Source: Octopus vulgaris (lineage: Eukaryota). From it: DNA of 64,000 nt. The notes under the pieces are model-generated. The model saw only the letters and a program-made list of their open reading frames with translations. It ran no database searches and was not told where the DNA came from. A program made the translations under genes and the position numbers. Location of the stretch: contig OX597829.1 of assembly GCA_951406725.2 (NCBI GenBank), positions 52,638,001-52,702,000 on the forward strand. The letters are read 5' to 3'. Shown piece by piece: positions 1 to 64,000 of the stretch (positions are counted from its first letter, which is position 1; each line of letters begins with the position of its first letter).

Positions 1-765
1 AGACTACAAAATGTGGGACTCTGTGAAAAGCCATTTCCAGGCTGATGAAGGAGAGATATTGTAGCTCAGTACTTCTCTTGCATTTGTCTCACTTGAAGAT
101 GGCATCAATGGTATCTCTTCCTCGCACAAACTTTATATCTCATCAAGGTTAATTCTCTTACAATTTAGTTGTATAACTCTTTCACTAACCTTCATAACCT
201 GGTCTATTTAGAGTAGCGCATTTTGCTTGTTTGTGCAGTACTTGATGCTACACTTGGCATTGGGCATGGCACCTGCATGTCCTTACTGATTGGTTGTGCA
301 TGATAGTCTTGATATATTAGATATTTGAAGTATCTCAGCAGCTACAATTGTGGCCCATCCCTGCCTTTGTAACCTTAACCATACTTTTGACTATATTTAT
401 CGTAATATGTGTCAATGGCAAGTCTGAGGTACTCCACCTCTCTCTTTTACTCTTTCAGTCTCCCAATCACCTCTCATAATAATATTACCGTCTTTTCAGT
501 GTCAGTAAGGGAAAAAAATATGTTGCCTCTTGTTCTGTTCACACAGTTTCCATCTGCCAAATCCACTCACAAGGCTTTGGTCTGCTCGAGGCTATAGTAG
601 AAGGCATTTGCCCAAGGTGCCATGCAGTGGAACTGAACCCAGAATCACATGGTTGGTAAGCAAGCTACTTACCACACAGCCACTCCTGCACCAATTTATT
701 TATGTTTTGGTAGAGTGGGTGGGGTAAGGTATTGAAACCTGCCCTTGCCAATCCTTACTCTAGAT

Positions 766-1212
766 CAGTGCTTCCCAAACTTTTTTCTCTGGTCCGCTTT
801 TTCGGAATTAATATTTTGCTCATGCCACACCAAAGGTCCAGAGAGAGGGTTAAAGGGAAATAATCGCAGATTCGAAATTGGAACTTTGTCATTGATAACT
901 ATCTCCTTCCATTTGCAGACCATAGTTACTATATTCTAAGTACTTGATATAAAATGCAAAAGTATCACAATGAAAAAAAAAAAAAAATCAATCAATAATT
1001 ATTTATAATTATTTATACTGGCATTCATGCATACAATTACAAGTAATCCATAATATTTTTTTAAAATTTTGAAATCATATCTATTTTTGTTATATGATTT
1101 TTTTTTTTTAAAACTGTTTCCAGCTGTTTGATTATCCTTCAATCATTCTGCCTCACCTGCTATCCTCTTCCGCTGCACCTGTGTGGCATGCCACACCATT
1201 TGGAAACCACTG
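766..1212. mobile_element. hAT (Charlie-like) MITE
   Basis: Termini CAGTGCTTCCCAAAC...TTTGGAAACCACTG; 8-bp TSD CTCTAGAT (758-765) / CTCTAGAA (1213-1220). Confidence 0.8.
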
Positions 1213-2031
1213 CTCTAGAATGGAGAAAGCTTGACCTTAAATACTATGGAGTGGCATCCAGTTTGGGAATTGGTTGAGCATTCAGTCCCAAAGTTAGGCG
1301 CTAGACTCTCCAAGATCTCCCTCTCTCTCTCTCATGTATATCTCTGATATCTTTTCTCCTCAGGGTAGTCTCAGTTCTTCTAACCTCTCCCAGTAATTGA
1401 GGTAATCCGCTAGGTGTAAGAGTGATGGATTGCCTTGGGGGTCTACAGTTTGTTTGATGCCATGTAGTAATCGCAGTTGGGAGCGATAGTCCAAGTGACT
1501 GACAACAAATGTATTCCACATTATCAGTTTGGTTCCCTTTTTATTTCTTGTTTGGAAAAGAATCAGAATCTAGCCAAGCAGCCAGCCAGCCATATTGTTG
1601 CCATTGTAGTAATATTGATACTAAACGATGCAATATTACTGACATGGATTTCCGGATTATTTAATAATTGTGTCTCCAAGATTGTAATGCTCCTTTGCTC
1701 TGTATATTCTGTCTGTCATTTGTTTGTACACTATATGCATGTGTGTGTGTGTGTGTGTGTGTTGTGTTTGTGTGTGCATGTGTGGAATAAGAAAAACACT
1801 AGTATGAGGTGTGTCATTTGTTTGTAGACTGTGTTTGTGTATGATGAGAAAAGCACCCAGTATGAGGTGTGGCTGTGTTGTAAGAAGCTTCCTCCTCAAC
1901 CACATGGTTCCAGGTTCAGTCTCACTCTATGGCACTTTGGGCAAGTGTCTTCTACTTATAACCTCGGGCCGATCAAAACCTTGTGAGTGGATTTGGTAGA
2001 CGGAAACTGAAAGAAGCCCATTGTGTGTATG

Positions 2032-2066
<35 letters not shown>

Positions 2067-2402
2067 TTGTGTGTCTTTGAGTCTTTGTCCCCTACCACTG
2101 CTTGATCACCAAAGCGACTGACAGAATAAGTATCAGTCTTAAAAAAATAAATATTGGGGTCAATTCATTCGACTAAAGATTCTTCAGAGTGGTGCCCCAG
2201 CATGGCCGCAGTCTTTTGGCTAGAGCAAATAAAAGATAAGAACACACTGTAAAGTGGTTGGCATTAGGAAAAGCATCCAGCTATAGAAACCATGTCAGAG
2301 CAAACACTGGTGCACAAGTGCCATCCTTGGAACCATCAAATCTTTTGTCAAACCATCCGGCTCATGTCAGCATGAAAAGCAGATGTAAAATGATGATGAT
2401 GA

Positions 2403-2439
<37 letters not shown>

Positions 2440-3693
2440 TTAGATGATATTAAAAAAAAGATAGGATAACTTCTCAAGTAGTCATTTCCTAAGATGCCAT
2501 ACTTTTCATAATTTTGAGGTACTTGAGTATTTATCCTACATTTTTTACATTATGCTGTGTGTGTACGTGCACGCGTGCATGTGTGTGTGTGTGTGTGTGT
2601 TTGTGTAATAGTATTTGTACAGAAATAGTACATTGCTCTTTATTCACCAGAACTGTGGTGAAAGGCATGATTATTCTGTTTCTGTTTCGGACCTAGTATA
2701 TCTAGGACTACATTACCCAATGCATTCCTCCCTTTTAAGATAATAGTGTGATTTAAGGAAGATTTGGATGTTATTTCTAGCAGATTGAATGACCAAGTAA
2801 ATTAAGGGTGCAAAACAAACATCCTTGCCCAAGGAAAAATTCTGTTTATATCCAATTGGAATTTGTTTGTATTCAAATTGAAATTGCCTGATGATTAAAT
2901 TTCTAAAAATAAAAATAAAAAAAAAGAAATCCATGATAAAGAAAAATATTAAAAAAAAAATTGTATTCAGACCTTAACAGTAATTTAATATGTTGCATAT
3001 TTATGAATTTATAAAACCAAAAAGTTATTTTTCTCAGCCACACATGTGTCCCTTATAGTTTGTTATGTACTTGAAATTTCCTGCTCAATGCTACAAAGAA
3101 AGAAAAAAAAAAAGAGGAAAAAATACCAAAAAAAAAGTAAAAAGTTCCCCCCCTCATAATGTAGAAGTTCCCGTCTTTGGCTCATGTAACTACTTATTTT
3201 ATCATCACATGGCAAGACATACTAATTGAATCATTTATGTCACTGGTTTCCACTAGCCTTAATTTGTTTTACTTCATTCCTGGCTACACAGGAATGTCCA
3301 CGAATTAACCAGTTTAAACTTTTGATTGTTTACCCACCAGTTCATTAAAGTTCTTCACTATAATAATATTGTTCTTGCCAACAATTCTACCAAGTAGTTC
3401 TAAGCGGCGTTATATAGCCTCGAAGTTATTTTTCTTTTCTTGCCTTTTTACTTCAGATCGTTCTACAACCTACCCAGGCATTCTTCTTTTATCTCGTTAC
3501 TTTGTTTCAGTCATTAGACTGCGGCCATGCTGGAGCACTGTGTTAAGGAATCTTCAACGAATGGGTCAAAACACTGCCTCCCCGACCACCCCAGTACTTT
3601 CATATTTTGAAATTTTTTTTTAAAGCCAACTACTTACTTTATCTGTCTCTCTTTGCTGAACCACTAATTTTTAGGGACATAAACACACCAACA

Positions 3694-3909
3694 AAGGTGG
3701 CGAGCTGGCAGAAACGTTAGCATGCTGGGCAAAATGCTTAGTGGTATTTTGTCTGTCTTTATGTCCTGAGTTCAAATTCCGCCACGGCCAACTTTGCCTT
3801 TCATCCTTTCAGGATGAATAAATTAAGCACCTGTTATGTATTGGGGTCGATCTAATCAACTGGCCCCCTCCAAAAAAATTACGGACCTTGTGCCTAGAGT
3901 TGAAAAGAA
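3694..3909 (+). mobile_element. Family B SINE nested in a minus-strand family A SINE (~3487-3965)
   Basis: Perfect 14-bp TSD TAAACACACCAACA at 3680-3693 and 3910-3923. Confidence 0.85.
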
Positions 3910-4249
3910 TAAACACACCAACACTGGTTGTCAAGCAGGGGTGAAGAGGCACACACACACACACACACGTATGTATTATATTTCAAGTATCTATTCACAC
4001 ATGACGGAAGCCCAAATGCAAACCTAGAAGTATGTATAATACCACTACTGATAACACAGGGTGAAATCTGAAGGTGGATGAGCTTTATACTGTACTCTAC
4101 TACATTCTTAACAGAATATACCGGAACTATATATACCCTCCTCCTCCTCCTTCTTCCCTTCCTTCCTGAGCGTCCAATAATACTATATTTGTTCCAAGTC
4201 TTCGCATTGTTGTGTTTTCATGTTTGGATTAACTTTATATATATATATA

Positions 4250-4628
4250 CTCTTTACTCTTTTACTTGTTTCAGTCACTTGACTGTGGCCATGCTGGAGC
4301 ACCGCCTTTAGTCGAGCAAATCAACCCCGGGACTTATTCTTTGTAAGCCCAGTACTTATTCTATCGGTCTCTTTTGCCGAACCGCTAAGTGACGGGGACG
4401 TAAACACACCAGCATCGGTTGTCAAGCAATGCTACGGGGACAAACACAGACACACAAACACACACACGCATATATATATATATACGACAGGCTTCTTTCA
4501 GTTTTCATCTACCAAATCCACTCACGAGGTATTGGTCGGCCTGGGGCTATAGCAGAAGACACTTGCCCAAGATGCCACGGAACCATGTGGTTGGTTAGAA
4601 AGCTACTTACGACACAGCCACTCCTGTG

Positions 4629-4630
<2 letters not shown>
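4250..4630 (-). mobile_element. Family A SINE
   Basis: Reverse complement of the 20918-21333 sequence. Further copies at ~545-690 (-), 1865-2240 (+) and 4700-4850 (-). Confidence 0.85.
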
Positions 4631-4663
<33 letters not shown>

Positions 4664-5674
4664 TCATCATCATCATCATCATCATATATATATATATGAC
4701 AAGCATCTTTCAGTTTCTGCCTACCAAACCCACTCACAAGGCTGTGGTGAGTTCAGGGCTATAGTAGAAGACACTTGCTGATGGTGCCATGCAGAGGTAT
4801 TGAACCTGAAACCACGTGATTGGGAAGCAAAACTTCTCACTACACAGCCACTTTTTTCCTTTTTTTTTTTTAAAGAATCTTTCAGCCTATTTCTTTTGCA
4901 ACTGCTATGTTTTATCTCCATCTAAAATACACACAGGGACAAATTCAAAGCATTATTTATCCTTTCGACGAGTCTCAGCTTGAGAGCCGTGGCCATGCTG
5001 GGGCACCACTGTATATTTCCCGGCAACCAGTAGCATTCTGATAATGTAGAATGCTGTGCTTTTGTGTTTCACTGTATGTAACATGTAAAACGGGTTTAAT
5101 TAAGTTGGTAATATGATATGAATTACCATATGCTAGTGTCACATGAAAAGCAGCCATGTAAGAAGCATCCATGCTGGTGTCGTGTAAAAAGCCCTCATAC
5201 TGGCGCCAAATAAAAAGCACCTGTGCTGGTAGCACACAAGAAAGCACCTGTGCTGCTGGCACACCACCTGTGCCAGTGTCACGTAAAGAAGAACTTGTGT
5301 TGGTACCACATAAAGAAGAACCGGTGCTGGTGTCATGTAAAAGAGCACCCATACCAGTGTCACACAAAAAGCACCTGTGCTGGTCTCATTTAATATACAC
5401 CCATGCATTAAAAAGGGCTTCCAGCTGTAGGAAACCATGCCAAAGCATAACTGGTGCCTGGTGCCAGCTCCTATCAGACTGTCTAACCCATGACAGCATG
5501 GAAAGACAGATGTTAAATGGTGATGATGAATTTAGTTAAAATATTTTTGTTGTTATTAAGATGCTAGTTGGAACTTTTTAAACATGAAATTTCAATGGAA
5601 GGTTTTAATTTATTACGGAGATGTACTTGCATAGCAAGTGATTTGATCTGAAATCGTGTGCTGAAACGAAAACA

Positions 5675-5828
5675 ATTGCAGCGTGGAAGGTGTTTGTAAG
5701 CCATTTAAGAAACACACAAAGCTGTTCGATTCACTTCAACATTTAAAATATTTTGACAAATTAAACTTAAATGTTGAAGTGAATTGAACGACTTTTGTGT
5801 GTTTCTTAAACACCTTCCATGCTGCAAT
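5675..5828. repeat. Fold-back (palindromic MITE-like) element
   Basis: ATTGCAGCGTGGAAGGTGTTT...TTCACTTCAACATTTAA versus TTAAATGTTGAAGTGAA...AAACACCTTCCATGCTGCAAT, with an ~11-nt indel between the arms. Confidence 0.85.
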
Positions 5829-7691
5829 GGTTTTAATTAGTTTTATTTTAAAACAGAAATTTTATATCATAGGACCAAGGGGCAGTCTTGGGCAAGTTGG
5901 TATGAAAAGTATGAATAATTGTAATGGCTGTCAAACTTTTATCCTTCTTTCTTGAGATATTTCTATGTTGTATATTAGTTTCAAATTTTGGCACAAGGCC
6001 AGCAATTTCAACATGGTAAACTGATCACATCAATCTAAGACTTATTTTATTGACCCTGCAAAGGTGAAAGACAAAGTTGACTTTGGCACGATTTGAACTC
6101 AGAATATAAAGTCACCAGAAATTCCACTTAGCATTTTACTCTAACCATCCTGCAAGCTTGCTGTCATCTTTCTTTCTTTTTATTTACATTAAACTGAATT
6201 TATTCCGTTTCCTATTTTTTTTTTTGTTTTAAATTCTTTTACACACCTGAACATTTCAGTTTCATTAGTGGTGGATTGGCAAAGTTGTTTTGGCATTGAA
6301 CAGAATTCTTTCTTGATATTTGTCCTGCTCCCTGCATTCCAAGTTCAAATCCTATTGAAGCCAACTTTACCTTTCATCTTTTCGGGGTCAATAAAATCTA
6401 GCACTGATCCATGGTGGTGGATTGGTAGAACTCTAAGAACATTGAACCAGATGTCTTGTGATAATTTGTTCAAATATCACAAAGGCATCTAGTTGAGCTG
6501 TGAGTTCAAATTCTGCCTTTGCCTACCTGGGTGCCAGGCTTAATGCATCACCCAATTCAACACCAATGATTAGTGACTTATGTGCTTTAGTGTGGTATAT
6601 TCTGTTGCAAGCATTTGTACCAGGTTTACAGAGTGAGGATACTTTTTGCCCTCCCTGCCTCCCTCCCTGCCTGCCTCCCTCCCTCCCTCCCTCCCCCTGC
6701 CTCCCTCCCTGTTTGGGAAGCCTTGTAACAGGTCATGGACACTGCCATTAATATTGACTAAAACGCCAAAATAACAAAATAAAATAACAAAAAAATAGAA
6801 AAGAATTTAGTGAATCATTGTTGAAAATCTGCTTCACTCTGTCATTATTCCTTTGATATATTCTGCAGAAAAATCTGTGATATGTCTCAGGTTAAAAAAA
6901 AAAATTAAAAGAGAGAGAGAGAGAGAGAGAGAGAAGGTGAAGTATGTTATTACTTCTGTGGCAAAGTATTTCTGTTAAACATTTTTTTTTGTTTTTTCTG
7001 TCATACCAAATTCTTCCATTATGCATCTCACTCGGTACCTGCATTTTTTAATTTTATTCCATTAAAAAAAAAGCCCAAAAGTAATAAATACAACTTTGGT
7101 TTTTCTGCATTAGTATTGCTCAAACAGTTTTGAAAATGTAGACATTATTGAACTGTTGGAACTAAGTCTGTTGATTGTGTGTTACATGTAGCTTGTAATA
7201 GTGAAACACAGCTAGCTTGATTAACTTGAAGAAGCGTACACAACAATTATGATGTTGTACCTGTCTTAGAGGCACCTTGTAATTGCCATTGAAGGTGCTT
7301 CAAACACCCAGTCATTGAATCATAAGCCTTGTACTTTTGGCCTACTCAGCCATCAATACCTCTTCGTTTAACATTGATTGGTAAATATTTTCCTTGGCAG
7401 TGAATCCAGTGACTGGCTTGCTTTGTCATCGCTTTGATTCTCCTGCTTCTTTTGCATCGTCCCGCTTCCACATCTTTTGACATATTTAAGAATCTATTTC
7501 TTGGCATTCCTTTGTAATTATTCTTGCTTTCTCTCTTTCTAAGTGCAACCTGCCCAGTCTTTCTTCTGCAACGTTTCTTGCACTAGAATTCCCTGCCTCA
7601 GTTCATTCTCATTTTGCATGCATCGAAGTAAAATGTAAATTTCCCATAACTCACCCACTCTTCTGCAAGAAAACTTCATATGATCCCCCTG

Positions 7692-7724
<33 letters not shown>

Positions 7725-8344
7725 TAGAATCCTTCCATGATCATCCAGCTGGAAAAAACTCTTCTCCAGTAGAATGGTTTATAGAGACGTCTGTGTGTGT
7801 GTGTGTGTGTAAATGTTTGCATGTTTGTGCAGATGTGTATTAGAGTATGTGTAAATGTGTATATGTGTGTGAATGTGTTTGCATTTGTGGAGATGTTTTT
7901 GTCTGCGTGTTTGTGTAGTTTGCGTTTGCATCTACATGCTCGTAAATATGTGCATACACTCATGAGGTCTATGAATGTGTCTGCGTGCACACACACACAC
8001 ACACACACGTACATCTGATGTTATTAGTTTTGATATACAACTCATGTCAGTTTAAGCAGACATACATTAATTGTTTATGGGTATTCACTCTCTTATTAAA
8101 GAAGGTAAAAAAAAAATTTTGCTTTATTTTGTATTTCATTAGGTTCAGCAACAGTTTAAAAAGAAAAATAAGAATCTCTCGTTAGATTCACTACTACTTT
8201 CTATTAGCATTCCTTTTAGAATTAAGCAAGGAGAGAAACCAATTTGTCCAAGAATTCAGTATCTGTGGTAGAAGTATTGTTTCCAACCATGTAACTGTTG
8301 TAGAATGTTCTAGGTATGACTTTAAATTGCATCTGGTTGTGGGG

Positions 8345-8602
8345 CTCTGGTGTGGGAGTTGTGGGTCTCTGGCGTGGGAGTTGTGGTGCTCTGGTGTGGG
8401 AGTTGTGGTGCTCTGGTGTGGGAATTGTGGTGCTCTGGTGTGGGAGTTGTGGTGCTCTGGTGTGGGAGTTGTGGGACTCTGGTGTGGGAGTTGTGGTGCT
8501 CTGGTGTGAGAGTTGTGGGTCTCTGGTGTGGGAGTTGTGGTGCTCTGGTGTGGGAGTTGTGGGTCTCTGGTGTGGGAGTTGTGGTGCTCTGGTGTGAGAG
8601 TT
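8345..8602. repeat. 22-bp G-rich minisatellite, about 12 units
   Basis: Unit CTCTGGTGTGGGAGTTGTGGTG with a GGGT variant. It generates the repetitive ORFs at 8222-8673. Confidence 0.95.
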
Positions 8603-8699
8603 CCCGTGTTTTGAGGAGTGTGGAATCACCCCTTGACCCCTATTGTTCTCAAGACTACTCTGATCCACAGTAGTAACACCTGTCAGGGTCCCAGTTGTG

Positions 8700-9460
8700 G
8701 GTTAATTAGGATATTGGGGGCTTCCTAGCTATGCATGTGAAGACTGGATCAAGCATACTCTGCAGAAGAAACCATCATAGTTCAACTGAGGGGACGACAG
8801 CTGCAGCAGTGCATGAGGAAGTGCAGAGAGCAAACTGAGGCAAGTAATACATCTTGGGCCATCCACTGCATCTGTCCCCATCTCTGGTCATCTTGAACCG
8901 GTCTTTCCACCAGAATGAAGATAGTCATTAAGGTGGCGAGCTGGCAGAATCATTAGCACACCGGGCGAAATGCTTAGCAGTATTTCATATGCCACTACGT
9001 TCTGAGTTCAAATTCCGCCGAGGTCGACTTTGCCTTTCATACTTCCGGGGTCGATTAAATAAGTACCAGTTATGCACCGGGGTCGATACAATCTGCTTAA
9101 TTCGTTTGTCTGTCCTTGTTTGTCCTCTCTGTGTTTTAGCCCCTTGTGGGTAGTAAAGAAATATGTATTTCGTCTGCAGCTACATTCTGAGTTCAAATTC
9201 CACCAAGGTTTGACTTTGCCTTTCATCCTTTTGGGGTCGATAAATTAAGTACCAGTTACGCACAGGGGTCGATACAATCTACTTAATCCGTGTGTCTGTC
9301 CCTTGTTTGTCCTCTCTGTGTGTAGCACCTTGTGGGTAGTAAAGAAATAAGAATGCAGATAGTCAGAGACGAGAGAGTGAGACTGACAATGTGCAGGTCT
9401 TCTTCACCTTAAATGAAATCACTGTGCTCTTAAGGATGACTAAGCTGGTCCTTGTTGTTC
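8700..9460 (-). mobile_element. RTE-like LINE 5'UTR fragment split by a SINE
   Basis: Minus strand CAGTCTCACTCTCTC...TCAAGATGACCAGAGATGGGGACAGATGCAGTGGATG resembles RTE 5'UTR sequence as I recall it; not searched. Confidence 0.4.
8928..9349 (+). mobile_element. Family B SINE, partial tandem dimer
   Basis: Head AAGGTGGCGAGCTGGCAGAATC, B-box-like GAGTTCAAATTCC, core GGGGTCGATTAAATAAGTACCAG. The 3' two-thirds is repeated at ~9166-9349. 16-bp TSD AGAATG(A/C)AGATAGTCA at 8912-8927 and 9350-9365. Confidence 0.85.
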
Positions 9461-10704
9461 TAACAGATGAACATGTACATTTGTTATAGAGAGTATGAAC
9501 TTATGGTGATATTCAAAAGACAACTGGTTAATAGACCTAATTCTTTGTACATTCTTAGAACTTCATCTTCACTCCACTCTCGTCGTAGACATAATTTTAT
9601 TAGATTAAATACATGTAGTTATGTGTTTGTATATATTTATTTATTGGTAACCTATATTATGCAGATACTCATATAATTCTGTCCTACCATTATTTTTGCA
9701 CCATTATGTAAATGAGTTGTACCAGAAGTTTCATTTGCATTTTAACAAGTAGCCTTCATTTACCATTATTGAGAAGAAAGGAGTGAATGAATCTTGATGG
9801 ATTGTTGAATAATAATAAAACCACTTGGTTCTGTCCCCATCTAAGGCCTTACCAAAGAAAAGATTCTTTTTGTCCTAACCTTAAATTCAAAGTGAGACTA
9901 AATATGCATTAAATATGTATGGATGTGCATGCTTAAATTTTATTGGTTTATTGCAGTTCAGTTGCTTAAAGAGAGACAACTGCACCACAGGTTACTGCGA
10001 TGGTTCAGTTGCTGTTTGCTCAAAACATTTTGGATCATTTAAAGCACTTACAAAGCACCCACCCAGTACACTCTGTAAAGTGTTTGGCATTATTAGGAAG
10101 GGCATCCAGCCATAGAAACCATGCCAAAACAGACATTGGAACCGGGTGCAGCTCCTGGCCTTACCAGCTCCTGTCAAACCATCCAATCCGTGCTGGGAAA
10201 GAGGACATTAAATGACGATGATGATCATCATGATGATGATCATCATGATGATGATACTAGCAAAGTTGTTTGCTATCTTGATTTTCTTTTGGCTGATCTG
10301 AAAATGGCAAATAAAAAAGACAACCAGAAAAAATTTGCAGCATACAGAGATATATGCATGCAGTTTAATCAAATGTGATTCTCTGAGAATGTTGCCTTTA
10401 CCATAAGCAGATTGACATCCGTGTGCTGCAGCGTGTATTATGTAGTTGCTGTGTTTCAGACATTTGACACAGTCCAATGCAGAGAAATAAATAACATATG
10501 ATGGATGATGCAATAGAAGTGATTTAACCCAGGATAGGCAATATCGGAAATGATATATATATTTGTATAGCCCCTCGTTGAGCTGAGTGACACAGTGGAA
10601 GTGTGCTGGGTGGGACTGTTGATTGAAACTATAATCCGTGAAGAAATGGAAGCTATTTTTGATAGTTATACATTTTGGCTGATTTATCTACAAGTATATC
10701 AACC

Positions 10705-10742
<38 letters not shown>

Positions 10743-10914
10743 ATATGTATATGTACTTACAGGGATAGGTAGAAATTATTTTATGCAGCAGAAATTTATT
10801 CAGGGTCAAGGGGGTCATCAAGTGATTTGGGTACACACCAAAACCTAAGTTGTGGGTCAATGACAGCAACAACAACAACAGGACTTTTTGCTTAGTATAT
10901 AAGATATACGTGTT

Positions 10915-10953
<39 letters not shown>

Positions 10954-13130
10954 ATCACTGTATTGATCAGACTGTCAGATGTTGTTATACATTGCTGGTC
11001 ACAATATTCTTCCTTGCATTGTTGTAGCTGTTGACTGATGCCCTTCTGTTGCTTTGGCAGGCAAGCCAACGCTCCCCCTGAATGGGGTACCCATCTATAG
11101 GGTTACCCATGTATATGGGAGAAATTACAATAAACACAAGTTTATATCATTTATTCCCCACACATGTTTCACCATTGTGGTTGTTTGGAATCTAAGCATT
11201 GGATTCTCTAAGAGCAGTTGAATGCTTAACCGCTATAGATTATCAGAGAATACTTTAATTCTTCCTCTGTATATCATGACCAAAATACTACAAAGTAGTT
11301 GCTTAACCACAATGCTAGAAACAGACTGGATGATGATAATCTACAAAGAGCTCTAAACTTAATTGAACCAGTTGTACACCTAATTGTACACATGATATAT
11401 GCCAGTACATGTACACACACACACACACACACACACATTTCTCACTCTGTAAATTGACTTCTGTTAGGAGCTGGATCTAATGGTAGAAAGCTGGCTAGAT
11501 AAAATACACGAGTGAGGCACAGTACCCTGCCCCTATCTCCGATACATTTTGGACAGTAACTCTAAGTTCCAACTTGGACCCGAAACCCATTCTCCCAGCC
11601 ATGCCAGCTTAGAAATTGGATGTAAAAAATGATACTGATGTGTGTGTGTGTGTTTAATTTATTTAACAAATATCGGATTTATCCATTTTGTAAATTGTAA
11701 GAAAGCGATGTAGGAAAAACCCTGTTATAGTAAACCTTATGTTTGTATTGAAGAATCTTAGTGTAGGCTATGTTGCTTTTCACTCTTCAACATCTCTACA
11801 AATCAACAGACAAACATCAAAGCGGTGGTGGTGGTGGTGGTAATAGGGCTCTATACAATTGCTCTTTAATTACCTTCAAACCACAACATAGCATTCATCA
11901 TCATCATCATCATTATCATGAAACATATGTTTTTCATGCTTGCATGGGTTGGACCGGTTGACAGGATCTGAAGAGCTGCAGAACTGGATTGAACTTCAGT
12001 GTTTGCTTTGGCATGGTTTTTGCAGTTGGATGCCCTTCTTAGCGTGACCTTATAATAATAATAATGATGATGATGATGATGATGATGATGATAATAAAAA
12101 AGCACATGTTGAGAAATGTACTCTTGGACATCATTTATTGAAATCAAGATATGTTGGTCATGCTTGGAATATTTTAGTTATTGGCCTGCTGAGCCTAGCC
12201 TTAGCAGCAACAAGCACACACACACACACGCTCTCCTCTCTCTCACTCTCACTTATTCAGTTAATTAATTTTGTCATGAAATGTATAAAAGGTAAATCAG
12301 TTTCAATTTTTGGCACAAGGCCAGTAATTCTGGAGGAGGGGTAAGTCAATTACATTGACCCCAGTGCATAACTGGTATTTATTTTATAGACCCTGAAAGG
12401 ACGAAAGTTGACTCTGGCAGAATTTGAACTCAAAATGTAAAAATAGAGAAAATGGCACTAAAATATTTTGCTCGCTGTGCTAATGGGTCTGCCAACTCAC
12501 TGGCTTAGAATGTACAAGATATATATTCTTTTCTACTCTAGGCACAAGGCCTGAAAATTTTGGGGAATTTGAACTCAGAACGTAAAGACAAATGAAATAC
12601 CTCTAAGTATTGCACCCGGTGTGCTAATGTTTCTGCCAGCTCACCACCTTGTATAAGATGTATATTAAAAGACGATGGTAAAGATAAGACAAGTCGGAGG
12701 AAGACACAAGGGAGATGGCGATAAATGAGTGTTTATGGGTATGTGTGAGCGTGCATCCAAACATGCATGTGGCAATAGTCAAATATGGCCTAAGCCATAA
12801 TAGCTAAAACAGAGATAAGGATTAAAGAAGATGTACATTTATGTGCATGCACGCACACACACACACACACACACACATGTGGGTTCATGAATACCGATAC
12901 ACACCATACGTACATATTTGGGCATGCACACAGAGATTTCCTAGAAGCGATTTTTGTAATCTAGGACATTTGATTGCTTCTGGTTAAGTGTTCATCTTAA
13001 TGCTGTCACAAGACCAAAGCAGGGTGCAATAGTCCAGGCAATTGAGATGAACCACTTTCCACAGGATCAATTCAACTTCCTGTTTTACTGTAAATAATCT
13101 TACAACCAATCCTGCCTGTCATATATATAT

Positions 13131-13334
13131 ACCGGAGTAAACACATAAATGTGGAGCAAGGTGGAAAAAAAAGTACTCAAATACCAGAGGTAGAGTAATA
13201 TGCTTTATTTAAAAGCAGCAGAAATTTAACAAAAGCTGTTACTTGGAATTTCACGTTCCTGTCTGACGAACGGGAACGTGAAACTCCGAGTAACAGCTTT
13301 TGTTAAATTTCTGCTGCTTTTAAATGAAGTATAT
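13131..13334. mobile_element. Penelope-like pLTR fragment in inverted arrangement
   Basis: 65-bp inverted arms at 13198-13262 and 13270-13334, flanked by (TA)n, carrying the hammerhead motif. A homologous copy lies at ~44100-44330. Confidence 0.6.
13259..13296 (+). ncRNA. Minimal type I hammerhead ribozyme motif (Penelope-like type)
   Basis: CTGT (stem I) - CTGACGA (core) - ACG GGAA CGT (stem II with GNRA loop) - GAAA - CTC C GAG (near-palindromic stem III) - TA - ACAG (stem I'). All core nucleotides are present. The cleavage triplet is GUA, with the predicted cut after 13292. Confidence 0.75.
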
Positions 13335-13365
13335 ATATGTATGTGTGTATATATATATATGTATG

Positions 13366-13453
<88 letters not shown>

Positions 13454-13785
13454 TGTTGAGCTTCTTGGAGTTAAGTGGCTGAGTTCCTTTAGAGCGTTGG
13501 GCCTCACAGGGGTAATGATGAAGATCTTTGATATTATATCGTGTTTGAGAAGATCCATCAAATCGGGCAAAATCTCAGTCATGGTGTCACACAAATGGCA
13601 CCTGTGCCGGTGGCATGTAAAAGCACCCATTATACTCTCGGAGTGGTTGGCATTAGGAAGGGCATCAAGCCATAGCAAACCATGCCAAATCAGACTGGAC
13701 TCTGGTGCAGCCTTCCACTATGCCAGTCCTGTCCAACCCATGCCAGCATGGATAACGGACGTTAAATGATGATGATATATATGTT

Positions 13786-14342
13786 CTCTTTTTTATTCTT
13801 GCTTACACATTCTGGGGCACCACCTTTAGTCGAACAAATCGACCCCAGGACTTATTCTTTGTAAGCCTAGTACTTATTCCATCTGTCTCTTTTGTTGAAC
13901 CACTAGGTTTTGGGAACATAAGCACACCAACATCAGTTGTCAAATGATGGTGGTGGGGGAGACAAACACAGACACACACACATAAATGTATATACATATA
14001 TATATACATGAGGGGCTTCTTTCAGTTTCCGTCTACCAAATATACCCACAAGGCTTTGATCGTCTCAAGGCTATAGTAGAAGGCACTTGCTCAAGCTGCC
14101 ACGCAGTGGGACTGAACCCAGAACTATGTGGTTGAGAAGCAAGCATCATTCCACACCTGCACCTAGCATTGCTTGACAACCGATGCTGGTGTGTTTATGT
14201 CCCCATCACTTAGCGGTTCGGCAAAAGAGACCGATAGAATAAGTACTGGACTTACAAAGAATAAGTCCCGGGGTCGAGTTGCTTGACTAAAGGCGGTGCT
14301 CCAGCATGGCCGCAGTCAAATGACTGAAACAAGTAAAAGAGA
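13786..14342. mobile_element. Two abutting family A SINEs in opposite orientation
   Basis: A minus copy at 13786-14161 is followed directly by a plus-strand 3' half at 14162-14342. Confidence 0.8.
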
Positions 14343-14762
14343 TTTTAAAAAAAAAAAAACATCTGGCCAAATTTGGACATACGACAGTTTAACATAATAG
14401 CAATGATATATATTATTTAAAGGCAGTGAGTTGGTGGAATAGTTAGCTCACAGGTTAAAATACCTAACAGCATTTTGTGTGACTTTACATCTTGTGTTTA
14501 AATTCCATTGATTGACTCTGCCTCCCATTCTTTTGGGGTCAATAAATTAAGAGAACTGGGGTCAGTGTAATGTATTAACCTCCGCCCCCATAATATAGTG
14601 TAAGGGTTTATACATGTTATAATCAACTGTATGGTTGTAATGTCTCCTGGTTGCAGTATGTTGAATATACTGATGTTCTTGGAATCTTCCTGTCTAATTT
14701 CATGATGCTTTCATCAGCCTATGTATATGAAACATTGAGGTGTTTTTGAAGGATCTTGATTT

Positions 14763-15058
14763 GTAAGCCTAGTACTTATTCTATCGGTCTCTTTTGCCGA
14801 ACCGCTAAGTGACAGGGACGTAAACACACCAGCATCGGTTGTCAAGCAATGCTAGGGGGACAAACACAGAGAGGACAAACAATCACAGACAAACAGATTA
14901 AGTCGATTATATCGACCCCAGTACGTAACTGGTACTTATTTAATCGACCCTGAGGCTATAGCAGAAGACACTTGCCCAAGATGCCACGCAGTGGGACTGA
15001 ACCCGGAACCATGTGGTTGGTAAGCAAGCTACTTACCACACAGCCACTCCTGCGCCTA
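14763..15058 (-). mobile_element. Chimeric family A/B/A SINE insertion with a long flanking duplication
   Basis: A body 14763-14870, B core 14871-14950, A head 14951-15056; 43-bp direct repeats at 14720-14762 and 15059-15101. Confidence 0.75.
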
Positions 15059-16076
15059 TATGTATATGAAACATTGAGGTGTTTTTGGAGGATTTTGATT
15101 TTCAAGTGCATTTATATTTTGGTATGATGGAGAAGTCTGTTACAACCAATACAAAGATTGTATATATCGAGGTACTTTATGATGAGTTGTTGACTTTTTT
15201 TTATTATTATTTTAAATAGATACCATTGACTTTTCAGCAAATATCTCATTTATTATATTCGCTGTGTGGCAATGATGCAAATATAATTCTACAGTTTTAG
15301 TTTGATTTTGTCAAAAGCCTATTTTAATCCAAGACTAACTGGTGCCAATACTAAATTGTACCATAATTTTCTGCCACCAATCACTGGTGTGTCTACGTTA
15401 ATAGCAGCAGCGATAGCAATAGCTTCCATGACAACAGCAAGAAGTAACAGCAGCTCTATACTAGCAACAGTCTTGGTCAGCAGTTTTCTCAACCAATCAG
15501 CTAGTGTACCTACTCATAATCTTAGTGGCCTGTGTCATAATTTTTCAACCCAGTTAACTTTTAACAGTAACTGGTGCCAATACAAGCCGATGTCATCAAT
15601 GTTTCTAACACACCAGTAACTTAAAACCAAAGCTATATTAAATGTTGCTAGTCATGGTTTGTTTTACTGTCCTGGTCACTGGTAGTTGTCCAGCATGCAG
15701 ACCAGTGTACAGTTATAGTGTTACTAGTTGTGGCAGCTGAGAACAGCAGGGATCATTTGGCACAGACCAGATTGGCAGTTTTATTAGTTGTTCCACATCA
15801 GACGTAGCTGTTAACTTCCATGTTGCATCTTATTGGTTGTCCAGATGTTGACATTGCAGAATGGAGGTGACCAGCTTTATTGTAATTCGTCTTCCTGGAT
15901 ATCGGGTGAAGATGAGCAAAAATTGTCCAGTGAATTTATTTCTAGTTCTAGTTTTTGACATTATGGAGAAGATCATGATACTGCCCCCCCCTTCAACCAA
16001 ACAGATGGTGGTGTCAAACCAGAAGGCACAATGTATCTGCTACCACAAGGATGTTACATTCTATTCCCTGCTTTTC

Positions 16077-16088
16077 CTACTACTACCT

Positions 16089-16166
<78 letters not shown>

Positions 16167-16240
16167 TTACTACTACTACTACTACTACCACCACTACCAC
16201 TACCACCACCACCACCACCACTCCTCCTCCTCCTCCTCCA
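16077..16240. repeat. Compound (CTA)n/(CCA)n/(CCT)n microsatellite
   Basis: Directly visible; it produces the poly-L/T/Y ORFs. Confidence 0.95.
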
Positions 16241-17099
16241 ACAATGGTTTTTGCTCCTTGGCGCTGACTGGGTTCGTGCCATCTATGAGCAACTCACCTC
16301 CTCTCTCTTCTTCATCATCATTGCTTTACCAATCAATGTATTCTGTCCTTCCTTCCCAAAAGTTTGGTCTTCTTGTATTCCTTTTCTGTTCATATGTTTC
16401 CTTTATGCGTTCACTTGAAACCGTTCAAGAGGAACATTAATGGCATCGATCTCACCATTCAAGGAGATTTGGGTGAAATCCACGAGGATTTCCCCTTTCT
16501 CCAGCAACTAGGAGAAAAAATAAAACTGCTTTAGCTGTGGAGAGTGTTATGAACTAACACCAAGGGCGAATGTGAGCATGCCACTATTACAGAGCTGTTC
16601 ATAGTTTGTAATTAGAGTTTTAATGATATATAACTCTATAACGACTCTCTTAAGAACTAAGCAAAAGCCGGTGGTAGCCATAAATCTAAAATCATATTGG
16701 ATATGTACTTCAGAACTTTCTACAGTCTCTTGTACAAAAGCACAGATTTACTTGCAGGTTGCACACGCATTTTATGCAGCTGATGCAATTCAAATACATA
16801 CATGCACATGTGCACACACACACATATGCACAGATTACCAGCAGGTTGTTGAAGGCTGTGTTCATGTCTATATCTGTAACATTCATACATTCTGAGTTTT
16901 CTGTTGCATTCACCCTTTTTTGGTAAAGTGTAACATACACTTCTTTTGAATATATTTATAACACACATCTTTGATGTCAAAACTAAAGCCTCGTGTGATA
17001 TGTGTAGTTTATTGCGGTCACTCATAACCCGTCACAAGCTAAACTCATTTATTGTCCAGTGCAGAATGTGGTCAAAACTATTTTAACTGTTATCGCACA

Positions 17100-17530
17100 C
17101 TTTTGTTATTTTGATCAGAATTTACAACTCTATAATTTGAACAATGCATCTTCCTTCTCTTGAATGTTACTCAACCATTCTTCTAGTTGTCTGACTATGC
17201 CAAGATCTGCAGTTTGTGACATTTATTCCATGATCACCAACTTTGTTGAAAGCCTTCACTTCACCATGTCAAGTATACCACATCCCACATTTTGACTGAT
17301 TCAACAACTGTTTCACTTTCCAGTCAAAATGCTGGAGAAGCTGTGTCAGATATGCTTCCACTTGAATGGAAACTATGCTGAATATCACATGGCATTTCGT
17401 TTCCTTTTCAGAATGTAATCAGTTTCTTTCTGGTGATTCATTCCATGACCTTGTTGATACGTGGTGAAATCAGAAAGATATCTCTGTGATTTTTAGCACC
17501 AGCTCTGCTTCCTCCCTTATGGATAAAACA
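17100..17530 (-). pseudogene. Degenerate CR1/Jockey-type RT fragment
   Basis: Minus-strand remnants QHSF, VYLD and KAFNKV...H. Confidence 0.4.
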
Positions 17531-18116
17531 TGTCTTTTTCTTTTCTTGTGTGTGTGTGTGTATGTGTGTGTGTTGGGGTGGAGGTGAAATTTATGACTAA
17601 TAAATGAGGTTTCAAAAATTAGAGCTAAGCTAAAATTTGCTTACATGTTCTTAAGGAAAATTGTTGACAAATTATTGGATTACTGACATCAGGGTTAGTT
17701 CGTTCTATAAGATATTACAAAATCTTGCATGATGGTTGTCAATTCCCCAGACAAAATTGCATTATTTGAAGAAGTCATCTGGCTAATCTTACATGAATGT
17801 GTACAAGTGGGATAGCGAAAACACTGTCAAATTATTCATTCAGTATTTCACCAATTTGTGAAGGTCTGCACTTACCGAGTTATTTCCTTTTTAAACAAAA
17901 GTTCTATTGTGTTTACTGAAGCTGTACACTTTTATATAAATAAGTAGAAAACTCTAAAGTTGTTTTTATTTTATTTCATTTTGTTTTATTTTATCATATT
18001 TTTATGTGTCCTGCAGCTCCGGTTTCCTTTTTGCCCTCATTTACATGGAAGCATTTTATTTTGTTCTCAATTTTGATAATATTTTATATAATCCGCAAGA
18101 ACAGACACATACTCAT

Positions 18117-19380
<1,264 letters not shown>

Positions 19381-19919
19381 TAATGATGATGGCTTGTTTG
19401 GATGGAACGTATTATCTCCAATAGGTTTTATTCTGTGCTTTTATTTCCACGTGGTCCACACCAGCTGTATCATCTTTAGTCGTTTTCCTGTTGATCTCTG
19501 TTAAGTGATTCTTTGTGGAATCCTGCCTTCACTTTCTCTTCTATGTTCCAGTGTAAGACTTGCCTTACCAAAAAACCCTTCAGGGCTTCTTAACACAGCT
19601 TACCCATCTCCGTTATGCCCCACTCTTTATTGATCAGTAGGTTCCTGGGTGGTTTTGGCCCAGAGGACTTTGGTACTCACAATTTGTGAATTTCTAATGT
19701 TTAATGCTACCCGAACCTGTTCAAGACTGGATGTTTTCCGAGGATATTCCCATTCATTGCCCATGACATGATACTATACTACAAGATCAATTTGACAGAA
19801 ATTATAAACTTAATGCAGTTGGACAGAAAACTTTGCCATTAAAATATACTTCAAAATGTTGAACTCACTTTTTCAAGTCTTGTTTCAACATTTGCCTCTG
19901 TATGTCTAGCTTATAAGTA

Positions 19920-20709
19920 CAGGTCGTTGTTGACCTATGACCACAATTGATTCCAACTGACTGGTCATAAGTCAGTTTGGTCATAAGTCAGTTTGGTCAT
20001 AAGCCAGTTTGGTCATAAGCCAGTTTGGTCATAAGCCAGTTTGGTCATAAGCCAGTTTGGTCATAAGCCAGTTTGGTCATAAGCCAGTTTGGTCATAAGC
20101 CAGTTTGGTCATAAGCCAGTTTGGTCATTAGTCAGTTTGGTCATAAGTCAGTTTGGTCATAAGTCAGTTTGGTCGTAAGTCAGTTTGGTCGTAAGTCAGT
20201 TTGGTCGTAAGTCAGTTTGGTCGTAAGTCAGTTTGGTCGTAAGTCAGTTTGGTCGTTAGTCAGTTTGGTCATTAGTCAGTTTGGTCATTAGTCAGTTTGG
20301 TCATAAGTCAGCCTATAGACCTACATAGTTTTGTTTTATATTTTTACATTCTTAAGGTACATTCTCAGGTAAAAGTCACACACAGCATTCTGTATTATAC
20401 CACAGCAGTGTTATTTGTTCACAGTCTCAAACAGTTGTCTTATAAACAAGTACAAGGTTGCCTCAATGTCTCCATGACAGGATATTCATTCAACACTTGT
20501 GATAACCACAATGGCGATTGAAAACCAAACCTAGAGTAAGTGGTTGTTACCTTAGTGTAAGTGACGTCAATCATAGAAGGGTTAATTTCTAAGAAATTAA
20601 ACTCATTACATTTCAACTGGACTATATATTATCGCTGTCAGGAGCTGGTGCGCCAATTGTCATAAAATCAATCAGTTGTAAGTCAGATAGGTCATAAGTT
20701 GATGACCTG
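19920..20709. mobile_element. Tigger/pogo-like non-autonomous DNA transposon
   Basis: TA|CAGGTCGTTGTTGACCTATGACC...GGTCATAAGTTGATGACCTG|TA: imperfect TIRs with a TA duplication, inserted in an RTE LINE remnant. Confidence 0.7.
19963..20311. repeat. 16-bp minisatellite, about 22 units
   Basis: Unit GGTCATAAGTCAGTTT, with blocks of variants GGTCATAAGCCAGTTT, GGTCGTAAGTCAGTTT and GGTCATTAGTCAGTTT. Confidence 0.95.
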
Positions 20710-20917
20710 TATAGGAAACAATTCACTTCATTCAATGGGTGGTTTTTGACCATGACAGAGCCAAGGTCATTGCCTTGAACTCCCACAGTCTCTACTTTTC
20801 CAGCATTAATCCTCAGTCTGGTTTTTACTCTTATCTCTGTTGGTCTGTCTATCTTTCTCTGCTTTTGAGTTGAACATTTTGGAATTTCAAGAAAATGTTG
20901 TCAAATGTTGTCAATGT

Positions 20918-21080
20918 GACACAGGAGTGGCTGTGTGGTAAGTAGCTTGCTTACCAACCACATGGTGCTGGGGTCAGTCCCACTGCGTGGCATCTTGGGC
21001 AAGTGTCTTCTACTATAACCTCGGGCCGACCAATGCCTAGTGAGTGAATTTGGTAGACGGAAACTGAAAGAAGCCCGTCG

Positions 21081-21125
<45 letters not shown>

Positions 21126-21333
21126 TTGTGTCTCCGTGTTTGTTCCCCCAACATCGCTTGATAACCGATGCTGGTGTGTTACCGTCCCCGTCACTTAGCA
21201 GTTCGGCAAGAGAAACCGATAGAGTAAGTACTAGGCTTACAAAGAATAAGTCCTGGGGTTGATTTTCTCGACTGAAGGCGGTGCTCCAGCATGGCCGCAG
21301 TCAAATGACTGAAACAAGTAGAAGAGTAAAAGA
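20918..21333 (+). mobile_element. Family A tRNA-derived SINE, near full length
   Basis: A-box-like TGGCTGTGTGGTAAG, B-box-like GGGTCAGTCCC, central (TA)n(TG)n, tail CCAGCATGGCCGCAGTCAAATGACTGAAACAAGTA...GAGTAAAAG. Confidence 0.9.
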
Positions 21334-21686
21334 ATCTAGATCCCTTGCAGCCTGCTTGCGTTTGCCATATACCCGCTTTGTTGTAGGGTACCTCACCCTG
21401 TCAGGGACCATCCTGTACAACACTGATAACAAACATGCTTCCATTCTGCTCTTCATTTTCTTTTTTTTTTCGCTTTGGAAGGTTTTGATAATCTATTATT
21501 TATCACTTGAAATTGGTCAGCTTTGTACAACTGATGAACAATAGTATTATGGGTGTATTAAGGATTCTGTAGATGCTTATTAAACCTTTTATTACTTTCC
21601 TTTCAATGAAATTCAGGATCAGGTCAATGCAGGGACTACTTCTTCCTGCATCCTGTGTATATAGTTGTTCTGTCTGTCTGTCTCTG

Positions 21687-21723
<37 letters not shown>

Positions 21724-21999
21724 GAGACACACTCTGTAAACACTTCAAATATCTATCTTTTACTTGTTTCAGTCATTGGACTGTGGCCATGCTGGAGCAC
21801 TGCATCAAAGGTTTTTTTTTTTTAGTTTAATAAATCAACCAGAGTACTATTTTTTTTTTTCCATTAAAACTTGATACTTATTCTATCAGTCTCTTTTTCC
21901 AAAACACTAAGTTACAAGGATATAAACACACCAGCTCCAGTTGTCAAGTGCTGATGGGGTGATAAGCACAGCCACACATACACACACACCACACATACA

Positions 22000-22080
<81 letters not shown>

Positions 22081-22132
22081 ACACACACACAATACATACA
22101 CACACAACACACACACACAAACAACACATGCA

Positions 22133-22177
<45 letters not shown>

Positions 22178-22419
22178 CATGCTTTAAAATATACGCACTT
22201 GCAGCCACTTTATCTCTTATCACTGATGAGGCTTTGGTTGATCTGAATTTATGGGACAAGACCCTTGACCCTGGGCCCATACAGTAAGACTGAACTCAGA
22301 GACAGGTGGGTTCAAAGTAATCTTCTTAATTGTTCAGCCATGCCTGGTATATTTACCTATGTGCGTGTACGCACACATATGACACTTTTGTGCATATGTA
22401 TACACGTATGTGTGTAAAT

Positions 22420-22467
<48 letters not shown>

Positions 22468-22957
22468 GACAGGCTTCTTTCAGTTTCCGTCTACCAAATC
22501 CACTCACAAGGCATTGGTCGGCCCGGGGCTATAGCAGAAGACACTTGCCCAAGGTGCCACGCAGTGAGACTGAACCCGGAACCATGTGGTTGGTAAGCAA
22601 GCTTGTATACCTGTATGTGTTAAACAAGAGGATAGAGGGAGGATGTACACATAAGGTAGGCCAATGTGATTCAACTTATTCGAAGCTGAAACTTACACAA
22701 TGTTTTTACTCTGAGCCTGTCAGTGACTATCTCCGGACTGATATTGATCTGAAGATCAATAGACATAAAAATTAAGGAATAATAATTTGTCAAGTCTTAT
22801 ATGAGGTCGACTTTGCCTTTCATCTTTTCGGGCTCGATAAGTAAAGTACCAGTTTCACACTGGGGTCAGTGTAATCGACTTAATCCGTTTGTCTGTCCTT
22901 GTTTGTCCTCTCTGTGTTTAGCCCCTTGTGGGTAGTAAAGAAATATATATATATATA

Positions 22958-23172
22958 CTCTTTACTCTTTTACTTGTTTCAGTCATTTGACTGCGGCCAT
23001 GCTGGAGCACCGCCTTTAATCGAGCAACTCGACCCCGGGACTTATTCTTTTGTAAGCCCAGTACTTATTCTATCGGTCTATTTTGCCGAACCGCTAAGTG
23101 ACGGGGACGTAAACACACCAGCATCGGTTGTCAAGCAATACTAGGGGGACAAACACAGACACACAAACACAT

Positions 23173-23203
<31 letters not shown>

Positions 23204-23361
23204 CATATATACGACAGGCTTCTTTCAGTTTCCGTCTACCAAATCCACTCACAAGCCTGGGGCTATAGTAGAAGACTCTTGCCCAAGGTGCTTGCTATGC
23301 GTTGGGATGAATCTGAACCTGAAACCATGTAGTTTAGAAACAAACTCTTTAGCACATAACC

Positions 23362-23365
<4 letters not shown>
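22958..23365 (-). mobile_element. Family A SINE
   Basis: High-identity reverse copy; a head fragment also lies at 22465-22603 (-). Confidence 0.85.
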
Positions 23366-23433
<68 letters not shown>

Positions 23434-23469
23434 GGTTTTTCTTCTTTCTTTCTGAGAGACACCCATACA

Positions 23470-23974
23470 GTTATTGGCGAAACACAAAAGTTAGCAGCCT
23501 ATTCATTAGTCAGGTCTGCTATTCTATTGTAGCTGCTAATAGTTTTGTTTGTAACCAACTAATCGTTGTGGGCGGAGCTTCAGCCTATTCCTTGAGAAGA
23601 ATAGTAGTTGTTTTTTTTTTTTACTCGCTCACTCTTTTGTACAATTCAACAGCTCTCACACAACAAGCAAGATTGTGTTGGGGTGTTAGCAACTAAACTG
23701 TAGTAGCACAAGTGTTGTTTTCTCTCTCTCTCTCTCTCTCTCTCTCTGCTCTAAACTGTAATTGTAAGAACTTATTGCTTTCTGGAGAGGCTTTTGCACT
23801 CATAATTATTTGCTGTTTTTTTTTTTTTTTTTCTACTTTTAATTTCAATGTTAATTCAACGACACATTTACTCTGTTGGAACTTTTGGAAGTGGTTTATA
23901 ATAATTCACCAAGAAGTTGTTGCTGTTTTATATTTTTTTTTTTGGTGTGTTTTAAAAAAATCATGAATGTAAGT
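23470..23974 (+). promoter_or_regulatory. Candidate internal promoter and alternative first exon
   Basis: Non-transposon sequence with ATTGG (~23474), GC box GGGCGGAGC (~23570) and (CT)n, then AAAATCATGAAT|GTAAGT (ATG at 23963, donor at 23969). Confidence 0.4.
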
Positions 23975-25226
23975 TGGAATATTATTTTACATATTATTTC
24001 ATTGGTGTTTTTTCTTCTAAATCTTGAAAAAAAAAAAAAAAGAAAGAAATGAATGTTGTCTTCGAAATGAATGTTTTTAAAAAGAAGAAAATAACATATT
24101 TAATTATTACTCAGTGTTTGTTTGTCTAATTGTGAAATGTTTGCTCTACTTAGTTGCTAAATGTAACACATGATTTTTGCTAAATTTAACACAGCAGAGT
24201 ATTGTGTGTGTGTGTGATGAATGTGTGTGTGTGTGTGTGTATGTCCGTGTATATGAATATATATGTGTATGTATAAATGTATATATATATATATGTGTAT
24301 GTATGTGTGTATAAATGTATATATAGATATGTATATGTGTATGTATGTGTGTATAAATGTAATATATATATATATATATAAAAATTCGGGGTGTGTACTT
24401 GATAATTATAAGCACCTGTGTATACCGTTTAGTGGTGTAGGTGATATATATATATATATATATATGTATATTTATTTATACACACACATGTATATATATA
24501 TACATCTATACACACACATACATGTATACATATATGTATATATACATGTGTGTGTATAAATGTATATATATGTATATATATGTATATATGTGTGTATATA
24601 AATGTATATATATATATATATGTGTGTACATGTGTGTGTGTGTGTATATATGTGTGTGTATGATATGAGTATAGATATATATAATGTGCGTATTTCAAAA
24701 ACTTCTATCAGCTGAAATTTCCCCTGCCATACACACATACACACACCTTATGTAGAAGACTCCGTGAGGTGTTTTCCTTTTGTGCTACTGTTTGTGTGTG
24801 TGCACACACACACACACACACACACATCTCAAATCTTGGTAATTAATAAGAATTTTAATTTAAGAATTTTATTTCTGATTTATAATACTTCTCTCGTCCT
24901 CTCTCTCTCTCTTTCTCTGACATTATCTTTGCTAACATTTGTTTACATAAGTGATTCTTATGAATGACTTCCTTCATACTATATCAAAATGAAAGTACGT
25001 ATTAAAAATGTTGCCATGATTATTTTTTTTCTTCTTCATTGATAGTCAATAAATGCCGTTTTATACGATACCATTTACTAATTTCCACTGGTTTGGATTT
25101 TGTCGATGTGTCAACTTTGCAGCCTGTCCCTCTTGTTGCTATTAAAATGTTAGAATATACCGGCTTATGTTGGGAAGGAAGCAATTACTTCCGCTCCCAA
25201 CAAATTTGTAGTCTTGTATGAATCAT

Positions 25227-25394
25227 CAGGACCAGCCCTAGAGTTGCTGGCGCCCCAGACCAGCTGAAGATCGGTATGTACAAGCTGAGACAATCCTGGA
25301 AATTTCCTTGTCTTTGTCACACCCTCCTTGGCACTCCCTAGCACAGGGTGCCCCAGGCAACTGCCCGAGTTGCCAGTACCTTGAGCCGACCCTG
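25227..25394. mobile_element. Short hAT-type MITE
   Basis: Termini CAGGGACCAGCCCTAG...CTTGAGCCGACCCTG; 8-bp TSD TGAATCAT / AGAATCAT. Confidence 0.7.
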
Positions 25395-26353
25395 AGAATC
25401 ATTATTTACCCTTCACAGGGCTTCTTTGTCCAATAGTTCAGAAATCTATTTTAAAACCTTTTATTTTTATAATTACTGATGGCTGTACACTGTCTATCAT
25501 TCATTTACTAAAACTAAAACTGCTATTAGCTGTTCTTGTGTGTGTGTGTTTCTGTTTCTGTTTCTGTTTCTCACTCCCCGATATTCAGAAGTAATTATTA
25601 AACAGTTATCATTCATTATTGCTCTCTGCATTCATCATTTATTTTTACTATCTACATTCACAAAAAAATTACATTTAGATCTGGCGGAAGTTCTTACTGA
25701 AACTGGTTATTTCCATGGCTATGCATTAATCATTATTTATTTACTTTTCATTTTGAAAGTCTGATAAAGTTTCTTACCTTTCATGTAATTTATGTTAGAG
25801 TTGTTAATGTACATGAATTCCACATGGACAGAATTCAACAATCCAATCTCTGTGTAATTTAATAATGTCACAGTGGAATGCTTCAGTTTAGAAACAAGTG
25901 TCAATTGTTAAACTAAAGTAGGAGAAAAATGTAAAACAATGCTTTCTAGTGATATCACTTTAGAGTTCATAATTATAACCAGGAGGTAATGGATGCTATT
26001 ATCTCTTCCTATATGTACTCTAATATTGATATATTATCTTTGATATATTCGAAAATGTTTGATTGTATTTTGATAAATTTTACAAAGTAGCTAAAAAGCC
26101 CAGTTAGAATTTTGTGTTTTGTTTCCTCCTGTTGATGTTTATATGAATAATTAATTATTTAACCCAAATTAACAGAACTGTAAAATTTGCTATGTGGGAG
26201 TTCTCTTATGTTCTAAGTTCAAATCTCGCTTGTGGGAACTTTGTCGTCCTTCTGTTCATGATTAAGTGACCTGCCAATCAAGTACTAAGGTCGAGTTAAT
26301 CAACCATACCCTTCCTCCTTCAAAGATTAAAATATTGTGTTAATGTTTTACAC

Positions 26354-26687
26354 CAGGAGTTCTCAGCCATTTTTTTTTATCTATGGACCCCTTTGATTAC
26401 TATTCTATTCTGGTGGAACCGCCCCTCCCCCCCAATTGCCATTTCAGTGTTTAAAAACTAGTTTTATAGATACTTCTTTCGGAATTCTTACCTTGTTTTT
26501 TCACACATTGACTTGTTTAAGTTGAACCACCATGTAAAATGTTAGAGAAAGAAACCTGGCTGTTTCTTGTAATAATACATATATCTAAAGCAAAATATTT
26601 TCAGGAGCCCTTAAAATACTGTTGTGGATCCCCAAAAATCTTATATGGACCCTCAGAGGCCGTGTGGACCCCAGTTGAGAACCAGTG
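26354..26687. mobile_element. hAT-type MITE
   Basis: Termini CAGGAGTTCTCAGCC...GTTGAGAACCAGTG; degenerate 8-bp TSD TTTTACAC / TTTTAAAT. Confidence 0.6.
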
Positions 26688-29167
26688 TTTTAAATCATGG
26701 GTGCTGATAACATTGTGTTTGTATTTGAACTCCCATCTGCTGACAATACTTTCTGCTTAGAGTGGTCAGTATATCATGACTGATGAGGTGGAACCATACC
26801 TCTCTCCAGGATCTGTTATTTGCAGAGAGAGACTCCTGGATAGTGAACATTGTTTGTCAGATACGTTTTCCTATTGTCTCTTGATGGAGCAGCAGTTCTG
26901 AGTCAAATGCAGACCAAGCTGGGGCATTTGGCATCTCTTCTGGTATTCACAACTCCAGTCAAATTTATGCAGCTGATAGAACTTCCACATTAGGACTAGT
27001 AGTGGACAAAATAGATAATGTCCTTTGGGAAATTCTAGGTGTTGAGATTCAAATGGCTGGTTGGCCATTTTAGCCTAGGGACTGTGAATAACTTCCAGAA
27101 ACTCTTGTCTTGGCAGTGCTACCAAAAACTATTGCCAGTTCAGGACAAACTCTACAGACAGAAATTCTTTCATGTCCAAGATGTACGCAGTGCAATGAAA
27201 CTGAATGAGTGTGTTCTGGACTAATTTGTTGAGTGTGTGAGTGTTGCTGAGTTGTGTGGAGTGTTGATGAACCATTGTTATTGTATTTGAGATGGATCTG
27301 GCCATCAGCCATATCCATAATGAAGCTTAACTTAGTCACCTTCCTTTGGAATGGACAGGAAGCTTTCTTATACCTGGTGGCCGTGACAAATGAAGTTGTT
27401 TGGTAGGCATGACTGTGGAAAAGGAAAGCTCTCCTCAGTTTTTTTCAAAGTTCCTTTTGACTTTTCCAAGTTCTGCTTGGAGAGGAAGTGGAAGTGAAGA
27501 TGGCAAGGAGGGGGTGATACTATCCTTCAGTGAATTTGTTGAAAGGTGGGCAAGAGTGATGGTTATGGCCTGAGCATGGGGGTAAAAGTACTTAACATTC
27601 GTTGCCAGAGTATTTAGAAATATGTGCATATCTTTAATTGACTAAAGATAACTGTTCTTTTCTTGGAATCTCATGATTTTTCATTTATCCAGTTTCAATC
27701 TAAACTCCATAGTTTTATAATCTGTCCCTCTAATATCCCCTTATCCATAACCCTTCTCCCCTTGCTTCAAGATGTACTGATCAAACCCTTTAATTTGGAA
27801 TACATGCAAATCAATATATGTTTCCATTTTTAATGTTATATTCCATTGCTGTGGAATAACTTAAAGGAAATAGTTTTCATCATTTAGCTGAAATGTATTG
27901 CCGTATAAAATGAAAGTAATATTTATATCTAAGTAAACAAGAACCAATTTTGTTAGTTGTATATTTGAATTAAAAAGTTATATAAGTGTTGATCACTCAG
28001 GACAGAATTCTTGTAAAATTCCATTTATGAGTTTTGCCAGCTTTGAATTGATGAATTGATGTTATTGTTTAACCCAAGCTCTGTCCTAATCAAGCAGACC
28101 TTATAATCAAAGGCAGTCCAAAAATGACCATCCCAACTTTATTCTCAAGCAGTTGTGATCAGGAACACATTATCCAGTGTAAACTTTTTAAAATCAATGG
28201 GATGTGATTTTGAGAAAGACTAGACTACTATTCCTTGTGGATCAAGATTGTCTCTTTCTCTCTCTTGTTACTTTGGATGAATGAATGCTTATCTTAATAA
28301 TACATCAGTTTTAAATTTTGGCACAAGGCCAGAAATGTTGGGGGGAGGTGGTAAGTTGATTACATCGACCCCCAGTACTCAACTGGTACTTATTTTATCA
28401 ACCTTGGCAGAACTTGAACTCAGAACATAAAGAGGGACAAAATACTGCCTAGCATTCTTCCTGGCATGTTAACACTTCTGCCTACTTGCGATCTTTATAT
28501 TCTTAAATATGTATTAAAAATCTTTATATATTATTAGATTTTTCTCTTTGAATAAATTTTCAAAATTTGAATATAAAATTGATATTGGTTTATGACTGGT
28601 CTTAATAAAACAATCGCTGTCACTATTGAATTGGCCTGTGTAAAACTTGCTTACAAATGGCTATATAATTGACCAAAGAGGTTCCTGGGTGAGCCTTTAA
28701 TTATCTGAAATCAGACAGTTGTTATTAATGATATCATATTAAATAGCTGCTGTTTATTTCTTTTCAAATAAATCAACAAGTTGCAATTAAGAGATATTGT
28801 CTGAGCTTAGAACTATATTTAGTGGTGCAAGAACCGTTTCGTTAGCCTCTCCCCCTCCTTGCTTGTATATGCATATTCTCTCTTTCTTCCTCTGTATGTT
28901 TTTTTTCTTTTTCATTTCTGTTATAGTTTGTCATGCATTATACGTTACCAAACTGCATGTTCTGCTCTTTAGTTTGGCTATATATTACAAAATTCCTCAT
29001 GAAATATATGTTTACTACTGTGTAAACAATAATATATATAGTGTCAACACCCTTTGACAAGGTTGCAAAAGCAACGAAAAAATATAAATAATAAATAAAT
29101 GGAAATCTAACCAGTGAGTGTGTTAGATAATAAGGCATTAAGAGAATATGACTGTCCCCAGACATGA

Positions 29168-29199
<32 letters not shown>

Positions 29200-30221
29200 G
29201 GTACAATGTAAAAGAAGTACTGATGCTGGTGCCATGGAAAAAAAAACACCCAGTGTACTCTTTAAAGTGGGTGCTGTTAGGAAGGGTATAGAAAAACTGG
29301 GAAGCCTAGTGTGGTCTCTGGTCTTACCAGCTCTGGTCAAACTGACCAACCCATGCCAGCATGGAAAACATATATTAAATGACATCACACACAATGCTAA
29401 ACCCAAAAGCAATAACTATGAAAGCTGAAGCATATTAATTAGTTTTAATTAATTAGAATTAAGTTAATGCATCAGATTAACTGGGGGTTTTTTTTTTTTT
29501 GTGGTCCCATACACAAACGAGCTTCCGGCGTGCTGGCTTTTGTTTCAGTAGACTTTCTGGATGAAATGAATTATGGAAAGCAGATAGTTCTCCGTAGTTT
29601 TGTTCTGCGTAATGGGATATTTATAATCTTTGCATTCATAACTAGCAGGATGTTGGTTGGCATAGTTGCACTGCCAAGATCAGTATCATCACTTAGTCAG
29701 TGGTCAGTGTTATTTATTTACTTATAACAATGATGATGATAATATCATCATCATCATTATTGCATTTCCAAATCAATACATTACACTGGATACCATGGCA
29801 GCATGTCCTCACACAGTCTCTCTCTCTCTCTCTGACGCACACACATACTCACTCTCTCTCTGACGCACACACATACTCACTCTCTCCTTCTCTATATCCT
29901 TGGAACATCATTATTATGCCATTTATCCTTCACTAGCTTGTAGCCAATTGAAACTTACATTTGACTTATTTTACAAATATTAAGAGCTGTGCAGTGTGGG
30001 TGGAAAAGTCTAGAAGTTATTCCATTCAGCGTTGTTGTCTTGTTGTCTTGTAGACTTGTAACTTGGCGCTTGCAATAATGATTTTTCAAGATAGGTTTTC
30101 ATGGAAGGCAGTGGATATTTCTAAATTTATGACAACTCATTCATTCATATAATTAGATAAAAGAACGAGAGTTGGAGTGAGAGGAAACGGATTTATTGGT
30201 AAAACATTATGCTGTCTTCAA

Positions 30222-30720
30222 CACCACCACCACTGCCACCATCACCACCACCACTGCCACAATCATTGCTGTTGCCACCACAGCTGCAACCACCACCACC
30301 ATCACCACTACCAACAACAACAACATCACTACCACAACCCTCGCCGCCACCACCAGCACCACTACCGCTTCAACAATCATTGCTGCTGCCACCACCACAA
30401 CAACCATCACCACCACCACCAACAACAACAACACTACCACAACCCTCACCACCACCACCACCATTGCTGCAACCACCATCACCACAGCCGCCTCCGCAAC
30501 CTCCATCACCACCACCACCACCACCATCACACTGCAACCACCATCACCACAGCCGCCTCCACCACCGCCACCGCCACCTCCACCGCCATCACCACCACCA
30601 CCACACTGCAACCACCATCACCACAGCCGCCTCCACCACCGCCACCTCCATCACCACCACCACCACCACACTGCAACCACCATCACCACAGCCGCCGTCA
30701 CCTCCACCACCACCCATTCT
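30222..30720. repeat. Cryptic (CAC/CAA)n tract with higher-order units
   Basis: CTGCAACCACCATCACCACAGCCGCC recurs at ~30467, 30532, 30606 and 30671. Confidence 0.9.
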
Positions 30721-31292
30721 CACATCACTGACACGATTGTTCCTTCCTTCCACCACAACCAACATAAACTACCATTACAGTTTAATTTTCCCCCTCCATT
30801 CTCTCTCTCTCTCTCCAGAATTATAATCGACCATTTTAAAAAGTGAAGGACACATTGGGTGATGTAATTGTAGACGTACATCTGTTTTGAAAAAAAATGG
30901 AACAGTCATGGTTGGAATGTCTTTGATCAATGAGATACTCAATCAAAGCTGACATGAGGTGGGTGTATTGGTGGTGGTAGGGGCTAAAACAACACTGTCA
31001 CTCTCATTATAATCATTAATTACTATCTTGGTCTTCCACTGGGCTGTATGTTGTCAAGGGGCTTCCTTCCCAACCATGTGGTCTTGGGTTCAGTCCCACT
31101 GCATGGCACCTTGGGCAAGTGTTTCCTATTATAGCCCCATGCCAACCAAAGCCTTGTGAGTGGATTCAGTAGACAGTCCCAATGTGTGGCACCTTGGGCA
31201 GGTGTCTTCTACTATAGCCCCATACCAGCCAAAGCCTTGTGATCAGATTTGGTAGACAAAACTGGGGAAAAGGCTTTTGTGTATGTGTATAT

Positions 31293-31601
31293 CACCGTGA
31301 TCACCGTGACCGACCAGGCTATCAGATGTTGCTACACATCGCTGGTCTCAATGCGCTTCACATTGCTTTAACCTTCAAATGACGCCACCCTGCTGGCTAA
31401 GTGAGCAGGCCAACAGAAGAAAGAGTGAGAGAAAGTTGTGGCGAAAGGGTACAGCAGGGATTGCCACCACCCCCTGCCGGAGCCTCGTGGAGCTTTCGGT
31501 GTTTTCGCTCAATAAACACTCACAACGCCCGGTCTGGGAATCGAAACCGCGATCCTACAACTGCGAGTCCGCTACCCTAGCCACTGGGCCATTGCGCCTC
31601 C
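31293..31601 (-). mobile_element. Family D tRNA-derived SINE nested in the microsatellite of a family A SINE
   Basis: Minus-strand head GGAGGCGCAATGGCCCAGTGGCTAG...GGTTTCGATTCCC; 12-bp TSD GTATGTGTATAT at 31281-31292 and 31602-31613. Confidence 0.85.
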
Positions 31602-32541
31602 GTATGTGTATATTTGTATGTAAAATGTGTGTATGTGTTTATATGTAGGTATCTTTGTGTGTATTGCATTTATTACCTTCCTTACTTGACAACCGGTTTT
31701 GGTTTGTTAATTCCCTTTTAACTTAGTGTTTGGTAAAGAGACTGATAGAAGAAGTCCCAGACTTTAAAGAAAACAAAAGGACTGGGGATGGTTTGTCTGA
31801 CTAAACCCTTGAAGGTGATACCCCAGTGTCACTGCAATCTTTGCTTCCTTATTGTTGTCATTGTTGCCACTGCCTCTGCTCACAACAATTATTGTGTGAT
31901 TGCTTGACCTGTTTGAAGCAGTTACAATATTTTCTGCAAAACCATCTAATTACAGTCTTAGGAAAGTAAAATGCTCATTAGAAAATGTCCTTTGTAAACC
32001 GCCCCCCCATTAAGACTAGATGGTCTGGGTGGAATGCATTTGATCAGAGGCCTGCCTAATCAAAGATGACCTGGGGCTATATATTATTGTTGTCATCACC
32101 ATCTTTATAGCTGCTAATGTCATTGTTGATGTCGTCACCATAACCGTTTAATATTCAGATTACCCTATCAAATCTAAAGCTTATTTATTCACAGAAGCAA
32201 ACTGGCAGAATCGTTAGCACACCTGATAAAATGCTTAGCAGCATTTCATTCATCTTCACATTCTGAGTTCAAATTCTGCCAAGGTCACTTTACCTTTCAC
32301 CTATTGGGGCATCTGTGAAATAAGTACCATTTGAACAATGGGGGTCGATGTAATTGACTAACCCCCTTGCCACCAAATTTGGTAGAAAGAATTCACATTT
32401 AAAAAAAAATAATTCATGCATTGTCTCCTGATATGATTGTTTATTTTTAGAATGACATTGTAAGATAGGTATGAGAGGTAGGATCTGACTGATTTCAATA
32501 TAAAAACAGGTAGAATATTTGGGTCGGATATGGTTGTTTAA

Positions 32542-32760
32542 CCCTTTTGATACCAACCCGGCTGAAACCGCCTCTGGCTCTGAATACAAATGTCTTATTT
32601 TCAAAAGTTCTGAATTAAAATCTTCCACCAAACCTTAGTCACAATTTATGTTCCTAACACTAGCTTAATGATAACTAAGTTATTTTACTAAATTCTTTGT
32701 TATATTTAAAATTAATTGAAAGAAACAGAACATTTCAAAATAAATACAGTGACGAAAGGG
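32542..32760. mobile_element. TTAA-flanked (piggyBac-like) MITE, family 2
   Basis: TTAA|CCCTTTTGATACC...GTGACGAAAGGG|TTAA; a reverse copy lies at ~55257-55470. Confidence 0.75.
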
Positions 32761-33739
32761 TTAAAATATATAATAGAGAAACAATTCTTAATCCTTTCGT
32801 TGATCTGTTTATTCTGTTAGTTGTTACAATCATTCTAGTTTCTAACTTCATCACCTTCTGTGCTGATATTGTCTTAGTCATTAACCATTGCCATTACTGT
32901 TTTTATTCACATTCGGCTTCACCACTCACCTCCATTCATTGCTATCATTGTTGATTGTCTTTATTTCAATGGTCATTTTTTGTTAGCTTTGCATTTCTCT
33001 TGTCAGTGGCATATATAGTCATTACCAGAATGTCATTACCACTATGAATATCATTATCATTGTCCTTTCCTCTGTTATTACTATTGTCATTGTCTCCTGT
33101 TATTGTCATTGCTATTGCCATTGACCTTGCTGTATACATTACTGATGTTGTTGTCATTACTAATGTCATCGCCATCATTACTGATGTTGTTGCCATCATT
33201 ACCAGTGACATCATTACTACTGATGTTGTTATTGTCATCATTGCTCTTACATTAACAATTCAAATAGCATTGCTGTCATCACTAGCCTCCTCCCCATCGT
33301 TGCACCTGCCATAGTTTCCATTGCCATCATTACCATCATCAGTTATCATTATCATCATCAACACCACTATCATTCCATCAACCGTTACCACTGCCATCAC
33401 ATTCTTCATTATAATCTCTTGGTAATCATCGTTGTCATCATCGCCATCATTCATCATCATCATCATCATGTTTTTCTCAACATTCATCATCACTACCATC
33501 ATAATAGCCTACCTCTTCCTCCTCCCCACTTCCCCTCCCTCCTCATCCTCCCCCTCCCCCCTCTATACAACCAGTTACATTATTTATGCTCTCTGACGAA
33601 AACTTCAATAGGATCAGAATAAGCTGTATGTTCTTACAATTTATAGAGTTCATATATTTAGAAAAAAAAATTTATTTAAAAAAAAATTTTTTCCTTCAAA
33701 AGAATTTCTTTTCCTCTCTTTTGACAAACATTTTGTTAG

Positions 33740-34469
33740 ACGTAGGCATGGCTATGTGGTTAAGAGGGTCGTTTTGCAACCATTTGGTTTCAAGTTAAGT
33801 CCCACTGCTTGGCATCTTAGGCAAGTGTATTCTACCATAGCCTTGGGTCAACCAATGCCTTGTAGGTAAATTTGGTGGATGGAAACTGTGTGGGAACCTG
33901 TTGTGTGTCTTTGAATCTGTGTTTGTTCTCTTCCTAGTTTGATGAGTGATGTTTGGTTTGGTGGTGTTCCCTTAACTTAGCGGTTTGGCAAAAGGAGATT
34001 GATAGAATACATATCGGATTTTAGAAAAAATGAATACCAGTATCTTCATTGTGGTGCCCCAGCATGGCCACAGTCAAATGACAGATGCAAGTAAATGACT
34101 AAAGATTTTTGTTTTCAGTGTTATCTTTTATCTTTTACTTGTCTCAGTCATTGGATTGTGACCATGCTGGGGCACCACCTTGAAGGGTTTTTATTCAAAT
34201 GAATCAACCCCAATTCTTATTTTTTAAGCCTGGTACTTATTCTATTAGTCTCTTTTGTTGAACTGCTAAGCTACAGGAATGCAAACACACCAACACTGGT
34301 TGTCAAATAGTGGTGAAAAGACAAAGAAACACATACACATGTATATATATATATATACACAAGAATGGATTAGTTGTTCAGTACAATTGTTTCATACGAA
34401 GAACAGCTTTATTAAAAGGTGCAAATATTGCAGCAAATACAAGTGTCCCGTATTCATCAGCCAAAACAC

Positions 34470-34520
<51 letters not shown>

Positions 34521-35565
34521 TACATACACACACAAAAGGTTTCTTTCAGTTTCCGTCTTTCAAATCGACTTACGAGGCTTTGTTTGACCCAGGGTCATAG
34601 AAGAAACTTGCTCAAGGTGCTAAGTAGTAGGACTGAACCCTGAACCATGTGATTGGGAAACAAACTTCTTACCACACAGCCATGCCTTGATTATGTTACT
34701 CTTGATTATTTTCTTTTTTGTTGTTGAATTTTTTTTTTTTTGTGTGTGAGTGAGTATGTGTGTGTGGTGGGGGGGAATCTAAATCATGCACTTAAAAAAA
34801 AAAAAAACGAAAAATGAAAACTTTTGATGGCTATCATAAAACAGGGCGATTCATATTCTATTAATAATCTACTGTTTGATGCCAATCCCATGGAGCAACC
34901 ACATCTGCTGCGCAAAAGAATGGGGAGGAGGAGGAGAAAAAGTGAAAAGTTTTATTTTCAAATGTGACGTTTGGAGAAGGCAGTGTGACAAAAGAGCTTT
35001 TGGTGTTTAGTCTGAGGTTAGTGCTGACCGGTCAAGCAGACCTATTGATAATCACTAATGCTCCAGTGACTACATTATCCAATGTGTGGCTTTTTGTTTT
35101 GTTGTTGTAAGAGGGTAAAGTGTGATTTTTTTTAAAGGATAATCTGGTTATTTCTAGCAAATGGATCAACCAAGTAGTAGGTCACAGAGTATTGGATGTG
35201 GCTGTGTGGTAAGAAGCTTGCTTCTCAATCTTCAGGCCTGCTGCATGGCACCTTGGGCAAGTGTCTTTTTCTATAGCCTCGGGCTGACCAAAAGCCTTGT
35301 GAGTGGATTTGGTAGACGGAAACTGGAAGAAGCCCTGTGTGTGTGCATGTATGTGTATATCTGTGTATCTGTGTTTGTCTTCCCACCACTTGACAACTGG
35401 TGTTGGTATGTTTATGTCCCCATAACTTAGCAGTTTAGCAAAAGCAATCGATAGAACACATACCAAGCTTTAAAAGGGCAGTACTGGATTTGGTTCGTTT
35501 AATTAAATCCCTTCAAGGCAGTGCACCAGCATGGCCGCAGTCAAATGACTGGAACAAGTGGAAAA
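33740..35565. mobile_element. Three family A SINEs (+, -, +)
   Basis: Copies at ~33740-34105 (+), 34125-34687 (-) and 35196-35565 (+). Confidence 0.75.
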
Positions 35566-36025
35566 CAGAAATATAAAACTAAATATATTTGTTCCTTGTT
35601 GTTGTAAGTTTCAATCCCACCTGGGTTAATTTTAATATTTCATCATTTTGGCTGTTGAAGAGCTAAGTACCAGTCAAGTGCAGGAGAAGTCTGTACTAAC
35701 CAATTATATCCAACCACTTACAAAGCAGGCAGGAAAAACAAATGGGCCCTGTGCTTAAGTAATATAACCATAGTTCTATAGTTTCTATTGATGAGTAAAG
35801 AATATTGAGGAAGCTCCGTTTTTGTAAATTGGCCCCACCCTCACCCCCTGCCACCTACCTTGCCACAGAGAAACCTTGTTTAGTTTTATTTCTCATTTGT
35901 GTGTGAACATGTATATTTGTGTGTTCATGTATGCATTTATTAATGTAGCCTGGGTTTGGAAAGTGATAAAGGAGACAAAAAGTGCTACTTGATATACGGT
36001 TTCATGTGTTTGTTTTACATTGTGT

Positions 36026-36063
<38 letters not shown>

Positions 36064-36200
36064 TAAGCTTGCTTCCTGACCACATGGTTCTTGATTCAGC
36101 TCCACTGCATGGTGCCTTGGACAAGTGTTTTTTCCTATATCCTTGGGAGTGACCAAAGCTTTGTCAGTGGATTTAGTAGATGAAAACCGAAAGAAGTTTG

Positions 36201-36249
<49 letters not shown>

Positions 36250-38106
36250 TGTCTTCACGTCTGTGTTTCTCCCTCACTACAGCTTAACAGCCAATGTTGA
36301 TATGTTTACGTTCTTCATAACTTAGAAGTTCAGCAAAAGAAACCCACAGAATAATTTCCAAGCTTTAAAAAAAAAAAAGTCTTAGGGTCACTTCATTTGC
36401 CTAAAAACTTTTCAAGGCATTGCTCCATTGTGGCTGCTCTCCAATGACTGAAACCAGTAAAAGATACAAGAATGATATATATGGCTGTGTGGTTAAGAAG
36501 TTTGCTTCACAGCCACATGGCTTCAGGTTCAGTCTTACTGCATGGCATCATGGACATGTGTCACCTATTATAACCCCCAGACCAACCGAAGCCTTAGGTT
36601 GACAGAAACTGTGAGAAGCCTGTTATTACACCATTAAACTGAATGTTATCAAAAAGGCATCAAAATTGTGATGATATCATGTTGACAACTGATGAGGAGT
36701 GAGCATTGTCCACATCCTTTCTGTGTTTTTTTTAAATTTTCTGTATGTTCCTTTGATGTCTTCTTGTACTAGAGTTTGCTTTGTGTATGTATGTGTGAGT
36801 GTGCATGTGTGCGCATGCACTTGTGTGTGTTTATTTCACCACCACTACCACGACCGTTTGACAGCTGATTTGTTTACCTTCCCTTAACTTAGTGGTTCAG
36901 CAAAAGTAAGCAACAGAATAAGTATAAAACTTTCAAAAAAAAACAGTAACCTATGGGGACCAGTTTGTTTAACTAATCCTATAAGGTGATGCTGTAACAT
37001 GACCCTAATGATTCACACTATTGCAATTTTGTTTCTTGTGTGTATAAAGTGCCGGTTGGAATGTATGCATGGAAGAAACTCAGAGTAGCTTCCTGATACA
37101 ATATCAGACCTCTTGCTCCCAGATATCTAGAATTTGTAGAAACCCAGGAATGCTGTGAAATGCTCTACTATATGCTGTACCCTCTATTGTGTACAGACAC
37201 CCTATTTTTGAAGTTGTTTAATTAGCATATGGCGAGTTAGAAATAGTTTTGTCCTTTACTTTTTAAAATGGATTGATAAAGGTTAAACATACTCTGCTTT
37301 AGAAGTGTATTATTTTGTACATGTATTTGTTAAATAAAATCCTGTTCTTTTGTTTAATTTTCATCCTAAAAACATTATACAGTATACATGGTGCAGTAGG
37401 ATATATTTAAGTGGATTAATAAGTATCAAATAGTTCCTGCTTTAGAATTTTATTAATTTGAAACTATTAATTACAATTTTCATAGTTTATCTTGTATTTT
37501 AAGTATCTATTTAGTCTGTCATCAGAAAACTGGAAAATCCAGAAATCTGGGACACTTCCAATCCCAAGTATGCTGGATATTTGATCTGGTACTCTTTTTT
37601 TTTTTTTTTTTGAGAAGTGGTTAGAAAAACAGTCAAAGAGAATAACTATTATTGAAAAGTTGAGAAAAGGAATCATAGTTTGATAAGATTAAGCTGAAAT
37701 TAGTTTGTGGTGATAATGTGTCCTGAGCTGCTAATATATAAAGTATTGGAATCTCGGTAGATTAGTTAGTAGTGGTCAACAAAGCCAAAATAAGATGAAG
37801 TGCTAAATGTGGAACTGGTTGGTGCTCTGCTTGAAATGTTAAATTTCTCTTCTCCTGGCTCCACTAACATTATGGAATTATGGTTCTTTCTTGGTCTTAC
37901 AGAGATCATCTGCTGATGTTTTGTAATGTTACAATCTTCATTCAGGTAAAAGATTTGATGTAGAATTTAGCATAATGTCTTTGAATACAATTTTCTATGG
38001 GTTTCATGTGCTTTATGTCTAGGGTAACTTAGCCAGTTTGAAACTTTCTTGCAATCTGTATTTCTGATTGCACACATATATCAGTATGTATGTATGTATG
38101 TATGTA

Positions 38107-38187
<81 letters not shown>

Positions 38188-38647
38188 TATAAATGAATGT
38201 ATTTGTGTGTGTCTCCTCTGCTATCAATAATATGTGGGAAAGTTATGAATTTTAGTTAAATTGCTATTAAATTACTACTCGTGACCACATTTCCTTTCTT
38301 GAGCTCACAACTCCTGATGGAATCAAAGGAACACCATCATGGTATATGGTGTCTTGGGCAGCTTAGACCTGGTAGGCCCCCATCTCCTTCCAAGTTTGAC
38401 CACAGCTGATTTCTTTCAAAAGTGTGTCTTTAAAAAGTGTGTGGGAGAGGGAGAAGAATCAACTCCACTACTGGACTGGTACTTTACTGGCGACCCCACC
38501 CCTCTCCCAAGGAAAATGAAAGACAAAGTTAACCTCAGTGGGGTTTGAACTCAAAGCACAGGGAACTAACATGAATATCCGAAGGCGTTCAATTTGCTGA
38601 CCCTAGCAACTCTGCCAGCTTGTCCTCTGTTCTATCATTGTTTACTG

Positions 38648-38678
<31 letters not shown>

Positions 38679-38681
<3 letters not shown>

Positions 38682-38970
38682 AGGCGCAATGGCCCAGTGG
38701 TTAGGGCAGTGGACTCATGGTCGTAAGATCGTGGTTTCGATTCCCAGACTGGGCGTTGTGAGTGTTTATTGACAGAAAACATCTACAGCTCCGGCGGGGG
38801 GGGGGGGGGGTCCCTGCTGTACTCTTTCGCCGCAACTTTCTCTCACTCTTTCTTGTGTTGGCCTACTTGCTTAGCCAGTGGAGTGGCATCATTTGAAGGC
38901 TAAAACAATGCAAAGCGCATTGTGACCAGCAATGTGTAGCAACATCTGATAGCCTGGTCGGCCACGTGAT

Positions 38971-38977
<7 letters not shown>
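38679..38977 (+). mobile_element. Family D SINE inserted in (TA)n
   Basis: Homologous to 31293-31601, ends in CACGTGATCACGTGA, with (TA)n on both sides. Confidence 0.85.
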
Positions 38978-39004
<27 letters not shown>

Positions 39005-39637
39005 CATAACCCAGACAAGTTTTACTAGAGCAGTATCCTATTGCCTTCTCCATGGGCACATGGAGACTAAAACTTTTAATGAAGGAACATGTTGAAATGT
39101 TCTTGCCTCTTCCTCAAGCATAAAGGGAGTAAAACATAAAGTAAGGAACCAAAATAAGTTCGTTTGTTTCCCTTTTGTGTAGAAGACTGATATGAAGAAC
39201 TGTCTGTCACTGGCATTGTATTTTATGCATGTCCAAGACACACGATTCTCAGTGACTGAGTCTACATAACTTAAGACAGGTACCATTTGTAGTCTAGTTT
39301 ACCATTTATAAACAGTGTTAGCATTGAAATTCATTGGCCGACATCATTTCCCTTCATAAAAGATCTTACCTGTCAAAGACCAGTATCCTTGTATCTAGAA
39401 GGGAATATATCTATTTCACCTGCTTAACATTACAGAAACCCAGATTTGAATAGCAGCAGCCCTTTGTTTCCTTTTTAATTTGGCAACAGATTAAGGCATC
39501 TGTGTACCTTTTTTTATGTTTTTATTATTTTTTTTTTAGCTGCAGTACTTGTGTACCTATCATTAGTAATTAAAGGGAAAATTGTATTTAATTAGCACAT
39601 CTCCTTCAATGATCATATTGAAATGTTCAATGCACCA

Positions 39638-39669
<32 letters not shown>

Positions 39670-40414
39670 TTGGGGTTGGGGATGGGGAGTGGGGGTTATT
39701 GTGAAAGAGGGGGGGAGTGTGTATTCCTTGTGATTCATATATATATATATCTACATTGTTGAATGACTAGGAAGTAGAGGAGCTCATAACTGTCAAATTT
39801 CTACTGTTGATTGAATTCGTCAGTAGTTGATAGTAAACTGCTGTTGGCCACATGGATGACTCATATGTAAGCAGTCAGATGGTTCTACACCCCCACTATC
39901 ACCCACTATATTTGTGTGTGTGTGTATGTATATAAATGTATGTATATAAATGTATGTATATAAATGTGTGTGTGCATGTATTGCATTTGCACATGCATTC
40001 ATATGTGCAGACAGTGTAGGGAGCAGTAAGAATTACTGGGTGCTTGTCTTCAAGATTTATCAGATTAATAGCATGGTTGCTGGTGCATGTGAAAAGCCCG
40101 GTTCCTGGCTTGGATTCTGATTGGCCAAAGTTGTGTTATTTCAGCGAACTTATTTCGCATTGTATATAAATGGAAATCTATTTAGATGACAGCGTTAACA
40201 CACCTCAGTTAATTCGTTTTTCTATTTTTTCTCATTAATTTGTTTCACATTACCTCATTGGATTAATTTGAATAAGTTAACCACAGTGACGTGGACAAAG
40301 TGACATGTCAAGATGAAAACCGTACTGTCGTTTAATAAACAGGAGTTTGATTACTGCATCATATTTGCTGCTTCCCAAATTTTGAAGGTGCTAAGAAAAG
40401 TCGAAATGGAACAG

Positions 40415-40623
40415 TACTCTTTTACTTGTTTCAGTCATTTGACTGCGGCCATGCTGGAGCACCACCTTTAGTCAAGCAACTCGACCCCGGGACTTATTCT
40501 TTGTAAGCCCAGTACTTATTCTATCGGTCTCTTTTGCCGAACCGCTAAGTGACGGGGACGTAAACACACCAGCATCGGTTGTCAAGCAATGCTAGGGGGA
40601 CAAACACAGACACACAAACATAT

Positions 40624-40656
<33 letters not shown>

Positions 40657-40773
40657 CATATATACGACAGGCTTCTTTTTCAGTTTCCGTCTACCAAATT
40701 CACTCACAAGGCATTGGTCGGCCCGAAGCTATAGCAGAAGACACTTGCCCAAGATGCCACGCAGTGGGACTGA
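40415..40773 (-). mobile_element. Family A SINE, young, head-truncated
   Basis: Nearly identical to the copies at 4250-4560 and 22958-23250. Confidence 0.85.
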
Positions 40774-42369
40774 AGTCTGAAGTTTTTTTTATTATTTATT
40801 ATTATTTTCTTTCAGCAGAGACGCAAACATTGATATGTTAGTTGTTCTTTGAGTAACTGCAATTAGTGACAACCAGATTAATTTACAAAGCAGAAAGTTA
40901 GGAATAATATTCATCAGTTTACATTGGATATTCTCACTGGATTTTATGCCCAATAAAACTTGGTTTTGAATTATTATATGTTATACATGAGGTAACTTAA
41001 AACACAGAATTCAGTCTAAATACTTTCTGTTGCACCTGCCCAGACATCATTGAGAGTGGGTGGGAACTTATTATAAATGGAGACTAATATAGATAATTCT
41101 TATTCAGCGAACCCCAAAGAAAGATACTGTATCCCCCATTCCACTAGATCTACCTACCCTTCCTTTACCACTGTTATCCTTGTATCTTAAATCCTTCTAC
41201 ACCCTTCACATATTAGATTTAATCTTTAGAGATCTGTTATATCTAACCATCATCATCATCATCATCATCATTTGACATCCACTTTCCATGCTGGTATGGG
41301 TTGGACGGTTTGACAGGAGCTGGTTAGGCACAAGACTGAACCAGGCTTTGATATCTATTTTGGCATAGATTTTACAGCTGGATGCCCTTCCTAACACCAA
41401 CCTCTTTACAGAGTAGACTGTATGTGCTCTAAAATTGAAAAAACATTTAGTTTAGAATAAAACAGATTTTCTTCCTTTAGCTAAAATGGAGTCGGTAATG
41501 ACGGGAGAACTCTGACTGATGCTGCAGCATGGTCATGTTCTACTTGGTGGAATGCATAAATGATTAAACTCTTTAAAGTGCTAGTATGGTTTTGTAGCAA
41601 GGGGCTTGCTCCCAACAATGTGGCCTTGAGTTCAGTTACGCTGTACAGAACTTTGGGCAACTGTCTTCTTTAGCCCCAGACCAATCAAAGCCTTGTCAGT
41701 GAACTGGGTGGACAGAAGCTAAAAGAAGCCTATTGTGTTTGTGTGTTAAGGTGCATGGCTTCATGGTTAGGGATTTGGTTCATGGCCATAAGGTTGAGAG
41801 TTTGATTTCTGGCAGTGTGTTGTGTCCTTGAGCAAGAAACTCTTTTTTTTTCACATTGCTCCAGTCTACTCTGCTAGCAGACATGAGTTGTACTTGTAAT
41901 TTGAAGGTCCACCCTTGTTACATTCTGTGTTATGCTGAACCTCCCTGAGAATTATGTTAAAGTTACTCTTGTCTCTGGTGTGCTCAGCCACTTACATGTT
42001 CTCTTGACTAGAATGACTGGAACCCTTGTCATTACAAATGACTCAGAACTTGTGCATGTGTGTGTGTGTCCCCTTGTCAAGACATTATGTGATAGCTGTA
42101 AATAAGCATTTATGCCGTACAAGTTAGGTTGTTAGCTTCCAGTGTTCTGTGAAAACATGTCTGGCCATAAGGAAGTATTACCTTTGCTTGGAAGCAAGTA
42201 ATGGTTGGCAACTGGAAAGGTATATGACTGTAGAAAACTCTACCTCAGCAAATTCCACCTGACCCATGGCAAGCATGGAAAAGGGACATTAAAACGATGA
42301 TGATGAATGAGTAGGTAAATGTCCATAATATTTCATTAACCTCATAATCTGGAGAAATGTCATAAATTA

Positions 42370-43328
42370 CGAGGTGGTATCAAAAGTTTCCTGGACTAGT
42401 TATGCTTAATAAAAAAAAAAACTTATTTACCAAAGTTTTAACATCAACTTCCCTTTGAAATAGTCACCTTGCACAGCAATATACTGGTCCCAGCATTCCT
42501 GCCACTTTTGGAATCTGGCCTGGAAGTCGTTTTCTGTGAGTCGAGGACTTTTTGCAATTCACTCTGGATCTTGACAACGATGTTAAAACAGCAACCTTTG
42601 AGCTGTATTTTCATCTTGGGGTAAGACATGGAAGCCTGCAGGTACTAAATAATCAATGCCATGTAATACCATGTTGTTCTTTGGTAAGAAACTCATGAGT
42701 GAGGAGAGCTTGGTGACAGGGTGCATTGTCATCATGAAGGATCCAGTTCTTTGTGTTCCACAGATTAGGTTGCTTTTGCTGAATGCCCTCCTTCAAATGC
42801 TTCAAAACATTGCAGTAGAATTCTCAATTGATGATCTGACCCGGGGGGTGGGGGGTGGAATTCTCAATGTATAATACCACATTTTCGGAGGTGATGCTTG
42901 TGGCAGGTCTTCCAGAGGTGTTCTTCTGTTTTTGAAGTGCCTGTGCCACTCAAAACACTGCATACAACCCATTGCCTCATTGCCATAAGCTTGCTGAAAC
43001 ATGCTCACTGTCTCAAATGCTCAGTGTCTCAATTGCTCAGTGTCTCAAATGCTCACTGTCTCAATTGCTCAATGTCTCAAATGCTCAGTGTCTCAAATTT
43101 AATAAAAAATTTCACAGCGCTTTGTTCTTGTTCATGACAAAATTGCAGACTACAGTAAACATGTCATCACAAAAACACAAATTTCACAACTGTGTGGTCA
43201 TACAGCAATGTCACCTGGTGCACTACTTCATGAAGATCTCTGCTAGCTCTCATTGCACATGCAACCGTGACCTGCCATCTGTTGGTGTGCTAACAAAACT
43301 TGTCTCAGAACTTTTTGATACCACCTCA
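42370..43328 (-). mobile_element. Internally deleted mariner element with transposase pseudogene
   Basis: TA|CGAGGTGGTATCAAAAGTT...AACTTTTTGATACCACCTCA|TA TIRs. Minus-strand remnants: MFQQAYGNEAM...CFEWHRHFKNRRTPLED (HTH), LHDDNAPCH (catalytic region), PKMKIQLKGCCF...IQSELQKVLD and YFKG (C-terminus). Confidence 0.9.
43002..43097. repeat. 16-bp tandem repeat, 6 units, inside the mariner transposase N-terminus
   Basis: TGCTCA(C/G/A)TGTCTCAA(A/T) repeated six times. Confidence 0.95.
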
Positions 43329-44099
43329 TATACAGATACTGATTTTTATAAACTATGAAATGAACCATGTTCATTCTTGCCCCTTCACCCCACACACATA
43401 CATACTTTCCTTTCTTTTGAAGTTTCCAATATAATCTTCAATTAAACTCAATTAAATCTATTTTGTGTGCTTATTTTTACCTCCCTGTATACTTATTCTT
43501 GCTGTGTTTTAGCATCTTGCCCTTTACTTTTTTTTTAATTGGACTCCCCTTCTTAGAACATCATTTAACATATGAGTTGTGTGTGTGTATGTATGTGTGT
43601 GTGTGTGTGTGTGCGTGCGTGCGTATGTGGTAGTGGTTGCAAGTACAGTTTCTTCTTCCTGACCAAACAAATAGTGGGTTGGGTTTGGGGGAGAAGGTGT
43701 TAATGGGTGCTGATTATTAAAAATATTATTTTAGATCAAGTTAAGAGATGTACTACTTCTCTCAAAATTCTTAACGAATTTGATTGGTATTGGTGCTGAT
43801 TGCTGGTGGTGTAGAGAGAATGGTTGGTAGTCTTATGAAGTGGAAGTATAATTACTAATGCTTCAAGAGTTTACATTTTGCAAACTAGCACACTTATGTT
43901 TGTTTGTTTTTGTTTTCTTTAAAGTATACTATATTGCATCTTTAAGCAATATAATCCTTTCTACTTTAGGCACAAGACTTGATTTGGGGGGAGAGGGAGG
44001 CTACTTGATTTCAATGACCCCAATATTCAACTGGTACTTATTTCATCAACTCCAAAAGGATGAAAGGCCAAGTCAACCCTGGTGTAATTTGGAGTCAAA

Positions 44100-44330
44100 A
44101 AGTATGCTTTTATTAAAACTAAAAACCTTCACAGACAGTTACTCATGTTACCATTTATCGAACAGTTGCCGTCACAACTGTCCAGTGAACAGTAACCTGA
44201 AACTCTGAGTAACAGTCTTGTTAAAATTCTGCAGCTTTAATAAAAGCATATTACTCTACTTTTGGTATTCAAGTACTATTTTTTCCCACTTTATTTTGCA
44301 GTTATGTACTTACTTGTGTGTGTGTGAGTT
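44100..44330 (+). mobile_element. Degenerate second copy of the Penelope-like/hammerhead repeat
   Basis: AACTGT-CCAGTGA-ACAGTAACCT-GAAA-CTCTGAG-TA-ACAGT is followed by sequence matching the reverse complement of ~13150-13240. The catalytic core has decayed, and a diverged inverted arm lies upstream. Confidence 0.6.
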
Positions 44331-45039
44331 TTTACATGTGAATATATATAGAGACTTGTTTGATACTGCATTTAAATGCCTCCATGCAGCTCAGCCAACA
44401 TGGGAAAATGGATGTGTGTGTGTATTCATCTATTAAGGCAGCGAGCTGGCAGAAATGTTAGCGCACCGGGCAAAATGCTAGCGGTATTTTGTCTGCCGTT
44501 ACATTCTGAGTCCAAATTCCACCGAGGTTGACTTTGCCTTTCATCCTTCTGGGGTCGATAAATTAAGTACCAGTTACGCGCTGGGATCGATGTAATGGAC
44601 TTATTCCCCTTGTTTGTCCCTCTATGTTCAGCCCCTTGTGGGCAATAAAGAAATGTGTGTGTGTGTGCATTCACCTATTATGTGCTCATGTTAGTGACTT
44701 ATTACTCATTGGATATGTTAATTACACAGAAAATGTTGTTTGGTTAAATTTGAGCTAGAATTTTTTGTTTTTGCATGTGTATGCTTTGCACATGTCCAGC
44801 ACTGTTAAATATGCGCTAAAATCTTCTGACGTCATCATACTTCAAATATTCTGAGAATATACTAATTTAATTGTATATTAGAAACACAAAGGGTTATTTT
44901 AACAATGTTGAAAAATCTGAATAATGTTGAAGAAATCAATAATAACTATACATAAAGTAGAGCACCAACTGTATACTGCTTAAAGAGAATCACATACAAG
45001 AGCATAGTAATTCTTTAGGGAAAAAGAACTAGAATAGTT

Positions 45040-45710
45040 TCAGCAACACCCAGTTTTGTTTTCCAGAATAAATTGCCTGATATAATTACTACAACATACA
45101 ACCATGTCCCAGAGAAGATATTTTGGAAGTTAAGAGTTGACTGTGTGTATCTCGATTACACCAAAGTTGATCATGATATTTTATGGCACAGGAGTGGCTA
45201 CGTGGTAAGCAGCTTGCTTACCAACCACATGGTTCCAGGTTCAGCCCCACTGCATGGCACCTTGGGCAAGTGTCTTCTACTATAGCCTCCGACTGACCAA
45301 AGCCTTGTGAGTGGATTTGGTAGATGGAAACTGAAAGAAGCTTGTCATGTGTGTGTTCTCCATCATCACTTGACAACCGATGCTGATGTGCTTATGTCCC
45401 CCTAACTTAGCAGTTTGGAAAAATAAACTGATGAAATAAGTACTAGACTTATAAAGAATAAACTCTGGGGTTAATTTGTTTGACTAAAGGAGGTGCTCCA
45501 GCATGGCTGCAGTCAAATGACTGAAACAACTATAAGAATAAAGGAATAAAAGAATAATAAAGCAGGAATGATGGGTACTTGACTATTTGGCCTTCTTCAA
45601 AACTGAAGTTAAATGACAGCTGCCAGAGGCAACTAAAATGCCTGCTTGTTTTTAGTGGAGTACCACAAGTACCGTTCTTAGAACTCTTTTGATCTAATGA
45701 TCAATATCAT
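45040..45710 (+). pseudogene. CR1/L2-type LINE RT fragment interrupted by a family A SINE (45186-45553)
   Basis: VDCVYLDYTKVDHDIL (cf. YLDF.KAFD.V.H) precedes the SINE, and SGVPQ...TVL (cf. SGVPQGSVLGP) follows it at ~45655. Confidence 0.6.
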
Positions 45711-45726
45711 CATTTAATATCTATTT

Positions 45727-46249
45727 TCCTTCATTGGACACTAAACTCTGCTTGCGAAGAACTGTTGAGGCAGGTGAAATCGAAATCAAATTCGATGACA
45801 GCACCACATGACTGGCATCCATGCTATTGGAGTACTAAGAGCACCATCCAGAGCAGTTGAATGGCTTCCATTCCGGTGGCATGTAAAAAGCACCATTCAT
45901 GCGTGATCGTTACCAACGTCACCTTACTGGCACTTGTGCCAATGGCACGTGAAAAGAACATTGGAGCATTGCCAGTGCCGCTGGAGTGGTTCCTGTGCAG
46001 GTGGCACGTAAAAAACACCATTTGAGCTTGGCAGTTGCCAGTACCGCCTGACTGGCCCTCGTGCCGGTGGCATGTAAAAGCACCCACTACACTCTGTAAA
46101 GTGGTTGGCGTTAGGAAGGGCATCCAGGTGTTGAAACTCTGCCAGATGAGACTGGAGCCTGGTGCAGCCATCTGGTTCGCCAGTCCTCAGTCAAATCGGC
46201 CAACCCATGCCAGCATGGAAAGTGGACGTTAAACAATGATGATGATGAT
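45727..46249 (+). mobile_element. Family C retroposon with internal repeats and (GAT)n tail
   Basis: Repeated GTGGCA(C/T)GTAAAA modules, then GGTTGGCGTTAGGAAGGGCATCC...CCAACCCATGCCAGCATGGAAAGTGGACGTTAAAC(GAT)n. Other copies at ~2243-2402, 5130-5528, 10053-10255, 13450-13775 and 29200-29382 (+), and 11897-12045, 41247-41420, 52801-52925, 59328-59555 and 62706-62965 (-). Confidence 0.8.
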
Positions 46250-46398
46250 GTATATATATATATATGCAAAAGAAAACTGAACAGACAGAATGTAATGTAT
46301 GCATTAGTATATTGTATGTTGATTATATGTACACGTATATGTATTTGCGTATGTGTATATAGTTACTGTCTAGCAACAAGAAATGATGTAAATTACCA

Positions 46399-46441
<43 letters not shown>

Positions 46442-49400
46442 CATGTTTGTTAAGGGAAGGGTTTCTAAATTAACAAAAACGAATTGCTTCTGCAATTCCA
46501 GGTCTGTTTTTGTGCTTTATTCCTGTAGGATTACATTGTTATTAACAAAATGTCTTTCTCCCTAATTTACTTTCATGTATATTTTTACACTGGTGTTATT
46601 TTATGTTTGTGGCTTACCAGATGAATGCTTTTATGAATTCATTTAACAAGTGCGATTGAGTTGAAGTTCAGCTTCTAATTCTGGATTTACTGGTTATATT
46701 TCATTCTTTGAACTTTGTGACATTTATTAACAAACATGCAGATAAAAAGATACTGTCGAACATTAGTTGAACTGTATATTCTCCTGTAAAATAAATTTGT
46801 GTTCTATGTGTGTTTAGGTGATAACAGCTTAGATAAAGAAACAATATTGCCCTAAAAATCAGGCATATTTAGTTATAAAGATAGCAAAGAACTTTTATTT
46901 GGGGTTTTTATTTATTTATTTATTCCATGTTAAAAGTGGGATTCCTTTAGGTGTGAATGTTTTATTTTCATAAGTCAGATGAGAAAGGTGCAGTACTCAT
47001 GACCTTTACAAATCCTGTCAGATTAACAGGATTAATGTTGTTGATGTTCATCTTGAATGCCTGCATATTGGTGTTTGTAGTAGTTCAAACGGGAGAAGTT
47101 AGGGTGCTAAAGAGAGCTACAGACCTAGGAAAGAAGGGATGATTGGGTAAAGTATTTAGTGGTAGACAAGATAGTTGTGTGCAAAGTGGAAAGTTAGGTA
47201 GATAGAGTTATTGGAGTTAGATAGAGGGAATATGCTGCAATCTAGTTGAGAGGGGCAAAGACTGTTAAAAAGGACAAAATGAGGCATCCACTGAGTGGAA
47301 CATTAGGATGAAAAATTATATAATTTGTGTGGGGACATACACTGAAATGGTGAGGAGGAGGAAAGAAATGGGTTTAAAAGTATATGTAATATTTAAAATA
47401 AGTGAATACATGGATGATACAGTCGTTCTGATACAGGAGAAGAGTATCCTCCATCTTGGGCCAATCAAGGAGCCCAAGAAGTCCAAGAGCACCATGATCA
47501 CCGAGGACTTGAACCTTCACCCAACTGTTGTTTCTCGAATCTGCTGTTGCATACTTAGAGTAGTTCTACTTACTCTAACCATTCTTATTTCAATCAATCA
47601 TTTTTTTGCAAATTCGCTGGAAGAGAATACATCTCTCTACATTTCTATTTTTCATTCTTTGATTTAATTAACTTCAAAAAAGGGCAGGTCTGGCTGTGAG
47701 GCCACAGGCATGGCTATGTGAATGAAGTCCACTTTCCAACCCCATGGCTTCAGGTTCATTCTCACTGCAGGGCATCTTGAGCAAACATCTGTTATAGACC
47801 CAGGTTGACCAAAGTCTTATGACTAGATTTGGTCGACAAAAACGTAAAGAAACCTATCACGTAATTACGTTTATATACATGTGTGTGCATGTGAGTGTGT
47901 CTTAACATCATACAATGGATATAAATGAATGTTACAATCATACAAGAAGTGTCTCTTATTTCTGACCTTCCATGAAAAACATGTCTGGCCACGGGGAAAT
48001 ATTTCCTTGCTTGGAAACAGGTGAGGGTTGGTGACAGGAAGGACATCCAGGCTGTAGGAAATCTGCCACAACTAATCTTGTCTGATCTAACGATTGCATG
48101 AGAAAATGGACATTAAAGCGATTATATTGAAGGAAGCACTTCTGTAGTCAATTTTAAGCAGTAAATTTATAAATGATACAGTGGGATTATAAGTGTATGG
48201 TATGCCATATTATGTTCCTCTAGTTGTAGATAAGATTCATTATGTAGGTGACATTTGTTTATGGACTTGAAAGCTGGCAACAGAATTATGTTTAAGCTGG
48301 GAATTATGACACACCACACCATACACTACTTCATTGAAAAATAATAGATAAGATTGATGATAATGACTTTTAAAGTATTTTAGATAGAATATTTATAGTA
48401 AGCTCAGGGAGAAGAATACAGACACACCGACAGACGCTGAAATACACAGATGGATGGTCAGACAGAGAGATGTAGTTTATTTTAGATTGATCCATTGGGC
48501 TGTTGCAGTAAAGTCTCTCCTATCTTATTGTTGGATCCTGAGGCAGGAATAGACAGTCTTTACCCATATGAAGAAGATCTGACAGTACAGCTTTTCTGTT
48601 GTGGTATTGAGTACTTTTTCTCTTGCTAACACCAATTCACACACACTACACATACACAAGTGTGTGCGTGTCCGTGTCCCATGGTGGTTTGTTGACAAAT
48701 TTTTCTGCTTTGTAATATTTTCTGTTGTTCTAATGGTGTTTCTCTTTTCAAAAAATAAACAAAACATATTTGTTCTGTACAATACACATTTTTTGACACT
48801 TACAAAATAACAAAAGTTAGTTTGTTTATATTCATACACACACACACGTCCAGCTAAAACCCCTCAAGGAGGTGCTCCAGTATGGCCACAGTTCAAAAAC
48901 TGAAGCAAATACAAGATAAAAAAAAAAAAAATATATATATATATATGTATGTATGTATGTTATGTTACATGCAGTACATGTGTATGATGTATATGTATGT
49001 CTGTGTGTATATTACTTTTGTTATTCCTTACAAACTAACTCGGAAAATATATAACTTACAGAAAGTTAACATTTCACAATTGCTTCAACAGATCTATGAT
49101 TTTTAGACGTGACTTTCCTGATATTTTTGCTTAATTCACACTACATCATATAGTAAATGCTTCCTCTTTTCTAGACAGTAACACGCGATCTGGCTAAGAT
49201 TTGGTTGTTATTTTCAGCAGATAGAATGACGACATTTATCTTTCTCTCTCTCTCTCTCTCTCACACACTTGTTGCTATTTGTGGTAATATGTAGAAAGTA
49301 ACTAAATCTTTGTTATTCATACCTTCCGGTACCAACCTGCCTGAGGCCATCCTTGGTTCCGTGGCACAAACTTCCAACTTCGAGTGATCTAACCATTGAG

Positions 49401-51022
49401 TTTCCGTTAAAATTTCATGTTAATTTATGTTTCCAACACTACTTTAAATAATGGTGAAAGCAGAGTATTTTGACCTTTAGCATTTAAACCAGACATGCCT
49501 AACTCAAATATTCTACCTGTTTCGTGTTCATACTGGCCAGATGTGGCCCCTCAAGCTTTCACATTTCTCTTAGGACTATGTTGCCCAAAGTGTTCTTTCT
49601 TTTCTGAAGCAGTAAAGAAGAAAATGACTGCTATTTCTAGCAGATCGAGTAATAACCATGTAGTAATACCCTCATTGAGTTGAGGATGATGATGATAGTG
49701 GTGGTGGTGGTGGTGTGGATGTCATTACATATTCACAAATCAATTTGAAAATTTTTGATTAGGAACTTAAAATAGGAGAGATTGAATGAGAGGTGGTGAG
49801 AGTGAGGTAAATTTATGGGAATATTTTCAACTTAAACACCGAGATCAATATTTAAATATTTGAAATTAGTGATGTTGTCCTGATGTATGGATTTTCATTT
49901 TCATTCTTTTTTATTTATTTTAATTAATTAGGTTGATTAAAGCTGTAGATTTCTCTTTAGCCTGAATGATAAAGACAAGTTCAATGACACTATAGTTCTA
50001 AATTTCAGTTTTAAACTAGGCCAATTCTAGATTAGTATGAGGTGGGTATCGCGAAAGGCCTGGTTGGAGGCCCGACCTTCCAAGTTCTTCTACAGGGCTT
50101 GTGAATCTGAGAGGAGAATATGTTGAATAAAATCAGAATTAACTGGACCTCTTATGTTTTCTTTTACCCCAAACCAAGAACTTTTCAGCACCCCTTTGTG
50201 TATTGATTTATGAAAAAAATGTTAGGGGTACAAATTAAGCCTGTTCTTGAAGATGACATTTTTCTGTAAAACTCTAGACAATCCCGTTGTTTTATCTTTT
50301 ATCTTCATTTGTTTCGGCCACTAGACTGTGGCCATGCTGGGGCACTGCTTAGAATGATTTAATCTCATAAATTGACACCAATACTTTTTCCCCTTAGCTC
50401 AGTTGTTATTCTATTGGTGCCTTTTTTTAATTTTTGCCAGACTGCTAAGTAACAGAGACGTAAACAAACCAACACTGGTTGTCAAATGGTGGTGGGTGAC
50501 AAACATAAAAATAGGCACACACACACAAGGACACATGCATATACATATGATAGGCTTCTTTCAGTTTCTGTCAACCAAATCCTGTCTTTAGTCAGCCCAA
50601 AGCTACAGTAGAAGACACTTGCAGTGGGACTCATCTTTAAATTTTTTATATTTTCTTTCCCATGTTGACACAGTTTGGACAGGATTTCTTCAGGCAGTAT
50701 TCTGTGGCCAGGTGCCTTTCCTGTTGCCATCGGTCTTCACACTTTGAAACCCATGAAATTGCCAAACTATGATGCCCTATTGTTTACAGAAAATACAAAC
50801 GTCATCTTTTTCAGTGTAAATCTCTCTCTCACACACACCTACCTTATGATATTCTGTATCACTCATTCCCATCCAACAAATGCATTCACATTGAAGTTAG
50901 ATAACTTTTACTTTTGTGCAGTTGTTGTTTAGCCCTAGGCTTGTTTCTGTTGAGTAGATCTATAATGAAGTGTATTCTAACCATTGCCATGTTGTCTTTT
51001 AGTATATCAGTCCTTGATATTT

Positions 51023-51065
51023 ATTGTACAATGTCATCCTTGATTCAAGGATGACATTGTACAAT
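51023..51065. repeat. Perfect palindrome, 21-bp arms with 1-nt spacer
   Basis: ATTGTACAATGTCATCCTTGA-T-TCAAGGATGACATTGTACAAT. Confidence 0.95.
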
Positions 51066-53178
51066 GTCAAACACCCACACCTCCTCCTACCATCACCACC
51101 ACCACCACCACCTCTGTCTGTCTGTCTGTTTCTCTCACAAACAAAAGAAAGGTTAAGATATGATTTTTAGCACATTAAGCTTTTACTCAGAGACTTTTTC
51201 ATTAGCTTCTGTTCTCTTTCCCTTTGGTTCGGTTGTTTTCGTTCTGTGTCTGATATCTCAAATAATTATGTGTCAGTCACATGCTCTGCTGAAAACACTT
51301 TTCTAAAGCCTCCAAGATGAGTGCAGGCAGAGAAGGAAGATGGACCGGAAACCCATCAGCTGTCCTTAAACTACATGGTTGCCTGTCCTGGCTACTTACA
51401 ACCCCTGCAAAAGACACAGGTGTTAAACAGGGTGGTGGATTCAATCAACCACCCCAAGAACAGCCCATCCAATGAGTTTCCACATGATGTCTATCCTATT
51501 TCAATTCTCATAAAACTTGGGGGTCCATGTGAAATTATGCTACAATAGAAGAAACTTGCCCAAGGTGTTGTTGTTTAGTGGGAATGAACATAGAGCTACA
51601 TGACTGCAAAATAAATTTCTTAACTACACTGCCATGCTTTTGCAAATTTTGTTTATCCATGTTCACCAAGCAGTATTTGGGGGTGCATTTGTGTGTGTGT
51701 GTTTATGTTATTAAAATTTTGCTTTCTTACCCAGCTAGTTGGATATCTGTTGATCAAACTAAGTTATGTGGAAAATGAAATTAGTTACATGAAAAAACAA
51801 TACTATACAAATGCTCTCTCTCTCTCTCTCTCATACACACACACATACACTAAGTTACATAGCAACACAAATTCTGTTGCAAGTAGTGGGAAAAAAACAA
51901 AAGGAAGAAAAAACATTTAAACACAACAATCTATACAAAAACAACTTTCTCTTTATTATTTAATATAATATTGGGTCAGATAGTTGTGTAAAGAACTAGG
52001 AGTGGAATGTACAACAAATGTAGCTTTACATATCAATAATGGATTATTTTGTTGTTTTTTTTTTAATTATTTCTTCCAGGTTAAGTTGTATTAATTTCTC
52101 AGGTCAGACATGTTTCATGTATTGAGTTTAAGTGGAAGTAAAGTAAAGAAAGGCAATGATTTGGAATTAGAGATAGAATTATATATTGGCTTCAGATATT
52201 GGCACAAGACCAGGATTTTCAGGAGAGTGAGCAAAGTTGACTACATTGACCTTCAATGCTTAATAAGAACACTTAATTTTTTGATCGCTGAAAGGATGAA
52301 AGGGTAAAGTCAACCTTGGCGGAATTTGAACTCAGAATGTTAAAATGGATGAAATGCCACCAAGCATTAAGCCTGGCATGCAAATGATTCACCATCTTAA
52401 TAAGAGTATATATTGCTTACCAGAATGCAGATGGTGTGTCCTGATCCTGTAGACACCATACAATCTTGTTTAGGAGTGATAAGTACCTGATAAAACTATC
52501 AATAATCTGCATTGGCCCAAAACTGTTTATTTGATGAAGAATCCTGCCTGATGTGTCAGTCCACTTATCCTCAAGGAGCATGAACTTATTTTAACAAATT
52601 CTTGGAGTATTGGTAATTAAGAGTGGTTTTCGTTTCAGGCACATAACATTTTAGAGTTTAATGATATTACTATACAGTAAATCTTGGTGGAACAAACTTG
52701 TGGCTAAAAGAATTATCAAAAGCCTCATATTTAGAATAAAAAGCAGAAAAGCATAAATTTCATGTGTATTTCATAATTTGATTGTGCTCAACAAGTGTTT
52801 CATCATCGACTAATGTCCGTTTTCCATGCTGGTATGGGTTGGACGGTTTGAGGTCTGTAGAGCCAGCGGCTGCACCAGGCTCCAATCTGGTCTGGCAGAG
52901 TCTCTACCGTTAGATGCCTTTCCTGTGATATAAAATATGATATAATTCATCATCATCATTATTTAATGTTTATGTTACATGTAATTAATTAATTGAAGTT
53001 AATTTAAAAGTGATGTGTTGCCCATATTCTTTTGGCGGAATATTTCTCAAGTAAAATTCATAGTTCTTTGGTAAATCTTATGTGTAATATAAAGTGTCTA
53101 AAATTAAATTTATTGAATATCTCAAGTCAGTACAAGCTAGAAGTAGCCATTTACTAGATTTGATTTACTTATAAAGTA

Positions 53179-53221
<43 letters not shown>

Positions 53222-53359
53222 AAGAAAATAAAAAAAAAGAGCAATAATTGTCTTTATGTGTGTTTTATGGGAAGCAAAAGAAGTAAATTTTATTTATATG
53301 TGAAATATATGTTTGTTTGCATACATTGATTCTATTGTTTGTTTGTTTTTCTTTTCCAG

Positions 53360-53509
53360 ATATAACTAGAATTAAAAAGGTTACACCTCTTTATGGTCAA
53401 CCTTCCTGGTGGGGAGAACCAGACATAGTTGAGAATGACCCAGTGGATTCTTCAAACAGCTCTCAAAACCAAAAGAAGAAATGCAATGATAGTGAAACAT
53501 CTGACAAAC
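53360..53509 (+). CDS. CEP170: Internal coding exon of a CEP170/CEP170B-like centrosomal protein
   Basis: Polypyrimidine acceptor ...GTTTGTTTTTCTTTTCCAG| ends at 53359 and donor |GTAATT starts at 53510. The exon is 150 nt, phase 1-1 and open: (D)ITRIKKVTPLYGQPSWWGEPDIVENDPVDSSNSSQNQKKKCNDSETSDK. TPLYGQPSWWG is recalled as the conserved motif after the FHA domain of CEP170-family proteins; no search was run. Confidence 0.85.
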
Positions 53510-56500
53510 GTAATTATATATTATATATATGTGTTGAAAAAAACAAAAAAAAAAGTTTTGCTTTTATTATAATCATTGCTTTAATGTTTGTTTTTTTTCT
53601 TTCTTTCTGTGCATGGCTTAGTGGTGAGAGTGTTAGATATAAGATCTTGAGTTCAATTCCTGGACCAGGTGGTGCATTCTGTCCTTCAGCATAACACTTA
53701 CTTCACATTCTTCAAGTTTAGTCAGCTGTGAGTAACCCTGCAAAGGATTGGTGTCCCATCCAGGGGGAATGTTGTGATCTGTCACTAATACGCTGTGGAA
53801 ACCAGATAACTGATCTTTTGAGTCCCAGTAGTCAAGACAGTGATGATGATGATGATGATGATGATATAGGTTTGATTGGTCTGTAATACAGAATTCTTCC
53901 TCGTATCAGAAATTGTTATTTTGTCTGCAAAGTCCAATCTTCACCAATCTTTAGTGTCATTTTGCAGCTCTTCCTTGATTTATTTCTACCTGTAAACATC
54001 TTTAATCCTTTAGCATTTAAACCAGCCATATCTGGCCAAAATATTCTGTCTCTGTTTTATGTCCAAACTGGTATGGTCCAGCCTCTCACACCTACCCTAC
54101 AAGGTCATTCCAAAAATAAACAAATTATTGAAATCTGGAAGAGATGAGAATTTGACAGTAAATTGAATGCTAAAGGGTTGATCACACAGCATGTATGGTC
54201 CATAAATTGTGTGTGTTTTAAAAGAAATTTACCATGTAAATTAGAAGTGAATTCAAGTGTTCCACAGAATACTTAAGAAGAAAATGGTTTGAATGCCAGA
54301 AAAGAGTAATTAGTTGAAAATATCTTGATATTGCTTCAACTGCAGGAATTTGCTCAGATGCTTGCTTTGTAACTATGTGACTTTGGTTTCAGTCCCACAG
54401 TGTGGCGCCTTGGGCAAGTGTCTTCCACTGTAGCCCTGAGCTGATCAATGCCTTTTGAGTAAATTTGGTAGACAGAAATGGTGTGGAAGCCTGTTTTGTG
54501 TGTCTGTGTGTGTATCCTTCCCAATTCCACTTTGCAATCGGCAATGGTTTGTTAACATCACCGTAACTTAGTGGTTTGGCAAAAGGCAGCCAATAGAATA
54601 AGTACAAGACTTAAAATAAGTACTGGGTTCAATTTGTTTGATTAAACCCCTTCAAGTAAATCCAATATGGCCACAGTCCAGTGACTGAACTGACTAAAAG
54701 ATAAAAGATATATGTTTGAGAGAATGTGATGCTCTATAATAGTTAAATGAGGAAGCCATTATATTCTTTTCTACTCTAGGCACAAGGCCCAGAATTTTTG
54801 GGGAGGGTGAGGCAGTCGATTAGATTGACCCCAGTACACAACTGGTACTTAATTTATTGACCTTGAAAGAATGAAAGGCAAAGTCGACCTTGATGGAATT
54901 TGAACTCAGAATGTAAAGACAGACGAAATACTGCTAAGCATTTCGCTCAGTGTGCTAACATTTCTGCCAGCTCACCACCTTAAGAAAGCCGTTATATTGC
55001 TTGTATTTATTCACACATGATAGCCACAAACCTCATATTGCAAAAGAAAATAGTCTCAGCTTGATATGTAATCTCACACATCCTATTTATAAGTTGTCTT
55101 TCCTCTACTTCTTACATGAATTCTAAAATGGGTTCTATTCTTCTCTGATTGCTTGCTCTATGCTTTTTGATGTAGTTCCTTGTTTACTTCAACTACAAAA
55201 ATTCCAGTTCTCTCTCGGATTATTGCCCTGAGTGGTTGTCCTTGTTACTCAGATATTAACCCTTTTGTTACTGTATTTCAGTTGAGATACTCTGTGTTTC
55301 TCCCAATTTTAAATATAACAAAGAATTTAGTAAAATAACTTAGTTATCATTAAGCTAGTGTTAGGAATATAAATTGTGACTAAGGTTTGGTGGAAGATTT
55401 TAATTCAAAACCAGACATTTGTAGTACAGGGCCAGAGCTGGTTTCAGCCAGGTTGGTAATGAAAGGGCTGAAGGTGTATAGGTTTGGATAAGTTTCTATG
55501 CCATAGGATGACATTGACATTCCTGGTAATGTATCAGCCAGGGCTATGGGATCTTTTTGCCAGCTATTTTGGTGCTGTCTGTTTGGTGTCTTTGATTCAA
55601 TATCAAGTTATTTGCCATTAGACATTTCAATATTTTTCTCTCTTTTGTTCTCTCTCTCTGTTTATGTGTGTGTGCACATCTAGTTACGTTAGTATGTATA
55701 TGTGTGTTTATTGTTTCTCTCTGTATGTGTGTACGTTTACCTCTTGTGTCAAAGCATTTCTGCTGTTGAAACAGTTTGAATGTCCAGTCCCTCATACCAA
55801 ATCTTTAGTATCCGAACAGCTGCACCCAAGCACCTCTCTTCAATCTCAAAATCTCGGATTCCTCCTGGTAAATGAATTTAGCCAAACTTATGAATATCAC
55901 TAAATAATTTTTGTCCGTTTAATCTGACTTTGGTTTTTTTTTTTTGGTTTTTTTTTTTTGGTGTGAATTGTAATTAATTACCTACTTGCTAATCTACATC
56001 TATTTCAATTAAGCATGGACTGTGTCTCATTGATCCTTTTGTGTAACAACAACTTCTAAGGATATAATAAGGAAAAGAAAAAAAGAAACGTGAATGCTAT
56101 TCTTCTCTTCAGGTCAATGAAGAAGAAAATATATAAAGTAGAAAAATAAAAATAAAATGAATAGTAAGTGAGCCGAAACACTGGAAGTGAATTACTGTGG
56201 TTGTTTATCTATTGATTTGGACAATGTGTTTTACAGAACTGCCTCCTTGGCTAACATAAGCAGAGGGAGCAAAAGAGAGAAAAAAAAGAAAGAGTGTGTG
56301 TGTGTGTGTGTGTGTGGTGGTCAAAGAGAGTTATGCACACAAGTGTGTATGCATGTTGTTTGATGTTGCCAATGTGTGAGATAATGCAGATGTTATGGAC
56401 ATTTGGTAAGAATGGATAATTAGGGATCTGGTGAAGCTATGAGTTTACATGTGTGTCTGACAGAGAAGAAGGTGAGAAAAAAAAAAAAGGGAGGATGTTA

Positions 56501-56563
56501 GCTAAGATGAATAGATAGAAAGATAGATCTCGGAGGGGTTTTATGATTAGTGGTGAGGATAGT

Positions 56564-56594
<31 letters not shown>

Positions 56595-56995
56595 AGTGAG
56601 ACAAATGATTAAGGCAGCTTGGCAGCAAAACAATGTTTCACAGCTATTGGAACTATGACAGCTTGTAAAAACAGATGCTAAAACATATGATGACTATCAA
56701 ATAGATTTTATCAAACTTTCAGAAAGAAAAAAAAAAGTTTAAAGTTTTGCTTTGTTCTGTTTACTGGGTTTTTTGTTTTTTTCCTTTTAAGAACAAATTT
56801 TTCTGGTATGTTATTTACTCAGTTATATGGTGTGTAGGGTTATGGAGGAAAGGAAGGAAAAAAAAATGTAAAAACCTGTATTTCCTGAAGTAGCATTCTT
56901 CACCAAGAATTATATCATATTTATTTTGAAAAGATTAAGGCAGGTTATTCCAGTTTACTTTTAACATTTTATTTTTAAGTTAAATAGAGAAAAAC

Positions 56996-57066
<71 letters not shown>

Positions 57067-57074
57067 TAAGAAGA

Positions 57075-58580
57075 AAAGATTGGTAGAATTTTTAGCACAC
57101 TGAGTGGCATTTTGTCTGCCTTTATGTTCTGAGTTCAAATTCCATCGATGTCAGCTTTGACTTTCCGTTCCCAAAATTGCTGACCTTGTGCCAAAAGCAG
57201 AAACCATTATTATGGCGGTGAGCCGGCAGAATCATTGGCACGCTGGGCAAAATTTTTAGTGGCATTTCATCTGTCGCTATATTCTGAGTTTAAATTCCAC
57301 TGAGGTTGACGTTCATCCTTTTGGGGTCAATAAATTTAGGTACCAGCTGAGTAATTTGGGGTTGATGTAATCAACGTAACCCTTCCCCCAAAAAACTTCA
57401 GGCCTTGTGCCTGTAGTAGAAAAGATCATTATTATTATTATTATTATTTAAGTGACAAGCTCACAAAATTGTTAGTGTTTTGGTGAAGATGCTTAGCAGA
57501 ATTTCTATTGGTTGATAAGTCTGAGTTCAAATTCTGCTGGGGCTGATTTTGTCATTTATCCTTTTGGGGTTGATAAAATAAGTACCAGTTGAACACCAGG
57601 GTTGGTATAATCAACTTTTATACTCCCCACGAAATTGCTGGCCTTGTGCCTGTAGTATAAAGGATTATTATTATCAGTGGTATTTTGTCTGCCACTATGT
57701 TGGCAAATTCTGCTGAGGTCAACTTTGCTTTTCATCCTGTCAGGGTAAATGAAATAAGTACCAGTTATGCACTGGGGTTAATGTAATCAACTATCCCCCT
57801 CTCCTAAATTTCACACCTTGTGCTTATAGAAGAAAGGATTATTATTATTATTATGCATTATCTATTTTACAAACCTAGACAAGTAGAGTAGGCCAATGGA
57901 GATTTCAAATGTCTTCACTGGGAACATAATATAAACGAACTACTGACCACATATATGGTTGCACATCTGATATCCATCTGCCCAAGTAACTTGATCAGCT
58001 GTATGGTTGTGATGCATGTGCCTGGTGTACCCTTATCAGATGTGTAATCATGATGGGTATACTGGGCTTTATATATTTGTACCCCAGTGTCACTTTGATG
58101 GCATGCACTGCTCTCTCACTCAATGATAATAATGATATTAATGAAGATAATAATGGCTTCAAATTTAGGCACATGACCAGCAATTTTGGGGATAGGAGCA
58201 AGTTGATTACATCGACCCCAGTGTTCAACTGGTACTTAAGTTATCAATCCCAAAAGGACTAAAAGCAAAGTTGACCTTGGTGGAATTTGAACTCAGAACA
58301 TACAGATGGATGAGATGCCACTAAGTATTTTGCTCAGCATGCTAACAATTCCGCCAGCTTTCTGTATTGATAATAATAATCCTTTCTACTCTAGGCACAA
58401 GGCATGACATTTGGTGGAGGGGGATAGTCAATTATATTGACTCCAGTACTCAGCTGGTACTTATTTTAGCAACCCCAAAAGACTAAAAGGCAAAGTTGAC
58501 CTCGGTGGAATTTGAACTCAGAACATAAAGCAAAATACCACTAAGCATTTTACTCGGCATGCTAACAACTCTGCCATTTC
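57075..58580. mobile_element. Cluster of six family B SINEs separated by (ATT)n
   Basis: Four plus-strand copies (~57075, 57214, 57450, 57676) followed by two minus-strand copies (~58158-58360, 58380-58580). Confidence 0.8.
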
Positions 58581-59555
58581 ACTTTGATAATAATAATAAT
58601 AATAATGATGATGATGATGATGATGATTAATTGCCATGGTCTATTTATTTCTAGTTTCAATACATGACCTCAGATCAATTTATGCAGCAAATAAGTTAAA
58701 CTGAGGAATAAAAATGTTTTAATATTCCTTGGTTTCATTCACAGCTGTTTCTAGAATGTGTATGCATATTTGATTGGTTTGAATCAATATATCATACCAC
58801 TGTGATTGTTCTATTGATCCCAGAAAATTTCAAATTCCAAACTGTATTGAATTAAACGATGTTTTTCAGTACCAAATTAAACGGGGGAAACATTAATCCA
58901 CAGTCAATCTGTACGAACTTCCATCAATACTGGGTGATTAAAAGAGTATCTCGCCTGCTTTAGAGATGAGTCACTTTAATTAATTAACTACTGAGGGTAA
59001 TTAACGGACTGTTAGTCACTTATTTTCTTTCTGATAGAAGTGAAATGAAATGCTAAAAGCTGTGAGCAATTAATGAAAGGGAGAAATGTAGTTGTGAGTG
59101 GAAAGAGAAGATGAGGGGAGTTTAAAGATAATTGAAAGATAAAGAATATAAAAAAAAAAGTTCATGGCATTTGTTATCAGGTCATCTGAAATCCTACCAA
59201 TCAATGACTATATTTTTGTAACATATGACCTGCTGCAGCAGTTGGTTTTTAGAAAGGTTGTTCACAGCAGTCCAGTTATATATGATTTTAGTATTGTGTG
59301 TGTGTGCATGCGTATGTGTGTGATATTATCATCATTATTGTTTAACATCTGCTTTCCATGCTGGCATGGGTTGGATGGTTTGACTGAGGACTGTCAAGCC
59401 AGTGGGCTGCACCAGGCTCCAATCTGATCTGGCAATGTTTCTACAGTTGGATGCTCTTTCTAATGTCAACCACTATGAGAGTGTAGTGGGTGCTTTTTTA
59501 CATGCCACTGGCACGGGAGCCAGTCAGGGGCACTGGCTTTGACCACGTTCAGATG

Positions 59556-59616
<61 letters not shown>

Positions 59617-59923
59617 TATTCCTTTTGTACAGTTACCTGTCTTAGTGCTTATTCTCTGTCCATTTCCTAGAATATAAAGTCTTTGACAGAGGTGTCAAAC
59701 ACACACCACAAACATTTTGGGTCCTCTCCCTCTCCTTTCAGATTTTAATTTTGCCAAAAGAGAAAGAAACGGTTCAAATTGTTTTTTTAATGCGGATGGA
59801 GAGTGGGAGAGAGAAATGAAATTTTGAATTTCTTTCAAACCAAAATTTTGTTATCAGTTGCTATCCTCTATTTTCATCTCATAATTAAATCATCAAAGTC
59901 TTGTCAGTAACCAAAGCAAACCT

Positions 59924-60152
59924 TTAACCCTTTAGTGTTCACATTATTCTGCCAAAATTAATGCTTCTTTATCCTCATTGTTTTGAACTAATCATGCATT
60001 ATGTTGTAGCTATGAGATTTTGATGAGGTCGCTGTTAATTTTTAAAACGATATTGTAGGGTTGGTGTGAGAGACCAGATCTGGCCAGTTTGAACGTAAAA
60101 CAGGCAGAATACTTTTGGCCGGATATGGCCGGTTTAAATGCTAAAGGGTTAA
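59924..60152. mobile_element. TTAA-flanked (piggyBac-like) MITE, family 1
   Basis: TTAACCCTTTAG...GCTAAAGGGTTAA; further copies at ~61813-62011, 54002-54180 (reverse) and 32140-32541. Confidence 0.75.
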
Positions 60153-61354
60153 ATAGCTTAAACCAGACACGGGCAACCATTTTTAATGAGAAACAGATCA
60201 CACAAGACTTGGATTATTATCAGGCAGGAGATACTATTAAAAAAAGATTTTAAGTAACTTTTCATTTAGGCATGCCATTCAGAAATTCATACTGATTGTA
60301 AGATTGCTCATCACTGGCTTAAAAACAGTACCAATAACTTTTTATGGGGCTCTTGAAGACATGTAGAAGAACAAGATGAGAAACTATGGCCCATCAAGCA
60401 TAGTTCACTGATGGGATTTGATACAGTCTCCTATCCAATTTTATTCCCAAGGCTTATGCTAGCTCAAGTTTATTGTAGACAGACTTCTGTGTAGTCTCCA
60501 TCTGCTCAAATTCACTTCCTCTTTGAAGAAGTATGTCAAATGTTGGTGTTGATTGAAGTTGCTGCACCCTCCTTCGAAAAGGTTTGGCCTTGAACTAATA
60601 TTAGAAAACATTAATATTACATTTATTTGCACTGTGTTGTCTCTTACGATTGTCATTAGATTCACTAGTGCATGACATTTTGTAGATTTATAATGTTAAT
60701 ATATTTTTGAAGAATAACAAGGCCACTTCATTTCGTAACATATAACAGTTTATATAAATTGTCTGTAGTCTATATTGTTATGAATATATAAAAGAAAGAA
60801 AAAAAAAATTAAATAAGAGGAATTGTGTAATAATTTGGTCAAGTATAGAGCTGATTTGTAAGGTTCTTTCATAATATAAAATAACCAAACAAGCACCTTT
60901 TCAAAATTACTATGGTAGAGTGACATCTTCCTTGTATAATAACAGCTACAGATGAAAGAAAGAAATTAAAAAAACAGATTAGGTGTTTTAAATTTGCTCA
61001 ACTGTAGACTTTTATTGGTAATGTGGTAAGATTATCTAACGGATCATTTTCTTTTTTTAATGCCTGTAGATGAAATAAATTGCCATTGCATGTGATTGGC
61101 GTCAGCTGTCTCAAATTAATGTTTTGCAATAAAAATGCTAATTTTTGAGGAGCCTTCCTTTTCAGTAGGGTTTTTTTTTTATCTTTGTTGTATTATTATC
61201 CTCATTCCTCCATCTGATATATCTAACCAATAGGTAAGATGTCACCGTTTCATCTTCATTTGTTTGTTTCATTGATAACATTTGTATCTATTCTGGTATC
61301 ACAGAACCAATCTGCACAGACTGAGAATTAGAAGGTAAATGATATCAGACACAA

Positions 61355-61575
61355 CGGCGAGCTGGCAGATTCGTTAGCACGCCGGGCGAAATGCTTCGCG
61401 GTATTTCGTCTACCGTTACGTTCTGAGTTCAAATTCCGCCGAGGTCGACTTTGCTTTTCATCCTTTCGAGGTCGATAAATTAAGTACTAGTTACGCACTG
61501 GGGTCGATATAATCGACTTAATCCCCTTGTTTGTCCCCTCTGTGTTTAGCCCCTTGTGGGTAGTAAAGAAATAGA
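61355..61575 (+). mobile_element. Family B SINE, young CpG-rich full-length copy
   Basis: GGCGAGCTGGCAGATTCGTTAGC...GTGGGTAGTAAAGAAATA with GATATCAGA on both flanks. Other copies at ~44435-44652 (+), 12300-12650 (-), 22800-22942 (+), 28310-28485 (-), 52190-52385 (-) and 54765-54982 (-). Confidence 0.85.
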
Positions 61576-62320
61576 TATCAGAAAACAACTAAAACTATGA
61601 TCCCCATACAATTCTATTTATGCTCAAATACATCACAACATATCTTAGACATTACTTTCCAACTATAGTCAGGAGTATAAAATACATATAAAAAATTCAA
61701 TGGATGGCTTTTCTGTAGAAACATTAGGTATGTGTCACAAAGGAATTTTTTGGAGGAAGCCTTTGTCAAGATTTGATCACTGATTGTTCAGCTTCATGTA
61801 ATGTTGAGCCTCTTAACCCATTAGACTTACTTTGTCAAAAGTAATGCCTATTTGTTCACATCTTGTAGCTTTGAGATTTCAATGATGTGAATGTTTTATT
61901 TTTATAATGACATTGTAGGGTCAGTGTGAAAGGCTGGATCTGTATAGTTTTAACATAATGTAGGTAGAACATTTGAGCCAGATATGGTTGGTTCATATGC
62001 TAATGGGTTAAAGTGCAAATCTAATATAATAAATGCTCATGCATAGAAAAATCAAAATGCCTATTGATGAACCTCTGTATGAGTACAAATCTTGTATATA
62101 AATATATCGTGCATACAAGGGGGGGGGGGTCGTATGAAGTTATGTCTATTTATCGCCCAAAGTGACACATCTGCACAATCAGATGCTCCTGAACTAGTTG
62201 CTAAGTATCCCATCCATGAGGGATCGATGCTAAATGTATGGAAACAATTGTAGTGATTAATAGAAATTTTCCTGTATATATTATATATATAAATACACAG
62301 ACATATACAATGTGCCTGTG

Positions 62321-62611
62321 AAGGTGCGTTGCTTAGTGGTTAGGGTATTGCACTCATGATTGCGAGATTGTGGGTTCGATTCACAGACCAGGTGTTGCAT
62401 TGTATTCTTGAGCAAAGCACTTAATTTCACATTGCTCTGCGATCATTTAGTCAGCTGGCATGTGGCACCCATACAGGTAATGGCGATCTGATGGAGGGAG
62501 TGAGCTTATGGGCAACACAAACATTTGATCACTATAAACAAATCACCTGTGAGGTTGTTCAGCAAGAAATTGTCGAAGCCTCATACATTGTCTAACGACA
62601 GGAGAGTCCAT
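62321..62611 (+). mobile_element. Family E tRNA-headed SINE
   Basis: GGTGCGTTGCTTAGTGGTTAGGG...GGGTTCGATTC head. Related heads at ~41748 (nested in family A) and ~53608. Confidence 0.65.
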
Positions 62612-62699
62612 CATATAATCATGAACTCTCCTGTTGTTAGACGATGTATAAGGGTTCAGCAATTTCTTGCTGAACAACCTCACAGGTGATTTGTTTATA
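62533..62699. repeat. 79-bp inverted repeat with 9-nt spacer
   Basis: Arms 62533-62611 and 62621-62699; the outer 40 bp are perfect and about 7 differences lie in the inner half. Confidence 0.95.
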
Positions 62700-62965
62700 T
62701 ATATATCATCATCATCATCGTTTAACGTCCGTTCTCCATGCTAGCATGGGTTGGACGGTTCGACTGGGGATCTGGGAAGCCAGAAGACTGCACCAGGCTC
62801 CAGTCTTATCTGGCAGTGTTTCTACAGCTGGATGCCCTTCCTAACGCCAACCACTCCGTGAGTGTAGTGGGTGGTTTTACGTGCCACCTGCACTGGTGCC
62901 AGGCAAGGCTGGCATTGGCCACGGTCGGATTGGTGCTTTTTACGTGCCATCGACATGGAGGCCAG

Positions 62966-63003
<38 letters not shown>

Positions 63004-64000
63004 GCAATGGAAATGGACACAAGCAAAGGATCTACATTGGGTATGAAGCAACTATGAACTAAATCACAGATTGGGATTGCATCCTTTCTCAGAGAAGTTA
63101 ATGAAAGATCAGATTGGGTGGGACTGATGTTCATTTGCATACTCATTGTTGTTTTATTGGGTACTTTTTCATGCTTGCATAGGTCAGATAAAATCTCTTT
63201 AGGCAGATTTTTCTATGGCTTGATGCCCTTCCTGTGGCCGGCCCTCATTAAATTATATTAAATTAGAGTGTTAATTGGTTTGTTTCATTACTATAATATA
63301 CCATAGTTAAAAAAAAAAATTTTTAGCCAATACTGCATGTTATGATGAATATACATATGTCTACTTACACGCAATATGTTTGTGAGCAAAAAAAAACCAA
63401 AAAAAACTCTATATGCTTCATATTTCAAACTGTCTGGCAGCTGTGTACATTCTTGAACCATCGACAAACACACTAGTTATAAATCTACTAGTATTAGCAA
63501 CTAAAGTGAACTGTATGGACAAATTTGCATATTGAATATTATCTTGGTAGCTAGTTCCAATGTAAGTAGTGTATATCTGCATAGATTAGGAAGGTACACA
63601 GCTGCTTCTGACACTCCAAAGTTGATATAGGTGACGTATGTGTGTGTTCCTTCTGTCCATGAGCATATTTTGTATAAAGATGTATTTGTTATAACATACT
63701 GTGATGGCTAAAAGAAAGAAAAAAAACTTGTGCTATGCAGTAAGAAGCTTTCTTCCTGACCACATGATTCCGGGTTCAGTCCCACTGCACAGCACCTTGG
63801 GCAAATGTCTTGTATTATAACTTCTGGTCGACCAAAGCCTTGTGAGTGGATTTGGTAGTCAGAAACTGAAAGAAGCCTGTCATATATGTATATATACTAG
63901 CAACTAAGTCTGGTATCACCCGGTCAGATTGGATGATGTGGCTGTAAAACCTGCTCTGCGTAAGCATTTGACTCGTTTGGACACACTTATGTTAAAAAAT

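What the first reader, a model, noticed from the sequence alone, without database searches (positions are those of the whole stretch)
13198..13334. The ribozyme is caged: its CUGACGA box is exactly the loop of a competing 65-bp hairpin
Seen: arms 13198-13262 and 13270-13334 pair over 65 bp and leave only CTGACGA (13263-13269) as the loop. On plus-strand RNA four of the five imperfections are G-U wobbles and one is an A-C mismatch (A13248 opposite C13284, the first base of helix III). Inference: the antisense arm sequesters stems II, III and I', which would silence cleavage and may be why the insertion is tolerated. The long duplex with an A-C mismatch is also a favourable ADAR substrate, and A-to-I editing is extensive in coleoids. 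It may simply be a neutral inverted pLTR duplication.
Basis: partly seen in the sequence, partly recalled or inferred. Interest (0 to 1): 0.7.

Follow-up and report, generated by a model that had tools for sequence, protein, structure and literature searches.

The report
Head-to-head Penelope stump with hammerhead
The hairpin and its self-cutting-RNA motif are real, but they are one of hundreds of mirror-image stumps of a Penelope-like jumping gene in this octopus genome, likely made at the moment of insertion, so the predicted blocking of the ribozyme is likely an ordinary by-product and not an evolved off-switch.

Summary
Observation confirmed: 65-bp arms, four G-U, one A-C, CTGACGA between them, sense within a ~70-kb intron of a CEP170-like gene. 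The insert (13131-13329, in a TA microsatellite) is two 5'-truncated pLTR ends of a Penelope-like retrotransposon joined head to head, a published layout; full-length relatives (pLTR, 727-aa ORF, pLTR) are in the genome. 48 of 89 sampled copies have the inverted arm, at least 529 such hairpins exist, and this exact junction recurs at 13 loci, mirror-symmetrically, at a 3-of-4 microhomology between stem I and stem II. The arm is predicted to block the fold (46 kcal/mol), but the lone motif is a dimer-type minimal hammerhead already disfavoured by 4-5 kcal/mol, and its lineage mostly carries CCGACGA: the canonical U4 is probably later CpG decay. G-U pairs are not enriched family-wide (42 against 54 A-C), there is no A>G bias, and 16 of 32 intact-core tail arms lie uncaged. 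Transcription, editing and the gene-orientation test could not be checked. The scan noted the same layout before, in other families of this genome. Ordinary.

The parts
13121..13130 (.). left part of the (TA)n target microsatellite
   Evidence: sequence; relatives sit in TA runs
13131..13202 (-). 72-nt one-sided 'tail' of the long arm; in full-length elements this sequence runs on into the ORF start
   Evidence: L155, L151, L156
13203..13262 (-). inverted, 5'-truncated pLTR copy that starts at stem II and lacks the catalytic box; two transitions (13244, 13248) against the family majority; this is the 'cage' arm on + RNA
13259..13262 (.). junction overlap CTGT: stem I 5' strand of the short arm, and 3 of 4 letters of the reverse complement of stem II 5' strand
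   Evidence: (overlap 4)
13259..13296 (+). minimal type I hammerhead motif: stem I 13259-13262/13293-13296 (cut from about 13 bp in longer copies to 4 bp), core CTGACGA 13263-13269, stem II 13270-13279, GAAA 13280-13283, palindromic helix III 13283-13291, predicted cut after A13292
   Evidence: activity not tested
13259..13329 (+). short, tail-less 5'-truncated pLTR copy ending at the internal 3' end used by most short arms and by L151 and L156
13330..13450 (.). right part of the TA-rich target microsatellite; its first five bases extend the hairpin
53359..53508 (+). exon of the CEP170-like host gene that closes the intron holding the hairpin; the preceding exon lies about 16.5 kb before the window (G000:C16:52621260-52621472, +)

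Best explanation
This is a 199-base remnant of a Penelope-like retrotransposon, two shortened copies of the element's ribozyme-bearing end joined head to head in a TA microsatellite, likely formed in one insertion event and likely neutral, whose mirror arm is predicted to block a minimal hammerhead that would cut poorly on its own anyway. Shown: family membership, the two fixed 3' ends, the recurrent junction, the host intron. Inferred steps: the element's enzyme nicks both strands of (TA)n and primes two cDNAs on uncleaved element RNA, one at the tail end and one 72 nt inside; both stop in or near the hammerhead; their ends anneal through 2-4 nt of microhomology. Here the overlap is CUGU (stem I) against ACGG (stem II), which flank the catalytic box, so the box ends up as the loop automatically. 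CpG decay later likely turned the lineage's CCGACGA into the canonical-looking CTGACGA.
For: [quoted passage not shown] 505 exact matches to a 41-nt tail-arm probe, 0 for the control. 48 of 89 copies picked by that probe have an adjacent inverted short arm, 32 of 53 adjacent inverted matches end at the same base. 132 + 397 hairpins with exact stem II anchors in both arms. Same junction at 13 loci (12 independent), core on the short arm in 6 and on the tail arm in 6. 30 of 48 junctions overlap by 2 nt or more (from local alignments); the 6 of 31 registers with microhomology hold 26 of 50 short junctions, p 2.5e-7. Arms of one insertion share the subfamily marker in 30 of 34 cases, 0.54 expected, p 2.7e-5. 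Only 4 of 89 tail arms and 1 of 48 short arms start at the cleavage site. Core position 4 is C in 74 and T in 16 of 92 arms, a rate not different from four other CpG sites (p 0.42); T is on one arm only in 11 insertions and on both in 1. Layout described in PMC8557442, PMC3846280; two RT start sites and uncleaved template in PMC11167929; single minimal motifs inactive in PMC4209133.
Against: Microhomology does not explain everything: the register with the best self-match (17) holds only 1 of 50 junctions, while the window's register is the commonest (9 of 50), so a further bias (RT stops, palindrome instability or selection) acts. 15 of 48 junctions carry inserted bases and no overlap. The young ORF-intact relatives carry a canonical CTGATGA core, so inheritance of U4 cannot be excluded for this copy, although its own sub-lineage has C in 4 of 5 and 11 of 15 arms. 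Neutrality is inferred from the family: no orientation-in-genes test was possible. Pfam and PDB gave no hit for the 727-aa ORF. Arkhipova 2013 favours self-priming on an antisense template for such junctions.
Confidence: 0.85

Rival explanations
1. Selected cage: arms arise mechanically, but sense-intronic copies survive only if the arm silences a ribozyme that would otherwise cut the pre-mRNA.
For: Motif is sense in a CEP170-like intron; arm is predicted to block the fold by 46.2 kcal/mol; this copy has a canonical core and all nine helix pairs are Watson-Crick. A 2026 preprint reports exclusion of tandem retrozymes from introns and exons in Xenopus (abstract).
Against: Arm-less motif is 3.9-5.5 kcal/mol from the ensemble (probability 1e-3 to 1e-4) and has 4 bp of stem I left; such motifs are reported inactive as monomers; at insertion the core was probably C4, a variant said to reduce activity considerably in vitro; 16 of 32 intact-core tail arms have no antisense arm (their gene context is unknown); in 21 of 48 hairpins both arms carry a core, so caging is strand-symmetric.
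Confidence: 0.07
2. Functional dsRNA: the hairpin is kept as an ADAR substrate or small-RNA precursor acting on the host transcript.
For: Very stable duplex with an A-C mismatch; squid editing sites in introns and UTRs tend to overlap repeats (PMC9068888 passages).
Against: Four G-U of five transitions has p 0.19 by chance; across 38 hairpins G-U 42, A-C 54, other 50, p 0.26; A>G 50 of 2959 against T>C 70 of 4318, p 0.85. Two longer inverted repeats lie within 1.5 kb. Editing A13248 would give an I-C pair and tighten, not open, the duplex (inference). The nearest known host exon is about 30 kb away. Incidental editing is likely but would not be a function.
Confidence: 0.03
3. Snap-back or later duplication: one cDNA folded back at the stem I/stem II self-match and copied itself, or a 199-nt hairpin unit spread as such.
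For: The self-match at this register exists within one molecule; arms share subfamily markers; self-priming was proposed for PLE palindromes.
Against: In 6 of 12 independent same-junction copies, this one included, the core is on the short arm while the other arm carries tail sequence that the short arm lacks, which fold-back of the core-bearing cDNA cannot supply; junctions differ from copy to copy, unlike a transposing hairpin unit.
Confidence: 0.05

Closest known systems
5'-truncated insertions of endonuclease-positive Penelope-like elements with an adjacent inverted pLTR and one-sided tail (Craig et al. 2021, PMC8557442; Arkhipova et al. 2013, PMC3846280; passages read)
   Same: Head-to-head inverted 5'-truncated copy, overlap or palindrome at the junction, tail on one side only, (TA)n target, pLTR-ORF-pLTR parents in partial tandem.
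   Different: Tail is about 72 nt and not 30-40 nt; both arms are cut down to the hammerhead region; the host is an octopus family for which one search (4 papers listed) showed no description.
Minimal type I hammerheads of metazoan PLEs (Cervera and de la Pena 2014, PMC4209133; results and discussion read)
   Same: Type I topology, short palindromic helix III, location in the pLTR, mostly single dispersed motifs, some pairs on opposite strands 100-700 bp apart.
   Different: Short stem II (3 bp) starting with A-U and not G-C; lineage majority has C at core position 4; stem I cut to 4 bp in this copy.
Poseidon element PAc of Anolis (Frangieh et al. 2024, PMC11167929; main text read)
   Same: Two 3' ends that bound the tail, AT-rich target, no sign that cleaved RNA is the template.
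   Different: PAc is Penelope/Poseidon clade; the ORF here has a cysteine-rich linker before the endonuclease, as described for Neptune/Nematis; starts here coincide with TA-like letters.
Non-LTR retrozymes (bioRxiv 10.64898/2026.07.22.740005; abstract, introduction and start of methods read)
   Same: Non-coding, PLE-derived, type I hammerhead.
   Different: Retrozymes are direct tandem repeats with a ribozyme in each unit; this is a single inverted pair.

Membership tests
EN+ Penelope-like element (truncated copy) | Sequence belongs to the pLTR of an element with direct pLTRs around one ORF | tested here: met
   L155: 1856-nt partial tandem at 99.5%, pLTRs flanking a 727-aa ORF; window arms 86-90% identical
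EN+ Penelope-like element (truncated copy) | Parent ORF has RT plus C-terminal GIY-YIG endonuclease | tested here: met
   YRDD, GVVY..YTG and C-terminal Cys/His motifs read from the translation (motif names recalled); Atlas neighbours with GIY-YIG, HTH_animal, RVT_1; Pfam itself gave 0 hits
EN+ Penelope-like element (truncated copy) | Adjacent inverted 5'-truncated copy and tail on one side | tested here: met
   Window and 48 of 89 sampled copies
Neptune/Nematis clade | Cys-rich linker before GIY-YIG and RT phylogeny | tested here: inconclusive
   Linker CNC..C..C present in L155 as described; no tree was built
Minimal type I hammerhead | CUGANGA, GAAA, NUH core with three helices | tested here: met
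   nine of nine helix pairs Watson-Crick, GUA triplet
Minimal type I hammerhead | Palindromic helix III allowing a dimer | tested here: met
   13283-13291 self-duplex -7.8 kcal/mol; co-fold of two motifs forms the intermolecular helix III
Minimal type I hammerhead | G10.1-C11.1 pair | tested here: not met
   Stem II starts with A-U here and in the family; G-C is called highly conserved
Minimal type I hammerhead | Self-cleavage | not testable with these tools
   no assay
Non-LTR retrozyme | Direct tandem units, each with a hammerhead | tested here: not met
   single inverted pair; no direct copy within 11000-16000 or in the window apart from a diverged copy at 44187-44314
Selected antisense-silenced ribozyme | Arm enriched in sense-intronic intact copies | not testable with these tools
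   no gene annotation available for G000

The most novel reading that the evidence does not exclude
The head-to-head insertion habit works as a genome-wide safety catch: it mutes hammerheads that land sense in introns, selection keeps those copies and removes bare ones, and this lets a ribozyme-bearing retroelement reach very high copy number inside octopus genes.
Probability: 0.07. Interest if true: 0.55.

Novelty: new member of a known kind. Interest (0 to 1): 0.14.

Why it matters
As a single locus it does not matter: it is a fossil insertion. The family as a set is of modest use. Hundreds of junctions record how PLE insertion ends are joined (two fixed 3' ends, one parent for both arms, uncleaved template, microhomology hot spots), a step that the papers read call unresolved. 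An abundant lineage with a CCGACGA core beside a young ORF-intact lineage with CUGAUGA offers a natural pair for asking whether PLE hammerheads need to cleave. If selection for caged sense-intronic copies were shown, it would give the inverted pLTR a host-level consequence.

Tried and rejected
Rfam: 0 hits at gathering in the window, and only generic hairpin or TA-repeat matches among 26 at E up to 10. Pfam on three ORF fragments of L121 and on the 727-aa ORF, PDB sequence search: nothing useful. Sequencing runs: no RNA holder listed; laying 5 of the 24 listed runs (X19, X20, X1, X12, X2; all contigs) was swamped by paralogous repeats, so transcription and A>G at 13248 could not be judged; one X19 contig crosses the left insertion junction without differences. 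The first microhomology table used a single natural copy that was not typical at the core and was redone with per-column majority letters; only one search is used for that test. ADAR signature in the template RNA and G-U enrichment: tested, absent. Lunse et al. on PLE hammerhead dimers was not held; only its title and a review's summary (PMC6765202 passages) were seen; it and supplements of the papers read (none opened) may already list C4 or A10.1 variants. A search for hammerhead + U4C + core + variant gave one paper, which shows U4C is known from a viroid (passage). Search of earlier findings by sequence gave nothing. Loss of AATAAA at 13323-13328 as the reason for tolerance: rejected, 46 others lie on the + strand of the same intron within the window.

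Full report
OBSERVATION. The inverted repeat is as described: 65-nt arms at 13198-13262 and 13270-13334, 92% complementary, 7 nt apart, with four G-U and one A-C on + RNA and CTGACGA between them. It folds at -97 kcal/mol, z -21.7. Directly downstream of the box are a 3-bp stem II, GAAA, a 2-bp palindromic helix III, GUA and a 4-bp stem I, all nine pairs Watson-Crick: a minimal type I hammerhead motif, which Rfam does not detect.

CONTEXT. A window peptide is identical to Octopus CEP170-like proteins. One exon lies in the window at 53359-53508 on +, the preceding coding stretch at G000:C16:52621260-52621472 on +, with GT and AG at the borders. The hairpin is therefore in an intron of about 70 kb, and the motif is sense to the pre-mRNA. 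Transcription itself was not shown (uninformative).

THE ELEMENT. The insert is longer than the hairpin: 13131-13329, between TA runs. A genome search gave 2325 candidates, 40 scored, all with the same two-arm layout; that set is biased towards the query. For a set independent of the junction I searched a 41-nt probe downstream of the ribozyme: 505 exact matches, control 0. I took 90 of the 100 listed places (left out: one partner arm on C2 and nine on C4) and dropped one more partner (L052), n = 89. Of these 48 have an adjacent inverted short arm, 53 any adjacent inverted match, 32 of which end at the same base. Longer copies lead into an ORF, and a protein search found many long frames. Of 10 fetched, L155, L151 and L156 hold a 727-aa ORF between direct pLTRs; the window's arms are 82-90% identical to those pLTRs, 86-90% for L155. 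[quoted passage not shown] L155 ends at the tail end, L151 and L156 at the internal end: the same two 3' ends as the two window arms. An adjacent inverted 5'-truncated copy with a one-sided tail is the published PLE layout (PMC8557442; PMC3846280), and two RT start sites bounding the tail, with uncleaved RNA as template, were shown in vitro for an Anolis PLE (PMC11167929).

WHY THE BOX IS THE LOOP. The exact junction occurs at 13 loci, 12 independent, with unrelated flanks; the core is on the short arm in 6 and on the tail arm in 6; the overlap reads CCCGT in 7 and CCTGT in 6 of 13, as expected if a mismatched overlap is resolved either way. Anchored searches find 132 hairpins with spacers of 0-30 nt and 397 with 31-60 nt. 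Among the first 50 of the 132, the window's register (13 nt) is the commonest, 9 of 50 (7 clearly the same junction, 2 ambiguous; counted from the listed coordinates), p 3e-5 against uniform, or about 4% of all anchored hairpins. With family majority letters, registers 8, 9, 13, 17, 25 and 30 offer microhomology and hold 26 of 50 junctions (p 2.5e-7; Spearman 0.66). Register 13 is CUGU of stem I against ACGG of stem II, which flank the box. Against a pure microhomology rule, register 17 has the best match and only 1 of 50. Both arms usually come from one subfamily (30 of 34, 0.54 expected), 5' ends crowd around the ribozyme (64 of 89 tail arms between -20 and +30) and rarely at the cut site (4 of 89). 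I infer two cDNAs primed on opposite strands from uncleaved RNA and joined by their ends; fold-back of one cDNA cannot give the window's form, in which the core-less arm has the longer 3' end.

IS THERE ANYTHING TO CAGE? In the hairpin the hammerhead fold is 46.2 kcal/mol above the ensemble, so the block is predicted. Without the left arm it is still 3.9-5.5 kcal/mol above (probability 1e-3 to 1e-4; no tertiary contacts modelled), and two motifs prefer an intermolecular helix III. Single minimal PLE motifs showed no cleavage and dimers little (PMC4209133). The lineage core is CCGACGA: position 4 is C in 74 and T in 16 of 92 arms, like four other CpG sites (p 0.42), T sits on one arm only in 11 insertions and on both in 1, and 11 of 13 same-junction copies have C; the window's sub-lineage has C in 4 of 5 and 11 of 15 arms. 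The canonical U4 here is thus probably post-insertion decay, with the caveat that young relatives have CTGATGA. U4C is known from a viroid as a variant with much reduced in vitro activity (PMC3088659). Of 32 tail arms with intact core and at least 4 nt of stem I, 16 have no antisense arm over the motif; their gene context is unknown. In 21 of 48 hairpins both arms carry a core.

MISMATCHES AND ADAR. Any transition in a hairpin gives G-U on one strand and A-C on the other. Two of the four G-U are boundary effects; the other three differences are single transitions. Four of five has p 0.19. In 38 hairpins with at least 10 comparable columns (10 of 48 fell below that) there are 42 G-U, 54 A-C and 50 others (p 0.26), and no A>G excess over T>C (p 0.85). 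Editing of a long intronic duplex is plausible, since squid editing outside coding regions overlaps repeats (PMC9068888), but it is untested here, and I-C at 13248 would tighten the duplex (inference).

COMPARISON AND VERDICT. It works like, and is a member of, the inverted truncated PLE insertions; it carries a minimal dimer-type hammerhead motif with an A-U in place of the usual G10.1-C11.1; it is not a tandem retrozyme. One paper search for Penelope + octopus + hammerhead listed 4 papers, none on this family by title or abstract start; this is a limited library. Eight earlier notes of this scan describe the same layout in other places of this genome; they are unchecked AI notes, my reading was formed before the look-up, and one gave me the Arkhipova 2013 reference. 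Verdict: real, ordinary, likely neutral; interest 0.14.

Noticed in passing
window 44187-44314: A diverged relative (79-85% to the query), tail arm sense on + in the same intron, core decayed to CCAGTGA, with a short decayed inverted piece before it.
   Followed up: partly
window 13323-13328: The short arm's AATAAA, sense to the host gene, reads AATGAA; the column is invariant in 139 sampled arms, of which the tail arms were fixed by the search probe. Probably chance.
   Followed up: partly
L155 (G000:C4:132440500-132447000), L151, L156; many 727-aa frames: A young subfamily of this PLE with nearly identical 727-aa frames and a canonical CTGATGA core, beside the older, abundant CCGACGA lineage; Pfam does not recognise the protein.
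   Followed up: partly
window 13808-14308 and 14162-14856: Two longer inverted pairs of common repeats (136 nt at 85%, 97 nt at 95%) close to the hairpin; other potential intronic duplexes.
   Followed up: no
G000:C26:8321607 and 8323017 (L135, L136): Two identical same-junction copies with identical flanks 1.4 kb apart: a local duplication.
   Followed up: no
L043, L053 junctions: Both carry 27-29 inserted bases between the arms that resemble another common repeat of this genome (by eye), as if a foreign template was copied during end joining.
   Followed up: no
window 8186-8701: Tandem repeat giving long low-complexity open frames on both strands.
   Followed up: no
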